Source of the DNA: an uncultured bacterium
Lineage (GTDB): Bacteria; Planctomycetota; UBA1135; GCA-002686595
Assembly (NCBI GenBank): GCA_943787795.1
Contig: CALSNU010000003.1
Coordinates: 128,001 to 192,000 of the forward strand
Reading direction: 5' to 3'
Length of the DNA: 64,000 bases
Shown: positions 1 to 64,000 of the stretch, in pieces
Layout: each line of letters begins with the position of its first letter
Position numbering within the stretch: position 1 is the first letter of the stretch
Made by a program: the position numbers and the translations under genes
Notes under the pieces: generated by a model
What the model saw: the letters and a program-made list of their open reading frames with translations, nothing else
What the model was told of the DNA's origin: nothing
Database searches by the model: none

Positions 1-774
1 GTCACGGTGCAGCCGTCCGGTGTGGACGGCGGCGTCTTCCGGCCGGGCCTCTCCAGCGACGTCCTCCACCGGAACGGGATCCATGGCCGGGTCTTGCTCC
101 ACATGGGGCGGGTCGAGCCAGGCCGTGGGATCGAGGTCCTCATCCAGGCGTTCGCTCGCTCGCTTGGACGGCTCCAGGGGTGGAGCCTCGTGTTCTGCGG
201 GAACGGGTCCTTCCGCCCCGGCGCGCGCGCCGTGGCAGAGCGCCTCGGGATCGGCGCCCACGTTCACTCCATCGGCATCAACATCGACGCGGAGCTGCCG
301 GGCCTCCTCGCTTCCTCGACGGCGCTCCTCGTCCCTGTCCTCGATGACGACGTGGCGTCGCTGAAGATCCGGCGCAGCATGGCCTGCGGCGTGCCCGTGG
401 TCGCCTCGGATGTTGCGCGCCTCTCGGGCCTCGTGCTGAACGACGTGAACGGCCTCGTGGTGGAGGCTGGGGATCTCGAGGCCTGGCAGGCCGCGATCTC
501 AAGGCTGGCCGCTGACCCCGCTCGTCGCGAACGGTGGGGACTGGGCGCGCTCCGCCACGCAGAGGAGCGGTTCGTCTGGCCGGAGGTAGCCAACCGATTT
601 GAAGAGGTCCTCGAGGGCGTGGTGGCCGAGCGGCGCGCCTCGAGCGAGCGGACGCGGCTCCAGGGTGCCTCGGACGACGCGGAACCCGACAGCGGAGAGC
701 TCAGCCTCGCTGCCGTGGAGGCGACGATCCTCGAGGCTAGGGTCCTGGCCGGGCCCGCCGAAGAAGTCGGCTAA
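1..774 (+). CDS. Glycosyltransferase family 4 (GT-B), 5'-truncated by the window edge
   Basis: Frame is open from position 1. C-terminal GT4 motifs: LLHMGRVEPGRGIEVLIQAF, SMACGVPVVASDV, NGLVVEAGD. Confidence 0.85.
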   Translation, partial: VTVQPSGVDGGVFRPGLSSDVLHRNGIHGRVLLHMGRVEPGRGIEVLIQAFARSLGRLQGWSLVFCGNGSFRPGARAVAERLGIGAHVHSIGINIDAELPGLLASSTALLVPVLDDDVASLKIRRSMACGVPVVASDVARLSGLVLNDVNGLVVEAGDLEAWQAAISRLAADPARRERWGLGALRHAEERFVWPEVANRFEEVLEGVVAERRASSERTRLQGASDDAEPDSGELSLAAVEATILEARVLAGPAEEVG

Positions 775-809
775 GAAAGAGCCCCGCGCCGTCGGGACGG
801 CTCGGGGCT
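773..809 (-). terminator. Intrinsic terminator hairpin between convergent genes
   Basis: AGCCCCG-C-GCCGT..ACGGC-T-CGGGGCT stem (780-809), followed on the minus strand by CTTTCTT, just downstream of the STAS gene stop. Confidence 0.65.
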
Positions 810-831
810 GGTCTGGCGATCGGGGCGAGGC

Positions 832-1644
832 CTATTGGGTCGCCTTACGGAGCTCCTCCTTGAGGAACTCCATGTCCTTGGCGTACTGGCCGACGGCCTC
901 GCGCGCCTCGTCTCCGATCTCCTCGAAGGTGCAGCCCACCTTGACGCCGCCCTCACGCTCCTCGAGGAGCGTCACCGCGACCGTCGCCTCAACGAAGCCG
1001 GCCTTGAGGAGGGGGAGGCGGAACTTGGTCGTGATGCGGGTGCCCACGGCAAGCATCTGCCCCATGTCGAAGGCCGAGAGGCCAGTGTTCCCGCCGTCCC
1101 AGAGGAACCGCAGCCCGTCGGAATCGAGGCCCGACATTCGACCCAGGCCGGCCCACTCGCTGCCGAAGGCATGGTTGTGCACCGGGTTGGTCGCCTTGGC
1201 CTGCTCCACGAAGTGGCGCAGCCGTTCCTGATCCACCAACCGGAAGATGACGGAGGCCGGGTCGAGGTCCTCGGGGGAGGCCGTGGAGGTGCTCTCGACG
1301 GCCTCAGAGTTGCTGAGGGCAGCGGCCGCTTCCTCGTCGCTGGAGGCGACCTTGATGACGCGGTCGAGGCCCACCTTCTCGATGATGTCCTTGCAGAACG
1401 GTGATGGGCTGGAAATCGCCAGCCCGCCGCCGTCCTTGGTGAGGGCCTTGGAGGCCTTGATGATGGCGCCCAGCGCGGTGGAGTTGATGAACTTCACCCT
1501 CCGCAGGTTGAGCACCACATTGGGGGTACCAGCCTCCTGGATCGCCGCGACCTCCTTCTCCAGGTCAGCGCAGTAGAAGGTGTCGAACTCTCCGCGAAGG
1601 TGAAGAGTGACGTGCTGATCACCGTGCTCTGCAGTGATGTGCAT
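832..1644 (-). CDS. STAS-domain anti-sigma factor antagonist with a C-terminal PilZ-like domain
   Basis: Start re-called at MHITAEH (ATG 1644). STAS motifs LRGEFD..VVLNLRRVKFINSTALG. The C-terminal beta-rich segment (GLRF..KFRLP..VGCTFEEI..AVGQY) resembles PilZ. Confidence 0.8.
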   Translation of the reverse strand: MHITAEHGDQHVTLHLRGEFDTFYCADLEKEVAAIQEAGTPNVVLNLRRVKFINSTALGAIIKASKALTKDGGGLAISSPSPFCKDIIEKVGLDRVIKVASSDEEAAAALSNSEAVESTSTASPEDLDPASVIFRLVDQERLRHFVEQAKATNPVHNHAFGSEWAGLGRMSGLDSDGLRFLWDGGNTGLSAFDMGQMLAVGTRITTKFRLPLLKAGFVEATVAVTLLEEREGGVKVGCTFEEIGDEAREAVGQYAKDMEFLKEELRKATQ

Positions 1645-1753
1645 TTGGATTAAGGGGGTTGGGGGCCTGGTATCCCCTGGAGCCGGTACCAGGGGGGTGA
1701 GGAGTGTCCGCTCGGAATCCGTCGGCCGCAAGTGATTCCGATAGTTGCGAGGA

Positions 1754-1759
1754 TAAGAT
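1754..1759 (+). promoter_or_regulatory. -10 box TAAGAT, 6 nt before ATG (candidate leaderless promoter)
   Basis: TAAGAT-CGTGCC-ATG(1766); no SD sequence. Confidence 0.6.
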
Positions 1760-1765
1760 CGTGCC

Positions 1766-3209
1766 ATGTCCTTCTGGAACAAGCGGCCTGCGCGCCCCGC
1801 CAGTACCGATCGAGCCCCCGTTGAGCCCCGCGCTGGGCTCTCAGCGGAGGCCGAGGCCGCGGCAGACACCACCACATTCCTGAGCGGCGATACGCGGGAG
1901 GACACCCGTTCCCTCGGCGTGCTGCTCGACACCATCGCCAGGGTGTCCGCGTCCCGGGACCTCGAGACTCTCCTGGACTACGTGGTGGATAGCTCGGTGC
2001 AAGCCACGGGAGCCGAGCGCGGCTTCCTCGTGCTGATCGACGAGAAGAGCGGGAAGCAAGTGGTCCGGGTGGCACGCGCCCTGAGCCCGGCGGGCGAGCC
2101 TGGCTCCATCGGCAGAGACTCCCAGTACTCGACGTCGGTGGTCAAGCGTGTCGTCGACAGGCAGGAGCCCATCCGGACCAGCGTTCAGAAGGACTCCGAG
2201 GAGCTCGACCTGGGCAACTCGGTCTTTGACCTGAAGCTCCGCGCCGTGATGTGCGTCCCGCTCACGACCCGCGGCAGCGAGGGCGGCGCTGGACCGTCCT
2301 CCGATGGATCAACAGTGGGGGCGCTGCCCAAGGGAACCCTCTATGTGGACTCTCGCGCAGCGACCCGAGACTTCAAGCCCGAGGACCTCGCCCTCTTCCA
2401 CGCCCTCGCCCAGCACATTGCGATCGCGCTGGAGAACGCGCAGCTCAACCTGCACTCGATCGAGCGGGCCCGACTGGAGCGCTCGCTCGAGATCGCAGCT
2501 GAGATCCAATCGGGGCTCATGCCGAAGTCTCCGCCTCAGCAGGACGGCTTCGACCTCTTCGGTTGGTATCGCAGCGCCGAGCACGCCTCTGGAGACTTCT
2601 ACGACTTCGTGAAGACCCGTGATGGCGGCATCGCCGCGGTCATGGGGGATGTCACGGGGCACGGCGTGGGGCCGGCGCTCATCACGGCCACCGCCCAGGC
2701 GAGCCTCCGGAGCTACGCCCGGGTGCTTGGAGATCCTGGGTCGGTCGTGACGATGCTGAACAGCGACCTCTCCGAGCGCATGGACGACGGGATGTTCCTG
2801 ACGCTGTTCATGGCGGCGCTCGGTCAGGGCGGTGAGCTGCAGATGCTCAACGCCGGACACACGCCGCCGCTGGTGTGGCGCGCCGCGTCGCAGACGATCG
2901 AGTCCGTCGGGGCCGACGGCCCCGCAGTCGGCCTCATGGATGACCTTGAGTACCGCGTGGGGCAACCGCTCCAGCTGTCCCAGGGAGACATCCTGCTCGT
3001 GTTCACCGATGGCCTCGTGGAGGCACGCCACCCAGACCTCCCGGACCGCCTCTTCGACGAGCACGGAGTGCGTGCGGTCCTGTCGGATCAGGGATTCAAG
3101 GGGGCGAGCGCCCGCGAGTGTGTGGAAGCCGTGGCGGCGGCAGCGCTCGAGTTCTCCGGCAACGCCCGCGAGGACGACATCACGATCCCTCGCGATTCGG
3201 AAGGTCTGA
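1766..3209 (+). CDS. GAF + SpoIIE/PP2C phosphatase (RsbU-like), apparent +1 frameshift near the 3' end
   Basis: GAF domain, then SGDFYDF, GDVTGHG, NAGH, FTDGL, DDIT. Removing one C at 3187-3189 gives the canonical end DDITILAIRKV* at 3209; as written the frame ends at 3244. Confidence 0.9.
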
Positions 3210-3227
3210 TTCGGGCGACCGGAGGCC

Positions 3228-4149
3228 ATGAACGGCTCCCCTGAACGCCGCGAGGTTCCGCCGCTTCCCTCGCCCGAGGTCGAGCTTCCCGGGACCTATC
3301 TCTCCCGGATCGGTGCGTTCGCGACCCAGCTCGCCGCGGCGCGGGAGCGGGAGGAGGTCGGGCGCCGGCGGACGCTGCAGGGCGACGGGCAGGAGTTTGT
3401 GGGGCACCGGCCCTATCGACCGGGCGAGGACCTGCGGCGCTTCGATTGGGACCTCCTCGCTCGCCTCGATCGCCCCTATGTCCGCGTCCACCGCTCCGAG
3501 GCGCGGGAGGACTGGTGGATCGCCGTGGACGCCAGCGCCTCCATGGGGGTCGGTCGGCCAGGCAAGCTCCAGTCCGCGGCGGAGGCCGCAGGAGCGTCGA
3601 TCGCGGTCGGTCTGCGCCTGGGGGCCCGGATCACGCTCGTCTCGAGCGGAGGCGAGGGGCCCTCTCGACCCGTCCAGCTCACGAGGACCGCCGAGCTCGG
3701 TCATGGGCTCACGGCGCTCGGCTCGATGTCGGCCGGCGGTCGGGGAGGCCTTGAAGACCTGGTGGCGAGTCGCGGCCACCGCGCGGGGGCGCGGGGCTGC
3801 GGCCGGCTGCTGCTCTTCGGCGACTTCATCGACGTGGACCCCGCCGACGTGCTCCGCCTTCTCGGAGGGCGGCGCCGGCTTCACCTCGGACAGGTCCCTC
3901 GCGCCAGAGGAGTGGAACCCCTCGCTCGCGGGCATCGGCAGCAGCGGCGCCGACTCGTTTGTCGACCCCGAGTCGGGGGCTCGTCGGCGTCCGGGTGAAG
4001 ACCCTCGCCGCGGGCTTGAACGCTACGAGCAGTCCCTCGAGGCGCTCGTGGCGCGCTGGTCGGACCTCGCGGCAGCGCACGGCGTGAGCCACCGCGCGTG
4101 GTCCTCGGCTGATGCGTTCGAGCGCTTCTTACCGGACCTTCTGCGATGA
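3228..4149 (+). CDS. DUF58 (vWA-like) protein, split by a +1 frameshift at 3896-3898
   Basis: GDGQEFVGHRPYRPGEDLRRFDW and VDASASM motifs. Removing one C joins HLGQV to LAPEEWNP..FVDPESG..LPDLLR*, whose stop overlaps the next start (ATGA). Confidence 0.85.
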
Positions 4150-5543
4150 CGGCCCTCGGGATCCTGGGCTGGGCGCTGACGGTGCCGGGCGCGCTCGCGG
4201 GGCTCCTGCTCCCGCTGGGGATCATCTTGCTCTCCTTCCGGCGCCGGCAGCCACGACTGGTGGCGTTGGGGACGGCCCGCCTGTTCGAGGACCGTGAGGC
4301 ATCGGCGGCGTCGCGGCGCCGCTGGCAGCTCTCGGGCTCGCGCTGGTGGGCCGTGGTGGCGCTCGTGCTCGGGATCCTGGCCGCCGGGCGGCCGCGGCCT
4401 GCGGCTGAGGATCAGGCGGTCTTTGTGCTGACCGTCCACGTGGACCGCAGCCCCTCCATGTTCCTCCCTGCGGAGCCGAGCGAACCCGGTGGAGAACGTC
4501 GAATCGACCGAGCGGTTGACGCCGCGACCGCGTGGCTCGCGTCCCTGGACCCGGCGGTGGAGCGGGCGGTGGTCCGCTGGCGTGCGCTGGAGCCCGGAGG
4601 CCTGGATGTCACCCTCGACGCCGGGGACGGATGTCCGGCTGGGCTCCTGGAGGCACCTTCCCGGGCGAACCCGAATCCGCGTTGGGGCCGTTTGGTCGCG
4701 CCAGGCGCGATCTTCGTGACGGACGAGGGGCTCGCTCCCGCGGCCCTCCGTTCGAGCGGGGTCGGGCTCTTCGCGTCGGGCGGGCTCGCGGTGCCAGGGG
4801 CGGTGGCGGCGGGGAGCGACGGGCTCCTGAACTGGAGTGGAGAGGACGACGCTCCGCTTCAGCTCGGAGCCGAGGATGAAGACCTGCGGGTCGTCATCGG
4901 CAGAGAGCTCGCGGCGCCGCTTCGGTCCCTGGCGTCGCTCTGGGCAGAGGAGCGGGGGCTCGCGGTGGGGGGCGCGCCCCAGGGAGCGTCGCTCACGATC
5001 CGGCAAGCTGCATCGCCGGCGGATGACTCTGGGAATCCCAGGAGCTCCTCCACGGTGGGCCGAGACGGCTGGTCGGCGAGGGTCGAGGTGAGTCGGGGCC
5101 CCAGCGCGGACGGGGGCCTCAGCGCGGACGGGGGCCCCATCGCGGACGGAGGCTTGAGCGCGGACGGGGACCAGGGCTGGAGGCCCTGGCTCCTCGATGA
5201 GGCGCGGCAGTGCCTGGTTCGCGCGCGGCGCGGCGAGGTGGAGGTCGGCTTCTCCAGGATCCTGCCCGAGCCCACCTCGATGGAGGCCTTCGCCGTGTCC
5301 TGGGCTCGGCTGCTGGACGAGCACCTCGCGCCGCCAGGGGCGGTGGTCGCCCTCCAGGAGCGGCGCGCCGCCGGGGCTGCGGTCTCCCGAGCGCCGGCCC
5401 TCGCAGGAGCCCTCGATCCAGAGGTCCTCTCCCGGCGCGCCAGGCGAGCCTCCCGGGGCAGGAGGGCCGAGCTGCTGCTCTCGGTGGGCGCCGCTGCCGC
5501 GGGCCTATTGTCCCTGGTCCTGAGGCTGCGCGGTTCGGCGTGA
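4146..5543 (+). CDS. BatA-like N-terminal domain / vWA-like membrane protein
   Basis: N-terminal LLPLGIILLSFRRRQPR..GTARLF (BatA-like), second TM, VDRSPSM MIDAS-like motif, C-terminal TM. Follows the DUF58 gene. Confidence 0.7.
   Translation: MTALGILGWALTVPGALAGLLLPLGIILLSFRRRQPRLVALGTARLFEDREASAASRRRWQLSGSRWWAVVALVLGILAAGRPRPAAEDQAVFVLTVHVDRSPSMFLPAEPSEPGGERRIDRAVDAATAWLASLDPAVERAVVRWRALEPGGLDVTLDAGDGCPAGLLEAPSRANPNPRWGRLVAPGAIFVTDEGLAPAALRSSGVGLFASGGLAVPGAVAAGSDGLLNWSGEDDAPLQLGAEDEDLRVVIGRELAAPLRSLASLWAEERGLAVGGAPQGASLTIRQAASPADDSGNPRSSSTVGRDGWSARVEVSRGPSADGGLSADGGPIADGGLSADGDQGWRPWLLDEARQCLVRARRGEVEVGFSRILPEPTSMEAFAVSWARLLDEHLAPPGAVVALQERRAAGAAVSRAPALAGALDPEVLSRRARRASRGRRAELLLSVGAAAAGLLSLVLRLRGSA
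5103..5168 (+). repeat. In-frame 18-bp tandem repeat (SADGGx) x4
   Basis: AGCGCGGACGGG-like units at 5103, 5121, 5139, 5157. Confidence 0.85.
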
Positions 5544-6551
5544 GCGTGTGGCGTGCTGGTGCCAGCGAAGCGCCAGCAGGCCGACGGCCATGGCGAACCA
5601 GAGGGTGCAGAGGCGGGTGACCAGGGTGACGGAGAAGGCCGTGCCGCGGATCGCTCCGCTCGCGAGACCAGCGGCCCTGTACCCGGACTCGAGCAGACCC
5701 GTGAGGAGACCCTCGGTGACGCCGAGGCCACCCGGCGCGATGACGACCACCGCACCCGCAACGGCAGACAGGGCGAAGGCGTAGGTCACGTTGGCGAGTG
5801 AGAGGCCCTCCACCGCGCCGATACCGGGCGGCAGGACGGACCGGGCCACGACCCAGCAGGCCACGCACTCGAGGGACCATCCGAGCGTCGCCAGCAGCGT
5901 GGCCAGGGGCAGCTCTCTCGGGGAGAGGAGCCGCCTTGAGGCGTCGAGGCTCTCGTCCAGTCGGCCGGCCATGGAGCCGATCAGCGGGAGGCGCGCCACG
6001 ACGCGCGTGACCGTACTGGAGGCGCCCCGTGATCCCACGAGGACGAGGAGGCTGGCGGTCAGGGCGAAGGCGGCGCCGCTGATCCAGGCGTGATCCGCCG
6101 CCGTTGAGGTGAAGGCGATCAGGACGAGGAAGCCGAGCAGGTCCGTGAGCCGTTCCGCCAGGACGATTGGCGCGCTGCGGGCGATGGGGGTGCCGTCCTC
6201 TGCCCGGAGGAGCCACGACTTCATGGCCTCGCCCACCTTGCCGGGGGAGACGGTCAGGGAGAGGCCGGCGAGGTAGATCCGCAGGGAGCTCCAGCCTCGC
6301 ACCTCGCTACCGGTGAGCGTCAGGTAGCGCTGCCAGCGCGGGAACCGGACCAGGTAGTTTGCCAGCGAAAGCGAGCATGCGACGACAGGCGCCCACCAGG
6401 GGATCGCTCGCAGCGCCTCACTCAGCCCGTCTAGGTCCGCCCACAGGGCCATGGCGGCGTAGACCGCGAGGCCAAGGATCACCGCGATGAGCAAGCGGCG
6501 CTGCAGGCCCGGGGCGCCGGCGCGCTCCGGCGGTTGCTCCACCGCGTTCAA
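5505..6551 (-). CDS. Lysylphosphatidylglycerol synthase TM / flippase-like (UPF0104) membrane protein
   Basis: SPGKVGE, ERLTD, APGGLGVTE and TRLCTLWF motifs; multiple TMs. Confidence 0.85.
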   Translation of the reverse strand: MNAVEQPPERAGAPGLQRRLLIAVILGLAVYAAMALWADLDGLSEALRAIPWWAPVVACSLSLANYLVRFPRWQRYLTLTGSEVRGWSSLRIYLAGLSLTVSPGKVGEAMKSWLLRAEDGTPIARSAPIVLAERLTDLLGFLVLIAFTSTAADHAWISGAAFALTASLLVLVGSRGASSTVTRVVARLPLIGSMAGRLDESLDASRRLLSPRELPLATLLATLGWSLECVACWVVARSVLPPGIGAVEGLSLANVTYAFALSAVAGAVVVIAPGGLGVTEGLLTGLLESGYRAAGLASGAIRGTAFSVTLVTRLCTLWFAMAVGLLALRWHQHATRSRRTAQPQDQGQ

Positions 6552-8734
6552 GGCGCGGAGCCGGCGTCGACGGGAGCGTCAACGCGCTGGCCCTTGAGGA
6601 AGAGGATCAGGACCAGGGCCCCTGTCCCCAGGGCGAGGGAGAGCACGGGGGAGACGTCGAGGAAGGTCACGGGGAAGTACCCGATGCCGAGGGCCACCAA
6701 CATGGTGAGGATGGCGTAGGGGGCCTGGGTTCTGACGTGATCGATGTGATCCGACGCGCAGGCGATGGACGACATCACGGTGGTGTCCGAGATGGGGGAG
6801 CAGTGGTCTCCAAAGATCGCCCCCTCGAGGACGGCGCCGATGCAGATCACCATCAGGGTCAGGCCGAAGGCGCGCGGGTCGGTGTCCGCAGCGACGCTGG
6901 CGAAGCCGATGTCGTAGCTCAGCCCGATGACCAGCGGCAGGAGGATCGTCATCGTGCTCCAGGAGCTCCCCGTGGAGAACGCGATCACGCCCGCCAGGAG
7001 GAAGAGGATCAGCGGCAGGACCATGTAGGGGATGGCCTCCGAGATGGTCGCGGAGAGGTACTCCGCCGTGCCGAGGTCCTCGCAGGTCTGGCCGACCATC
7101 CAGGCGAGGTAGAGGATGACGACGGCGATGAACATGGCCTTGATGCTATTCGCCGAGGCGCGGAGGACCTCCAGGGGGGGGAGGCCGCGGGTCATGGCGA
7201 TCAGGCTGGCGGAGGCGAAGCCGACGATGGCGCCGACCATCAGGGGGCGGTTGCCGCTCCCCGCATAGAGGATCCCCGTGGCGGCCTCCAGCCACCCGCC
7301 CTCGTGGCCCCCGGCAGCGGCCACGAAGGGGAAGCTGGTGGCCCGCTCGATCAGGCCGATGTCCAGGGCGCCGACCCAGACGATCATGCCCAGCACGGTC
7401 ATCAGGAACAGGGCCAGGGGAATCAGGGCCGTGGACGCCTTCGCCACCGTGCCCTCTGCGGCTTCCAGCTCCGTGGCCGCCTTGCCCACGAGCGGCGTGG
7501 CTCCGTCGCGGAGCACCTTGCCCGCGCGCGCCCGCCGCTCGGCCCGGAGCATGGGCCCGAAGTCCCGACCGGTGAAGACGTTGAACCCGACGAAGATCAG
7601 GGTGAACCAGCAGTAGAAGCGGTACGGGAGGGTCTGGAGGAAGATGGCGTACCCGTCAGACGGCGCCAGCCCGGCGTCGGGGAGCTGCGCGCTGAAGGTG
7701 CTCACCTCGAAGGCGATCCAGGTCGAGAGGATCGACACGCCGGCCACCGGCGCCGCCGTGCTGTCGACGATGTACGCGAGCTTCTCCCGGGCGACCTTGA
7801 AGCGATCCGAGAGCGGCCGCATGGTCGAGCCGACCAGGATGGTGTTCGCGTAGTCGTCGAAGAAGATCGCGAGGCCCATGAACCACGTGGCGATCTGCGT
7901 CTTCCGCGCGTCGCGGGCGAGCCCCGCGATCTGGTTCATGACGCCACGGATGCCTCCCGCGCGCGTGATCACTCCGACCATGGCGAGCATGAAGACGACG
8001 AACAGGATGATCTCGGTGCGCGCGTGGTCCTGAAGCTGCCCCTTGAGGTAGACGGTGACCGTGTCCACCAGGGCGCCTCCGGCGGAGGCCGCCAGCCCGG
8101 CGCCCTCGCCGCTGCGGACGAGAAAGGCCCCGGCGATGACGCCCATGAGCAGGGCAAGCACGGGGCGACGAAAGAGGATCGCCAGGAAGATGGCGACCAG
8201 GGGCGGGAGCAAGGAGCGCTGGGTGATCTCGAGGCGCGGGCCCGCGCGCTCGGAGATTGGCCCTCCGTCGATGCTCGCGGCCAGAGCCCCTTCTCCCTCG
8301 CCAACGCTGAACTCGAAGTTCACCCCGCCCGGAGCGGGCTCCTTTGGGGCGGGCTTCTTCAGGGCGGGGATCTCGATGGCGAGCCTCTCGTCGGCGACGA
8401 TCGACCTGAGCTTGCGGATCAGCGAGCTACCTGCGGTGCGGTCCCAGTTGGGGTCAAACCCCTCGCCTTCCCGCAAGACGTCGCTCAGCACCCGAGTGCC
8501 CCCGATGAGCAGCCGTCTGGTCGGCTTGCCGTCCTCCCCTGAGACCTCGACCACGGCCTCGCTCTCCAGGACGTCCTGCCACATGGCGCGCGGCTCACCG
8601 TCGGGCCCGTCGACCGTCAGAAGGAGGAAGTCGCCGGCCTGCTTGGCGCCCAGGAGCGTGGGGCTGGCCCCGTCGGCGGTGAACAGGAGGGCCGCGAGAG
8701 CGGCGAAGACGAGGAGGGAGGCGGCCCGGATCAT
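6548..8734 (-). CDS. Na+/H+ antiporter NhaC family protein with N-terminal extracytoplasmic extension
   Basis: IFFDDYAN, EKLAYIVDSTAAP, FSTGSSWSTM, GAIFGDHCSPISDTT, DHIDHVRTQ motifs. Confidence 0.9.
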   Translation of the reverse strand: MIRAASLLVFAALAALLFTADGASPTLLGAKQAGDFLLLTVDGPDGEPRAMWQDVLESEAVVEVSGEDGKPTRRLLIGGTRVLSDVLREGEGFDPNWDRTAGSSLIRKLRSIVADERLAIEIPALKKPAPKEPAPGGVNFEFSVGEGEGALAASIDGGPISERAGPRLEITQRSLLPPLVAIFLAILFRRPVLALLMGVIAGAFLVRSGEGAGLAASAGGALVDTVTVYLKGQLQDHARTEIILFVVFMLAMVGVITRAGGIRGVMNQIAGLARDARKTQIATWFMGLAIFFDDYANTILVGSTMRPLSDRFKVAREKLAYIVDSTAAPVAGVSILSTWIAFEVSTFSAQLPDAGLAPSDGYAIFLQTLPYRFYCWFTLIFVGFNVFTGRDFGPMLRAERRARAGKVLRDGATPLVGKAATELEAAEGTVAKASTALIPLALFLMTVLGMIVWVGALDIGLIERATSFPFVAAAGGHEGGWLEAATGILYAGSGNRPLMVGAIVGFASASLIAMTRGLPPLEVLRASANSIKAMFIAVVILYLAWMVGQTCEDLGTAEYLSATISEAIPYMVLPLILFLLAGVIAFSTGSSWSTMTILLPLVIGLSYDIGFASVAADTDPRAFGLTLMVICIGAVLEGAIFGDHCSPISDTTVMSSIACASDHIDHVRTQAPYAILTMLVALGIGYFPVTFLDVSPVLSLALGTGALVLILFLKGQRVDAPVDAGSAP

Positions 8735-8740
8735 GCACGC

Positions 8741-8746
8741 ATCCTA
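8741..8746 (-). promoter_or_regulatory. -10 box TAGGAT, 6 nt before ATG (candidate leaderless promoter)
   Basis: Minus strand TAGGAT-GCGTGC-ATG(8734). Confidence 0.6.
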
Positions 8747-8859
8747 GGGAGCGCCGGTGGGCGGGGCCAACGGCCAGCCGGACGGCTCTGGGATCCGCCC
8801 CGATGAGTTCCCAGGTGGCTCTGGTATGGTTCGGCCTCGAAGACGCCCCCATACCCTCC

Positions 8860-9633
8860 ATGCCCTCCCCCAAACGCCTCCCCCTCCTGCTGGCCCTGGT
8901 GCTGGCCCTCGCGGCTGGCGCCCTTCCCCATTCCGCCGCTCTGGCCCAAGGGCCGGATCAGGGCTCCCCGTTCGTGGACGCGCCGCTGCCCTTCGAGCAG
9001 CTCAAGGCGGCCCCGGATTCCTCCTTCAACATCCTCGTGGCCTCCCTCGGGGTGTTCCTGCTGGTGCCCATCACAGCGGCGGCCTTCATGGCGCTCGCCC
9101 GGCTGCGCAACATGGAGGAGTCCCTCCGTGGGGAGCTCAAGCAGCTGCGAGAGGCCGCGGGAGCGTCCGCCGGTGAGGGCCGCGGCGAGCAGGGCGATCA
9201 GGTCGCGGAGGCGCTCGGGGCCCTCACCCGCGCGCTGGAGGCCAAGGGAGAGACGCAGGCGTCCAGCGAGGCCGACCGGATCATCGCGGCGCTCGGTGAA
9301 CTGCAGGCTGCTCATTCAGCCAGCGCGAAGGCGCAGGCCGATCGTCTACAGGAGGCCCTTGCGTTGATGGCAGCCGGCGGCGCTGTGCAAGGGGAGCGAC
9401 AGGGAGCACCCCACAGCCCGCTCGATGCTGCCCGCGCCTTTCTCGAAGAGCTCGGCTACTCGGACGTCAAGATCGTGACCCCCTCCGAGGCGATCACCCC
9501 GGCGCTCCTCGCCGAGGGAGACCTCGTCGTGGAGGCGCGCCGCGAAGGCGCGACCCACAAGGGCCGGGTCCGCTTCGAGGGCGGCGCCCCCGCCGACGCT
9601 CAGCTCAAGGGGGGTCACGGGATGTTCCCCTGA
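8860..9633 (+). CDS. Hypothetical membrane-anchored coiled-coil protein
   Basis: Signal peptide (LLLALVLALAAG..ALA-Q), one TM, helical Ala/Glu-rich region; coding-like GC3 bias. Start uncertain. Confidence 0.65.
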   Translation: MPSPKRLPLLLALVLALAAGALPHSAALAQGPDQGSPFVDAPLPFEQLKAAPDSSFNILVASLGVFLLVPITAAAFMALARLRNMEESLRGELKQLREAAGASAGEGRGEQGDQVAEALGALTRALEAKGETQASSEADRIIAALGELQAAHSASAKAQADRLQEALALMAAGGAVQGERQGAPHSPLDAARAFLEELGYSDVKIVTPSEAITPALLAEGDLVVEARREGATHKGRVRFEGGAPADAQLKGGHGMFP

Positions 9634-9688
9634 CCTCACCGCCACCCTCTTCGACCGTCCTCCCCGCGCAACGCGACACCACAAGCCC

Positions 9689-11002
9689 ATGTCCGCACCT
9701 TCCATGCCCGTCGTCACGATCGAAGACCTCAGCCAGCACGTCGGCGCCACCGTCGAGCTCCGCGGCTGGGTCCACAATCGGACCTCGAAGGGGAAGCTCC
9801 ACTTCGTGATCCTCCGGGACGGCACCGGCTTCGTGCAGTGCGTGCTGAAGAAGAACGTCGTGGGCGACGAGCTCTTCGAGGAGATCGGGCGCGCGAGTCA
9901 GGAGTCGAGCCTCACGCTCCAGGGCGAGGTGCGCGCGGACGACCGCGCCCCCGGTGGGTTCGAGATCTCGGTGGTGGGGGGCGAGGTCCTCCAGTCCGCC
10001 AGCGAGTACCCGATCTCGCCGAAGGAGCACGGCGCGGACTTCCTCCTGTCGCGCCGCCACCTGTGGCTCCGCTCCAAGCGCCAGTGGGCGATCATCCGGA
10101 TCCGCAGCGCGGTGGAGTTCGCCCTGCGCCGCTTCTTCGACGAGCGCGGCTTCCTGTGCGTGGACTCGCCGATCTTCACGCCCTCGGCCTGTGAGGGGAC
10201 GAGCACCCTCTTCGAGGTGGACTACTTCGGGGACGAGAAGGCCTACCTGACCCAGTCCGGTCAGCTGTACGCCGAGGCCACGGCCATGGCCTTCGGCAAG
10301 GTCTACACCTTCGGCCCCACGTTCCGCGCGGAGAAGAGCAAGACGCGCCGCCACCTGACCGAGTTCTGGATGCTCGAGCCCGAGATGGCCTACGCCACGC
10401 TCGAGGACGTGATTCAGCTCTCCGAGGACATGGTCGTGGCCGTGGTCAAGGAGGTGCTCGAGCGCCGCCGCACGGAGCTCGAGACCCTTGAGCGCGACAT
10501 CTCCAAGCTCGAGGCCTGCACGGGCGGCTTCCCCAGGATCACGTACGACGACGCGTCGAAGATCCTGCTCGAGCACCCCGACTCCGAGTTTGTGGAGGGC
10601 GACGACTTCGGCGCGCCCGACGAGACCCTGCTCGCGGCCATGCACGATCAGCCGCTGGTGATCACCCACTACCCCAAGGACGTCAAGGCCTTCTACATGA
10701 AGGAGGCGCCGGACGATCCCACGCGCGTCCTCGCCATGGACGTCATCGGGCCAGAGGGCGCGGGTGAACTGATCGGTGGCAGCCAGCGCGAGGAGAACCT
10801 CGACGTGCTCCTCGAGGCGATCGCCAAGCACGAGCTCCCCATGGAGGAGTTCGAGTGGTACCTGGACCTGCGCCGCTTCGGCTCCGTGCCCCACGCAGGC
10901 TTCGGCCTCGGCCTCGAGCGCCTGGTGCGCTGGATCACGGGCATCGAGCACATCCGCGAGGCGTCACCGTTCCCGCGGATGATGACGCGCATCCGGCCCT
11001 GA
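9689..11002 (+). CDS. asnS: Asparagine--tRNA ligase
   Basis: OB fold (LRGWV..LRDGTG), YLTQSGQLY, FGPTFRAEKSKTRRHLTEFWMLEPE, ELIGGSQRE, GSVPHAGFGLGLER. Confidence 0.97.
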   Translation: MSAPSMPVVTIEDLSQHVGATVELRGWVHNRTSKGKLHFVILRDGTGFVQCVLKKNVVGDELFEEIGRASQESSLTLQGEVRADDRAPGGFEISVVGGEVLQSASEYPISPKEHGADFLLSRRHLWLRSKRQWAIIRIRSAVEFALRRFFDERGFLCVDSPIFTPSACEGTSTLFEVDYFGDEKAYLTQSGQLYAEATAMAFGKVYTFGPTFRAEKSKTRRHLTEFWMLEPEMAYATLEDVIQLSEDMVVAVVKEVLERRRTELETLERDISKLEACTGGFPRITYDDASKILLEHPDSEFVEGDDFGAPDETLLAAMHDQPLVITHYPKDVKAFYMKEAPDDPTRVLAMDVIGPEGAGELIGGSQREENLDVLLEAIAKHELPMEEFEWYLDLRRFGSVPHAGFGLGLERLVRWITGIEHIREASPFPRMMTRIRP

Positions 11003-11073
11003 GCGGGCGCGCGCCTGCTGCTTGTGGGCCGGCCGGGCCTGCCCACACCGTCGCGTGCCGCTTCGGGGCTCGC

Positions 11074-11976
11074 TCAGTCGGCCATCAGGATCGACTCAAG
11101 CCGGTCGGCTTCGGCCATCTGGTGGGCCCATGAGCCGTCCGGCCGGAAGCGCAGCACGGCGTCCTCGCCGGCCCCCGCGGTGATGGCCCCGTTGGAGGAC
11201 CGCCACTCGGTCAGGGCGGCGGCCGCCCGGGTCATGGACTCCGCGGCGCGGGTCTTCGACCAGGCGAGGGTGGTGATCCGGTTCCAGGTCCTGGGGCTCT
11301 TGGCCTCATCGGGCGTCTCGGCGCGGAGCACGCTCAGCAGGAACGCTGCGGCTCGCTGCCGAGCCGCACGAGTGCGCTCGTCCTCGGGAGCGATCATGCC
11401 CTCCTCCGGGGCCCTGCTCGCGCTGACGTCAATCCAGCCGACGTTGCGCTCCAGGACCACCGCGGCGCACTCGGTGCGCACGGCGAGGACGGGGTGAGGG
11501 TCCTCGCCCGCGGCGAGCTCGAGCAGGCGGTCTGTGACGTTGGCGAGGGTCGCGCGCCGATCGAGCGCGCGGGCGGCGACCACGTCCGCACCCACGTCGC
11601 CGCGGACGTCGGTGGTGTGGCGAGCCTCGAGGCGCGTGAGCAGGAGCGCGGCGATCTCGACCTCGGAGAGGGCGGCATTCCCTGGGTCGAGGGGGGCGCG
11701 ATCAAGCGCGGCGCCGAGGAGCACTGCGGCGCGGGTCGAGGTGGTGGGGTCGCCCTCCTCGAGCAGGCGCGCTAGCTCCGCGCACTCCGCCTCGCCCAGG
11801 CCGGCCTCGACATGCTCGAGGGCGAAGTCAGGGAAGGCGGCGGCCGAGACGGTCTGCCAGGTCACCGCGTCGTCCTCTGTGCGTGTCCACGCGAGGGTCG
11901 TCGCGGCAGCGGCGCTGAGCAGGAGCGCCAGGTGCCCGAAGTGGAGGGACTGACGCTTGGGGGGGAGGGCGGGCAT
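11074..11976 (-). CDS. Hypothetical exported helical (HEAT-like) protein
   Basis: N-terminal hydrophobic segment; Ala/Leu/Glu-rich helices; co-oriented 3 nt after the SGNH gene. Confidence 0.6.
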   Translation of the reverse strand: MPALPPKRQSLHFGHLALLLSAAAATTLAWTRTEDDAVTWQTVSAAAFPDFALEHVEAGLGEAECAELARLLEEGDPTTSTRAAVLLGAALDRAPLDPGNAALSEVEIAALLLTRLEARHTTDVRGDVGADVVAARALDRRATLANVTDRLLELAAGEDPHPVLAVRTECAAVVLERNVGWIDVSASRAPEEGMIAPEDERTRAARQRAAAFLLSVLRAETPDEAKSPRTWNRITTLAWSKTRAAESMTRAAAALTEWRSSNGAITAGAGEDAVLRFRPDGSWAHQMAEADRLESILMAD

Positions 11977-11979
11977 GGG

Positions 11980-13107
11980 TCAGATGAGCGAGCGGAGGAT
12001 CGGCTCGAGGGCGTCAGCGTAGCGAACCATCCCGAGATCCGTGGGGTGTGACCCATCGACGGTCGCCTCGCCGTCCGCGCCCAGAAAGGGGGCATCTTGA
12101 ACATAGGTCAGGCCGCGGACGCCGGAGGCGGTGAGCTGGTCGAAGGCGGCGCGGAAGGCCGCGTGGTTGTCCGCGTGGTGTCGCGCCCGGCCCGGCAGGA
12201 AGCCTGCGTTCGCGTTGACCCGGTCCTCGACCATGACGACCGGGGTGCTTGGCCGCTTGGCCCGCAACGCCCGGACGAAGGGTTCGGTGCGCTCGGCCAC
12301 CTGACGGGGGCCAAGGTTCGGGAGGCAGTCGAGGACGTAGGCGCTGGCGTCTACCTCGGCGAGCAGCGCGGCGAGCTCCATCTCGAGCCGCCCATTGCCG
12401 CTGAAGCCGAGGTTCAGCACCGGCACGTCGAGGCGGCGGCCGAGGATGTTGACGAAGGACATCCCGGGGCGCGACGCGCACGCGCCGTGGGCGATGGACG
12501 TGCCGTAGTAGACGAGGGGCGGCGTCTCCCGCGGGGCGACGGGCGTGAGCTCGACGCCCTCGGGGACTGCGACGCGCACCGAGGTCGCGCCGTTGTAGAG
12601 GGGGAGGTAGAGGCGGTAGGTCCGAGGGATCGGGGAGAGCCCCTTCACCTCGGCGGCGTAGGACTGGGAGCTCGGCCGCGGGCAGAAGACCCACCGCCAC
12701 GGGCCGTCGCCCTCGCGGGCGTAGAGGTCGACGCCGCTGACCCCGGTGGCGGGCATGTGCGGGAGGGCGAGGCGTGCCTCGGAGAGGTCGACCTCGAAGC
12801 GCAGCGCAGGCGTGGCCGCGTTGAACGTGACGAACATCCCGCTGGTCTGGGTCGAGAGGCGCCACACCGGATCGCGGACCAGCTCCTGGGCGCGCGCGGG
12901 CAGCCGATGGTACGGAGCCGCCACGTCCTCCCAGCCGCGCCCCTCGAGGCCGAGCTCGTGGGCTTCGTGGCGGACCCAGCCGTCGGGCGCTGGGGCGGCG
13001 GGCTTCGGCTCCTGGGGCGTGGCGGGGGAGCGGGCCTCGGCCGGCCGCGTGCCCAGCACGGCGGCGCCGAGGCCGGCGGCGAGGAGGTCTCTGCGCGCGA
13101 TGTTCAT
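11980..13107 (-). CDS. Tat-exported SGNH/GDSL hydrolase (GxDLY N-domain)
   Basis: Start re-called at MNIARRDLLAAGLGAA (Tat RR). SGVDLY, YGTSIAHG, NLGFSGNG, DGSHP motifs. Confidence 0.9.
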   Translation of the reverse strand: MNIARRDLLAAGLGAAVLGTRPAEARSPATPQEPKPAAPAPDGWVRHEAHELGLEGRGWEDVAAPYHRLPARAQELVRDPVWRLSTQTSGMFVTFNAATPALRFEVDLSEARLALPHMPATGVSGVDLYAREGDGPWRWVFCPRPSSQSYAAEVKGLSPIPRTYRLYLPLYNGATSVRVAVPEGVELTPVAPRETPPLVYYGTSIAHGACASRPGMSFVNILGRRLDVPVLNLGFSGNGRLEMELAALLAEVDASAYVLDCLPNLGPRQVAERTEPFVRALRAKRPSTPVVMVEDRVNANAGFLPGRARHHADNHAAFRAAFDQLTASGVRGLTYVQDAPFLGADGEATVDGSHPTDLGMVRYADALEPILRSLI

Positions 13108-13113
13108 GGCTCC

Positions 13114-13123
13114 AGGGTACCGT
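13114..13123. promoter_or_regulatory. Overlapping divergent -10 boxes (minus TACCCT, plus TACCGT)
   Basis: Minus TACCCT (13114-13119) lies 6 nt before ATG 13107. Plus TACCGT (13118-13123) lies upstream of sulfatase ATG 13153. Confidence 0.5.
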
Positions 13124-13152
13124 GCAGGGCCCCGCGCCCCGCTGCAACAACG

Positions 13153-14547
13153 ATGACGACCCCCCACCTCGCTGCGTTCCTCGCCATGCTCGCCCTCGGA
13201 TGTGCCTCCCCGGTGACGACGGAGGTCGCCCCGGCGGGTGAGGCCCCCCCGAACGTCGTCCTCTTCTTCACGGACGACCAGGGGTACGGGGACCTCGGCT
13301 GCTTCGGTCACCCGACGATCGCGACGCCGCATATCGACGGGCTGGCGAAGGACGGCCTCAAGCTCACCCAGTTCTACGTGGCGAGCCCCGTCTGCTCGCC
13401 GTCCCGGGCCGCGCTGCTCACCGGGTGCTATCCCAAGCGAATCGGCATGGAGCGGCACGTGGTCTTCCCCGCCGACCAGTGGGGGCTCAACCCCGAGGAG
13501 GAGACCCTGGCCGAGCTCCTCCGCGAGCGCGGCTTCGCCACGGGTTGCTTCGGCAAGTGGCACCTCGGTCACTGCGAGGGGCTGCTACCGACCGACCAGG
13601 GGTTCGACCGCTTCGCAGGGGTGCCGTACTCCAACGACATGGCGCAGTTCCACCGCAAGGGCGGCACGAAGTATCGCTTCCGCCTCCCCTGGATGGAGGG
13701 GACGGAGGTCCTCGAGTGGGAGCCCGACCAGGCCATGCTCACGCGGCGGCAGACCGACGCCGCGCTTGAATTCATCCGCGGAGCGGGGGAGGACGAGCCG
13801 TTCTTCGCCTACGTCCCCTTCTCCATGCCGCACATCCCCATCTACGCGTCCGAGGACTTCGAGGGGGAGAGCCGGCGCGGGCTCTATGGAGACGTCATCG
13901 AGGAGATCGATGCCGGCGTTGGCCGTGTGCTCGATGAGCTTGAGACGCGTGGCCTCCGGGAGAATACGCTCGTGATCTTCACCTCCGACAACGGGCCCTG
14001 GCTGCCCTACGGTCTCGAGGGGGGCTCGGCGGGCCTGCTGCGGGACGGCAAGGGGACCAACTGGGAGGGGGGGCAGCGGGTCCCCTGCGTCATGAGCTGG
14101 CCGGCGCGGCTGCCGGCGGGGGTGACCCTGCGGACGCCGATGAACACCATGGACCTGCTCCCGACAATCGCGGGCTGGACGGGCGCGCCGCTCCCGGTGC
14201 GCGAGATCGACGGTGTGGATGTGGGCGCGGTTCTTGAGGGTGACCCGGCGGCCGCAGCAGCGATCGAGGAGCGCCCCTTCGTCTACTTCACGCTGCGTGG
14301 GGCTCTGGCCGGGGTTCGACGGGGCCCATGGAAGCTCAAGCTCCCCGAGCTGATGCTCTTCGACGTGGAGACCGATCCCTCGGAGACCAAGGACAAGGCG
14401 GAGCAGGAGCCCGCGATCGTCGCCGAGCTACATGTCCTCGCCCGCGAGCTCGCGGGCGGTATCGAGAGCGCCGCTCGGCCTCGCGGGGAAGGGGCCACGC
14501 GGGTCTTCGACCCCGAACGCCCCGCTCCGAGCACTGAGGCGCCGTGA
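13153..14547 (+). CDS. Arylsulfatase (S1 family), probable lipoprotein
   Basis: Start re-called at MTTPHL (LALGC lipobox-like). DDQGYGD, CSPSRAALLTG, GKWHLG, FTSDNG motifs. Confidence 0.93.
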   Translation: MTTPHLAAFLAMLALGCASPVTTEVAPAGEAPPNVVLFFTDDQGYGDLGCFGHPTIATPHIDGLAKDGLKLTQFYVASPVCSPSRAALLTGCYPKRIGMERHVVFPADQWGLNPEEETLAELLRERGFATGCFGKWHLGHCEGLLPTDQGFDRFAGVPYSNDMAQFHRKGGTKYRFRLPWMEGTEVLEWEPDQAMLTRRQTDAALEFIRGAGEDEPFFAYVPFSMPHIPIYASEDFEGESRRGLYGDVIEEIDAGVGRVLDELETRGLRENTLVIFTSDNGPWLPYGLEGGSAGLLRDGKGTNWEGGQRVPCVMSWPARLPAGVTLRTPMNTMDLLPTIAGWTGAPLPVREIDGVDVGAVLEGDPAAAAAIEERPFVYFTLRGALAGVRRGPWKLKLPELMLFDVETDPSETKDKAEQEPAIVAELHVLARELAGGIESAARPRGEGATRVFDPERPAPSTEAP

Positions 14548-14548
14548 C

Positions 14549-17500
14549 CTAGCGCTTGGTGATCGTGCGCTCGGTGTTCGGCGGCAGGAAGGCGCGGAGC
14601 CCGAAGCCGTCGGAGATCCAGAGGACCGGCGGGTCGCCCTTGATCGAGGGGGCCTCCCAGGCGACGTAGGACCAGTCGCCTCCTCGGCTGATGAGGAACG
14701 GCTCGTGCCTGCGCGTGTCCTCGGTGATCCGGTACCACTCGTCCTCGACCTGGACAGACCAGCCGCTTCCATCGGCCGTGGTGCTGCGGAGGGCGTCGTT
14801 CTCGCTGCCCGAAGGGCGCTGGACGTTGAAGAGGCCCTCGAAGCCGTGCCGAAGGGAGTCATCGAGGCCGCTCAAGCCTTCAACGATGCTGTACTTGGGC
14901 ATCAGGCTGGAGGTCCAGGAGGCCAAGATGCCGCCTTTCTCGCTGGCGTCGCCCTTCAGTAGGACCAGGGCCTCGTCGCCGATCACGACGGGGCCCAGCA
15001 GGGGAGCGGCGTTGAGCGGGAGCGGGCCGCGGAGGGTGCCCTCATTGGGGTCGAGGATCCAGGCGCTGCCCCCTTCCGTGATGAAGAGCTGGCTTCCTTG
15101 CAGCCCGGGCATGGTCACCGGACGCCGGGCGATCCCCGAGACGTCACTGATGTTGGTTTGCCAGCGCACCTTGCCGCCCCAGGCCATGCTCGCGATCGCC
15201 CCCTTGCGGTCGCAGATGATGTACTCGCCGGTCGTCCCGTCACCGATGGGCGCCGGGACGGCGTCCACGCGACCCGTACCGACCTGGAAATGGACGGCTG
15301 GCGTGCGGGACAGTGCAACGTGGAGGTCCTGGGGGCCGGCTACAGCGATCACGCGCGAGTCAAAACCCTCCAGATCAAACCGGAGCGTCCAAGCGTCGGC
15401 GAAGGTGCCCTCCAGAGCAAACGGGGCCACGAACTGCGCGCTGTCTTCCGGCCGATCCCCGCGGCGCTCCACCGTGACGCGGACGCCCGGCGGCGTCGTC
15501 TCGATCCTCCAGGGGAGCATGATGCGCTCGGCGTCTTCGAACGTCCCGTCGAGGATCTCCAGAGCAAAGACGTGGTCCCCGCGGGCCGCGGCCTCGCGCG
15601 CCTGGTCCGCTGCATCGAGCTTGCGGCGCGTGAACGCGACCTCCTTCTCAAGGACTCTCCGGACCTTACCGGCCGGGTCGTTCTCGAGGATCTGTTCGTA
15701 GTACTTGAGAGCGCTCCCGAAGTCTGATCGCGCGAGAGCCTCATGCGCGAGCGCGAGAAACTCATCGTTCTCCCTGAGGATCCGGGCGTGCTCTGCCTCT
15801 AGCTGGTCCACGGAGCGTGTCCGTTCCCTGTTGGTGATCTCCTCGGTCAAGGAGGCCAGCTCCGAGAGGAAGCCGGCGAGCATGGGGGAGGTGAGTTCCT
15901 CCTCCGAGAGGGCGTCCTGAAGGGACTCGACCCCCTCGGAGACCTGCTGCTCCACGGTGATCTGTCGCGGGGCGTGGATCGTGGGCGGGCCCAGGGACGT
16001 GATCTGAGTCTTGAGTCGCTCCGAGATCGAGCCGAGGATCTCGGAACCGCTCCTCCACGGACGGCTGAGCACCCGGAGCGCCGGCGGGTCAGGGAGCTCG
16101 CGGTACATGTCGAGGGCCACGAGCAGGTCACCCTCCACGGCCTCGTTGCGGGCGCGGTCGAAGGTGCCGTCCCACTCTTCGGTGAGGATCGTCTCCTCCT
16201 TCCGGAGCTGGTCCTCGAGCTTCATGCGGAGGTCCAGGACCTCGACCGAGAGGTCGGTCCGGAAGCGCTGGTCCAGGCGTTCAAGGGCCTCGCCGGGGCG
16301 GTCGACCATGCTGCTGATCGCCTCGATCTCCCCGCGCCGCTCCTCGCTGGAGCGGAGCTTGGAGACCCCCATGGTCGCGAAGGTGAGGAGGACGGCGGCC
16401 CCCGACGGCCGCCTGCCGGCGGACCTTCTTGGAGCGAGTGGAGCGGCGCCGTGCCCGGGTCAGGAGCTCGCGTGCCTCCCGGTTCCGCGGGTCGTGATCG
16501 AGGAGGGAGCGCAGCGGCGTGAGGAGCCGATCCGCGTGCCCTTGGGCGAGCATGTCGGTGCAAGCTGTCAGGATCCACGGAGCGGCGTCCGGGACCCGGC
16601 TGGCGCCGAGCAGGCCGAGCCCGAGCTCCAGGCGCTCCGAGACCAGCGCTGGCTGGAGGTGAGCGGCGATGGCCAGGGCGGGGCCGCTGCACACGGGGGA
16701 GTGGTGGTCCCGCAGGTCCCGTGCCAGGTCGAGAGCCTCCCGGGGCTCCATGCCGCAGGCGTCGCCCTCATCACGCAGGCGGGCAGCGGAGAGGTGCAGG
16801 CGCACGATCCTGTCGCTCGGACTGATGCGATGAGCCTCGGTCCAGTGCACGACGGCGTGGGAGGGACTCTCGAGCGTGGCGTCGATTCGGCGCAGGAGCG
16901 TCCGCACATCCCGCATCTCCATCGCCCGCAGGGTCGAGATCAAGCGGCCCGCGAGCCACTCGTTGGTCAGCGCGTCGGCGTCGGCTGGAATCAACGGGCC
17001 GGGCGAGCCATTGCGGCACCAGACGGAGAGCCTGTTGGCGGCCCGTGAGAACTCGGCTCGCTGCATCTCCTGGAGAGCGACGTGGAGCTGCTCGATCGGA
17101 TGGGCGAAGCGGAGGCCCCCCGCGTTGATGCCCTTCAGGAGCCCGAGCTGGACCTGGCGCAGGGGCTGGGCGAGGCGATCCGCGATCTCCTGGACGGTGG
17201 AGGACCCGTCGCACTCTTGCTGCAACGCCGCGGGCATCTGCCCCAGGTCTTGCTGGGAGGTGATGCAGGGGGTGTTGGCTCGGTCCGGGAGCTTCGGCGA
17301 GTGCGCGAGCTCGACCTCGTCTGCGATCCGGGCGTACTCGAGGAGCAGGAACTCGACCTGGGTGGGCGAGCAGTGCACGCGACTCTTCAGCTGGCTCTCG
17401 GGATCGAGGACCGTGGTCCGCTCGCCGATGCTCCCTGGGTTGAAGCGGAAGTGCACCCCGCCGCCATCCAGGAGGGCGTAGAGCGTCTCCAGTCGTCCGG

Positions 17501-17759
17501 CCTTCGCGATGGGCTCCAGGCGCTCGACGGTGGGCTCGTAGGTCGGGTCGTCTGCCCAGGCATCGCGCGCCCGAACGGCCCAGGCATGGGGGTCCTCGTC
17601 CGGGTCGGGCAAGAGCCACGCCTTCCCGTCCTCGATTCCGAGGACAGAGCGCTGGGACCCCGCCGCCGTCAGCGTGAGGATGCCCTCCTTTTGCCCGCGT
17701 GCCAGCCCCTGGAGGAGCTCCGCGAGACCGATCCCACGGACGTCACCCTGGAAGCTCAT
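14549..17759 (-). CDS. DUF4388-domain membrane protein with TPR-like, PEGA-like and beta-propeller (PQQ-like) regions, about 1069 aa, split by a +1 frameshift at 16399-16403
   Basis: N-terminal [24 protein letters not shown] (DUF4388-like). Removing one G from GGGGG joins RRQAAVG to [14 protein letters not shown], a TM helix leading into the 607-aa ORF ([12 protein letters not shown] is PEGA-like). Confidence 0.75.
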
Positions 17760-17965
17760 GAGTCAATTGAGTGTGCTGCTGCGCTGTCGGCATGGAGTGC
17801 TGTGGACGGACCGGTACGAGATCCTCCCAGCCTTTCGACGCCTCCGGCGCGGCTCCTGAAGCAGACCGGGGCACCGGGACCAGAAACGTTTTCCACCCGG
17901 CGATTCGTCCGTTCGGTCTCCATGGGGCGCGATCGTCATCCCTTTCCGGGACGGCCATGGACCCG

Positions 17966-18583
17966 TCAGCGGGTCTTCAGCCGAGCCCTCAGCGCGCGCA
18001 GGTCCTCTGGGGTATCCAGATCGTCGAGGATTGCCGGGTCTGTGGTCTCGATGGAGACCGTGGGCACGGCCCTCGCGCGCAGCAAGCGCAGGGGAGCGTC
18101 AGGCCCAAGCCCACTGGCCTGAGCGGCCAGCGCAGCCCCGACGATGACGGGGTGGCCGAAGCGCGGACGCTCGCTTCCAGGGGGAATGATCGAGGGCGCC
18201 AGCCACCCGGTGGCGGGGCATCCGAGGGCCTGCCAGCGCTCCGCGAGGGTCTCCACCAGCGTCGCCGCGATGAGCGGGACGTCGACGGGGCAGATCATGA
18301 GGTCGACCCCGGGGTGTCGGGCCGCCGCAAGGGCCACGCCCGAGGTTCGCCCCCGGAGCCATGCGGGGTTGAAGAGCACCTCCACACCCACGGCCCAGCG
18401 CGCCACGTGATCCTGAATCTCTCGATGGTGGCAGCCGGTGATGACGAGCGGCGTGGGGGAGACACGACGGAGGGCGTCGGAGAGCCGCTCGAGCGCGCTC
18501 CGGCCGCCGAGGTCCGCCAGGGCCTTGGGCTCGCCCAGGCGCCTGGAAGCGCCCGCCGCCAGGATGACCGGGGCGAGGCTCAC
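17966..18583 (-). CDS. MocA/MobA-like NTP transferase (molybdenum cofactor nucleotidyltransferase family)
   Basis: ILAAGASRRLGEPKAL, PVDVP, GHPV, DLDTPED. GTG start overlaps the upstream TGA (GTGA). Confidence 0.85.
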   Translation of the reverse strand: MSLAPVILAAGASRRLGEPKALADLGGRSALERLSDALRRVSPTPLVITGCHHREIQDHVARWAVGVEVLFNPAWLRGRTSGVALAAARHPGVDLMICPVDVPLIAATLVETLAERWQALGCPATGWLAPSIIPPGSERPRFGHPVIVGAALAAQASGLGPDAPLRLLRARAVPTVSIETTDPAILDDLDTPEDLRALRARLKTR

Positions 18584-19614
18584 GCGCCGACCCAACGGGC
18601 GACCACGGCGCGGGCCTTCGAGGTGTCCTCCGTCCCTTCGACCAGCGCTCGACCATCGGGGAAGAGGGTCACGCGATGCCCCTCCGCAGTGAATCGAAGG
18701 AGCGGCCCGGCCTGGCGAACCTCGATGCCAGCGGACCGCAGGTTGGCCGCCACCAGGTCGGGGACGGGCGCCGGTGCTCCGGCCGGGGCGAGGACCTGGA
18801 CGGTGTTGCGCCCGCAGAGCGAGACCGCTTCATCCGCCGTCGCGCCCTCCAGGAACTCGAAGTCGCCCGTGACGCAGCAAGGACAGCTGGGAGCGCGGGG
18901 GACCGGGAGCCGCCTCACGCTCCCGGACCAAACGTCAAGGTCGATCAACGCCGGAGCGGGGGGGTCTTCTCCAGCCAGCTGGCGGAGGGCGAGGCCCGCT
19001 TGCATGGACGCGATGACGCCGACCGCGGGGCCGATCACCCCGGCCGTATCGCACGTGGGGAGGGCGCCAGGCGGAGGAGGATCCGGGAAGACGCAGCGCA
19101 GGCAAGGGCCCTCGCCGGGCTGGATCGCCAGGACGAGGCCGCCCGAGGACACGACCCCAGCGTAGATCCAGGGGACCCCCTCACGGACGGCGTAGTCGTT
19201 CACGAGGTAGCGCGTGGCCATGTTGTCGGTCCCATCGAGGATCAGGTCCACGTTCGCGCCGAGCTCGAGGAGTCGGTCCGCGTTCAGGTGCACCGCGTGG
19301 GAGGTCAATCGGGTTGGTCCACCGATCAGCCCGAGGGTCTCGGCAGCGGCGCTGACCTTGGGGGTGCCGGCTGCGGCGTGTTCAGCGGTGAACAGGACCT
19401 GGCGGGGGAGGTTGGTCTCCTCGACCACGTCACGGTCCACGAGGATCAGTTCGCCGACTCCGGCGCGGGTCAACCACTGCGCGAGCACGCCGCCCAGGGC
19501 GCCGCAGCCCACGAGCAGGACCCGCTTGGTCTCGAGGCGAGCTTGACCCTCGGGCCCGAGCGGTGCGAAGCGGGCCTGCCGTTCGAAGCGGTGCTGGACG
19601 GGGGGGGCGGTCAC
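18580..19614 (-). CDS. ThiF/MoeB family adenylyltransferase
   Basis: RFERQ, GCGALG, DRDVVEETNLPRQ, DGTDN, PCLRC, TCDTAGV, CPCC, LCGRNTVQ. Confidence 0.92.
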   Translation of the reverse strand: MTAPPVQHRFERQARFAPLGPEGQARLETKRVLLVGCGALGGVLAQWLTRAGVGELILVDRDVVEETNLPRQVLFTAEHAAAGTPKVSAAAETLGLIGGPTRLTSHAVHLNADRLLELGANVDLILDGTDNMATRYLVNDYAVREGVPWIYAGVVSSGGLVLAIQPGEGPCLRCVFPDPPPPGALPTCDTAGVIGPAVGVIASMQAGLALRQLAGEDPPAPALIDLDVWSGSVRRLPVPRAPSCPCCVTGDFEFLEGATADEAVSLCGRNTVQVLAPAGAPAPVPDLVAANLRSAGIEVRQAGPLLRFTAEGHRVTLFPDGRALVEGTEDTSKARAVVARWVGA

Positions 19615-19991
19615 GGAATCAGCAGGACGATGAGGGTGGTGACGAGCGCGATGGCTGCGAGGAGGATCCCGCCGGCCAGGGCGAGCGCCGTGCGATCTCT
19701 CGCGGGGACCCGGTCAATCTCGACCCAGTTGAAGTATCTGCGGGCCGAGCCTTCGATGGCAGCACCACAATGTGGGCACTTGTCCCCCTTGAAGTCGTCC
19801 CAGGGGACGACGCCGTCACACTCCATGCAGTAGAAGTTCCGGGCCGTCCCGCCCTCCTCGACGCCTGGAGCGTGGTTCCGCCCGCGATAATAGTCCAGGG
19901 ACTCCGCGTTCACGACGTCGCGTGTCCGTGACCAGTGGTCCTCGGACATGTTGCCGTAGCTCTTGGGAGGGGGAGTCTTCTCTTCTGCCAT
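19611..19991 (-). CDS. Small Zn-ribbon membrane protein
   Basis: CMEC..CPHC plus a C-terminal TM; stop overlaps the ThiF/MoeB start. Confidence 0.7.
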   Translation of the reverse strand: MAEEKTPPPKSYGNMSEDHWSRTRDVVNAESLDYYRGRNHAPGVEEGGTARNFYCMECDGVVPWDDFKGDKCPHCGAAIEGSARRYFNWVEIDRVPARDRTALALAGGILLAAIALVTTLIVLLIP

Positions 19992-20070
19992 GGGGGGGCT
20001 CCGGGCTCAGCCAGGGCGCTCCTGAACATAGCCCCCGGGGAGGCTGTCCGCGACGTCGGCGGAGTCGGGC

Positions 20071-20099
20071 TTGACAGAGAGGACCCTGATCCCGATCCT
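20071..20099 (+). promoter_or_regulatory. Candidate sigma70 promoter of tRNA-His
   Basis: Perfect TTGACA (20071-20076), 17-nt spacer, weak -10 GATCCT. Confidence 0.45.
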
Positions 20100-20134
20100 C
20101 TCCCGCCTGTTCGTCCCTCTGGGCCGGACGGATT

Positions 20135-20212
20135 GGTGGGCATAGCTCAGTTGGTTAGAGCGCCGGATTGTGGTTCCGGAGGTCGGGGGTTCAAGTCCCC
20201 TTGTCCACCCCA
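20135..20212 (+). tRNA. tRNA-His (GTG) with encoded G-1, C73 and CCA
   Basis: G-GTGGGCA..TAGCTCAGTTGGTTAGAGC..CCGGA-TTGTGGT-TCCGG..GGGGGTTCAAGTCCCCT-TGTCCAC-C-CCA. Confidence 0.97.
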
Positions 20213-20437
20213 CCCCCCCCTCGGGGCCCACGCGAGCATGGGCCGGGCGTGAGGACGCTCACGGAGCGACCCCGAGCGGGCCCCGTGCGCCCCGCGGTCC
20301 ATTCCAGCGCTTGGGAGATACGCCGTCCCTTGATCTTCCTGGAAGAGTGCGCGAGCGTCCGGGCGGCAGGGCCCGGGTCTTGGGCCAAGAACCACGTCTT
20401 GCCCACTCGCGAGTGGGCCCCTCGCCGGCAGCCTCCG

Positions 20438-21283
20438 TCAGCCGTTGACGAAGTCCTTCGCGCGGAGCATCTCGGCCTGAAGTTCCTCAGAGAGCTCCGT
20501 GAGATGACCGAACTGCAGGCCGGTCAGGTCGAGCGCAGCGGCGTTGATGGAGTAGCGCAGGTCCGTCGAGCCTTCAGACTTGGCGAGGTCCTGGGTCAGG
20601 ATCTCCGCCAGGTGAATCGTGGCGGCCAGCGCGGCGTCCGCCCCGGCGAGCTCAGGGTCGTGGTGATGACGGATCACCTCGACGAGCACGTCGGGCAGCG
20701 ACCAGCGTGTAGAGAGGCGGGCGCCGATCTCTGCGTGGTGGAGCCCGAGGACCTGCCGCTCGGCCTCGATGAGGTCGGTCCCGCTCAGGGCCATGCCGCG
20801 GATCTCGTCGATCGTCTCATCGAGGAAGCGGTCGAGGACCAGGTGCCCGATGTTCTCGAGCAGACCGGCGGTGTAGGCCCGGTCAGGGTCGACCTTCCCG
20901 TGTCGTCTCGCGATCAGTCGAGCGCCGATCGCGTTGGAGACGCACTGTTCCCAGCGGCTCTCCATGGAGTGGCCCTTGGCGCTGCCGTAATCGCGGAAGT
21001 ACTTGCCCGCGCTCGAGGTCAAGACGAGGTTGACCAGGGTCGTGACACCGAGGAGGTTGCCGGCCTCATGGAGTGAGGCGATCTCGCGCTGGAAGCCGTA
21101 GTACGCCGAGTTGCAGAGCTTCAGGACCTTGGAGGTGATGCCTGGGTCGGTCTGGACCAGCTCGATCAGCTCGCTGGGGACCACCTCGTCCCGGCCGGCG
21201 ACCTCGAGCACGCGTGCAGCGACGCCGGGAAACGGTTCGAGACTCCGCATCTCGAACATCAGGTCTTTCAGGGGCACGTGCAT
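20438..21283 (-). CDS. Stand-alone HDOD domain protein
   Basis: Start re-called at MHVPLKD. DPGITSKVLKLCNSAYYG, AYTAGLLENIG, HAEIGARL..WSLP..IRHHH. Confidence 0.9.
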   Translation of the reverse strand: MHVPLKDLMFEMRSLEPFPGVAARVLEVAGRDEVVPSELIELVQTDPGITSKVLKLCNSAYYGFQREIASLHEAGNLLGVTTLVNLVLTSSAGKYFRDYGSAKGHSMESRWEQCVSNAIGARLIARRHGKVDPDRAYTAGLLENIGHLVLDRFLDETIDEIRGMALSGTDLIEAERQVLGLHHAEIGARLSTRWSLPDVLVEVIRHHHDPELAGADAALAATIHLAEILTQDLAKSEGSTDLRYSINAAALDLTGLQFGHLTELSEELQAEMLRAKDFVNG

Positions 21284-21422
21284 GGCAGGGAGTTGTCCGG
21301 GGAGAAGACCGGACTCCTCTCCATTCGGATCGAGCGACCGCAGATCTGGAGGGAAACGCGGCAACCGGGAAGGGCCCCTTGCGGAAGGCGACAGAGAGCC
21401 CAGTCCCGCCCGCCAGATATTC

Positions 21423-21920
21423 TCAATAAGCGCCAGCGTCGTCGAAGAGCGCCGCCGCGCTTCGCAGGCCCTTGAACTCGAGCGCGTTGCCGGATGGGTC
21501 CCGAAGGAACAGGGTGCCCTGCTCACCGGGTTGACCCTCGAACCGCACGCGTGGGGGAATCACGAAGTCACAGGCGCTCTGTTGTAGCGATGCCGCGAGC
21601 CGCTCCCATGCCTCCATGCTCAGGACGACACCGAAGTGGGGAATCGGAACCTGATCCCCATCCACCGGGTTCGAGGCGCCGTCCGAATCTGAAGCGCGCT
21701 CGCGTCCCTGCTGCGGGGCAAGGTGCACGGTGATCTGGTGCCCCCCCAGATCGAAGTCGATCCAGCGCTCAGAGCGGCGGCCGATGCTGGCGCCGAGGAC
21801 GTTGCCATAGAAGTCCTCGGCGGCCTGCAGGTCATGGACCGCGAGGGCGAGATGGAACGGCCGCAGCGCGCCGCCGTCGGCCCGGAGGACCGAGCGGCGG
21901 TCATCGAGGGGCGTGCTCAA
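21423..21920 (-). CDS. VOC/glyoxalase family protein
   Basis: PFHLALAVHDL..FYG, WIDFDLGGHQ, PHFGVVL, EQGTLFLRDPSGNALEFK. TTG start overlaps the upstream TGA. Confidence 0.88.
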   Translation of the reverse strand: MSTPLDDRRSVLRADGGALRPFHLALAVHDLQAAEDFYGNVLGASIGRRSERWIDFDLGGHQITVHLAPQQGRERASDSDGASNPVDGDQVPIPHFGVVLSMEAWERLAASLQQSACDFVIPPRVRFEGQPGEQGTLFLRDPSGNALEFKGLRSAAALFDDAGAY

Positions 21921-22393
21921 AGGTAGGTGTCGTGGCCTTCCTTCTTTTGCTTCCCGAGCGTTCGGTAGATCGTCTTGGCTGCGTCGGCGTCGCCCTTGGC
22001 CAGGGCCGCCTCGAGGTCCACCAGGGTCGAGCACACGGTGAGCATGCGCTTGCGGAAGTCGGCGCTGAAGTCGACCGAGGCGTCGCCATCGAGCTCGGTC
22101 TGCGGCTCCGGAGGGTGCTGGAACCCCACGAGCGCAGCGGCCTGCATCTCCTGGCAGAGTTTCACAGCGGCGTCCTTCTGCTCCGGCTTGCTCAGCATCT
22201 TCCGGATGCCCTTCATGCCCTTTTGGATGACCTCCATGCTCTCGTGGAGCGGGCCAGCCTCACCGTCGTCGTCGACGGCAATCTCAGCTCCGGCGCGGGG
22301 CGAGGCCGAGGACGGGTCGGCGCTGTGGATGGCGAGGGCCAGGACCGCGAGGCCAGGCAGGGCGAGGAGCGTGAGCTTTGAGCGTTGAATCAT
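21917..22393 (-). CDS. Exported cytochrome b562-like four-helix bundle protein
   Basis: Signal peptide; LHESME (Met) near the mature N-terminus and KKEGHD (His) at the C-terminus match the b562 ligand pattern. Confidence 0.65.
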   Translation of the reverse strand: MIQRSKLTLLALPGLAVLALAIHSADPSSASPRAGAEIAVDDDGEAGPLHESMEVIQKGMKGIRKMLSKPEQKDAAVKLCQEMQAAALVGFQHPPEPQTELDGDASVDFSADFRKRMLTVCSTLVDLEAALAKGDADAAKTIYRTLGKQKKEGHDTYL

Positions 22394-22564
22394 GTGGTCG
22401 AGTCGATGGTCGCCTGGGAGGGCGGGTTGAGGGCATGGACGGCTTCAGGCGGCCACGGGATGAGGCGGTCAGGTGAAGAAGGGTGATCGAGGCGTCGGAG
22501 CGTGAGTGACAACGCCCTGCATTGGCGAGGTGCGAGCGGCCTCGTCGGAGCGACTCAAGGAGAG

Positions 22565-23701
22565 TCACACCTCCCTCAGAATAGTCTCCCAAGCCGCGAG
22601 GTGGGCCCTCGCACACGCCTGCCAGGTGTAGGGGGCCGCATTCCTCATCCAACCCTCACGAACACAGGGATCATCGGCCTCCTCGAGGGCCTGTTCCAGG
22701 GCGATGGCCACGCCTGACGGATCCTGTGAGTCCACGAATCGCGCGGACGTTGACAGGGCTTCCTCGAAGGCAGGCGTTGGTGACGCCACCACCGCCAGCC
22801 CGTGACGGCATGCCTCCAGCGGTGTCACCGGCGTGGCCTCATCGTCCGTCAGGTGCAGCAGGACCTTCGAGCCGGCGACGCAGCGTGGCATGAGTGCCTC
22901 GTCTGGCTCGGCGATCCAGCGGACGTGCGCCGCAGCGGGCGAGGCCCGTAGCGCTGCCCTGAACTCCTCGGCCGCGTCCCCGGGTCGGCCCACCAACAGC
23001 AAGCGGCTGCTCGAGCCTCGTTGCCGGAGCGCCTCGAAGGCCCGGAGCGCGTCGAGGGGCCGCCTCGAGTGTCGCACGGAGCCAAGCACCAGGATGTCCC
23101 GGGAGGGGCGCTGATCCAGCGCGTCGGAGAGGTCGCGTTGCCAATGGTCGGCGCCGACCGGGACCTGGATGATCCGCGATGGCGACGCTCCGAAGTCTTG
23201 CTCGAGCCGCTGCGCCGCCGCGGCGGAGAAGACGATCAGCCCGTCGGCGCCGAGAACCGCCGATGCGAAGGCCTGCGCCCCCGCTCCCCCGGTGGCGGGG
23301 AACTCCGAGACGGCCAGGGTCTGGGCCCGAGCCGTGGCCGGGGGCCAGCCTGGGATCGCGCGGTGAAACACATCGCAGCCTCCCCCGGTCAAGCGCTCCA
23401 GGCCCGGGAAGACCCTGGCCGCGAGCGCCACGGCGCGTCGCGGGAGCCGGAGGCGGGTGTGCTCTGGGGTCAGCCGCACGGCTGGGCCAGACAGCCCCAA
23501 CGCGGGGCCAGCCATGGGCCGCGGAGCGCGGCCGACCTCCACGAGGCGGAGCCGGTGGAGGGAGGGCTCGGGTTCCCTCACGAGGGCGCGAACGAGCTCC
23601 CGCACGTAGCGGCCAGTCCCAGGGGCGTGTCCTGCCGCGGGCGTGTAGTCCACGGCCACGGACGCTCCGGGCCTTCGGTGGTCCGCGCCTGATCGACTCA
23701 C
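22565..23701 (-). CDS. Glycosyltransferase family 4 (GT-B)
   Basis: Start re-called at GTG 23701 (GTGA overlap). VAVDY..GTGRYVREL, DEATPVTPLEACRHGLAVVAS, YTWQACA. Confidence 0.8.
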   Translation of the reverse strand: MSRSGADHRRPGASVAVDYTPAAGHAPGTGRYVRELVRALVREPEPSLHRLRLVEVGRAPRPMAGPALGLSGPAVRLTPEHTRLRLPRRAVALAARVFPGLERLTGGGCDVFHRAIPGWPPATARAQTLAVSEFPATGGAGAQAFASAVLGADGLIVFSAAAAQRLEQDFGASPSRIIQVPVGADHWQRDLSDALDQRPSRDILVLGSVRHSRRPLDALRAFEALRQRGSSSRLLLVGRPGDAAEEFRAALRASPAAAHVRWIAEPDEALMPRCVAGSKVLLHLTDDEATPVTPLEACRHGLAVVASPTPAFEEALSTSARFVDSQDPSGVAIALEQALEEADDPCVREGWMRNAAPYTWQACARAHLAAWETILREV

Positions 23702-23958
23702 CGGCCGTCCTGGTCGCCGTCGCCCTTCCGTTCCCGGAGGTGGGCGAGGACCTCGTTGACGAGCGGATCGGGCTCGCCAGCCTTTCGCTCGCGGATCTCG
23801 CGCAGGGCCTCTACGGAGGGTGGGCTCCCGGTCAACCCGCCATCCTCCTCGAACGCCCCGTACATGTCCCGTACGAGCGCCTTCATGAACGGCACGACCC
23901 AAGGCAGCGCGATGATCACTGCCGCGTACTTGATGATCGCCTTGGTCGTCTCGTCCAT
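23698..23958 (-). CDS. Small membrane protein (86 aa)
   Basis: SD AGGAG upstream, one TM, stop coupled to the GT4 start. Confidence 0.65.
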   Translation of the reverse strand: MDETTKAIIKYAAVIIALPWVVPFMKALVRDMYGAFEEDGGLTGSPPSVEALREIRERKAGEPDPLVNEVLAHLRERKGDGDQDGR

Positions 23959-24091
23959 GGGGGGCTCCTACAGGTGACCATCGTACGAAACGCCGCCCGT
24001 CCTCCCGACAGCCTCGGGAAAAGCCAGGGGGTGTCCGATCCTGCGTCAGTCCCGCTACAGTCGGCACGTTCCCAGATCCCACCCAATCACC

Positions 24092-25237
24092 ATGTCATCA
24101 GACCACCTCAACGTCGCGCTCCTCGGACAGCGCTTCATGGGCCGGGCCCACTCCAACGCGTGGCGCCAGGCCCCCCAGTTCTTCGACCTCGCCGTTCGCC
24201 CTGTCCTGCACACCATCGCAGGTCGGGATGCGGCTTCCCTGGAGGAGTTCGGTGCCCGGTGGGGGTGGCAGAACACGACCACCGACTGGAGCACGATCGC
24301 GGCAGATCCGGCGGTGCAGCTGGTGGATATCGGGACGCCCAACGATGTGCACGAGGCCCCGGCCATCGCCATGCTCGAGGCCGGGAAGCACGTGGCCTGC
24401 GAGAAGCCGCTCTCCGCCACCCTCGACTCCGCGCGGCGCATGCGAGATGCGGCCGCGAAGGCAGCGGGTAAGACCTTCGTCTGGTTCAACTACCGCCGCT
24501 GTCCCGCGGTGGCGCTGATGCATGAGCTCGTGCAGGAGGGGCGGATCGGAGAGGTCCTCCACGTGCGCGGCGCCTACCTTCAGTCGTGGGGTGGACCCGA
24601 CACGCCGATGCTCTGGCGCTTCGACAAGAGCCGCGCGGGCTCAGGGGCCCACGGGGACCTCAACGCCCACATCGTCGACATGGCTCGCTTCGTCACGGGC
24701 CAGGAGGTCGCCCGCGTCCACGGCGGTGTCGCCGAGACTTTCGTCAAGGAGCGCGCTGCCGCGGACGGCTCGAAGCACGCCTCGACCGTGGACGACGTGG
24801 TCGTGTTTCTCGCCACCTTCACTGGCGGCGCCACCGCCTCCTTCGAGGCTTCGCGCCTCGCCCACGGTCACCACAACCGCAACACCCTCGAGGTGAACGG
24901 CACCAAGGGGTCCGTTCGATTCGACTTCGAGGACATGAACGTCCTGCACTTCATCGACGGCACAGAGGACGCTCGTTTGCGCGGCTGGCGGCGCATCATG
25001 TGCACGGACGCCGAGCATCACCCCTACGCGTCGGCGTGGTGGCCGGATGCCCACGTGATCGGATACGAGCACGGCTTCACGAACATGGTGGCTGACATCT
25101 GCTCGGTTCTCGGGGGGGGCGAGCCGCGGGTGCCGCTGCCCGACTTCGCGGACGCGTTCGAGACCCAGGTCGTGCTCGAGGCGGCCCTTGAATCGGCCGC
25201 GTCCGGCGCGGCGGTGGACGTGGATAGCCTCCGCTGA
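24092..25237 (+). CDS. Gfo/Idh/MocA family oxidoreductase
   Basis: FMGRAHS, DIGTPNDVH, GKHVACEKPL, FNYR, WR..AGSGAHGDLNAHIVD. Confidence 0.93.
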   Translation: MSSDHLNVALLGQRFMGRAHSNAWRQAPQFFDLAVRPVLHTIAGRDAASLEEFGARWGWQNTTTDWSTIAADPAVQLVDIGTPNDVHEAPAIAMLEAGKHVACEKPLSATLDSARRMRDAAAKAAGKTFVWFNYRRCPAVALMHELVQEGRIGEVLHVRGAYLQSWGGPDTPMLWRFDKSRAGSGAHGDLNAHIVDMARFVTGQEVARVHGGVAETFVKERAAADGSKHASTVDDVVVFLATFTGGATASFEASRLAHGHHNRNTLEVNGTKGSVRFDFEDMNVLHFIDGTEDARLRGWRRIMCTDAEHHPYASAWWPDAHVIGYEHGFTNMVADICSVLGGGEPRVPLPDFADAFETQVVLEAALESAASGAAVDVDSLR

Positions 25238-25361
25238 CCCGTTCAGAGAAATCGAGGTAAAGGCCGCCCGCGCGCGGCGGGAGCGGGGTCCTCGGCCTCG
25301 CGGGCAGGGAGTACCCTTTTGGTTGCCTCCCGGCCCGTCCCTCTCCAACCTGCTTCGCATC

Positions 25362-26657
25362 ATGATCCGTCTCGTCTTCGCCTCAGCGGTCCTCACCGCC
25401 GGGGCCAGCGCCCAGTCGTTCACCTACTCGCTCGACCCCGCGCTCAGTGACATCTCCGTCAGCGCCAACGTCACGCTGGACCTGACCGGCGATCTGAAGG
25501 GGGTCTTTGACTCGACGGCTAACCCTGGCGGCACGCGGACCATCTCCGGTCTCTTCGGGGATCCGGGAACGAACGCCGAGATCCCCCTCTCCCTCGGCCT
25601 CGGGATCGACCTCAACCTCGGCGGAGCCGGCGCCGGGAGCTTCACGTTGATCTACGACTCGCAGACAGGAGAGGTCGGGGTCGACGAGCTCTTCACGACC
25701 GTTGGGGCCGGCACCACCTCCCAGGCCGACCTCAGCGTGACGCTGCAGTACGACACCTTTCGGACCGCGTCTCCCGGCTCCTTGTTCATCGGGGGCATTC
25801 CGCTGACGCTCCCCCTGGGCGCCGCCACGGCCTCGGAGATCACCCTGGTCCAGTCCGCCCCGGCGGTCGGGACGGCGAGCCCGTCCGGGACCCCGGGCGT
25901 CCTCGACGTGGAGCTCGTCGTGCCGGTTGATCTCAGCCTCGTGGTGGACCTCGGTCCCCTTGGCGGTGGGGCTCCGACGCCGGTTGGGCCGATTCCGTTC
26001 GCCCTTCCTATCAGCGGCGCCTTCGACCTCGGCGCCTGCGACACCCGTCTGGACGCGGTGACGAGCCAGACCATCAGCCAGTCGATCCCGTCCCCGTTCC
26101 CGCTCTCGTTTGACGACCTCCCGCTGGACCTGCCCACGATCTTGCCCCCCGGCAGCACGGCGAACCTCCTGCTCACCGCGGGGCTCGATACGCTGAACCT
26201 CGACGGCGCCGTCAATTCGACGCTCGTCGCGACGGCCACTGACGGCCGCGTTCAGAACGTCTGCTTCGCGCTGCCCAACTCCACCGGGTTCGGCGCTGTG
26301 ATGGCCACCAACGGCAGCCAGAGCGTCGCGAATCAGGACCTGGGCTTCACGGTCTCTTCCTTGCCGCAGGACTCCTTCGGGTTCCTGCTGATGTCGCAGA
26401 ACGAGGTGACCCAGCCCGGTTTCGGAGGCGGTCAGGGCACGCTCTGCATCGGCGAGCCCTGCTTCCGGTTCTCCAACACCGTGCAGAACAGCGGCATCCT
26501 GGGTGAGGTGGCGTTCGCGCCGGACTTCGGAAATCTTCCCATGGGCCAGCAGTTCATCGAGGCGGAGTCGTGGGTCTTCCAGTACTGGTTCCGTGACGCC
26601 AACCCGCAGCCGACGTCCAACACATCGAGCGCCCTGCGAGTGACGTTCTGTCGCTGA
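25362..26657 (+). CDS. Secreted beta-rich protein with shared C-terminal domain
   Basis: Signal peptide [19 protein letters not shown]-terminal domain 26244-26657 (C..PNSTG..QGTLC..FQYWFRD..SN..VTF). Confidence 0.8.
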
Positions 26658-26758
26658 CGCGACGAGAGACCTCCCTCGGCTATCATCAGAGCGCGAGCGC
26701 CCTCCCGGGCGCCCGCGCTCTCTCCGTTCCGACCCTGCAATCTCTGACGACGCTCCCC

Positions 26759-27805
26759 ATGACGCGCGCTGTTTGCCTCTTCACCGGTCAGTGGGCCGAC
26801 CTCTCTCTCGAGATCCTCCTTCCCAAGGTCAAGGCCATGGGCTTCGACGGCGTCGAGCTCGCGTGCTGGGGTGATCACTTCGAGGTCCAGCGGGCCCTCG
26901 CGGAGGACGATTACTGCGCCAAGAAGTGGGAGCTCCTGGAGGCCCACGGGATGGCCTGCTACGCCATCTCGACGCACCTTGTGGGTCAGGCCGTCTGCGA
27001 TCGGATCGACGAGCGCCACGAGTCGATCCTCCCCCCCGAGGTCTGGGGAGACGGCGATCCCGACGGTGTCCGCGCGCGGGCGACCGAAGAGGTCAAGGAC
27101 ACCGCGCGTGCGGCTCGCCGGTTCTTCGACGCGGCGCCCCAGCACGTCAAGGACCGCATGGCGCGGCCCGGCAAGGCGGTGGTGAATGGGTTCACGGGAT
27201 CAGGCATCTGGCACCTGCTGTACTCCTTCCCGCCGGTTCCCAAGGAGGCCATCGACGCGGGCTTCAAGGCCTTCGCCGACGCGTGGAAGCCGATCATGGA
27301 CGTGTTCCAGGAGCACGACGTGCTGTTCGCGCTCGAGGTGCACCCCACGGAGATCGCCTTCGACATCGCGTCCACCCGGCGCGCCTTCGAGGCCATCGAT
27401 CACCACCCCGCGTTCGGGCTCAACTACGACCCCAGCCACTTCGGGTACCAGCGCGTGGACTACCTCGCGTTCCTGGACGAGTTCGCGGACAAGATCCACA
27501 ACTGTCACATGAAGGACGTGTGGTGGTCGGACCAACTCGGGGAGGCCGGCGTCTTTGGCGGGCACACCGACTTCGGCGCCCCGGAGCGCACCTGGGACTT
27601 CCGCAGCATCGGCCGCGGCAGCGTGGACTTCGAGGGGATCATCCGCCGGCTCAACCGCATGGACTACCGGGGTCCGCTCTCGGTGGAGTGGGAGGACGGC
27701 GGCATGGACCGCGAGCACGGCGCCACCGAGTCGGCGGCGTTCCTGCGCAAGCTCGACTTCGAGCCCTCGGCCCGTGCCTTTGACTCGGCGTTTTCGGAGG
27801 ATTGA
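26759..27805 (+). CDS. Sugar phosphate isomerase/epimerase (AP_endonuc_2 TIM barrel)
   Basis: [45 protein letters not shown]. Confidence 0.92.
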
Positions 27806-27882
27806 CCCCGACCGCGGATTGACCCAGGCCGCCCAGACCGTCCCGGCCACCTCGAGCTCCACGTCCCTTCCCCAGATCTTCG

Positions 27883-29187
27883 ATGAGTGACTCCACCGCC
27901 GCCCCGCTCTCATCCAGCTTGAGGACCCGCCTCTCGCTGATGATGTTCCTCCAGTACGCGATCTGGGGGGCCTGGCTCCCGTTCCTCTGGAGCTTCCTCG
28001 CCGACTATCGGGGCATGGAAGGGGCAGAGATCGGCAACATGTTTGCCTTCGGCGCGGTGGGGGCCATCGTCGGGCCGATCATCTTCGGCCCGCTCGCGGA
28101 TCGCTTCGTCTCCACGGAGAAGCTCCTCGCCGTGAGCCACCTGATCGGGGCCGTGCTGGTGTGGCGCATGGCGGAGATCCCCACGGATCAGTTCTGGCTG
28201 TACGCCCTGCTCTACGGGCTCTTCTATATGCCGACCCTGTCGCTGACGAACAGCCTGGCCTTCGCGCACCTGCCGGATCGCGAGCGGGACTTCGGCAAGG
28301 TCCGGCTCTGGGGCACGCTCGGTTGGATCGCGGTGGGCCTCGCCATGGGCCACTGGCTCGCGAGCCAGCACACGCCGGTGGACGCGAGCGCCCAGGAAGT
28401 GCTGCTCGCCCAGGCCGAGGGTAAGGGCGACGCCTTCCGGCTCTCGGGGATCCTGGGGGCGGTAATGGCTGCCTTCTGCTTCTTCCTCCCGAAGACGCCT
28501 CCGGCGGGCTCTGCCGAGAAGAACCCTGCCCTCGCGGCGCTCGGCGCCGTGAAGGCGCAGCCGCTCCTGACGCTCTTCCTGCTCGCCGTCCCGGTCAGCA
28601 TCATCCACCAGTTCTACTTCGTCCACACCGAGCCCTTCCTCGGGGCCCAGCAGGTCGCCGCGCCCGAGTGGTCGAAGGCGATCTTCGGCGCGGGGGGCGG
28701 CGGCGTCATGACCGTCGGGCAGATGAGCGAGACGCTCGTGCTCGGCCTCGTCCCGCTGCTGATCGCGAGGGGCCTCTCCAAGAAGACCCTGCTGGGGTTA
28801 GGGCTCGTGGCCTACGCCCTGCGAATGGCGCTCTTCGCCCACGTGGACGCGATCCCGCTGCCCCCGGCCCTGACGCTCATCCTGGGGGTCGCGCTGCACG
28901 GCTTTTGCTTCGGCTGCTTCATCTTCGTCTCGTTCATGGTGGTGGACGAGTACACGAACCACGAGGTGCGGGCCAGCGCTCAGAACCTCTACAACCTCGT
29001 CATCGTCGGGATCGGCGTCATCGTCGGCAGCATCATCGCAGGCAAGATCTCGGAGTGGGCGACCACGGACGGCGTCCTCGACTACACCCGGCTGTTCTCG
29101 GTCCCGATGTACGCCGCGCTCGCGTGCCTGTTCTTGCTCGTGGCGCTGTACCCGAGGGCCTCGGCGCTCCCCCCGTCCGCGGACTGA
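27883..29187 (+). CDS. MFS transporter, nucleoside:H+ symporter (NupG-like) family
   Basis: LSLMMFLQYAIWGAW, ADRF, YMPTLSLTNS, VRLWGTLGWI, GQMSE, LHGFCF. Confidence 0.9.
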   Translation: MSDSTAAPLSSSLRTRLSLMMFLQYAIWGAWLPFLWSFLADYRGMEGAEIGNMFAFGAVGAIVGPIIFGPLADRFVSTEKLLAVSHLIGAVLVWRMAEIPTDQFWLYALLYGLFYMPTLSLTNSLAFAHLPDRERDFGKVRLWGTLGWIAVGLAMGHWLASQHTPVDASAQEVLLAQAEGKGDAFRLSGILGAVMAAFCFFLPKTPPAGSAEKNPALAALGAVKAQPLLTLFLLAVPVSIIHQFYFVHTEPFLGAQQVAAPEWSKAIFGAGGGGVMTVGQMSETLVLGLVPLLIARGLSKKTLLGLGLVAYALRMALFAHVDAIPLPPALTLILGVALHGFCFGCFIFVSFMVVDEYTNHEVRASAQNLYNLVIVGIGVIVGSIIAGKISEWATTDGVLDYTRLFSVPMYAALACLFLLVALYPRASALPPSAD

Positions 29188-29203
29188 CGGAGCACCCCGC
29201 CAC

Positions 29204-29668
29204 ATGACCCCTCGCCTCGAACGGCTCTTCGGTGAGTACCACGCGTACCACCGTGATCCTGTGAACGTGGCGATCCACAAGGTCGCGGTGCCGGCGATCC
29301 TGTTCCAGATCGTGGCGATGCTGGACTGGATCTCTCTCCCGGTTCGAGTGGCGGGGGTGCCCCTGGGCCTCGGCCTGGTGGCGGCGGTGGTCGTGGGAGC
29401 CTGGTACCTCTTCGTATGTCCTCGGTATGCCGCGGTCCTCGTGCCCTTCGCCATCGGGTGCGCAGTCGTCGGACGCATGGTGCCGAGGCCGGTGGTGGTG
29501 GGCGTCGCAGCGGTGGCCTGGACGGCCCAGTTCGTGGGGCACACCCGCTTCGAGCGGCGGGCGCCCGCCTTCACGGACAACCTCGTGCAGCTCCTCGTCG
29601 GCCCCGCCTACGTGGTGGCGCTGATGATGGGGGACTGGCCCCCGGCGGGCGAGCGAGACGTCGGCTGA
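29204..29668 (+). CDS. DUF962/Mpo1-like membrane protein
   Basis: YH.DPVNVAIHKVAVP, QFVGH..FERRAPA. Confidence 0.85.
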   Translation: MTPRLERLFGEYHAYHRDPVNVAIHKVAVPAILFQIVAMLDWISLPVRVAGVPLGLGLVAAVVVGAWYLFVCPRYAAVLVPFAIGCAVVGRMVPRPVVVGVAAVAWTAQFVGHTRFERRAPAFTDNLVQLLVGPAYVVALMMGDWPPAGERDVG

Positions 29669-29761
29669 CGCCAGCGCGATTCCGACCGTCACCGGGGGCA
29701 GCGAGGCGAGTAGATTGGGCGCCCACGATTCGCGCCCTTCCGGCCCCATCGCTCCCCACCC

Positions 29762-32700
29762 ATGACGCGCTCGCTCCTCGCTCCCCTCGGCCTCGGCGCC
29801 GCCTCGCTCGTCCTCCTCGCCGCGCTGGGTGCGGCGGGCGCTCCGTCCGCCCAGGAGTCCGGGACCTTCCGGGCCGCGCTCCAGAAGGCCGAGCGAGCGG
29901 CCTCCTCGGAGCGCTGGGACGTGGCGGAAGCCTCCTGCGTGCGCGCGCTCGAGCGGGACCGCAAGAACGCAGATGCCTGGGCGCTGCGAGCCCGGGTCGC
30001 CGCCGGCTCGGGCGACGTGGACCTGCAGGTCTACTGCCTCCACCAGGAGCTCCGCTATCTGGAGGCCCAGGGCGCCAAGAAGTCGGCGCTCGCCGATCGA
30101 ATGGCGCAGCTGGAGGCGCTGGACCCGATCGCCGAGGAGCTCTACGACCTGCGCTCCCGCTTCTCCAAGAAGTTCACCAAGGTCGCCCAGGCCTACGAGA
30201 AGGACGACCGCCCCCACGGGGCCATCCGCGTCTGGAAGGAGGTCCTCGCCCTCGACCCCGAGAGCGGTCCCGCCGCCGAGGCCATCGACCGCATCGCGTC
30301 TGCGCCGGATCCGAGCCTGGCGGGTGACGCGAAGCCCAAGGACCTCTTCGGGGATGTGACGGACGAGTGGATCGCCGAGTACGACGCGGAGCACCTCGAG
30401 TGGGAGGACGCGGGACGCGTCGAACGGGACAACTACGTCACCGTGACCAACGCGGGCTACGAGGTGCTCATTCGCACCGCGGAGGCCATGGAGCAGATGT
30501 CGGCCTTCTACAAGCAGTTCTTCCGCTACGGCACGCCCGAAGACGGTCGCAGCGTCTCGCGCATCCAGGTCAACGTCTTCAGGACCCGCGACGAGTACCT
30601 TGAGAAGGGCATCGGCCCGCCCGTGGAGTGGTCCGGCGGTCACTACACCGGGAGCCACGTGGAGTGCTTCATCGGCGACGGCGGGTTCGAGGGCATGGTC
30701 GGCACGCTCTTCCACGAGGCGGCGCACCAGTACGTGTCCATCGCCACCAACGCGGTGGGCTGGCTGAACGAGGGGCTCGCGTCCTTCTTCGAGGGCACAC
30801 GGATCCTGCCCAACGGGGCGGTGCTCATGAACGAGCCCGCCGACGGCCGCCTCTTCCCGCTCGCCGAGCGCATGGAGAAGGGCTGGATGGAGCACGCCCA
30901 GGACGGGTACGACCCCAACGACTCCAGCTCCACTCCGGAGAAGGCGCCCACCTGGGCCATCGTCCTGGAGAACAGCTACTCCTGGGGGCCGCCGTGGTAC
31001 GCGCCCACCTGGGGCGTGGTGTTCTTCTGCTACAACTTCCAGGACCCTGTCGACGGCCGCTTCGTCTATCGCGACGCCTTCTGGGAGTACGTGGACAAGT
31101 CCGGCGGCAAGGTCGGCAAGACCGCCATCAACACCTTCGAGGAGGTGGTGCTCGCGAGCCCCAAGGCGCCCTACAAGGACCTCAAGGGGAAGAAGCTCGA
31201 GCGCCCTGATGGCGACGACTTCGTGCTGCCGACCACGGTGGTCGAGCTGGACGCCATCTGGAAGGAGTGGATCGTCAACCTGCGGGACGAGCGCTCGGGC
31301 AAGCTCGAGCGCGCGCGGCCCTACGGGGACTGGGCCCGGCTCGCGGCGGCCAACGGCGACGCCCTCTCTGCCAAGGAGCACTTCGAGAAGGGCGTCGTGG
31401 CGAACCCCGCGGACGTGGAGCTGGCCTTCGACTTCGCCGGGCACCTCTCCGAGGCCTTCGACGAGAAGGACCGCGCCGCCAAGGTCGTGATGGACGCCCT
31501 GCGCATGCTCGAGGCGGATCCCGTCCCCGACGCCAAGCGCATCGCCCGCGGAGAGCGGCTGCTGGCGCAGCTCGACCCCAAGCGCCGCACCCTGACCCGC
31601 ACCCGGGACGAGCTCGGGGAGGCGGCGCGCTCCCTGGTGCTCTCCTACGCCGAGGCCGCGCGCCCGGCCATGGTGCAGGACATCGCCTGGCGCTTCGGAT
31701 CGGAGTTCGGGCTGCTCGACCTCTTCGATTCCTACGAGGAAGCGGTCATCGCGCGGGGCAGCGACATGGCCATCTGGGACCTCGCCTACAACGAGCGGAA
31801 TCTCGAGGGCTGGACCGTAGGCAACAACGTGTTCCAGCCCGACAGCATCCGGCTCGTGGCGGACAACGGCGGCTTCGACGCCGACAACTTCGACTTCAAG
31901 ATGCTGACCCTCGACCGGGTGACCGCGGGGGACTTCTCGATCCAGGCGGAGATGCTGGCGGAGGAGGGGACCGCGGCCTTCAGCGGCTTCGTCTTCGGCG
32001 CCAAGAGCTCCACGTCGTTCCATGGCGCGGTCTACTTCCCGCCCCGCGAGGGCGCGGCTGGCACCGCGAGCAGCGGCTTCTTCGACGTGATGAGCAGCTA
32101 TGGCGGCGGGGTCGTGAAGGCCTGGCGCCACGTGCCCGTCATCGTGGACGAGGAGGACGAGGGGCCCAGCAGGACGAGCGCGGGGGACTGGAACACCATC
32201 CGCCTCGACGTGATCGGCTCTCGAATCGATGTGTGGTGGAACGGCGGGCTCCTGACGAGCCACGACTTCCAGCTGCGCGACGCGGTCCTCGGCCGCTTCG
32301 GCCTGCTCACGGGCACCGGCGAGGCCCAGTGGCGCAACGTGCGCTACCTGTCGCGGGATCCCCGGGACCCCTCGGGCCGCATCGAGCGGCGGCAGCGGCT
32401 CGAGCGCTCGGGGGCCGACCCGGACAAGCCCGTGGACGGCAGCTACCTCGGCCTGGTGCCGCCGTTCCCCGAGGTCGGGCGCTGGGCTCAGAACCCCCGG
32501 GAGTCCTACGGTGACGTGGGCCCCAACCCCCAGCTGCTTGTCCTGTGGAGCATCGGCCAGAACGAGCTCGTCCCCATCGACGGTTGGCTCACGGCCTTCC
32601 ACCGCCGCTGGGGGCCGGAGGGGGTCGAGATCCTCTCCGTGGTCTCGCCCAACGATGACGAGCGCATCGACGAGTACCTGAAGGCGCACCCCGTCCCCGG

Positions 32701-33469
32701 CAGCGTCGCCGTGGACTCGCGGCCCTACGGGACCACGGGCATCGGCAAGACCTTCACGGAGTACTCCGTCCGGCGCTACAACCTCCCGCGCGTGCTGCTC
32801 CTGGATGTGGACGGCACGGTGGCGTGGGAGGGTGACCCCGGCTTCTCGTCCCAGAGCAAGCCCAAGCCGCCCTTCGCCTCCTACGTGGACACGCCCATGG
32901 AGGACCTGGCCGAGCGTCGGCAGCTGATCTCGGTCCGCCGCTGGCGCGAGTCATGGCAGCGCAAGGGCGAGTCGGCCCTCGCGAGCGGCGACCTCGCCGG
33001 GGCCATCGAGCTCCTGCGCGAGGCGGGGGGCTTCAAGGACTCGCCCTTCCTCGACGTGCAGCGCGCGACGGCGCGACTCCGGGCCATCGAGGAGGCGATC
33101 GAGGACCCCGATGAGGTGATCGAGGTCACCAAGGACGCGGGGACGACCCCGGCGCTGGCGGTGTTGATCGAGTGGGCCGAGGCCCTGGAGACGCCCTTCA
33201 GCAAGAAGCGCAAGGCGGCGGTGAACAAGGCCATCAAGGGCAAGACCGCCTCCCACTGGAAGCGCGCCGCCAAGGCCGCCGCCAAGGCGGGCAAGGGGCG
33301 CGCCCCCGAGGAGGAGCGGCTCGCCGAGCTCACCGCGACCCTGTCCGAGCTCGAGGGGCCGCTCGTGCGTCAGCTCGAGGCGGACGTCCAGGAGCTCGGC
33401 CTCGAGGGCGCCGCGAACGCCGATCAGCTCCCCGCCATCTGGCTCGCGCGGAACGTCTTCGGCTGGTGA
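29762..33469 (+). CDS. Large secreted protein: TPR + gluzincin (DUF1570-like) peptidase + DUF1080-like beta-sandwich + thioredoxin-like domain
   Basis: Signal peptide; HEAAH..WLNEGLA; LEGW..GDFSI..GDWNTIRLDVIGSRIDVWWNG..WRNVR; LLVLWS..YNLPRVLLLDVDGTVAW. Confidence 0.75.
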   Translation: MTRSLLAPLGLGAASLVLLAALGAAGAPSAQESGTFRAALQKAERAASSERWDVAEASCVRALERDRKNADAWALRARVAAGSGDVDLQVYCLHQELRYLEAQGAKKSALADRMAQLEALDPIAEELYDLRSRFSKKFTKVAQAYEKDDRPHGAIRVWKEVLALDPESGPAAEAIDRIASAPDPSLAGDAKPKDLFGDVTDEWIAEYDAEHLEWEDAGRVERDNYVTVTNAGYEVLIRTAEAMEQMSAFYKQFFRYGTPEDGRSVSRIQVNVFRTRDEYLEKGIGPPVEWSGGHYTGSHVECFIGDGGFEGMVGTLFHEAAHQYVSIATNAVGWLNEGLASFFEGTRILPNGAVLMNEPADGRLFPLAERMEKGWMEHAQDGYDPNDSSSTPEKAPTWAIVLENSYSWGPPWYAPTWGVVFFCYNFQDPVDGRFVYRDAFWEYVDKSGGKVGKTAINTFEEVVLASPKAPYKDLKGKKLERPDGDDFVLPTTVVELDAIWKEWIVNLRDERSGKLERARPYGDWARLAAANGDALSAKEHFEKGVVANPADVELAFDFAGHLSEAFDEKDRAAKVVMDALRMLEADPVPDAKRIARGERLLAQLDPKRRTLTRTRDELGEAARSLVLSYAEAARPAMVQDIAWRFGSEFGLLDLFDSYEEAVIARGSDMAIWDLAYNERNLEGWTVGNNVFQPDSIRLVADNGGFDADNFDFKMLTLDRVTAGDFSIQAEMLAEEGTAAFSGFVFGAKSSTSFHGAVYFPPREGAAGTASSGFFDVMSSYGGGVVKAWRHVPVIVDEEDEGPSRTSAGDWNTIRLDVIGSRIDVWWNGGLLTSHDFQLRDAVLGRFGLLTGTGEAQWRNVRYLSRDPRDPSGRIERRQRLERSGADPDKPVDGSYLGLVPPFPEVGRWAQNPRESYGDVGPNPQLLVLWSIGQNELVPIDGWLTAFHRRWGPEGVEILSVVSPNDDERIDEYLKAHPVPGSVAVDSRPYGTTGIGKTFTEYSVRRYNLPRVLLLDVDGTVAWEGDPGFSSQSKPKPPFASYVDTPMEDLAERRQLISVRRWRESWQRKGESALASGDLAGAIELLREAGGFKDSPFLDVQRATARLRAIEEAIEDPDEVIEVTKDAGTTPALAVLIEWAEALETPFSKKRKAAVNKAIKGKTASHWKRAAKAAAKAGKGRAPEEERLAELTATLSELEGPLVRQLEADVQELGLEGAANADQLPAIWLARNVFGW

Positions 33470-33476
33470 TCTCCTG

Positions 33477-33500
33477 CGCCTGCCGGGCCTCCGGCAGGCG
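33477..33500. terminator. Perfect hairpin between convergent genes
   Basis: CGCCTGCCGG-GCCT-CCGGCAGGCG; no clear U-tract. Confidence 0.55.
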
Positions 33501-33502
33501 TC

Positions 33503-35899
33503 TCAGTAGTCGACGACGACCGGCGGGGGGCCCTCGGCGTCCTTGGGTGCCTTGCGGACCGCCGCGGACCGCGTCGTGGTGGCGCCGGACTCGGTCGTGA
33601 CAACGATCTCGTACTCACCGATGGGCAGGTCACTCCAGCGCAGGTCGGGAAAGGGCGAGCTCTCACTGCTTGACCCGCTGGACCCCGCGGTCGCGGACGT
33701 TCGATAGGTCTCGGTGTAGGGTAGCCAGGCGACCTCTCCCGACCCCACGTTCGTTCCGCCTCGGACCAGGCGGACCTGCAGCCCCTGCTTCGGGAAGGCA
33801 GCGAGCAGGACCTCGCGGTTCTCCATGAGCCAGCCCTGGTCCATGGTCGCGATGGCCTGGCGGAAGCCCCCGAGGATCCGGTCGGCGTCTGCGCCGAGGC
33901 TCGCCCGGTCGAGGAAGGTGACCTGCAGGTTGCCCACCTCCGGGCGGGGGACGACGAGCGTCAAGGTCTGGCCCGCGTACGAGCGCATGTGGATCCCCGA
34001 TTGCTCCCAGCGCACGCCCGCGCCTCGGACCACGGCGGTCAACGGGAGGGCCGGGAGGCCCTCGATCAGCTGCGGCTTGCCATTCAGGGTCACCCCGGCG
34101 GACTCAAACGGCCCCGCCTTCACCTCGACCGGCCTCCCGGTCGCGTCCAGGAATTCGAGGGAGCCCCCGGTCCAGTGTTCTCCTGAGTGGTCGAGCACCT
34201 CGACCCGAACGTGGACGGCCTCGACCATCGCCACCTCCCCGAGGTCGTGGACGCCCTTCTCGAAGGCCCTGGGTGCGAGCCGCTTCGAGGCGTAGCCCTC
34301 GGCCTCGAACTCCAGCTCCCAGGTCCCCTCGTCCAGCTTCTCGATCCGGAACCTCCCGTCCGGCCCGACGCTGACGCCGTGGCGGGTGGCCGAGCGGCTC
34401 CCGTCCACGGGTTCAGACCACGTCAGCAGCTGGAACGCCGAGATGGGCTCGCCGCTCCTCTCGTCCACCAGGCGCCCCTCCAGGACCACGCCTCGCAAGG
34501 CCTCGCCGTCCAGCCGGACCTCGACCTCGGACTCGGCTGGCCCGACGGGGACGATCAGCCCCTGCGCTGGAGTGTCCCGGCCCGTGACCCTGAGCGTGCA
34601 GGGGCCAAGGAAGCGGTGGGGGAAGTCGAAACGCCCGCCTTCGCCTGTGCGCCGATCGAATTCACCAAACAGGCTCTCCCAGCTCGGCGGCGTCCCCATG
34701 ACGAGGTCGGACCCCTCGTACATTCGCTCGGACCGGAGCCTGACCCGCACGCCGGAGACGGGCTCGCCGTCTCCGTCGACCACGCGGCCGGTGAGCGGCG
34801 CCGCGCGCTCGAGTCGTAGGACGTTGACCTGCCCTTCGCCGGTCAGGTTCGCCGGCTGGATCAGGCTCACTGCGTGCCCTTGATGGAGGGCGGCAACGAA
34901 CACCGGCGCCCTCCCCCGCTCTGCCGGGTCCTCGATCCCGCCGACCGAGAAACGGCCCAGCTCGTCTGCCTTCGTGCGGGTGCGCCGGTCCCCGGAGCGA
35001 ACCTGCGCCCCTGCTGCTGGCTTCCCCTCGGCGTCCAGGACCAGCCCTGAGAGCTCGCGGCCTCGGTCGAGGGTGATGGTCAGCGCGCCGTCCGACGGGG
35101 AGTGCAGGGGAGATTGGTCCAGATGGCCGGCGGCCTCCACGGAGACCTGGACCCGGGTCTCCTCGACACCCGGGAAGCGGAATCGACCGTCCGTGCCGGT
35201 GACCCGCGGGGGCAGGATCGCACCCGCGATGGAGCCAAAGGTGGTCACCCCCGGGGTCTCCGTGCCATCTGTGCTGTCGAAGCTCCTCAGCGGGTTCGCC
35301 AGGTGGAGAGTGGCGCCCTCCACAGGGCTCCCCTTCGCATCCTCAACCGTCCCGAAGAGGACCGCGGCGGGCGCGAGGATTAGCTCGAGGCCCTCGCACA
35401 CGATGCCCTCGGCGAGGTCGCCGCGTAGGCCGCTGACGCAGACCATGTCCGGGCTAAAGGCGGCGGCCACGAACTTGGGCCCGAAGCCGCTGGCGGAGAA
35501 TTCGCCGTTCGCCGCCGAGACCACGGTCATGGCGGGGTCGCCGAGTGACCGGGGATTGGTCCATATACGCACCTCGGCGCCTGCGACCGTGAACCCCTGC
35601 TCGTCGATCACCCTCCCGGACAGCGTCGGCCCCGAGGTCACGGTCGAGGTGACCTCGGCCGCCTCGTCCGGGGAGGCGGCGAGGGATGGCTCAGCGAAGG
35701 GGGCGGGCGCCTGGGCGCGGGTGTCCCCGGAGGTCACTGGCTCCAGCGCTGCCCCTCGCTCCGCCGCGGGCTCCTGCAGGCTCTGCTTCCTGGGCGTCGC
35801 CTCGGACTCATGGGTGCCGGAGCCGGCCATCCACCAGCCGCCCAGGGCGAGGATCAGCGCGGCGGTGAGCAGGAACAGGGCGGAGGGGAGGTTCTTCAT
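33503..35899 (-). CDS. Carboxypeptidase regulatory-like (transthyretin-fold) repeat protein
   Basis: Start re-called at MKNLPS. N-terminal TM and repeated LSGRVID..G.PV.GA.V..T..DGRF modules. Confidence 0.85.
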   Translation of the reverse strand: MKNLPSALFLLTAALILALGGWWMAGSGTHESEATPRKQSLQEPAAERGAALEPVTSGDTRAQAPAPFAEPSLAASPDEAAEVTSTVTSGPTLSGRVIDEQGFTVAGAEVRIWTNPRSLGDPAMTVVSAANGEFSASGFGPKFVAAAFSPDMVCVSGLRGDLAEGIVCEGLELILAPAAVLFGTVEDAKGSPVEGATLHLANPLRSFDSTDGTETPGVTTFGSIAGAILPPRVTGTDGRFRFPGVEETRVQVSVEAAGHLDQSPLHSPSDGALTITLDRGRELSGLVLDAEGKPAAGAQVRSGDRRTRTKADELGRFSVGGIEDPAERGRAPVFVAALHQGHAVSLIQPANLTGEGQVNVLRLERAAPLTGRVVDGDGEPVSGVRVRLRSERMYEGSDLVMGTPPSWESLFGEFDRRTGEGGRFDFPHRFLGPCTLRVTGRDTPAQGLIVPVGPAESEVEVRLDGEALRGVVLEGRLVDERSGEPISAFQLLTWSEPVDGSRSATRHGVSVGPDGRFRIEKLDEGTWELEFEAEGYASKRLAPRAFEKGVHDLGEVAMVEAVHVRVEVLDHSGEHWTGGSLEFLDATGRPVEVKAGPFESAGVTLNGKPQLIEGLPALPLTAVVRGAGVRWEQSGIHMRSYAGQTLTLVVPRPEVGNLQVTFLDRASLGADADRILGGFRQAIATMDQGWLMENREVLLAAFPKQGLQVRLVRGGTNVGSGEVAWLPYTETYRTSATAGSSGSSSESSPFPDLRWSDLPIGEYEIVVTTESGATTTRSAAVRKAPKDAEGPPPVVVDY

Positions 35900-36138
35900 G
35901 GTGGCGGGATGCCGGGATCGCGGAGGGACGGGGAAGGCTGTCCCGCGCAAGGCTCCGCGCGGGACCCTATCCCGTACTCGATGAGAACCGATCTCTTCAC
36001 TCCGGATTCGATCTCGTCGCCCCTGGCGGCGGCAGGAGGGCACCTGGACTGGCGAGGTCGCCACGCCCGGCTACTTTGGGGCGACGAGAGCCTCCCGTCC
36101 CAGGGCGGCCTTGACCCTTCCCTGAGCCCCAGCCTGCC

Positions 36139-37365
36139 ATGCGAATCCTCCTCTTCTCCGCCTCGATGATCGCCGTGTCCTCCAGCGCCCTCGGGCAGAC
36201 CTGCGAGCACTACTGGGAGTTCAGCTCCACGACGGACCAGGTCGGCGGCCTCGTCACCACCCAGGTGGGCTCGCCCGTGCTCGGCGTCAACGCCACCTAC
36301 GGCGAGGCCTTCCCCGGCGCCGGCCCGAGCCTGAACAACCTGGTGAACGGCACCGCCGGCGGAAGCGGACACCTTGAGGCCAGCCTGTCCTCCGGGGGCC
36401 CCTTGGCGATGGACTTCGGGCAGGACAGCTTCTCCTTCAGCTACTGGGCGTGGGATGACTTCGCCGGCGACGGCGACGCGCGGGGCGTCCGGGTCTTCGA
36501 CAACCTCCTGAACACGGAGGAGGGCATCCAGCTCGGGACCAACCTCGCGAACGACTGGAACTTCCGGGTGGACGATGATCAGGGGGCGGTCCACATCTAC
36601 AACGTCACCTTCCAGTACCAGGCGCCTCGGGACCAGTGGTACCACGTGGTCGGAGTGGTCGAGCGCGCGTCGGGTGGTGGCGGGACCACCACCCTGTACG
36701 TGGATGGCGCCATGGTGATGGCCATCCCCTTTGTGGATACCCAGAGCGGCAGCAACATGGCGGGCAACGTCGCGCCCACCCAGGACCTCCTGATCGGCGC
36801 CATCAACGGCGGCTCCAGCGCGGGGGGCGCGCAATCCCAGGGGCTCGACGACCTGGCGTTCTACCGCGGCGCCCTCTCCGCTGCCGACGCCAGCGGCCTC
36901 GCGAGCGGCGCGCTCCGCCCCCTGGACTTCGGCGGACCGGTGCAGCGCTACTGCTCGCCGGCGATCCCCAACTCCACGGGAGCGCCGGGGACGGTGGACG
37001 CCCTGGGGAGCCTCCAGGCATCGACCAACGCGCTGACCCTCGAGGCCTCTTCCCTGCCCGCCAACGCCTTCGGCTTCTTCCTGACCAGCCAGAGCCAGGG
37101 GCAGATCGCCCAGCCGGGCGGGAGCCAGGGGGTTTTGTGCCTCGGCGGCGGCATCGGCCGCTACGTGGGTCCGGGCCAGATCAAGAACTCAGGCGCCGGC
37201 GGGGCGTTCCAGCTGGCGCTCGACCTGACCCAGACGCCGACGCCGACCGGGCTCGTGACGGTGGTCGCCGGCGACACCTGGAACTTCACCGCCTGGCACC
37301 GGGACGCGGTGGGGGGCTCGGTGACCTCCAACTTCACCGACGCGGTGTCCATCACCTTCCAGTGA
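36139..37365 (+). CDS. Secreted LamG-like jellyroll protein with shared C-terminal domain
   Basis: Signal peptide; SFSFSYW, QWYHVVGV, TLYVDG, LLIGA, LDDLAFYRGALS. C-terminal domain 36931-37365. Confidence 0.85.
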   Translation: MRILLFSASMIAVSSSALGQTCEHYWEFSSTTDQVGGLVTTQVGSPVLGVNATYGEAFPGAGPSLNNLVNGTAGGSGHLEASLSSGGPLAMDFGQDSFSFSYWAWDDFAGDGDARGVRVFDNLLNTEEGIQLGTNLANDWNFRVDDDQGAVHIYNVTFQYQAPRDQWYHVVGVVERASGGGGTTTLYVDGAMVMAIPFVDTQSGSNMAGNVAPTQDLLIGAINGGSSAGGAQSQGLDDLAFYRGALSAADASGLASGALRPLDFGGPVQRYCSPAIPNSTGAPGTVDALGSLQASTNALTLEASSLPANAFGFFLTSQSQGQIAQPGGSQGVLCLGGGIGRYVGPGQIKNSGAGGAFQLALDLTQTPTPTGLVTVVAGDTWNFTAWHRDAVGGSVTSNFTDAVSITFQ

Positions 37366-37369
37366 CCCC

Positions 37370-39226
37370 TTGAAGGCTCTCTCCTTCGGCCTGCTCGCCG
37401 CCGTCTTGGCGGCGGGCCAGGCCCCCGCACAGTCGCCGCCGAACGTCTTGCTGGTCGTCGCGGACGACCTCGCCGCTGGAGCGCTCGGGGCCTACGGCAA
37501 CGCCGAGGTCCTGACGCCGAACGTGGACCGCCTCGCGGCGCAGGGCACGGTCTTCGACGCGGCCTATTGCCAGTACCCGGTGTGCGCGCACTCGCGGGCC
37601 TCCATGCTCAGCGGCCTGTACGTGCAGCAGCTCACCGGCTCCAACGGCAGCTTCACGAACCTCGATAGCGTGCTCGGCTCCCGGGCGACCCTCCCCGAGC
37701 ACTTTCGCCAGGCGGGCTACACCGCCGCTCGGGTGAGCAAGCTCTATCACATGCGGGTGCCGGGAGACATCACCAACGGCGCCGCCGGATCGGACCACGT
37801 GCCCTCATGGGACGTGGCTGTGAATGTTCAGGCGCCGGAGTGGTCGACGCCGGGGACGACGGGGCACTACACCAATGAGACCCTGAACTTCGACCCGAAC
37901 CTGCACTACGGCCTCGGCTTCGGGACGGCGTTCTACACGGTCGAGGCCTCGACGAGCGGCGCCGAGCAAGCGGACCACGTGGCCGTGGACGAGGCCATCT
38001 CATTGCTCGATGGGTTCGGGGGGCAGCCGTTCTTCCTCGCGGTGGGGTTCGTCCGTCCCCACGTCCCCCTGGTGGCGCCCGCCTCGGACTTCGCCCTCTA
38101 CGACCCCGCGCAGCTGCCCCTCGCGCAGAGCGTGCCGGGAGATCTCGCCGACATCCCTGCCGCGGGCATCTTCTGGAACGAAGGCGCGCGGGGGCCGAAC
38201 AGCGACCCCGACCGCCGGGAGGTGTTGCGGGCCTACTACGCCTCGGTGTCCTTCATGGACCGCCAGCTCGGGCGCTTGCTCGACCGGCTGGAGCAGCTTG
38301 GCCTAGAGGACGACACGATCGTCGTGTTCACCTCGGACCACGGCTACCACCTCGGCGAGCACACCTTCTGGCAGAAGCTCAGCCTGCACGAGGAGTCGGC
38401 TCGGGTCCCGCTGATCGCCGCGGGGCCGGGGATTCAGGCGGGGCGTCGGGGGCAGGTGGCCGAGTTGGTGGACCTCTATCCGACCCTCGCGGACCTGGCG
38501 GGACTCCCGGTGCCGACGCACTGCGCGGGGCAGTCCCTGCGCGGGGTGATCGAGGGGACCAGCGGCGAGCTTCGTACGGGCGCCTACTCACGCATCGCCG
38601 GCGGCGAGCTCCTCCGGACGCCGTCGTTCGCCTACATGCGATATAGCAACGGCGCGGAGGAGCTGTACGACATGGGGCCCGCGCCCCTCGGAGACCCGCT
38701 GCAGTTCACGAACCTGGTGGCAGATCCCGCCTTCGCGTCCACCCTCTCGGCGCTCCGCGACCAGCTGGACGCGCGGGTGGCGGAGATCGAGGAGGGATCT
38801 GGCGAGGTCTACTGCGCAGGCGACGGCACGAGCGGGCTCTGCCCTTGCCTCTACTTCGGGGGGCCCGGGGAGGGCTGCCTGCACTCGGCGGGGTCCGGGG
38901 CCACGCTCACGGGCTCTGGCTACGCCAACGTCGCCGCCGATACCCTCCGGCTTGAGGTGAGGGATGGCCCGCCGTCGCGGCCGGGCCTGCTGGTCTCAGG
39001 CCTGGCGCCGACCTCGATTCCCCTGGGGGACGGGCTGCTGTGTCTGCAGACCCAGGTCCGGTACGCGCCGCTACAGCTCGATGCCCAGGGGCGAGCGAGC
39101 TACAGCCAGCTCGGGTCGACCTCCCTGGCGGGGAGCACGATCCACTACCAGTTCGCCTTCCGCGACGCGGGGCCCTGCGGCGGGAGCTTCAACCTGTCCA
39201 GCGCCTGGCGGGTCACCTGGCACTAG
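37370..39226 (+). CDS. Secreted sulfatase (iduronate-2-/choline-sulfatase-like) with shared C-terminal domain
   Basis: PNVLLVVADDL, YCQYPVCAHSRAS, GFVRPHVP, FTSDHGYHLGEH, ELVDLYPT. C-terminal domain 38801-39226. Confidence 0.88.
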   Translation: MKALSFGLLAAVLAAGQAPAQSPPNVLLVVADDLAAGALGAYGNAEVLTPNVDRLAAQGTVFDAAYCQYPVCAHSRASMLSGLYVQQLTGSNGSFTNLDSVLGSRATLPEHFRQAGYTAARVSKLYHMRVPGDITNGAAGSDHVPSWDVAVNVQAPEWSTPGTTGHYTNETLNFDPNLHYGLGFGTAFYTVEASTSGAEQADHVAVDEAISLLDGFGGQPFFLAVGFVRPHVPLVAPASDFALYDPAQLPLAQSVPGDLADIPAAGIFWNEGARGPNSDPDRREVLRAYYASVSFMDRQLGRLLDRLEQLGLEDDTIVVFTSDHGYHLGEHTFWQKLSLHEESARVPLIAAGPGIQAGRRGQVAELVDLYPTLADLAGLPVPTHCAGQSLRGVIEGTSGELRTGAYSRIAGGELLRTPSFAYMRYSNGAEELYDMGPAPLGDPLQFTNLVADPAFASTLSALRDQLDARVAEIEEGSGEVYCAGDGTSGLCPCLYFGGPGEGCLHSAGSGATLTGSGYANVAADTLRLEVRDGPPSRPGLLVSGLAPTSIPLGDGLLCLQTQVRYAPLQLDAQGRASYSQLGSTSLAGSTIHYQFAFRDAGPCGGSFNLSSAWRVTWH

Positions 39227-39262
39227 TCCGGTCTCCGCGGAGCTCGGGGGCGGAGTGACGGC

Positions 39263-40459
39263 TCAGCGGCCCCGGCGCCAGGCGTCGGCCACGGCGTCAG
39301 CCACGGCCTCGGCGACCCCCTCGTCGTAGGGGCCGGGGAGGACCCGGTCGCGGGTGGGCGTCCCGACACAGCGGGCGAGGGCGAAGGCCGCGGCGACCTT
39401 CATCTCCGGCGTGATGGCCGTGGCGCCGGCCTCGATCGCCCCCCGGAAGATGCCGGGGAAGGCGAGGACGTTGTTCACCTGGTTGGGGTAGTCGCTGCGG
39501 CCCGTCCCGACCACGGCGGCGCCGGCCGCCGTGGCGAGGGCGGGGTCGATCTCGGGGTCGGGGTTGGCCATGGGGAAGAGCATGGGCGCGGGCGCCATGC
39601 GCTCGACGTCGGCGGTGCTGAGCAGGCCGGCGCGGCTCACCCCGACGAAGACGTCGGCGCCCTCCAGGGCGTCATGGACGGAGCCCTCACGGCCCCCCCG
39701 GTTGGTGTACTCCAGCAGCGCGCGCTTCTCGGGCGAGAGGTTGTTGCGCTGCTCATGGATGATGCCCCGTGAGTCGCACACGATGATGTCGCGTACGGGC
39801 TCGCAGCGGTCCGAGTCGAACCCGACGCAGGTGAGGAGCTTGGCGATGGCGGTCCCCGCGGCGCCGGCGCCGGCGATGACCACGTTGAGGTCCGAGAGCT
39901 TGCGACCGGTGAGCTCGCAGGCCCCGATCATCGCGGCGAGGAGCACCACGGCGGTGCCATGCTGGTCGTCGTGCATGACGGGGATGCCGAGGTCTTGGAG
40001 GCGCTCCTCGATCTCGAAGCACTCCGGAGCGGCGATGTCCTCGAGGTTGATCCCTGCGAAGCCAGGGGCGATGGCGCGGACGGCGTCGACGACCTCGTCA
40101 GGCGTCGAGGTGTCGAGGCAGATGGGCCAGGCGTCGAGGCCACCGAAGCGTCGGAACAGCGCGGCCTTGCCCTCCATCACGGGCATCGCCGCCTTGGGTC
40201 CGATGTCTCCGAGCCCGAGGACCGCGGTGCCGTCGGTGACGACGGCCACCGCGCGGCCAGCCACGGTGAGGTCCCTGAGGCGGGAGGGCTCGTCGACGAT
40301 CTCGCGGCAGGGCGCGGCGACGCCAGGGCTGTAGGCGAGCGCGAGGTCGTCTTGGGTCTCAAGCGGCGCCTCCAGGCGAATGGAGATCTTGCCCTGACGC
40401 TCCTCGTGGAGCGCGATCGCGCGGTCATCCAGCTGGCTACGGTGCTGCTCTACGGTCAT
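39263..40459 (-). CDS. NAD(P)-dependent malic enzyme
   Basis: Start re-called at MTVEQH. AYSPGVA, TDGTAVLGLGDIG, PVMEGK, INLEDI, HDDQHGTA, GAGAAG, NQVNNVLAFPGIFRG. Confidence 0.95.
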   Translation of the reverse strand: MTVEQHRSQLDDRAIALHEERQGKISIRLEAPLETQDDLALAYSPGVAAPCREIVDEPSRLRDLTVAGRAVAVVTDGTAVLGLGDIGPKAAMPVMEGKAALFRRFGGLDAWPICLDTSTPDEVVDAVRAIAPGFAGINLEDIAAPECFEIEERLQDLGIPVMHDDQHGTAVVLLAAMIGACELTGRKLSDLNVVIAGAGAAGTAIAKLLTCVGFDSDRCEPVRDIIVCDSRGIIHEQRNNLSPEKRALLEYTNRGGREGSVHDALEGADVFVGVSRAGLLSTADVERMAPAPMLFPMANPDPEIDPALATAAGAAVVGTGRSDYPNQVNNVLAFPGIFRGAIEAGATAITPEMKVAAAFALARCVGTPTRDRVLPGPYDEGVAEAVADAVADAWRRGR

Positions 40460-40467
40460 AGCGCGAG

Positions 40468-40473
40468 ACTGTA
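40468..40473 (-). promoter_or_regulatory. -10 box TACAGT, 8 nt before ATG
   Basis: Minus strand TACAGT-CTCGCGCT-ATG(40459). Confidence 0.5.
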
Positions 40474-40478
40474 GCGCG

Positions 40479-43400
40479 TCAGCGCGCTGGATTGCCAATC
40501 AGCAGCGCATTCGCCGCCTCAAGTGCCTCGCGTGCTGCGCTATTTCGCGGCTGCTGGGCCAGCACCTCCTCGAAGTAGCGGACGGCGGACTGGAGGTCGC
40601 CGGCGCGGGCCTCGACCTTGCCAAGGAGCAGCGTCATGGGCACATCCCCTGGGTTCTGTTGGAGCCATGCCAGCGCGCACTCTCGGGCGAGCTCATGCCT
40701 GCCCGCGCTGCCCGCGGCCTCGACGAGGGCCCCCAGCACTCTCGGAGAATCCCCTTCGATCCGACGCGCCTCGAGGAGCGAGTCTGTGGCCTCGTCGAAC
40801 CTGCCGAGCTCCGCCAAGGCCGCGCCCAGGTTCAGGTGCCCGATGGCGTAGTCGGGGTCGAGGTCCACCGCGGCGCGGTAGGCATTCTCTGCGAGGTCGA
40901 CCCGGCCGAGGAGCACGTGACTGCGGCCAATGCCCTCGAACGCGGGGGCGTCCCGGACCGCGAGGTCGTCGCGTCCGCGCACGGCCTCATGGAAGAGCGC
41001 GAGGGCGTCGCGGAAGCGAGACTCGTCAATGGCGAGGCGGCCATGCTCGATGAGCAGGTGGGGGTGCCGGTCCTCGGTCGCTCCGACCTCGCAGAAGGCC
41101 TGCACCGCGGCGGGGTCGGCCGGGCCACGGAAGAGTCGCAGGGCGCGACCATCAGCGTCGTAGACGAGGGTCGCCTGGTTCGCCTCGCCCAGCGCCGCGG
41201 CGGCCTCGTTGAACTCGAGGAGGACCTCACTGGTTGGGTCGAGCTCGCGGTCGCGGGGTCCACCCGTCCTGAGGAACGCCTCGACCACCCGGACCTCCGG
41301 GTCGTCGAGGAGCAGCGGGTCGACCTCGACGGAGCGACTCTCGCGGATCCTCACCACCAGGGGCGCGGGCGTGAGTCCGAGGGCGAGCGGGGTCCTCGCG
41401 GTGCGAGCGATGGCGGCCGTCCAGCTCCGGTCTGACGCGGCGAGGCCGCCCCGCCGAGGCCACGAGCGAGCGCCCTCGACCAGGACGTCGGCCGAGCCCT
41501 CTCGAACCGTGAGGCGGTGGGCGTCTGCGGGCAGCTCCAGCTCCTGGCGGCGGCCGGAGGGCCAGGTGACCTCCACCCGAGGGCCCGGCGCGGCGCTCGT
41601 CGGGAGCTGCAGGTCCGGTGAGACCTGTGACTGGAAGCCCTCCACCAGGGAGACGTGCCGCGCATAGCGCCGTGCCGACTGGGTGCCGCCGCTGGCATCA
41701 GGGAGCTCGACCTCGACCTGGGCGCCGAGGGCGACCATCCCGCCGCTCGCTGGAATCAGCCGGACCCTGATCGCGGCCTGGGCGCCTTGGTTCTCGTAGT
41801 ACACCAGCCCGCCCAGGGTCCACAGGGCGAGGTCGAGGTCGCCGTCGCCGTCTGGGTCAAAGGGAACGATGGCGCGGCCGTCGTGGGAGGCGTCGATCCC
41901 CAGGCACCAGCCGGCGTCGACCCAGGGCCGGTCAGCGGGGCCGTCGTCCGTCCGCACGAACAGGCGGTCCCGCTCATGCCCGTTGAAGGAGCCCTGGAAG
42001 CGCAGGGCCTCGTTCACGTCCTCGCTGCGCTCCCCGCGCTCGAGCCTGCGCCCGTCGTCGATGACCTGGCGCCAGTAGTAGGTCTGCCAGTCGCCCAGCC
42101 CGCGGTCCCGGTGGGAGGCGAAGCCGTTGGTGACCACAAGCTCCTCGGCCCCGTCGCCGTTGACGTCGACGAACTGGCAGCCCCAGGCCCACTCCGCCTC
42201 GTTGACCCCGAGGCCGCGCGCCCGATCTGGCCACGGGCCGGGCTCGGCGGGCTCGGTGTAGAGGGCGTTCCCACGGGCGATGGTGTCGACCCTGGCGCGC
42301 ATGGTCTCGGAGAGTCCCTGCGCGAGGGGGACCATGCGCATGCCCTCCTCGCTCGACATGTTGGACACGTAGAGGTCCCAGCGGCCGTCGGCCTCGAGGT
42401 CCGCGAGCGCAGCGCCCATGGTGTAGGCGCTGACGCCGCCCATCCCCATGGTCTCGTCCGCCACGAACCGGCCAGCCTCGTTGCGCCAGAGGACGTTGGG
42501 CCCGAAGTCGTTGCCCTCGAAGAGGTCGGTGTCCCCGTCGTGGTCCGCGTCGAAGGCCAGGGCCACGTAGGTGTAGCCCGTGCCCTCGATGCCCCGCGCC
42601 TCGCTCTCCTCGGTGAAGCGCAGCCCGCCCTGGTTGATGAGCAGGTGGTTGTCGGCGCCGTCGTGGGCCTCCACGGTGTTGTAGTCCGGCCCGCGGGACT
42701 CGCCGCTGCCGTAGACGGCGAAGAACAGGTCCAGGTCGCCGTCCCCCTCCACGTCCAGGGGCGCGACGGTCTGCACGGCGAGCCGGCGGAGCCCCACAGG
42801 GTTCGGCAGGGCGAAGGCCTCGGGGAGGTGGCGCCATGTGCCAGGCGCCGCGTCGGTCCTCGTCCAGAGGCCGGCGAAGGCCAGGCCTCCTCGGTAGCGA
42901 CTCGTCTCGGAGGCCACGAGCTCCTCGAGCCCGTCCCCGTCGAGGTCCACGAACAGCACGAAGGCGGGGCGGTCCGCGAGTCGCTCCATGGGGAGCGGGA
43001 TCGGGATGAAGCCGCCGACCCCGTCGTTGCGCAGCAGCAGCGTCGACTCGTTGCTGCGCGTGGCGATGAGGTCCTGGAACCCGTCCCGATCGAAGTCCAC
43101 CACGGAGAGGCCGCCGAGGGTCAGTGTGCGGTGCCGGTCCACGAAGTCCTGAAGCAGCCGCTCGTTCTCGGCGCTGGTGCCGAAGGTGAGGCCGACCTCC
43201 AGCGTTCGGTCCACGTAGCGCGGGGGGTCGTCGCACCGCAGCCGCACGCCGGCGCCCAGGGGCTGATCGGCGGTGGCCTCGCAGAAGTGGAAGCGCGAGA
43301 GCCGCCAGTCTTCCCCAGGAGCGGTCCGGGCTTCGATCTCCCCGTACAGGGTGATGTCCACGCGCTGCGCGGTCGGGAGCGGCTTGCTGGGCGCCTCTGC

Positions 43401-43934
43401 CCGCTGCGAAGGGGACGCCTGAACCCCCGCCCAGCGCAGGCGAACTCGCCCGGTGGCCCGGTCTCCGGACGGCTCGAGCTCGAAGCGGTCGAGCTCCAGC
43501 TCCACCCGCTCCGGGCTGGCGGTCCTTGGGCCGAGACCTGCGAGCAGCGCGACGAAGGCGCCCGGGACCCGGGTCCAGCTGCGGTTCCCAACGAGCCAGC
43601 AGACCTCGAGCCCGGCGGCTTCCTGTGCGCTCCCCGGACCCCGGACTCGCCCGGAGAAGTCCTCGCTGTCGATGCTAAGCGCCGCTCGCTCCAGGTCACC
43701 CCTTGCGAGGGGCTCGAGGAGCAACGCGAGGAGGTCCTGCTCGAGGCGGAGCGCCTCCAGTTCGGACCGGGCCAGGTCGGTGACAGGTGAAGCCGGGGGA
43801 GAGACGAGCGCGGAGCGCGGATCCAGTATCTCTTCGCCGCAGCCGAGGACCACCACGAGGGCGGTGATGGCAGCGCTCCACGTACTGACCCTCGTGCCGT
43901 CGAGGGCGAGTCCTGGCAGTCTGGAGGCGATCAC
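40479..43934 (-). CDS. FG-GAP / ASPIC-UnbV (CRTAC1-like) lipoprotein with C-terminal TPR repeats
   Basis: VLGC lipobox-like; DFDRDGFQDL, DLDGDGLEEL, DADHDGDTDL repeats; ALGAQVEV..GFQSQ..VTWPSG (ASPIC/UnbV); TPR tail. Confidence 0.85.
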   Translation of the reverse strand: MIASRLPGLALDGTRVSTWSAAITALVVVLGCGEEILDPRSALVSPPASPVTDLARSELEALRLEQDLLALLLEPLARGDLERAALSIDSEDFSGRVRGPGSAQEAAGLEVCWLVGNRSWTRVPGAFVALLAGLGPRTASPERVELELDRFELEPSGDRATGRVRLRWAGVQASPSQRAEAPSKPLPTAQRVDITLYGEIEARTAPGEDWRLSRFHFCEATADQPLGAGVRLRCDDPPRYVDRTLEVGLTFGTSAENERLLQDFVDRHRTLTLGGLSVVDFDRDGFQDLIATRSNESTLLLRNDGVGGFIPIPLPMERLADRPAFVLFVDLDGDGLEELVASETSRYRGGLAFAGLWTRTDAAPGTWRHLPEAFALPNPVGLRRLAVQTVAPLDVEGDGDLDLFFAVYGSGESRGPDYNTVEAHDGADNHLLINQGGLRFTEESEARGIEGTGYTYVALAFDADHDGDTDLFEGNDFGPNVLWRNEAGRFVADETMGMGGVSAYTMGAALADLEADGRWDLYVSNMSSEEGMRMVPLAQGLSETMRARVDTIARGNALYTEPAEPGPWPDRARGLGVNEAEWAWGCQFVDVNGDGAEELVVTNGFASHRDRGLGDWQTYYWRQVIDDGRRLERGERSEDVNEALRFQGSFNGHERDRLFVRTDDGPADRPWVDAGWCLGIDASHDGRAIVPFDPDGDGDLDLALWTLGGLVYYENQGAQAAIRVRLIPASGGMVALGAQVEVELPDASGGTQSARRYARHVSLVEGFQSQVSPDLQLPTSAAPGPRVEVTWPSGRRQELELPADAHRLTVREGSADVLVEGARSWPRRGGLAASDRSWTAAIARTARTPLALGLTPAPLVVRIRESRSVEVDPLLLDDPEVRVVEAFLRTGGPRDRELDPTSEVLLEFNEAAAALGEANQATLVYDADGRALRLFRGPADPAAVQAFCEVGATEDRHPHLLIEHGRLAIDESRFRDALALFHEAVRGRDDLAVRDAPAFEGIGRSHVLLGRVDLAENAYRAAVDLDPDYAIGHLNLGAALAELGRFDEATDSLLEARRIEGDSPRVLGALVEAAGSAGRHELARECALAWLQQNPGDVPMTLLLGKVEARAGDLQSAVRYFEEVLAQQPRNSAAREALEAANALLIGNPAR

Positions 43935-43940
43935 GATTGG

Positions 43941-43985
43941 AAGGTACGGGGCTCCCTTCGGAGCTGAGGGCGTGAAGTCTACAAT
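43941..43985. promoter_or_regulatory. Back-to-back -10 boxes of a divergent, apparently leaderless gene pair
   Basis: Minus TACCTT (43941-43946) lies 6 nt before GTG 43934. Plus TACAAT (43980-43985) lies 8 nt before ATG 43994. Confidence 0.6.
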
Positions 43986-43993
43986 TGCGCGCC

Positions 43994-44941
43994 ATGGACC
44001 AACGCGTCGTAGCTACTGCCTCAGGCGTCCTCTGGACGGCACTCGCCCTTTCCTTTCTCGGTTGCGTTGCTCCACAGGGCAAGCCGACCTCCCCGCCAGC
44101 GACCGGCTCCAGCGCCGGGGTCATGGCGAATCCCAGCGCTGATTCCCCCGCTGGCCCCACTGCTGGCCCCACTGCTGGGACCACTGCTGGGGGGACCCTT
44201 GGGCCTACCGCTGGGGCGGCGGGTGGCGCCGATGGGACCGGCACCCCTGCGGCGGCGGCGCTCGATGTGCCTGCGGTCTCAGAGCCAGACGCCGCGGCGC
44301 GGCAGCTGGCGGAGATGATCGGGCTCCTCAGTGAGTCAGAGGGCGCGCCGTTGATCGCGGCCTACGCGGAGTCGAACGGCGTCGACGGCGCGGCCGAGAT
44401 CCTGGTGCGCCTCAAGCCGGAGCTCCGCAGCAAGCTCATCCGCGAGCTGCAGCAGTCCAACCCGGATGAGGTCGCTGAGTACATGGAGGCGCTGGCCAAG
44501 GCCGCTGCGGCGGCCATGCTCACCAACGGACAGCTCCGTGAAGATGCTGGCAAGGTCGTTGACGACTGGCACGCTGCCGCTGCCCGCGGAGACCGCGACG
44601 GTTACCTCGGGAGAATGGCGCCGGACGCTCGCTTCCTGGGCACCGACGCCCTGGAGCGCTGGGACCTCGAGCAGTTCACCGACTACGTGAACAAGTACTT
44701 CGCGCCTGGCCGCGGATGGGCCTTCCTGCCGGACGAGCGGGTCCTCCAGCTCTCCGCCTCCGGGACGGTGGCCTGGTTCGACGAGCTCCTCGCGAGTGAG
44801 AGCTATGGAGAGCTTCGCGGGACGGGGGTGCTCGTGCGCGCTGGAGACGTCTGGAAGGTGGCCCAGTACAGCATGACCTTCACGGTGCCCAACGACGTGG
44901 CCGAGAACGTGGTGGACGCGGTCAGTCGGTCTGAGCAGTGA
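43994..44941 (+). CDS. Lipoprotein with MgtE-N/FlbB-like helical segment and SnoaL/NTF2-like domain
   Basis: SFLGC lipobox; AGPT repeats; AAEILVRLKPELRSKLI; DDWHAAAA..FLGTDALERW..AWFDELL..RGTGVL..WKVAQY. Confidence 0.8.
   Translation: MDQRVVATASGVLWTALALSFLGCVAPQGKPTSPPATGSSAGVMANPSADSPAGPTAGPTAGTTAGGTLGPTAGAAGGADGTGTPAAAALDVPAVSEPDAAARQLAEMIGLLSESEGAPLIAAYAESNGVDGAAEILVRLKPELRSKLIRELQQSNPDEVAEYMEALAKAAAAAMLTNGQLREDAGKVVDDWHAAAARGDRDGYLGRMAPDARFLGTDALERWDLEQFTDYVNKYFAPGRGWAFLPDERVLQLSASGTVAWFDELLASESYGELRGTGVLVRAGDVWKVAQYSMTFTVPNDVAENVVDAVSRSEQ
44150..44214 (+). repeat. In-frame 12-bp tandem repeat (AGPT-like), about 5 copies
   Basis: GCTGG at 44150, 44162, 44174, 44186, 44210. Confidence 0.8.
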
Positions 44942-44951
44942 GCGGTGCCCC

Positions 44952-45001
44952 GCCGGCGGATGAGCCGGCGGATGAGCCCGCGGATGAGCCCGCGGATGAG
45001 C
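44952..45001. repeat. Intergenic 12-bp tandem repeat GCGGATGAGCC[G/C] x4
   Basis: GCGGATGAGC at 44956, 44968, 44980, 44992; fills the gap between convergent stops. Confidence 0.9.
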
Positions 45002-46363
45002 TCACCCGAGGGCGCGCGAGACGCCCCTGCTTCGGACCCAGAGCCAGGTGGTCTGCACCAGCCCTGCGATGACGAAGGTCACCAGGGTCCAGTTCAGGCC
45101 CGAGACGCCGAGGCCCTCGGCCATGAGCACGCCCACCTCGAGCAAGCCCCAGGCGAGGGCGAAGTAGATGAGGACCGCCTCCGTGATGGGGCGCGTCTGA
45201 TGGGCGTGGACCAGCAGGCCCTGGAACCAGCTCTGGGCGACCTGGTAGGACGGCATGAGCACACAGAGGGCCGCGCCCAGCCGGGCCATGGGGATCAGCT
45301 CCGCGGGGATCCGCTGGACCTCGCCGAACCAGATCCCGGAGAGCGGCGTGAAGGCCATGAGCGCGAGCACCGCCGAGGTCACGCCCGCGAGTCCCCACCC
45401 AAAGCGGCGGAGCGCCCTCGGCCCGCCGCCCAGGGCCACCAGGGTCACGACGACCTCGTTGAATGCCATGCCGACGCTGCGCATGGTGAAGACCAAGGCG
45501 TGGACCGGTCCCCATGCGGCCACCGAGTCCAGGGCGCGTGGCATGCGGTTCATCCCGGCGGCGCCGATGGGTTGAATGAAGAGCGTGACGAGCGGGGTGA
45601 GGGCGAGCGGCGTGTAGAAGCGCATGAAGCGGGCCACGGTCATCGTCTCGCCCTCTGGCTCCCGCCGGAGGAGGCTGTGGATCTCCTTCACGCGCCAGTG
45701 GGCATAGAGAGCCTCGGCGGTCACGCCCGTGGCGACGCCGCAGCCTGCGACCGCGATGCCTGAGAGGCCGCTCCAGACGCCGAGGCTGGCGAGGACCGCC
45801 GCCGTGGCCACGAGGCGGACCGCGGTGCCCACGCCGACGGCGCCGCTGCGTTCGAAGCGGATCAGCGCTCCTTGCTGGGTTCGCCTGTAGCCGATGGCGA
45901 GCGTCCACGGCGTCATGATCTGGAGCCCGATGCGGCCAGGCTCCAGCACGCGTGGGTCGCAGCCGAGGAGCGTGGTCGCGACGAAGTCGTAGAGGGGCGT
46001 GAACGCGATCAGGCCGTGGAGCAGCGAGAGCAAGACGCTCATCACCACGCCGTAGCGGAGGACCGCCGAGTAGCGCCGCCAGGAAGTAGAGAGCCGCGTG
46101 GAGGCGGCCAGCATCATGATGATGGGGCCCTCGATCACGAGGCTGATGGGGAAGACCACCGAGCTCCAGGCGGCGAGGTTGATCTTCGCCTCGGGGAGAC
46201 GCGAGACGGACGCGATCACCAGGGTCGGCTCCATCGCCATCAGGACCCAGCTCGCCGCCAGCGGCGCCCAGAGGCGGAACACGCGTCGCACATCCACCGG
46301 CTGATCGCCCGGGACAGGGGGGTCGGGCGAGGCGGGAGAGCTCAAGGGGCGACGAGGGTGCAT
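45002..46363 (-). CDS. MATE-like (MOP flippase superfamily) membrane protein
   Basis: Two homologous halves (WAPLAASW / YTPLALTP), IEGPIIMML, many TMs. Confidence 0.75.
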   Translation of the reverse strand: MHPRRPLSSPASPDPPVPGDQPVDVRRVFRLWAPLAASWVLMAMEPTLVIASVSRLPEAKINLAAWSSVVFPISLVIEGPIIMMLAASTRLSTSWRRYSAVLRYGVVMSVLLSLLHGLIAFTPLYDFVATTLLGCDPRVLEPGRIGLQIMTPWTLAIGYRRTQQGALIRFERSGAVGVGTAVRLVATAAVLASLGVWSGLSGIAVAGCGVATGVTAEALYAHWRVKEIHSLLRREPEGETMTVARFMRFYTPLALTPLVTLFIQPIGAAGMNRMPRALDSVAAWGPVHALVFTMRSVGMAFNEVVVTLVALGGGPRALRRFGWGLAGVTSAVLALMAFTPLSGIWFGEVQRIPAELIPMARLGAALCVLMPSYQVAQSWFQGLLVHAHQTRPITEAVLIYFALAWGLLEVGVLMAEGLGVSGLNWTLVTFVIAGLVQTTWLWVRSRGVSRALG

Positions 46364-46386
46364 CGGCGCCGGCGTCTAAGCAAGGC

Positions 46387-46419
46387 GAACCCGGCGCGCG
46401 CGCCGCGCGAGCCGGGTTC
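46387..46419 (-). terminator. Hairpin downstream of the ABC operon
   Basis: GAACCCGGC..GCCGGGTTC stem with inner CGCG/CGCG; weak U-tail. Confidence 0.5.
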
Positions 46420-46434
46420 GGTGGGGGGGAGCCG

Positions 46435-47685
46435 TCAGATGCCGCCGCCTTCCGGTGGCGGGGTCATCTTGAGAGGAGCGGGGCCGGCGGTCTCGCCCGG
46501 CGGGGCGTCGGTGCCATCAGGGGCCGGTTCAGGGGCCGGTTCAGGAGCAGGCTCCATGACACCTTCAGGGCGCAGGCGGAAGCTCGTCTCCTTCCAGCTG
46601 GGGAGGGCGTACGCCCACCCTTCGGTCGCGGCTTGCAGCTCGGCGACCTCGGCCTCCAGCTCCTCGCGTGAGGGGCCCTCGGCCTCTGGTGCCTCGGTCG
46701 GCTCCTCGCCGGCGATCGGGGAGGCGTCCGGCGCCTCCGGCTCGAGGGCGAAGGACACGCGCGACCAGGTCACCATGGTCTCGGGGTCGTCCTCGTCCGC
46801 GACCTTCATGGTCTCAACGCTCACCTTCAGGCCGCCTTCCGTGGTGAAGGTCGCGTCGGAGATGATCTCCTCCGGCCATTCCAGCGAGTCCGCCCTGCGG
46901 ACGTCCTCGAAGCGGAGCCGCTGCAGGGCTCCCAGCAGCTGGGCGGTGCCGGAGGGGGTCTTCGCGACCATGCCCTCGGGGATGTCCTGGACCACCATCT
47001 CGTTCTGCCCCATGTCCTCGCGCAGCGCGAGGACCTCGGCACCGTCAGGGTGAGTGATGGCTGCGGACGCGATCCGCGTCCGGTCCACGTTGAGGAACTC
47101 TGAATTCACCCAGCGAAGAGGCTGGGGGTCCACACCGAGCTGACCCGAGGCGAGGAAGGTCTGGGGACCCTCCCCGGGCAACGCGTAGTACTGGGTGTCC
47201 GGCGTCACTCCCATCTGGGCCGCGGCGGGCTCCGCGCGGCTGGTGCGCTGTTTGCCGATGAGCACGGTCTCCACGGTCGCTCCCTCCCCGTCACGCAGGG
47301 TCACCCGGACGGAGGCTGCCCCCTCACCGTCCGGTTCCACGAGGCCGAGGCGTTCGTAGCGATCGGCGTTGGCGGTCTTCGGTTCGAGGCGTCGCGCGTC
47401 CCGAAGGCCAAGGAGGAAGGTCCGGACCTTCTCTCCGTCGGCGGGATATCCGGCGGCCTCGGAGAGGACCCAGCCGGTGCCCTCCGCCCGCAGGGTGAGC
47501 GGGCCCCCTGCGGCTTCGATGCCGATCTCTCGCACATCGTTCACCCGGTCGCCCAGGGCAGGCAGGAGCCGCTCCTCGGTGGAGGCCGGGCGGGTGTCAT
47601 TGGCCCGCCCAGATTGGAGCGCCGTGGTGGCGGCGACGGCGGCGAGGGTCGCCGCGCCGAGGACAAGGATGGTCTTCTGGTTCAC
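46435..47685 (-). CDS. DUF4340 domain protein
   Basis: N-terminal anchor; YPAD.EKV..L..L..EPKT..Y.RLGL, LIGK motifs; last gene of the GldAFG-like operon. Confidence 0.8.
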   Translation of the reverse strand: MNQKTILVLGAATLAAVAATTALQSGRANDTRPASTEERLLPALGDRVNDVREIGIEAAGGPLTLRAEGTGWVLSEAAGYPADGEKVRTFLLGLRDARRLEPKTANADRYERLGLVEPDGEGAASVRVTLRDGEGATVETVLIGKQRTSRAEPAAAQMGVTPDTQYYALPGEGPQTFLASGQLGVDPQPLRWVNSEFLNVDRTRIASAAITHPDGAEVLALREDMGQNEMVVQDIPEGMVAKTPSGTAQLLGALQRLRFEDVRRADSLEWPEEIISDATFTTEGGLKVSVETMKVADEDDPETMVTWSRVSFALEPEAPDASPIAGEEPTEAPEAEGPSREELEAEVAELQAATEGWAYALPSWKETSFRLRPEGVMEPAPEPAPEPAPDGTDAPPGETAGPAPLKMTPPPEGGGI

Positions 47686-49631
47686 GATTTGGCTCCTCCG
47701 CTGCGAGCGGTTCGGGCGCCGGCGCGGCCCATACGGACGCTGAGCGTCAGGGCCGCGAGAATGGCGGGGATGAGGAAGATATTCAGGAGCTTGAGGCGTG
47801 TCCCCAGGGCGTCAATCTCGGCCCGCAGGTCGCGCTTGACCTCCCGCAACCGGCGGCGCGTCTGCACCTGCTCGGCGCGGAAGGCGCTGATTTGCTCCTC
47901 CTGCTCCTCGGAGAGGATGAGGGCGCTTGAGGGGTCCTTGTCGCGCTGAAGCTGATCCAGGCGAGCCTGGGTGTCCGCGAGCTTGGCTTCCAGCTCGACC
48001 TCCTCGGCTCGGAAGCGTTCCTGGGCCTCGAGCATCAGCGCCTCCTTGCGAGTGAACGGGCGGCTGAACTCCGCCCGGCTTCGCAGGCTGATCAGGTCGC
48101 TGCTGCCGGACATGTTCTCGAGGGCGCTGACCAGGAGGGAGGCGTTGTCCACCTGCGGCTGGAGCCGCACGTTGCCGAAGATGTCCTGCATGGGCTGAGC
48201 CCAGACCGAGTCGTGCAGCATGTCCGCGTCGGCGAAGATGAGCGCGTTGAACGGGGCGGCCGACGCAGCGAGGTGCGCGTCCTCCGGGTCCGCGGCGGCC
48301 TCGCCGTCGAGGTCCTCGCTGGAGCCGTCCGCCGCTGCCCCGGGGGCTCCGTCGGGGAAGGCGCTCCGCACGTTGCCGCTGATGCGCATCGCGAGGGCGG
48401 CGTCGGGCGCGTTCTCGAGGAACGTGTCCGAGACGATCTGCGGGTCCAGGGGGCCCATCAGGGAGAGGGTGTCCATGGTCCCGCCGCCACCGGCGGTGGT
48501 GGTGGCGAGCGTCTCCACCGAGACCCCGTCCGGCGCGTCGTTCGCCCGCGAGAGGGCGCCAGGCATGAAGAAGCGCAGCTTTTTGAGGGGCGAGGTCAGG
48601 ATGTCGTCGCGGTTGATGGTCTCATCCGTGATCCCGAAGGCGAGCGGCATCTGCACCGGCTGGCCCGCCCGGTCGCGGACCGTGAGCGCCCCGATCGAGT
48701 CCCCGGCCACCCGGCTGGGCGTCATGGTCACGCCCCAGGCCGTGAGCAGGTCGTCGATCCCCGAGTCACTGCTGTTGTTCAGCGCCGCCATGGGGTCGGC
48801 CGATTGGCGCGCGGGATCGAGATAGCAGAAGGGGTCGACGAACGCGACGACCTTGCCGCCGGAGAGGGCGAACTGGTCAATCGCGTAGCGGCCGGCCGCG
48901 CTGAGTCCCTTGGGGTGTACGAGCAGGAGCAGGTCGATGTCGCCATCAAGCTCCGTCAGGGTGGCGGGGTCGAGGTCTCGGATCTCGTAGCGCCGCTCGA
49001 TCAGCTCAAGGATCGGCCAGGGGGGCAGCTGCTGGGGGGGCTGTCCCGGCTGGGCCGCAGGCTGTGACCCACCGCGCAGGGGGAGAGAGGAGATGATCCC
49101 CACCAGGGGGAGCTCGGGGTTCTCGAGCCGGTCGATCATCTCCGTGAGCTCGTACTCGAGGAAGCTCTCGCGGCGCGGGTCGAGGACGGGCAGGACCTCC
49201 TCGTCGTCCACGGAGTTGGTCCCGACGATGCCCATGTAGAGCCGGTCGCCCTCGGCGTTGGCCACGCGGCCCTGGATGCCGTAGCCGACCGCGAGCTCTT
49301 CCGCCTCCGAGTAAGGCTCGGGGTCGATGACCTCGAGCCGGAGCTGGCCTCCGGAGAGGGCGGCATATTCCTCGAGCATCTCGCGTACGCGCTCTGCGTA
49401 GCTCAGCAGCGGCGGCGCCTCGGTGGCCACGGTCTTGGCGAAGAAGAACCGCAGGGTGATGGGTTCCTCCAGGCCAGCCAGGATGTTGCGAGTCCCCTGG
49501 GACAGCGTGTACAGGCGCTGCTCGGTGAGGTCCGCGCGGACTCCCCGCAGGAGCGGGCCGGCCAGCAGGTTGAGGGCGAGGAAGAGGGCCGCCGCGAGGA
49601 GGAGGCCGAGGGTGGTGTTTCTGGTGTTCAT
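47682..49631 (-). CDS. GldG-like ABC transporter auxiliary component
   Basis: RADLTEQRLYTLSQGT, FLEYEL, LLLVHPK..YAIDQF..GG..AFVDP, ADADML, LISLRSR. Confidence 0.88.
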   Translation of the reverse strand: MNTRNTTLGLLLAAALFLALNLLAGPLLRGVRADLTEQRLYTLSQGTRNILAGLEEPITLRFFFAKTVATEAPPLLSYAERVREMLEEYAALSGGQLRLEVIDPEPYSEAEELAVGYGIQGRVANAEGDRLYMGIVGTNSVDDEEVLPVLDPRRESFLEYELTEMIDRLENPELPLVGIISSLPLRGGSQPAAQPGQPPQQLPPWPILELIERRYEIRDLDPATLTELDGDIDLLLLVHPKGLSAAGRYAIDQFALSGGKVVAFVDPFCYLDPARQSADPMAALNNSSDSGIDDLLTAWGVTMTPSRVAGDSIGALTVRDRAGQPVQMPLAFGITDETINRDDILTSPLKKLRFFMPGALSRANDAPDGVSVETLATTTAGGGGTMDTLSLMGPLDPQIVSDTFLENAPDAALAMRISGNVRSAFPDGAPGAAADGSSEDLDGEAAADPEDAHLAASAAPFNALIFADADMLHDSVWAQPMQDIFGNVRLQPQVDNASLLVSALENMSGSSDLISLRSRAEFSRPFTRKEALMLEAQERFRAEEVELEAKLADTQARLDQLQRDKDPSSALILSEEQEEQISAFRAEQVQTRRRLREVKRDLRAEIDALGTRLKLLNIFLIPAILAALTLSVRMGRAGARTARSGGAKS

Positions 49632-49637
49632 CGTGCG

Positions 49638-50372
49638 TCAGTCCGCTTTCTTTTGGTCAACGATGACGGCGCTCCCGAAGAGGAAGAGCGCGATGACGGA
49701 GAGGAAGTAGAGGACGTCTCGGGCGTCGACCACGCCGCGGGTGATGGCGTCGAAGTGGTCGAGGAACGAGAGGTTCCGGATGGAGCCCACGAACCACTCG
49801 GGTGCCCAGCCGCTGATGGCGTCCGTGACGGCCGGGAAGCCGGCCAGCACAAACAGGAGCGAGGCCGTGAAGGTCAGCACGAAGGCGCTGACCTGGTTCT
49901 TCGTGAGGGCGGAGAGAGCGGAGCCCACGGCCAGGAAGCCCCCGGCCATCAAGAAGCTCCCGAGATAGCTGGCGAGGATCACGCCGTTGTCGGGCTCCCC
50001 GAGGTAGTTGACGGTCCACCAGTTGGTCACCGTCAGGGCGAGCCCGAGGCCCGTGAAGGCCCAGGCGGCGAGGAACTTGCCGAGCACCGCGCCGCCCGTG
50101 GAGATGGGCAGCGTCATGAGGAACTCGATGGTCCCCGATCGGCGCTCCTCCGCCCACAGGCGCATGGAGAGCGCCGGGATGAGGGCCAGGTAGAGCCAAG
50201 GGTGGAAGGTGAAGAAGCCGCGCAGATCGGCCTGCTCCAGCTCGTAGTAGCCGCCCAGCTGCCACGTGAACACACCGGCGAGGATCAGGAAGATCACCAG
50301 GAAGACGTAGGCCACCGGGGTGCCGAAGTACCCCGCCAGCTCGCGCCGGAAGACGGTCATGGTTCCACGCAT
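49638..50372 (-). CDS. GldF-like ABC-2 permease
   Basis: RRELAGYF.TPVAYV, PALSMRLWAEERRSGTIE.LMTLP, HFDAITRGVVD. Confidence 0.92.
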   Translation of the reverse strand: MRGTMTVFRRELAGYFGTPVAYVFLVIFLILAGVFTWQLGGYYELEQADLRGFFTFHPWLYLALIPALSMRLWAEERRSGTIEFLMTLPISTGGAVLGKFLAAWAFTGLGLALTVTNWWTVNYLGEPDNGVILASYLGSFLMAGGFLAVGSALSALTKNQVSAFVLTFTASLLFVLAGFPAVTDAISGWAPEWFVGSIRNLSFLDHFDAITRGVVDARDVLYFLSVIALFLFGSAVIVDQKKAD

Positions 50373-50373
50373 C

Positions 50374-51324
50374 TCAGGCTCCTTGGGCGTTCTCGCCGGT
50401 GGTCACGGTTCGGAAGACGTCGTCCATATGCCCGCGGTCCACCGCGAGGCTCATGAGGCTCCACGGGGCGCCGGCGGCGACCCGTTGGACATCCTCCAGC
50501 AGGGGTGCGTCGGTCGCCGGGAAGACCACGAAGCGGGTCTCCTCCTCGGCCTCGACGACCTCGCCAACGTGGGAGACCGACTCGAGCGCTCCGAGGTCAC
50601 GCTGTGCGTCCTCGGCATCGACGCTCGCCACCGCGATCTCGATGGCGCCCGCGAAGCGCGAGCTACCGCGGAGCTCTGCGGGGGTGCCGTCGAACTTGAT
50701 GCTGCCCTCGGCGACGATCATGGCGCGGGTGCAGACGGCCTCGACCTCCTCCAGGATGTGGGTCGAGAGGACGATCACCTTGCCCGCAGACATCGCGCGA
50801 ATCAGCTCGCGCACCTCGTGCTTTTGGTTCGGGTCGAGGCCGTCGGTGGGCTCGTCCAGGATCAGCACCTCAGGGTCGTGCAGGATGGCGAGCGCGAGGC
50901 CCACCCGTCGCTTGAAGCCCTTCGAGAGGGTCTCGATCCGCTGCTCCATGACCGCCTCGAGGTGGACGAGCCGGCAGACCTCGTCGATGCGCGCCGCGAG
51001 CCGGTCGGGGGCCATGCCTCGGGCGCTGCCCACGAACCGCATCATGGAGCGCGGGTTCATGTCCGGATAGAGGGGCGCCCCCTCCGGGAGGTAGCCGATG
51101 GCGGCCTGGGCGCCGGCGGCGTCGGTGAGCACATCGTGCCCGCAGACGCTGATGGCGCCGGAGGTCGGGGAGAGGAAGCCGGTGACCATCTTCATGGTCG
51201 TGGACTTGCCGGCCCCGTTGGGGCCAAGGAAGCCGAGGACCTCGCCGGGCTGGACCCGGAAGCTGAGGTCGTCGACGGCCGTGATGGGGCCAAACCTCTT
51301 GGTCAGGTTCTTGATCTCGATCAT
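50374..51324 (-). CDS. GldA-like ABC transporter ATP-binding protein
   Basis: Walker A GPNGAGKST, LSKGFKRRVGLA, LILDEPTDGLDP, STHIL. Confidence 0.95.
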   Translation of the reverse strand: MIEIKNLTKRFGPITAVDDLSFRVQPGEVLGFLGPNGAGKSTTMKMVTGFLSPTSGAISVCGHDVLTDAAGAQAAIGYLPEGAPLYPDMNPRSMMRFVGSARGMAPDRLAARIDEVCRLVHLEAVMEQRIETLSKGFKRRVGLALAILHDPEVLILDEPTDGLDPNQKHEVRELIRAMSAGKVIVLSTHILEEVEAVCTRAMIVAEGSIKFDGTPAELRGSSRFAGAIEIAVASVDAEDAQRDLGALESVSHVGEVVEAEEETRFVVFPATDAPLLEDVQRVAAGAPWSLMSLAVDRGHMDDVFRTVTTGENAQGA

Positions 51325-51496
51325 GGCGCGAGAGGGGGGGGCTCTGTCGCTGCGGGAGGGTGCGCGGCCCGGAGGTGGGTGGCGCGTTGCGGGTCGCTAC
51401 GCCCCTGGCCAGCAGGGGTTGGTGGGCCGTGAGAATATTCAGTCGGGGCCCCTCGGCGCCACCCAGGCGCCCGGTTCACTTCAGAAGGCACCTGCG

Positions 51497-51572
51497 CGGG
51501 CCCACCACCGGGCCCACCACCGGGCCCACCACCGGGCCGCGGCTGCCCCGGCAGCCTCGTCGGCAGCCTCGC
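51497..51572. repeat. Two intergenic 12-bp tandem repeats (CGGGCCCACCAC x3.5; CGGCAGCCTCG[T/C] x2)
   Basis: Units at 51497, 51509, 51521, partial 51533; second repeat at 51549, 51561. Confidence 0.85.
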
Positions 51573-51641
51573 TGGCCGCCGGGTCTCGTCGATCCGGGAT
51601 CCCCTTCAGGAGAGCCCGCCCGTCGAGCCGATAGCTCCGCC

Positions 51642-52328
51642 ATGAGAGCCCCCGAGCGAGCCACCGTTTCGATCCCCTCACTGCCCATCGCGGCGACGGG
51701 GCAGGTGGAGGCGGTCAGGACCGACCCCTCAGGGCTGCACCTGGTCGTGCGCTATCCCTCGCAGGGAGCCCCGGTGCTCCCGGTCGGTCGGTCGGGGGAG
51801 CTGAGGGTCCAGCACGACGCGTCGGGGGAGGACCTCGTGGTCCTGGGCAAGGTCACCCTGCGCGAGGACTGCGGGGGAGGGCGCTGCTACGACTTCCTGC
51901 TCGGCGAGCGCTCACGTCAGGCCCTCGCGCCCATCTTCGAGCCCCGTCGGGCGGACAGGGTGGTCCTGGAGGGTGAGGTCGAGGTCTCCCTGTGCCCAGG
52001 GGATGGGGGGCCGCTGCTGCACGGGGTGGCCCGAGACCTCTCTCCCGGCGGGGTCTGCGTCGAGGTTTCCTGGGGGGAGGAGGCTCGGCTGGCGGCGGTA
52101 GACACCCTGCGGGTGAGCCTGACGGCCGATGGAAAGGAGGAGGTCGCAACCTTCGAGGCATGGGTCAAGAGCCGCCGGCTTGGTCGGGGCGTGATCCTCC
52201 TGGGGATGGCCCTCGAGCCGATCCCAGGCGAGGGGGCGGCGACCTCGGAGGCCACCGTCGAGGCCTGGGTGGCGGAGTTCATGCTCCGTACCGAGGGGGC
52301 CGCGATGGACGTCCGGCGGAGCGCCTGA
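51642..52328 (+). CDS. PilZ domain protein (probably tandem PilZ-like folds)
   Basis: Start re-called at MRAPER. RRADR (RxxxR) and DLSPGG (DxSxxG) motifs. Confidence 0.8.
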   Translation: MRAPERATVSIPSLPIAATGQVEAVRTDPSGLHLVVRYPSQGAPVLPVGRSGELRVQHDASGEDLVVLGKVTLREDCGGGRCYDFLLGERSRQALAPIFEPRRADRVVLEGEVEVSLCPGDGGPLLHGVARDLSPGGVCVEVSWGEEARLAAVDTLRVSLTADGKEEVATFEAWVKSRRLGRGVILLGMALEPIPGEGAATSEATVEAWVAEFMLRTEGAAMDVRRSA

Positions 52329-52454
52329 GCCACGCTCAGCACTCCTAGGGGCACCTGTGCCTTGCGCCAAGGGGGGAGGTCTTGGCACCTTGAGGTCGCG
52401 CACCGTGGCCCCGGTCGCGCGGACTTGGGGCCTGTCAACCGCGCGGAGGGGGAG

Positions 52455-53489
52455 ATGTTTGGCCGATCCAAGAAGCGTGAGCTGAAAGCTGCGGAGACCC
52501 TTGCTGCCGAGGTCAAGGCGCAGCGAGAGGTGACCCAGGAGCTGGTGGAGCGCTACGAGCAGCGCACCAAGAAGACGGTGCAGGCCATCGAGGCCGCCAG
52601 CAAGGCGCGGGAGGAGCGCGACGAGTACCGGCGCGTCCTCGCGGCGGCCATCGCCAGCGAGCGGCGCCAGGAGCTCCACGTGACCGGCCTCGAGCGTGAG
52701 CTCAAGGAGGTCAAGGAGAGCGTGTTGGCCGAGGCTCGTGCCCGCGGCGCTGCGGAGTCAGCGAGCGAGAGCGCGCGGGCGAGGGTCGCCGAGCTCGAGG
52801 CGGAGCTGTGCGCGGCCGCGCTCCAGCTGGAGAAGGAGCGTGGAGACGCCGCCGACCGCGCCTGGGCCGAGCGCGAGGCCGCGCGGGCCGAGATGGTGCA
52901 GCTGGTGTCGAGGAGCCGTGATGAGGCCCGGACGCTCACGGCCGAGGTCCGGCGTGCACTGGGATGGATGGGCATGGGTCCCCGGGACGCGGACGGGCAT
53001 CCGACCGATGACCCTGCCGTGCAGTCCGTCCTGCGCCAGCGTGGCAAGGTGCTCGCGGGCCTCGCCCTCGGGGCGGCGCTCGTCGGCGTCGGGCTCACGC
53101 CTGCGGCCCTGCTCGCGGCCATGGACGCGGAGCGGGCGGCGTACATCCAGCTGGCCTCGGGCGCGTCCCCCTGGCAGCTGATCCTCGGGGCGCTCGGGTG
53201 CTTCGGCGCCGCCGTCTTCCTCTATGGTCGCGCCATCCATGACCTGCGATCGCCCGCTCCACGGGAGGACCTGGGTGCCCCGGCCGCCTCCGGGGAGCCG
53301 GCCGTCCCGGCGCCGGCCGCGTCGGAGGAGGAGCATCCCGCGCCCGCGAGCGTGGAGCCTGAGGCTGAGCCTGCGGCCGAGCCCGCGGCTGAGCTTGCGG
53401 CCGAGCCCGCGGCTGAGCTTGCGGTCGAGCCCGCGGCCGGGGGCGAAGGAGAGGAAGGCGACGCTGCGGAGCGCGACCGCCTCACCTGA
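52455..53489 (+). CDS. Coiled-coil membrane protein with two TMs and an acidic tail
   Basis: SD GGAGG; start MFGRSKKR; long Glu/Arg/Ala coiled coil; EPAAELAA repeats. Confidence 0.7.
   Translation: MFGRSKKRELKAAETLAAEVKAQREVTQELVERYEQRTKKTVQAIEAASKAREERDEYRRVLAAAIASERRQELHVTGLERELKEVKESVLAEARARGAAESASESARARVAELEAELCAAALQLEKERGDAADRAWAEREAARAEMVQLVSRSRDEARTLTAEVRRALGWMGMGPRDADGHPTDDPAVQSVLRQRGKVLAGLALGAALVGVGLTPAALLAAMDAERAAYIQLASGASPWQLILGALGCFGAAVFLYGRAIHDLRSPAPREDLGAPAASGEPAVPAPAASEEEHPAPASVEPEAEPAAEPAAELAAEPAAELAVEPAAGGEGEEGDAAERDRLT
53355..53437 (+). repeat. In-frame 12/24-bp repeat (EPAA/ELAA)
   Basis: Alternating GAGCCCGCGGCT / GAGCTTGCGGCC units. Confidence 0.75.
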
Positions 53490-53544
53490 GCGGACTGGGG
53501 ACGGCGGCGCCCGTCGACCTGTGACCACGGTTCACGACGTGGAC

Positions 53545-53550
53545 TAGACT
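53545..53550 (+). promoter_or_regulatory. -10 box TAGACT, 6 nt before ATG (candidate leaderless promoter)
   Basis: TAGACT-GGCGCC-ATG(53557). Confidence 0.6.
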
Positions 53551-53556
53551 GGCGCC

Positions 53557-55338
53557 ATGCTGGTCACCCTCTCCGCGCTGATGCTCGCCCTGGTCCCCGG
53601 CCCTGCGCCCATTCAGGTCCCTGGCGCCGAGGGGCAGCCTCAGATCACCAGGGCCACGGTGCCCGCGCCCAATGGCTCGCTGCTGCCCCTCGTCGAGTCC
53701 GTGCCGGACGGCGGGAGCCCCACCTGGCCCAAGACGGTGGCGGAGTCCAGCGGGTTCACCAGGAGCTCGACCACGGCGGAGGTGATCGCCTTCCTGGAGT
53801 CGCTCGACCCCCTCCCGCGCGGCGGCTGGCTCCAGCGCCGCGTCATCGGCCGGACCACCGAGGGGCGGGACCTGGTCGCGGTCACGGTGACCGCTCCGGG
53901 GTCGGCCGAGGAGGTGGCGGCGCGGCCCGCGATCCTGGTGAACGCCAATATCCACGGCGGAGAGATCGAGGGGAAGGTGGCGGTCCAGCTCCTGCTCCGC
54001 GAGTTCGCCGTGGGGTACCACCGCCACCTGGCCGAGCGGCTCCGGCTGACCTTCGTGCCGGTCTACAACGCCGACGGCAACGACCGCATCGCGCGCACCC
54101 ACCGGGTCACCCAGAACGGGCCCGACGGGGGCGTGGGGGAGCGGCCGAACGCCATGGGCCTCGACCTGAACCGGGATTTCGTCAAGGTCGAGTCCCCGGA
54201 GGCGAGGGCGCTGACCGGGCTCGTGAACGAGCTTCGGCCCATCGCGTTCATGGACCTGCACACCACGAACGGCTCCTACCACGGCTACGACCTCACCTAC
54301 TCGCCGAGCCTCTCCCCGAACGCGAACCCGGCGCTCGACGCCTACGTGCGCGGCGCGCTGCTCCCCGGGGTGCGCGAGCGCCTGCGCCTCGCGCGCTTCG
54401 AGGTCTTCGACTACGGCAACTTCGCGTATCCGCCCCGCAAGCGCGGGTCCCGTGGCGACCGCGGCGACCCCGTGGCCTGGTCCACCTACGACTCGCGGCC
54501 GCGCTTCGGGACGAACCTGATGGGGCTGCGGGACACCGTCTCGATTCTCTCCGAAGCCTACAGCTACCTTCCATATCAGCGCCGCGTGGAAGCCACCTAC
54601 GCCTTCACGCTCGCGAGCCTGAGGCGCATCGCGGAGGACCGGGAGGCCATCCAGGAGCTGATCGAGGTCTCGAGGGCGGCGCGGGTCGACGGGAACGGTG
54701 AGGTGACCTGGATGCTCGGCGTGGACTGCGAGCTCGCGCCGGGGCGGCAGGGACCGGTCCGGGTGAGCGAGATCGACACCGTGGAGGTTGACCTCGATCT
54801 GGAGAAGCGGGGGATGCAGGCGGGCACCCGCCGCGTCGCGCGGGGCCTCGAATCCGTGCGCGTGGTCGAGATGGAGGTCCGGGATCGCTTCCAACCGACC
54901 CGCATGGCGGAGGTCGGCCGGTGCTTCGTGCTCGCTGATCCTCCGCAAGACGTCCTCGACGCCCTTCGCGTTCACCTCGGAGAGGGGGGCGGCCTGCGCC
55001 TGCTCGCAGAGGACGTCGAGCTGGATCTGCGCCGCTTCACCGTGTCCTCGGCGGACCGCGCCACTCGCCCGTTCCAGGGGCACCGCGAGGTCTCGGTGGA
55101 GGGCGAGTGGAGCAGTCGGGTGACGAAGGTCCCGGCGGGGGCGGTCCTGGTGCCGTGCACCCCGCTCACGGCCCACCTGCTCCACCCCGAGAGCGACGAC
55201 TCCTTCACCACATGGAACTTCTTCGACCACGCCCTGTTCGAGGGCTCGCCCGAGGACGCTTGGTCCGGCGCTCCCCGTGAGGGCGTGCTCCACCCCGTGG
55301 CGATCAGCCGCGTCGCCATTGGAGAGCCCGGGCGCTGA
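53557..55338 (+). CDS. M14 family zinc carboxypeptidase, secreted
   Basis: IHGGEIEG (HxxE), YNADG, DLNRD, DLHTTNG. Confidence 0.92.
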   Translation: MLVTLSALMLALVPGPAPIQVPGAEGQPQITRATVPAPNGSLLPLVESVPDGGSPTWPKTVAESSGFTRSSTTAEVIAFLESLDPLPRGGWLQRRVIGRTTEGRDLVAVTVTAPGSAEEVAARPAILVNANIHGGEIEGKVAVQLLLREFAVGYHRHLAERLRLTFVPVYNADGNDRIARTHRVTQNGPDGGVGERPNAMGLDLNRDFVKVESPEARALTGLVNELRPIAFMDLHTTNGSYHGYDLTYSPSLSPNANPALDAYVRGALLPGVRERLRLARFEVFDYGNFAYPPRKRGSRGDRGDPVAWSTYDSRPRFGTNLMGLRDTVSILSEAYSYLPYQRRVEATYAFTLASLRRIAEDREAIQELIEVSRAARVDGNGEVTWMLGVDCELAPGRQGPVRVSEIDTVEVDLDLEKRGMQAGTRRVARGLESVRVVEMEVRDRFQPTRMAEVGRCFVLADPPQDVLDALRVHLGEGGGLRLLAEDVELDLRRFTVSSADRATRPFQGHREVSVEGEWSSRVTKVPAGAVLVPCTPLTAHLLHPESDDSFTTWNFFDHALFEGSPEDAWSGAPREGVLHPVAISRVAIGEPGR

Positions 55339-55353
55339 CCCCGCGGCCGGGAC

Positions 55354-55388
55354 AGGGTGGAGGGTGGAGGGTGGAGGGTGGGGGGTGG
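55354..55388. repeat. 7-bp tandem repeat AGGGTGG directly after the tRNA-Arg CCA
   Basis: AGGGTGG x4, then GGGGTGG merging into the tRNA 3' end. Confidence 0.85.
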
Positions 55389-55462
55389 CACGCCCGCCTG
55401 GATTCGAACCAGGGACCGTCCGCTTAGAAGGCGGGTGCTCTATCCAACTGAGCTACGGGCGC
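55386..55462 (-). tRNA. tRNA-Arg (TCT)
   Basis: GCGCCCGTAGCTCAGTTGGATAGAGCA-CCCGC-CTTCTAA-GCGGA-CGGTC-CCTGGTTCGAATCCAGG-CGGGCGT-GCCA. Confidence 0.96.
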
Positions 55463-55465
55463 ATG

Positions 55466-55541
55466 TGGTCGGGGTGACTGGACTCGAACCAGCGACTCAT
55501 AGCACCCAAAGCTACGCCTCTACCAACTGAGGTACACCCCG
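55466..55541 (-). tRNA. tRNA-Pro (TGG)
   Basis: CGGGGTGTACCTCAGTTGGTAGAGGC-GTAGC-TTTGGGT-GCTAT-GAGTC-GCTGGTTCGAGTCCAGT-CACCCCG-ACCA; 3-nt spacer to tRNA-Arg; -10-like TACGCT at 55552-55557. Confidence 0.96.
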
Positions 55542-55733
55542 ACAGGCCCGGAGCGTAGCCCAATCTCGGCCGGGGGCCTAGGGAGCCGCGCGGCATCGGG
55601 GCGCCATCCTGCGAGATGTCCCGGGCGCCCCGGTCCTGCGCAGGATCGCGTGGCCGCGGGGAGGGCGGGCGGATACCATCTCGGCCGAGCCCCGCTCTCT
55701 CCGGCCTCCTCTTTCACATCTGCAGACGCGCCC

Positions 55734-57068
55734 ATGTCCGATTCCACCCATTCGATGAAGGTCCTCGTGATCGGCTCCGGCGGCCGAGAGCACTCGCTCT
55801 GCTGGAAAATCGGCAAGTCGCCCATGGTCTCGGAGGTCATCTGCGCCCCGGGCAACGCCGGCATCGGTGACGTGGCGAGGATCGCCCCGGTGGCGGCCAA
55901 TGACCTCGACGGGCTGATGGCCCTGGCCGAGGCGGAGCGCCCCGGGTTGGTCGTGATCGGGCCCGAGGATCCGCTCGCGGCAGGGCTCGGCGACCGCATG
56001 CGCGACGCCGGATTCCGGGTCTTCGGCCCCGGCGCTGACGGCGCGCGGCTCGAGGCCTCCAAGGCCTTCTCTAAGGACCTCATCGAGCGGCATCGCATCC
56101 CCACCGCCACGGCCCGCAGCTTCGATCGTTCAGGCCAGGCCAAGGGCTACCTCGAGAGCTGCACGACCTGGCCCCAGGTGGTCAAGGCCGATGGGTTGGC
56201 CGCGGGCAAGGGTGTCTACATCTGTCAGGACCTGGCCGAGGCGAAGATCGCGGTGGACGGGATCATGGAGGAGGGTCGTCACGGAGACGCCGGCACGCAG
56301 ATTCTCATCGAGGAGTTCCTAGTGGGGGAGGAGGCCAGCGTGTTCGCGATCACCGACGGGGACGCGGTGCTCGTGCTCGAGCCCGTTCAGGATCACAAGC
56401 AGGCCTTTGACGGCGACGAGGGACCGAACACCGGCGGCATGGGCGTCTACTCGCCCGTGCCCGAGCTGAGCAAGCGCATCTACAAGCAGATCGAGCAGCA
56501 CGTCCTGCTGCCCTCGATCCACATGCTTCGCCGGGAGAAGATCCCCTTCCGCGGCGTGCTCTTCATCGGGCTCATGCTCACCGAGGGCGGCCCGCGGGTC
56601 ATCGAGTACAACGTCCGCTTCGGCGATCCGGAGTGCCAGGCGCTCATGCGCCGACTCAAGAGTGACATCGTCCCGGTTCTCATCGCGACCGCGGACGGGA
56701 CGCTCTCCGAGATCGAGAGCCCGGAGTGGGACGCGGCCACCTGCGTGGGCGTCGTCGCCGCGGCGGAGGGCTACCCCGAGTCTCCCCGCAAGGGCGATGA
56801 GATCTCCGGACTGGAGGAGGCTGCCGCCGTCGAGGGCGTCGAGGTCTTCCACGCGGGGACCAAGCTCCACCGCAACCTCGACGGAGACGAGGAGGTGGTG
56901 ACCAACGGCGGCCGGGTGCTCACCATCACCGCCATGGGCGCCACCACGGAGGTGGCCCGGGAGCGCGCCTACGAGGCCTACGGCAAGATTCGATATGACG
57001 GCAAGTTCTGCCGAACCGACATTGGCCGCCGCCGGGAGGCGCGCAAGGAGACCACGACGCAGGCGTGA
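55734..57068 (+). CDS. purD: Phosphoribosylamine--glycine ligase
   Basis: MKVLVIGSGGREH, APGNAG, VKADGLAAGKGV, QDHK..GPNTGGMG, EYNVRFGDPE, FHAGT, TNGGRVL. Confidence 0.97.
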   Translation: MSDSTHSMKVLVIGSGGREHSLCWKIGKSPMVSEVICAPGNAGIGDVARIAPVAANDLDGLMALAEAERPGLVVIGPEDPLAAGLGDRMRDAGFRVFGPGADGARLEASKAFSKDLIERHRIPTATARSFDRSGQAKGYLESCTTWPQVVKADGLAAGKGVYICQDLAEAKIAVDGIMEEGRHGDAGTQILIEEFLVGEEASVFAITDGDAVLVLEPVQDHKQAFDGDEGPNTGGMGVYSPVPELSKRIYKQIEQHVLLPSIHMLRREKIPFRGVLFIGLMLTEGGPRVIEYNVRFGDPECQALMRRLKSDIVPVLIATADGTLSEIESPEWDAATCVGVVAAAEGYPESPRKGDEISGLEEAAAVEGVEVFHAGTKLHRNLDGDEEVVTNGGRVLTITAMGATTEVARERAYEAYGKIRYDGKFCRTDIGRRREARKETTTQA

Positions 57069-57808
57069 GTTCTCCGAGAGAGGGCACCGGCGAACCCCTC
57101 CGTCTCGGGGTCGGGATCTGCGCCCTGGATGAGGAGGAGGGCCTCGCTCGATTGTTGCCGCGGCTCATGGGGGAGGGGAGCGATCGGGCTGACGTGGTGG
57201 TCGTGGCCGACGGGGGCTCGACGGACGGGACCCGCGACGTGATCCTGGACTCGGGTGCGCGCCTGCTCGAGGGCGCGCGAGGCCGGGGGCCGCAGCTGGT
57301 GGCGGCTGCCGACCAGCTCCTCGAAGAGGGAGCCGAGGTGCTCCTCTTCCTGCACGCGGACAGCCTGCCCGGGGCCGGCGCGCTCGCGGCCGTGCGGACG
57401 GCGTTTGACGGCTCGAGCCTGGTGGCGGCGGGTCTGGCCCAACGGGTGGAGGCCCCGGGCCGGGCGTTCCGCTGGATCGAGGCCGCGGCGAACGCCAGGG
57501 TGCGACGAGGCATGGTCTTCGGGGACTCGGCCTTATCCGTGAGGGCCTCCGACTACCTCGCGGTGGGTGGTTTTGACCCGCTGCCGCTGTTCGAGGACGT
57601 CGAGCTCTCTGATCGACTCCGGGGCCGGGGCCCCGTCCGGCTCCTGGAGGACGCAGAGATCCAGGTGTGCGCCAGGAGATGGGAAGAGGAGGGGGTCTTG
57701 CGGTGCACCCTCCGAAACTGGATCCTCAGGACGCTGCACCGCCTCGGTGTGGCTCCGCGTCACCTCGCCAGACTCTACCGCCCGTTCAGGCGCAAGGCTG
57801 CCGACTGA
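57065..57808 (+). CDS. Glycosyltransferase family 2 (TIGR04283-like)
   Basis: ADGGSTDGT, GRGPQL, LLFLHAD, FGDSAL, GGF..LPLFED, ARRW. Confidence 0.85.
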   Translation: MSSPREGTGEPLRLGVGICALDEEEGLARLLPRLMGEGSDRADVVVVADGGSTDGTRDVILDSGARLLEGARGRGPQLVAAADQLLEEGAEVLLFLHADSLPGAGALAAVRTAFDGSSLVAAGLAQRVEAPGRAFRWIEAAANARVRRGMVFGDSALSVRASDYLAVGGFDPLPLFEDVELSDRLRGRGPVRLLEDAEIQVCARRWEEEGVLRCTLRNWILRTLHRLGVAPRHLARLYRPFRRKAAD

Positions 57809-57911
57809 ACGGGTGCGCCTCCCTCTCCAGGCCCCCTCCCAGGCCCCCCTCCCAGTCCGGGGCCAAGGCCCGGGCTCCTCGCCCGTGTCCCCACTTCGAC
57901 GATCATTCACC

Positions 57912-58397
57912 ATGGATCAAAGCACCATCGAGCGACGCTTCGAGGAGTTCCTGCGAACGGAGAGCCTCAAGATGACCCCTCAGCGTCGGCGCATCTTCGA
58001 GAAGGCCTTCGAGGTCCATGACCACTTCAGCGTGGAGCGCATGTATGAGTGGCTCAAGGCCGAGGATGGGCCTGCCGTGTCCCGCGCCACGGTCTATCGC
58101 ACCCTCGAGGTGCTCGAGCGGGGGGGCTTCATCGAGGCCGTCGAGACGGGACGGGGCGAGGTCGTCTACGAGCACGTGCTCGGCCACGAGCACCACGACC
58201 ACATGATCTGCGTCATGTGCAAGCGCATCGAGGAGTTCCAGGACGAGGAGATCGAGGCCCTTCAGCGCAAGAACGCGGAACGCCTCGGCTTCGTGATGAC
58301 CGGGCACATGCTCCGACTCTCCGGCATCTGCAGCGACTGCGCCGACGAGCTCCGCGAGGACGGGCGGCTGGAAGAAGAGATCGCCCGGCAGCGCTAG
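57912..58397 (+). CDS. fur: Fur family transcriptional regulator
   Basis: Start re-called at MDQST. TPQRRRI, HFS, VSRATVYRTL, HHDHMICVMC, GICSDC. Confidence 0.92.
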   Translation: MDQSTIERRFEEFLRTESLKMTPQRRRIFEKAFEVHDHFSVERMYEWLKAEDGPAVSRATVYRTLEVLERGGFIEAVETGRGEVVYEHVLGHEHHDHMICVMCKRIEEFQDEEIEALQRKNAERLGFVMTGHMLRLSGICSDCADELREDGRLEEEIARQR

Positions 58398-58456
58398 CGG
58401 TCCGCGGGGTTAGCCCCGGGGGCACGGCCTCCGCTCGGTCCGCGCTCCGGGTTCAC

Positions 58457-58551
58457 CCCTTCGCTGGAGCCCCTTCGCTGGAGCCCCTTCGCTGGAGCCC
58501 CTGCGCTGGAGCTTCTGCGCTGGAGCCTCCGCGCTGGAGCCTCTGCGCCGC
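58457..58551. repeat. Intergenic 14-bp tandem repeat (CCCTTCGCTGGAGC) x6 plus a degenerate seventh copy
   Basis: CGCTGGAGC at 58462, 58476, 58490, 58504, 58518, 58532. Confidence 0.9.
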
Positions 58552-58836
58552 ACCCATTGGCGGGTCGCCCTCTTGAGCGTCGATCGACCCGATCGCGCTG
58601 GCCGATAGCCTGGCCAGGGTTGAAGAGGCCTGCTGCAGGTCGAGTCGACCGACTGCGGGTCGAGCCGACCTATCGCGGGCCGAATAGACCGGCGGCGGGG
58701 CGGAGGGTCTGGCACGCACTGGGTGGGCTGCAGCCCTTGCGGCGGCGCCGGAGAACCACCGCCACGGTGCGCGGGTTCAGCCGGAGACCCTGCGCGGGCG
58801 GCCGCCTTGCAGCCGGTATCCCGCGCGGCGAGTCGG

Positions 58837-59235
58837 TCAGTTGATGTCGCGGGTGAGGCTGTCGCGGACGCTGGTCGCGATCTCGTCGCTGTAGATCAGG
58901 TACCGCTTGGCGGCGACCCGGATCCTGGTCTGCTTGGCGTCGTAGGTCTCCACCTGGACCGTGACCAGCGCGCTGTCCACGTAGGTCTGGATGGTCCGCA
59001 GGTCCTCATCGACCTCGATCAGGTCGGACGTCATGTGGGACATCGTGTCCTTCGCGCACGCCCAGGTGTAGTCGAGGCTGTACGGGACGACCGCCGTCTG
59101 GGCGTTGTCCACGAACTCGTCGTTGATGACGATGGCCGCTCCGACGACCGCAACGGGAGCGCACGACGGCAGTGCCGACGCGCCGAGAAGACCGACGAGG
59201 GCAGCCGCAGCCGCCTGAAGTGAGATGCGCCTCAT
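58837..59235 (-). CDS. Small lipoprotein (DUF3568-like)
   Basis: Start re-called at MRRISL. LPSC lipobox followed by VAVVGAA; T.IRVAA motif. Confidence 0.7.
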   Translation of the reverse strand: MRRISLQAAAAALVGLLGASALPSCAPVAVVGAAIVINDEFVDNAQTAVVPYSLDYTWACAKDTMSHMTSDLIEVDEDLRTIQTYVDSALVTVQVETYDAKQTRIRVAAKRYLIYSDEIATSVRDSLTRDIN

Positions 59236-59246
59236 GATGAACGCGA

Positions 59247-60047
59247 CTATAGAGAAGCGCCCATGGCCGATTCCACCAGCGCCCGGTAGAAGGCGAGGCC
59301 TTCCCCCTCGGATCGGCTGGCGGGGAGGCGGGTCCAGGTGGGATGGGCCCAGGGGTCGAGGTTGCGCTCGGGGTGCGGCATGAGCCCCAGGACCCGGCCC
59401 GTGGGGTCGCAGATCCCGGCCACGTCGCCAGCGGCGCCGTTGGGGTTGGCCGGGTAGCCCACCTCGCCGCCGTCCGGGTTCACGTAGGTGAGCGCGATCT
59501 GGCCAGCGGCCCTCAGGCGCTCCAGGGCAGCGTCGTCGGTCACGGCAAATCGGCCCTCCCCGTGGGCGACCGGGCAGGGCATCTGCTCCCCGGCGTTGAG
59601 CCAGGTGCAGCGGCTCTCCTGGACCTCCAGGGTGACCCAGCGGCACTCGTAGTGGTTGGAAGCATTGGCGAACAGGGCGACCGAGCGCTCGCTGGGCGCC
59701 GCCTCGGGTTCGAACAGACCGGACTCGACGAGGACCTGGAAGCCGTTGCAAACGCCCAGGATCAGCCCGCCGCGGTCCACGTGGGCACGAAGCGCCGCGC
59801 CGAGGTGGTTGCGGAGCGAGGCGCCCCAGACACGGCCGGCCGCCAGGTCATCCCCGTAACTGAAGCCCCCTGCGAAGACGAGGACGCCGTACCCATCCAG
59901 GCGGCCGGGCTCCCGGACAGCGACGTCACTCCTGAGCAGGTCGGCGTCCGCGCCGCCCATCCTCAGGGCCCTGAGGGTCTCGTCTTCACAGTTGGTGCCC
60001 GGTCCGCGGAGGACGAGGGCCTTGGGTCGTGTCGCAGTGATCGTCAT
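59247..60047 (-). CDS. purQ: Phosphoribosylformylglycinamidine synthase glutaminase subunit
   Basis: PGTNCE, GGFSYGD, GVCNGFQ, AHGEG, NPNG, GLMPHPER. Confidence 0.95.
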   Translation of the reverse strand: MTITATRPKALVLRGPGTNCEDETLRALRMGGADADLLRSDVAVREPGRLDGYGVLVFAGGFSYGDDLAAGRVWGASLRNHLGAALRAHVDRGGLILGVCNGFQVLVESGLFEPEAAPSERSVALFANASNHYECRWVTLEVQESRCTWLNAGEQMPCPVAHGEGRFAVTDDAALERLRAAGQIALTYVNPDGGEVGYPANPNGAAGDVAGICDPTGRVLGLMPHPERNLDPWAHPTWTRLPASRSEGEGLAFYRALVESAMGASL

Positions 60048-60113
60048 GGTGCTGGTCTCCGGGCGCCTCGCCCGGGGGCCCCGATTCTGCGGTCTGGGCC
60101 CGCCCCATGCGAG

Positions 60114-60701
60114 TCAGAGCAGCAGGATGCGATCCGCGGCGCCCGGAAGGTCGTCCACGACGTCCACGTAGTGCCCGGAGGACTCGGCTTTGCGGGCCTG
60201 CTCTGCTCCCTTGCCGGTCCGAACGAGCAGCCCCATGACACCGACGCGCTCGCCGGCCTTGAGGTCCCTCATGGAGTCGCCGACGCACCATGAGCGGTCG
60301 AGGTCGATGTTCAGGCGCGCCGCAGCCTCCAGCAACATCCCCGGGCGTGGCTTGCGGCAGGAGCAGTTGGCCCGGTAGCCGGTGCGCCCCTCCGTCGGGT
60401 GGTGGGGGCAGTACCCGATCCAGTCCAGCTGGACGCCCTCGGCCGAGAGCAACTCCCGCAGTCGCGCGTGCACCTCGGCGAGTCGGTCCTCGTCCAGCAG
60501 ACCTCGAGCGACGCCGCTCTGGTTGGTGACCACGCAAAGCAGGTAGCCCGCGTCTTTCAGCCGGCGCAGGGCCTCCGCGGCACCAGGGAGCAGCTCGAGG
60601 TCGGCCGGGTCGGCGAGGTAGTTGACCTCGCGGTTGATCGTGCCGTCCCGGTCGAGGAAGACGGCGGCGTGCTCGGACAAGGGCTCAGCGGCCCCCTTCA
60701 C
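60114..60701 (-). CDS. gmhB: D-glycero-D-manno-heptose 1,7-bisphosphate phosphatase (HAD IIIA)
   Basis: FLDRDGTIN, VTNQSG, CPHHP, CSCRKP, VGDS..D. Confidence 0.88.
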   Translation of the reverse strand: MKGAAEPLSEHAAVFLDRDGTINREVNYLADPADLELLPGAAEALRRLKDAGYLLCVVTNQSGVARGLLDEDRLAEVHARLRELLSAEGVQLDWIGYCPHHPTEGRTGYRANCSCRKPRPGMLLEAAARLNIDLDRSWCVGDSMRDLKAGERVGVMGLLVRTGKGAEQARKAESSGHYVDVVDDLPGAADRILLL

Positions 60702-61110
60702 GTGCGCGCGTCATCTTCACGTAGATGCGGTGGGGCATCTCACCGTCCCGGTTCTTGACCGGGAAGAAGAAGTCTGGCCCGCTCAGGAAGATCGGGAGCG
60801 GCCACGAGGTCAGGTTGGTGAACGAGTCCATGTAGAAGATCACGAGGTCTCGCTCGCCGATCTTCCAGCGCCGGGTCTCCGTGCGGTACCCGTCCAGCTT
60901 GAACTCAACCTTGTGGGGCTCGTCGGGGAGCTGAATCCGGCACGGGGTCGAGAGCCCCACGCTCACACCGTCGATGTAGACCACGGCGCCGGGCGGGCTG
61001 GAGTCCAGGACGATGGGGCGCCGCGCCGCAATGCAGGCCGTGAAGAGCGGCACTGCGAACATCAGCAGCAGGACGCTTCGGGAGCGGTGCAGGAGGGAGT
61101 GGGGGGCCAT
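60685..61110 (-). CDS. PEGA domain lipoprotein
   Basis: Start re-called at MAPHSL. FTAC lipobox; DSSPPGAVVYIDG..TP..FKLDGY. Confidence 0.82.
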   Translation of the reverse strand: MAPHSLLHRSRSVLLLMFAVPLFTACIAARRPIVLDSSPPGAVVYIDGVSVGLSTPCRIQLPDEPHKVEFKLDGYRTETRRWKIGERDLVIFYMDSFTNLTSWPLPIFLSGPDFFFPVKNRDGEMPHRIYVKMTRAREGGR

Positions 61111-61320
61111 GGGTAGATTCTGGGAGGGGCAGGCGCCGAAGGCCAGCCACGAGTTGTCTCGGTCAGGAGGGGCTGCAGTCTTGACGAACTCCGGGAGTCT
61201 CGAGCCGGGGCCGAAGTCCCCCAGGGAGACGCCCCTCAGGAATGGGCTCTGGGCTCCGGGAGGGGGCTCTCGCGGGACGATCACCGATTGGGGGTGGATC
61301 CCGCTGTCCCCAAAGCAATC

Positions 61321-62808
61321 ATGGTCCCGACGATGTCCCCTGACGCGCAATCCCCCGCCGCTTCCACGGACGCTGGCCGATCCGTCGCCCCTCCGGGCGA
61401 GGGGGGGAGCGAGTCGGAGTCGCCGCGAATCGGGCTTGCTCTGCTTGGCGTGGGCATGGTGCTTGGCCTCCTGCGCTTCTTCCGGCTGGGTGAGTGGAGC
61501 CTCTGGTTCGACGAGGTCCTGACCTGGGGAGACAGCCACCTCGCCCCCGATGGGCTTTTGAATCGAGCGGGCTACTGGCTCATTCGGCAGTCCGTGGAGT
61601 GGACGGGGAGCGAGCCCACGGAGTTCAGTCTGCGGCTGTTGCCCGCGTTGGCCGGCTACCTGGCCGTCCCGCTCAGCTTCTGGGCCTTCCGCCCCTTGGC
61701 GGGGTCCACCCGCGCGGGCATGGCCGCGATCCTCATCGCGGCCAGCGCCTGGGAGCTTCAGTGGTCCCAGACGGCGCGCTTCTACACGTTCGTCCAGCTG
61801 ACCTCGTTGATCGGCGCGGGCGTCACGATCCGCGGCCTGCTCTCGTCACGCTCGGTCCTGGTGGTGGCCGGCGTACTGCTGGCCGCCTCAGGTGTGATGT
61901 TCCACCTTCAGGCCGGGCTCGTGGCGCTGGCCCTGCTGGTCGCCGCGCTCCTCGCTCCGCCCTCGCAGGGACCCGGAGCGCGAGCCGCGGGACGCCGTGC
62001 CGCGCTCGCCCTGTTGCTGCCCGTCCTGGTGGGCGCGCCGGTCCTGTACCGGTCCTGGGCCACATACCAGGGCATGAAGGCCGTGTCGGATCCTGTCGGT
62101 TCGGCCGCGCACTTTCTCCTCTCCGTGGGGTGGTACGTCACGCCGGCGCTGGGGGCGGCCGCGGTGGCTGCGGTGATCCTCGCGGTCCGTAGCGGCGATC
62201 GACGATGCCGCTTCGTGATGATCGTCGCGGCCCTTGGAACGGGGGCGCTCCTCGGGCTCTCGATGGTGGCGACGGTCTCTGCGCAGTACTTCTTCTCCTT
62301 CTTTCCCTTCGTGGCGCTGGTGGCCGCGTGGCCGCTTGGGTCCCCGGGGCTGAGCCGGACCCCGTGGGCGCGCAACGCCCTTGCCGTAGGGCTCATCTTG
62401 CCGCAGGTCGCTGGAGCCGGGCTCTACCTGACCTCGGAGCGAGGGCAGCGGCCCCGGTGGCGTGAAGCGGCTGAGTACGTCGCTGCGCATCGTGAGCCTG
62501 GAGACTCCGTCGCATCAGACCCGGCAGCGGTGGTCGAGTTCTACCTCGGCGACCGCGATCCGCGCTGGGTCCGCCGGACCAGGGACGTGGTCTCCTTCGA
62601 CCAATTCAACCCCTGGTTCGTGCGGAGCGAGGTGAAGAAGGGGGGGGCGGTCTGGCTCGTCCTGAGGAACGACAACCTGATGCGGTATGACGCGGAGCTT
62701 CGCGCCCGCTTCCTCAGCTATGTCGCCGACAACTTCCAACTCGTCCAGCGGTTCCCGGTCCTCGTGGCGGGAAGAGATCTTTCAATCGACGTCTGGCATC
62801 ACCGGTGA
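61321..62808 (+). CDS. GT-C glycosyltransferase (PMT/ArnT-like)
   Basis: SLWFDE, EFSLRLLPAL, SQTARFY, many TMs, WREAAEYV periplasmic tail. Start may be 61333. Confidence 0.85.
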   Translation: MVPTMSPDAQSPAASTDAGRSVAPPGEGGSESESPRIGLALLGVGMVLGLLRFFRLGEWSLWFDEVLTWGDSHLAPDGLLNRAGYWLIRQSVEWTGSEPTEFSLRLLPALAGYLAVPLSFWAFRPLAGSTRAGMAAILIAASAWELQWSQTARFYTFVQLTSLIGAGVTIRGLLSSRSVLVVAGVLLAASGVMFHLQAGLVALALLVAALLAPPSQGPGARAAGRRAALALLLPVLVGAPVLYRSWATYQGMKAVSDPVGSAAHFLLSVGWYVTPALGAAAVAAVILAVRSGDRRCRFVMIVAALGTGALLGLSMVATVSAQYFFSFFPFVALVAAWPLGSPGLSRTPWARNALAVGLILPQVAGAGLYLTSERGQRPRWREAAEYVAAHREPGDSVASDPAAVVEFYLGDRDPRWVRRTRDVVSFDQFNPWFVRSEVKKGGAVWLVLRNDNLMRYDAELRARFLSYVADNFQLVQRFPVLVAGRDLSIDVWHHR

Positions 62809-62959
62809 AGGGCGGCGCGGCCCTGACCGGGTCGCGAGTTCCGGGACCCGCGAGGTGCCCCCTTGGGGGCCAGGCTAGGAGCCAGCTGGGCAAGACCTCC
62901 CAGAGACCCTGAGCCGGGCGTGAGCCCAGGCTCCCGATGCTGCCGGCCCCGGCAGAAGG

Positions 62960-63100
62960 TCAGGCGCTCGAGACCCGTTAGGCCCTCGAGACCCGTTACG
63001 CCCTCGAGACCCGTTACGCCCTCGAGACCCGTTACGCCCTCGAGACCCGTTACGCCCTCGAGACCCGTTACGCCCTCGAGACCCGTTACGCCCTCGAGAC
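62960..63100 (-). repeat. 18-bp tandem amplification of the efp 3' end including the stop codon (8 copies)
   Basis: CTCGAGAC at 62967, 62985, 63003, 63021, 63039, 63057, 63075, 63093; minus-strand unit GTCTCGAGGGCGTAACGG. Confidence 0.95.
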
Positions 63101-63649
63101 GAAGTCGCCGGTGTCGGTGTTCACCTTCACCTTGTCGCCCACGTGGACGTGCAGGGGGACGCGGATCTTGAATCCAGTCTCGAGGACCGCGTCCTTCTTG
63201 ATGTTGGTGGCGGAGTTCCCCTTCACGGCTTGCTCGGCCTCGGTGACCTCAAGGACCACCTGGGTCGGGAGCGCGATGGAGACAGGGGTGGTCTCGTGCC
63301 AGGTGATCTCCACCTCCTCGGACTCCTTGACGAAGCACATCTTCTCCCCGGCCATCTCCTTATCGAGGTTGAACTGGTCGAAGGTCTCCGAGTCCATGAA
63401 CACGAAGTCCCCCGTCGCTTCCTGATAGAGGTACTGCGCCTTCTTCTTGTCCAGGTAGGCCACCTCGAAGGGATCGCCGGCCGCCGGACGGAACGAGCCG
63501 GATCCGCCCGTCTGCAGGTTCTTGGTCTTGACCTGGATGATCGCTCGCCAGTTTCCCGGCGTGCTGTGGCTGTAGTCGGTGATGAGGAGGAGCTGGCCGT
63601 CCTTGAGGAGGACCTGTCCCTTGCGCAGTTCGGTCGCCTTGACGTTCAT
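63086..63649 (-). CDS. efp: Translation elongation factor P
   Basis: ATELRKG, HSTPGNWRA, QYLY..FVFMD.ETFDQ, KGNSAT..K.A.LETG..VP..GD.VKV.T.TG.FVSRA. Confidence 0.95.
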   Translation of the reverse strand: MNVKATELRKGQVLLKDGQLLLITDYSHSTPGNWRAIIQVKTKNLQTGGSGSFRPAAGDPFEVAYLDKKKAQYLYQEATGDFVFMDSETFDQFNLDKEMAGEKMCFVKESEEVEITWHETTPVSIALPTQVVLEVTEAEQAVKGNSATNIKKDAVLETGFKIRVPLHVHVGDKVKVNTDTGDFVSRA

Positions 63650-63695
63650 CGGGATCTTGCGTGGAGCACGCCGCCTGGCGGGCCGGTTGCGGTGG

Positions 63696-63711
63696 GCAAG
63701 CGGCGGGCCAG
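63696..63711 (-). promoter_or_regulatory. Candidate sigma54 -24/-12 promoter upstream of efp
   Basis: Minus strand CTGGCCCG-CCGC-TTGC versus consensus YTGGCACG-N4-TTGC, with correct GG-N10-GC spacing. Confidence 0.4.
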
Positions 63712-63811
63712 AGTGCCGGAGAGCATAGCCGCCTGGGGGCCCTCCGGGCTACCGGCCAATGGCGGTGATGGGCCCGGGGAGATCTCAGGGGAGGAGCGCC
63801 GCCCCTTGAGC

Positions 63812-64000
63812 TCAATACTGGCGGCGCTGAGTCGACGAGGCGATCTCAAGAGCCTTGCGATACTTGGTCACGGTCCTGCGGGCGATCTTGATGCCCTCGG
63901 AGTCTTCGAGGGCCTTGGCGATCCCCTCGTCCGAGAGCGGCCGAGCCGGGTCCTCCGCGGCGACGATGGCCTTGATCCGCTCCTTGATCGAGATCTGGCT
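63812..64000 (-). CDS. rpoN: RNA polymerase sigma-54 factor, C-terminal part (truncated by the window edge; absent from the ORF track)
   Basis: Manual translation: SQISIKERIKAIVAAEDPARPLSDEGIAKALEDSEGIKIARRTVTKYRKALEIASSTQRRQY*, which contains the RpoN box. Confidence 0.95.
   Translation of the reverse strand, partial: SQISIKERIKAIVAAEDPARPLSDEGIAKALEDSEGIKIARRTVTKYRKALEIASSTQRRQY

Follow-up and report, generated by a model that had tools for sequence, protein, structure and literature searches.

Three exported proteins and their shared domain

The window, a 64,000-nucleotide stretch of the genome of an uncultured planctomycete, contains three genes whose products start with a predicted Sec signal peptide and finish with the same domain. 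Their features are as follows.

25362..26657, + strand: exported protein 1 (ATG start, 431 aa), with signal peptide, cargo and subtype-A domain
25362..25412, + strand: predicted Sec signal peptide of protein 1 (aa 1-17, then Gln; heuristic call)
26244..26657, + strand: shared domain, copy 1, subtype A (stop codon included; profile match)
36139..37365, + strand: exported protein 2 (408 aa), with signal peptide, LamG/concanavalin jelly roll and subtype-A domain
36139..36195, + strand: predicted Sec signal peptide of protein 2 (aa 1-19, then Gln; heuristic call)
36433..36888, + strand: Laminin_G_3 (PF13385) cargo domain of protein 2 (aa 99-250; above cut-off)
36931..37365, + strand: shared domain, copy 2, subtype A (query for the structure model)
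37370..39226, + strand: exported protein 3 (TTG start, 618 aa), with signal peptide, sulfatase and divergent subtype-A domain
37370..37429, + strand: predicted Sec signal peptide of protein 3 (aa 1-20, then Gln; heuristic call)
37439..38503, + strand: Sulfatase (PF00884) cargo domain of protein 3 (aa 24-378; above cut-off)
38801..39226, + strand: shared domain, copy 3 (profile match; bridges subtypes A and C)

The sequence and a profile search bear out the preliminary description, which had placed the three domains at these positions, ending their genes with the sequences it quoted. The Sec-type leaders it reported were recovered as well, each ending just before Gln; leaders were called by our own heuristic, a hydrophobic N-terminus, and not by SignalP. 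The cargo of protein 1 (aa ~18-294) is beta-rich and of no known family. Protein 3 is the sole domain carrier among the 27 sulfatase paralogs of the genome, so tagging is selective. Its copy is also matched by the subtype-C profile (E 2.6e-14), and its architecture downstream of protein 2 is kept in all four close relatives examined.

The domain of the window is one of three related subtypes (A, B and C) and is about 120-145 aa long. Compared directly, A and B are weakly alike (hhalign 1.4% and 6.7%); we regard them as related because both link through C, their only connection. Alignment A1 against A2 gave 99.5%, a partly circular value that we do not count as evidence, since A2 includes four A-like members. 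Subtype A has a cysteine pair (97% at both positions, n=100) and conserved W, Q, R and D in its second-last strand. The conserved disulfide proposed at the outset would apply to subtype A, where the pair is near-invariant, and not to the whole family, since subtype B and a large part of subtype C lack the pair. The chain end is regular too: of 135 representatives, 130 end exactly 8 residues after an SNF[TS] motif, as do 64 of the 81 genome copies in which the motif was found.

Two asparagines of subtype A stand in sequons. The residues x-Ser/Thr come directly after Asn134 in 91 of 92 cases and after Asn14 in 76 of 89, compared with 14% of the Asn residues of the cargo. These counts would suit a glycosylation tag, in which an AglB-like oligosaccharyltransferase modifies Asn-x-Ser/Thr and the glycan retains the protein, and a protein like AglB/STT3 is indeed encoded in the genome (E 7e-23 with TIGR04154, below the cut-off). 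We nevertheless consider such a tag highly improbable. The sequon is absent from subtypes B and C. In the predicted structure Asn134 is part of a long strand, and the pattern may have a structural cause instead, which counts against a tag. As a partner the transferase was rejected, since it does not track subtype A: with this query it was not found in many domain-rich genomes (e.g., G004, G096, G174 and G256), and genomes poor in subtype A do have it (G360, G308 and 28 of the 35 genomes of family f3).

An expanded family in the genome and across the phylum

A profile built from only the three window domains retrieved 104 reading frames from the genome. This is a likeness far beyond chance. Iteration still gave 104 frames, and the best reversed-decoy frame had an E value of 0.098. 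In total, the ~140-aa domain occurs in 111 reading frames of the 4.7-Mb genome, one copy per protein and never tandem-repeated. It is the largest C-terminal family common to proteins of this genome, with 98 linked members compared with 13 for the next, and 101 carrier proteins fall into 52 cargo clusters. The hydrophobic-leader heuristic found a signal-peptide-like N-terminus on 95 of the 109 called carriers. In 70 of 93 carriers the residue directly behind the leader is Gln, compared with 149 of 877 other proteins that have a leader; Bacteroidota are known to have a similar rule. The lipobox pattern is rarer in carriers (4/93) than in other leader-bearing proteins (149/877), and a membrane helix is absent from all 102 carriers checked. 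On inspection by eye, the four carriers with a lipobox pattern look like false calls. No conserved cleavage motif is present upstream of the domain among 63 linkers, and we saw by eye no recurring partner among the neighbors of 110 carriers.

The domain is C-terminal in 102 of 104 genome matches and in 149 of 150 representatives. Its position is not strictly C-terminal, as had been claimed: in seven cases it lies directly behind the signal peptide, once in this genome, once among the 150 representatives and five times among 49 matches from randomly placed stretches of four genomes.

Across Planctomycetota, the domain in its three subtypes is present in 60 of 301 genomes, and 55 of these 60 have many copies, meaning 7-13 matches of the 13 scored per genome. 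Genomes with one or two copies are G187, G220, G246, G265 and G279, and the 241 negative genomes include the near-basal families f28, f37, f53 and f57. The spread is all-or-none by lineage. The domain belongs to early-branching Planctomycetota, which comprise the Saltatorellus clade along with numerous sister families that are uncultured, and its earlier description as a lineage-expanded, cargo-independent module holds on these counts. The cultured Saltatorellus ferox has at least 150 copies, and subtype C is present in named proteins of Engelhardtia mirabilis and Pla163. Since the domain occurs in cultured strains, protein display in these bacteria is directly testable. The clean pattern of presence and absence across the phylum is also an input for finding the machinery by phylogenetic profiling.

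Predicted fold and likeness to known tails

Pfam and NCBIfam gave no match for the three window domains or for any of the 43 members of alignment A1, and Pfam gave no family for the 20 members of A2. There was no family match among PDB sequences (best E 0.15), all 30 of 30 ESM Atlas matches were unnamed Planctomycetota clusters, and our literature search found no paper on the domain. The domain is real and is not assigned to any curated family, in agreement with the preliminary description; it is named in no curated library despite at least 18,466 protein clusters that carry it. That description had also named findings that would speak against a sorting or anchoring role, such as a characterized family with another role, few paralogs, or proteins without signal peptides. 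We found no family match, many paralogs, and signal peptides on most carriers.

A structure model of domain copy 2 (pLDDT 97) predicts an all-beta Ig-like sandwich. The structural comparison suggested at the outset thus yielded a fold, but only generic Ig/FnIII-like matches to it, the best Z of 8.3-8.4 being at the beta-sandwich background level. No type IX C-terminal domain structure appeared in the top 50 fold matches, a miss with which kinship is compatible. Among the matches were adhesins and CBM56 (6xi3, Z 8.1; 5t7a, Z 6.9, rmsd 3.2, 92 aligned). A fold common to such proteins, the conserved W, Q, R and D of subtype A and the variable position of the domain would fit an adhesion or substrate-binding module, akin to a CBM, that would park diverse enzymes not on the producing cell but on particles, the walls of algae or other cells. 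This seems unlikely to us. Apart from the background Z values, the sole match to CBM families was CBM49, with 1 of 43 members (E 0.11), the cargo is mostly not carbohydrate-active, tandem repeats were never seen, and self-anchoring tails take the place of the domain elsewhere.

This exchange of tails was seen in two cargo families, which in other lineages have a dockerin, PEP-CTERM or IPTL-CTERM tail in the same slot. Among 47 homologs of the protein 1 cargo, 27 end in the domain, 12 are dockerin-like, 7 are PEP-CTERM-like, and 1 is tailless; of the 20 without the domain, 15 were scanned, and 3 scored above the GC-dockerin cut-off and 3 above the PEP-CTERM cut-off. For the endonuclease-I cargo, 83 of the best 120 homologs end in the domain, and among the others are dockerin and IPTL-CTERM tails, two of each scoring above the cut-off (for dockerin, that of Pfam). 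The original proposal of an export or tethering tag gains from this, the domain lying in the slot of known sorting and anchoring tails; on the side of machinery, nothing was found for it. The tail swap does not separate anchoring from sorting, because PEP-CTERM and IPTL-CTERM do both.

The type IX C-terminal domains of Bacteroidota go with a Sec leader and diverse cargo, consist of one C-terminal Ig-like sandwich, number tens to hundreds per genome, and are all-or-none by lineage. Together with FlgD-Ig tails (PF13860), these domains (type A, TIGR04183/PF18962; type B, TIGR04131) are the closest likeness to the planctomycete domain, which is similar in leader, diverse cargo, predicted Ig-like C-terminal sandwich, copy number and spread. 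However, type IX domains have about 75 aa, the planctomycete domain is longer and also occurs behind the signal peptide, and there is no profile match: in Pfam and NCBIfam scans, 0/43 members matched TIGR04183, PF18962, TIGR04131 or PF13585 at E<=1, and PF13860 was absent among E<=1 families for 43 subtype-A and 20 A2 members. The GC-type dockerin of Phycisphaerae (NF041540; PF00404) takes this slot on members of these cargo families within the same phylum and is likewise soluble, with no membrane helix. A dockerin is a small helical calcium-binding repeat, whereas the planctomycete domain is a predicted all-beta sandwich, and its members gave no match to either dockerin profile. S-layer-homology (SLH) domains are non-covalent envelope anchors at either end of unrelated exported proteins. 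They share with our domain the either-end placement and, as a proposal only, non-covalent anchoring. Unlike this single beta domain of a diderm lineage, SLH domains consist of three helical repeats and attach to wall polymers of Gram-positive-type envelopes, and there was no SLH match in the Pfam scans.

Haft and Varghese (PMC3237569) give as signs of a sorting signal an exchangeable suffix on shared cargo and many copies or none per genome. Many leader-bearing paralogous tails, a many-or-none spread and exchangeability are all seen here, as in the PEP-CTERM/IPTL-CTERM exosortase tails (TIGR02595, TIGR04174). Nevertheless, the motif-helix-basic tail and membrane helix of PEP-CTERM/IPTL-CTERM are missing from the planctomycete domain, and its members do not match their models.

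Candidate machinery and proposed mode of retention

One reading takes the domain as an export signal for an outer-membrane translocation machine not yet described, a folded tag that may be removed later, as type IX domains are. Its predicted Ig-like fold, nearly constant C-terminal position and fixed chain end are consistent with this, and so are the all-or-none spread, the selective tagging of sulfatases and Gln after the leader. We find it doubtful, since N-terminal placements exist and the linkers have no conserved cleavage site. PorV also speaks against it, being found in 0/5 genomes (our own 85% complete, the other four 90-95%), with the control matched in Bacteroides; a specific link to type IX secretion is not supported. 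SprA_N and PorP were likewise 0/5, though their positive controls also gave no match. PF18962 was found in 0/5 genomes, its controls matching only below the cut-off, and C25 peptidases, scanned with the sortase PorU in view, were found in 2/5, our own genome not among them. Exosortase (PF09721) was present in only 2/5 domain-rich genomes, with none in our own, G033 or G099; its control matched. Our genome does encode a complete cluster for type II secretion, as well as six secretins.

The cognate machinery gene of a many-to-one pair was sought by co-occurrence, and three candidates failed. These were the AglB-like transferase discussed above and two envelope candidates that do not track the domain, a result that counts against the export-signal reading too. 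The tandem giant Big_5 lipoproteins were rejected, a profile finding them in 48 of 55 domain-rich and 43 other genomes; in five genomes that have the lipoproteins but not the domain, a sample of 400 kb showed no expanded tail. An earlier single-sequence search had made these lipoproteins seem specific (14/24 domain-rich versus 0/24 other genomes), which the profile did not bear out. A twin-secretin/ExbBD cluster was rejected also, being present in 290 of 301 genomes. A comparison of our proteome with 1.17 Mb of a distant genome (G160) gave 83 shared leader-bearing or barrel-ending candidates, and the 28 scanned in Pfam included no new outer-membrane barrel; a few candidates belong to no family.

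We rank ahead of a type-IX-like export signal the reading that the domain is a non-covalent cell-envelope anchor for Sec-exported cargo, acting through a common partner and without cleavage. Judged from sequence, we give it an even chance of being right. The cargo would be exported by Sec to the periplasm, where the domain would fold, with a disulfide in subtype A. The outer membrane would then be crossed by the general secretin route encoded in the genome, and not by type IX. Finally, the folded domain would dock non-covalently on an envelope polymer or scaffold protein, as we imagine on the model of dockerins and S-layer-homology domains, and so retain the cargo. Several observations count for this anchor: carriers have no other anchor, with no membrane helix and few lipoboxes; linkers have no cleavage motif; there is one copy per protein on diverse cargo; tails are exchanged on the same cargo; some carriers have choice-of-anchor domains, of types B and R, above the cut-off; and the type II cluster and six secretins are present. 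N-terminal placement is at odds with cleavage followed by C-terminal re-attachment. Against the anchor count the fixed chain end after SNF[TS], which would fit recognition of a signal at a free C-terminus, and the partner candidates failing co-occurrence. The evidence leans to tethering over export.

A wider and tentative proposal is that the domain serves as address label in an export and surface-display system, as yet undescribed, that would define early-branching Planctomycetota. This would be a functional counterpart of type IX without its parts, with a folded Ig domain read at either chain end, and would handle at least 3% of the proteins of these shape-shifting bacteria. It is possible, though we would not expect it; since the machinery was not found, we infer the "system."

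Part of the cargo could act in the periplasm, namely a peptidoglycan amidase, di-haem/cytochrome c peroxidases and a c-type cytochrome, which counts against an envelope anchor. The domain might then retain proteins in the periplasm or aid their folding there, as a chaperone-docking or stabilizing module with no outer-surface role, and Sec leaders by themselves show export to the periplasm only. We judge this quite improbable. The same cargo families bear exosortase-type tails and dockerins in other lineages, and many carriers have nuclease, LamG, FG-GAP and choice-of-anchor domains, families typical of outer-surface proteins.

About a hundred unrelated exported proteins of one bacterium thus carry the same uncatalogued domain. 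It likely marks the surface proteome of these little-studied planctomycetes, with its hydrolases, redox proteins and proteins resembling adhesins, and would so offer a way to predict enzymes that act outside the cell.

The domain in its own genome

The window comes from genome G000 (4.71 Mb, 70% G+C, 8 contigs, 85% complete). It contains three exported proteins that share a ~140-residue module, and we found all three genes and their domains where the preliminary description had placed them, with C-terminal ends as quoted. It had called the second cargo (36139..37365) a LamG protein and the third (37370..39226) a sulfatase; both exceed the Pfam cut-off. The first (25362..26657) has no match in Pfam or NCBIfam, and neither has any of the three domain copies, in line with the earlier failure to assign the domain to a characterised family. 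The genes around the first protein (24092-29187) likely form a sugar-use cluster: they encode a Gfo/Idh/MocA oxidoreductase, a TIM barrel similar to sugar-phosphate isomerases and a nucleoside:H+ symporter. Two genes situated between the carriers encode proteins without the domain, one an exported TPR/3-keto-disaccharide-hydrolase-like protein of 1235 aa (29762-33469) and the other, on the opposite strand, a carboxypeptidase-regulatory-repeat protein (33503-35899).

We then searched the whole genome. A profile from the three window domains matched 104 of 43,969 reading frames, as did an iterated profile (best decoy E = 0.098), and with seven further, more divergent members we count 111. Since several matches are fragmentary or frameshifted, intact carriers number about 95-100. 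The split or fragmentary copies could stem from indels in the assembly or from duplicates in decay:

G000 C6:153991-155905, split-frame or fragmentary domain copy
G000 C1:316455-318097, the same
G000 C4:696347-699998, the same
G000 C3:534787-535047, the same

Among 3,450 called genes, this is the sole large shared C-terminal family, with 98 linked members vs 13 in the next. The carriers were also said to be exported, and by our own heuristic (false rate on internal windows, 155/2,124) 95 of 109 have a hydrophobic leader vs 1,203 of 3,341 other genes; some carriers have no start that gives one. Gln directly follows the predicted leader in 70/93 carriers vs 149/877 other leader-bearing proteins, recalling pyroglutamate capping in Bacteroidota. 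A further membrane helix was found in none of the carriers at a stricter threshold and in 2 of 95 at a looser one. The 101 cargos fall into 52 clusters; endonuclease I, amidase_3, di-haem peroxidase and choice-of-anchor B were recognised in this genome. Among the representatives scanned, 2 of 101 have choice-of-anchor R. Only one of the genome's 27 sulfatase paralogs, that of the window, carries the domain.

Subtypes and range

A search with one domain returned named relatives almost all from Planctomycetota assemblies, Saltatorellus ferox Poly30 among them. The profile of subtype A, the window's type, matched at least 18,466 clusters (50% identity), and in 149 of the best 150 matches the domain is the chain end. 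Within the class, 111/201 genomes have subtype A; in the window's own family 90/108 do, mostly filling the 20 candidates scored. In the genome of the S. ferox locus, all 150 scored candidates out of 386 matched, giving at least 150 copies. Genomes with few or zero subtype-A matches proved to have related tails of two further kinds, B and C. Profile comparison gave 97% for A-C (E 1e-10 to 1e-11) and 93-97% for B-C; the direct A-B match is weak. Among named proteins, subtype C occurs for example in E. mirabilis and Pla163. The A2 profile, mostly subtype C plus four A-like members, was positive in 60 of 301 phylum genomes, a sample that contains kin and is not independent: 55 had 7-13 matches among 13 scored, and the remaining 5 had one or two. 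It was positive in all 15 other genomes of the window's order and in whole families elsewhere, and in 0/15, 0/15 and 0/10 genomes of families f7, f15 and f28. A2-positive genomes may form one clade. The available text of PMC11032199 and bioRxiv 10.64898/2026.10.26.761892 has the Saltatorellus clade as one of the first lineages to branch off within the phylum.

We conclude that this domain superfamily is real, very large and uncatalogued, and that its behaviour is that of an envelope anchor or a sorting tag. The domain resembles known C-terminal anchoring domains in its mode of working but lies outside all their families. Our literature search found no paper on it in the texts available, though an unnamed listing in supplementary protein-family tables is conceivable; the accessible parts of bioRxiv 10.1101/817700, bioRxiv 10.64898/2026.10.26.761892, PMC11131199, PMC11032199 and PMC3237569 do not describe it.

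Position, fold and exchange of tails

The domain had been called strictly C-terminal. This holds for 102 of 104 own-genome matches, which end within 2 residues of the domain end, but not for two: one is a fragment, and the other is a natural test case for whether position is irrelevant:

G000 C6:243720-244550, minus strand, whole domain right behind the signal peptide, then a small CxxCH region

In 1.97 Mb of stretches picked blind to the domain from four other genomes (G360, G308, G157 and G160), 49 matches comprised 41 C-terminal, 5 right behind a signal peptide, 1 internal and 2 cut by the stretch end. With the own-genome case and the representative protein P0117, N-terminal cases total seven. 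In C-terminal copies the distance to the chain end is tightly fixed.

A model from 43 aligned copies is all-beta (mean pLDDT 97), and a subtype-C model (pLDDT 91) has a similar strand order. Both resemble Ig/FnIII/macroglobulin sandwiches at Z 7-8.4, which is background by the search tool's notes, and no single match stands out. The conserved disulfide proposed earlier may hold in part: Cys8 and Cys70, a putative pair, are conserved in 97% of subtype A (n=100) but are missing from B and many C members. Gly67, Arg77, Gly114, Gln120, Arg124, Asp125 and Asn134 are conserved in the same 100 sequences. Subtype-A copies, that at 36931-37365 of the window included, also have two conserved Asn-x-Ser/Thr patterns (91/92 and 76/89) and almost no lysine (0.2%).

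Other tails replace the domain on the same cargo. Subtype A terminates 27 of 47 homologs of cargo 1, counting the window protein and one partial record; at the same junction the others, sorted by eye, have 12 dockerin-like tails, 7 PEP-CTERM-like tails or none (1). When 15 of these 20 were scanned, 3 exceeded the GC-dockerin cut-off and 3 that of PEP-CTERM. On endonuclease I the domain terminates 83 of the best 120 of 3,984 homologs; of seven others scanned, 2 exceed the dockerin and 2 the IPTL-CTERM cut-off. Suffix exchange and many-or-none occurrence are marks of a sorting signal in the available text of PMC3237569.

Because the domain swaps with dockerin and exosortase tails, tolerates N-terminal placement and has no cleavage motif, and because its carriers lack other anchors, we favour, at about even chances, a docking module: Sec-exported cargo would be held at the envelope by a folded domain that docks uncleaved, a location and binding that we infer. 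The fixed C-terminus and the overall type-IX-like picture speak for a dedicated export signal, which we consider less likely; docking and export could coexist. Service in external adhesion seems unlikely, a periplasmic folding aid improbable and a glycosylation tag very improbable.

Candidate machinery and partners

PorV was found in 0/5 genomes, with a positive control search; SprA and PorP had no match in the genomes searched, but their control was also silent. C25 peptidases and exosortases are patchy among the genomes searched and missing from the window's own. That genome encodes six secretins, along with a complete type II cluster and the first of these loci:

G000 C5:96451-109817, minus strand, twin-secretin/ExbBD cluster
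G000 C4:12902-19787, minus strand, tandem giant lipoproteins (1168 and 1087 aa)
G000 C1:661215-663674, AglB/STT3-like oligosaccharyltransferase homolog (TIGR04154, E 7e-23, below cut-off)

In the twin-secretin cluster, genes for two helical-repeat proteins and ExbB-/ExbD-like genes (named by eye) stand between those of two atypical secretins, with neither pilin nor ATPase; the cluster is possibly a proton-driven secretin machine, for which the literature available to our search held no paper. The atypical secretin type occurs in 290/301 phylum genomes, mostly paired 8-12 kb apart. Because the cluster is phylum-wide, we rejected it as a domain-specific partner; proteins with any type of anchor could share it as their exit.

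The giant lipoproteins and the AglB-like transferase were also rejected, since the occurrence of neither tracks the domain. The first lipoprotein has Big_5 plus a glycine-rich region, and the pair is present in 91/301 genomes. In several families its place next to a prepilin-peptidase-like gene is conserved; in early-branching planctomycetes the pair may form an S-layer or an envelope scaffold. The AglB/STT3-like homolog has what we take to be catalytic-type motifs. Its occurrence in 91/201 genomes of the class, some of which have several matches, suggests that this class N-glycosylates proteins.
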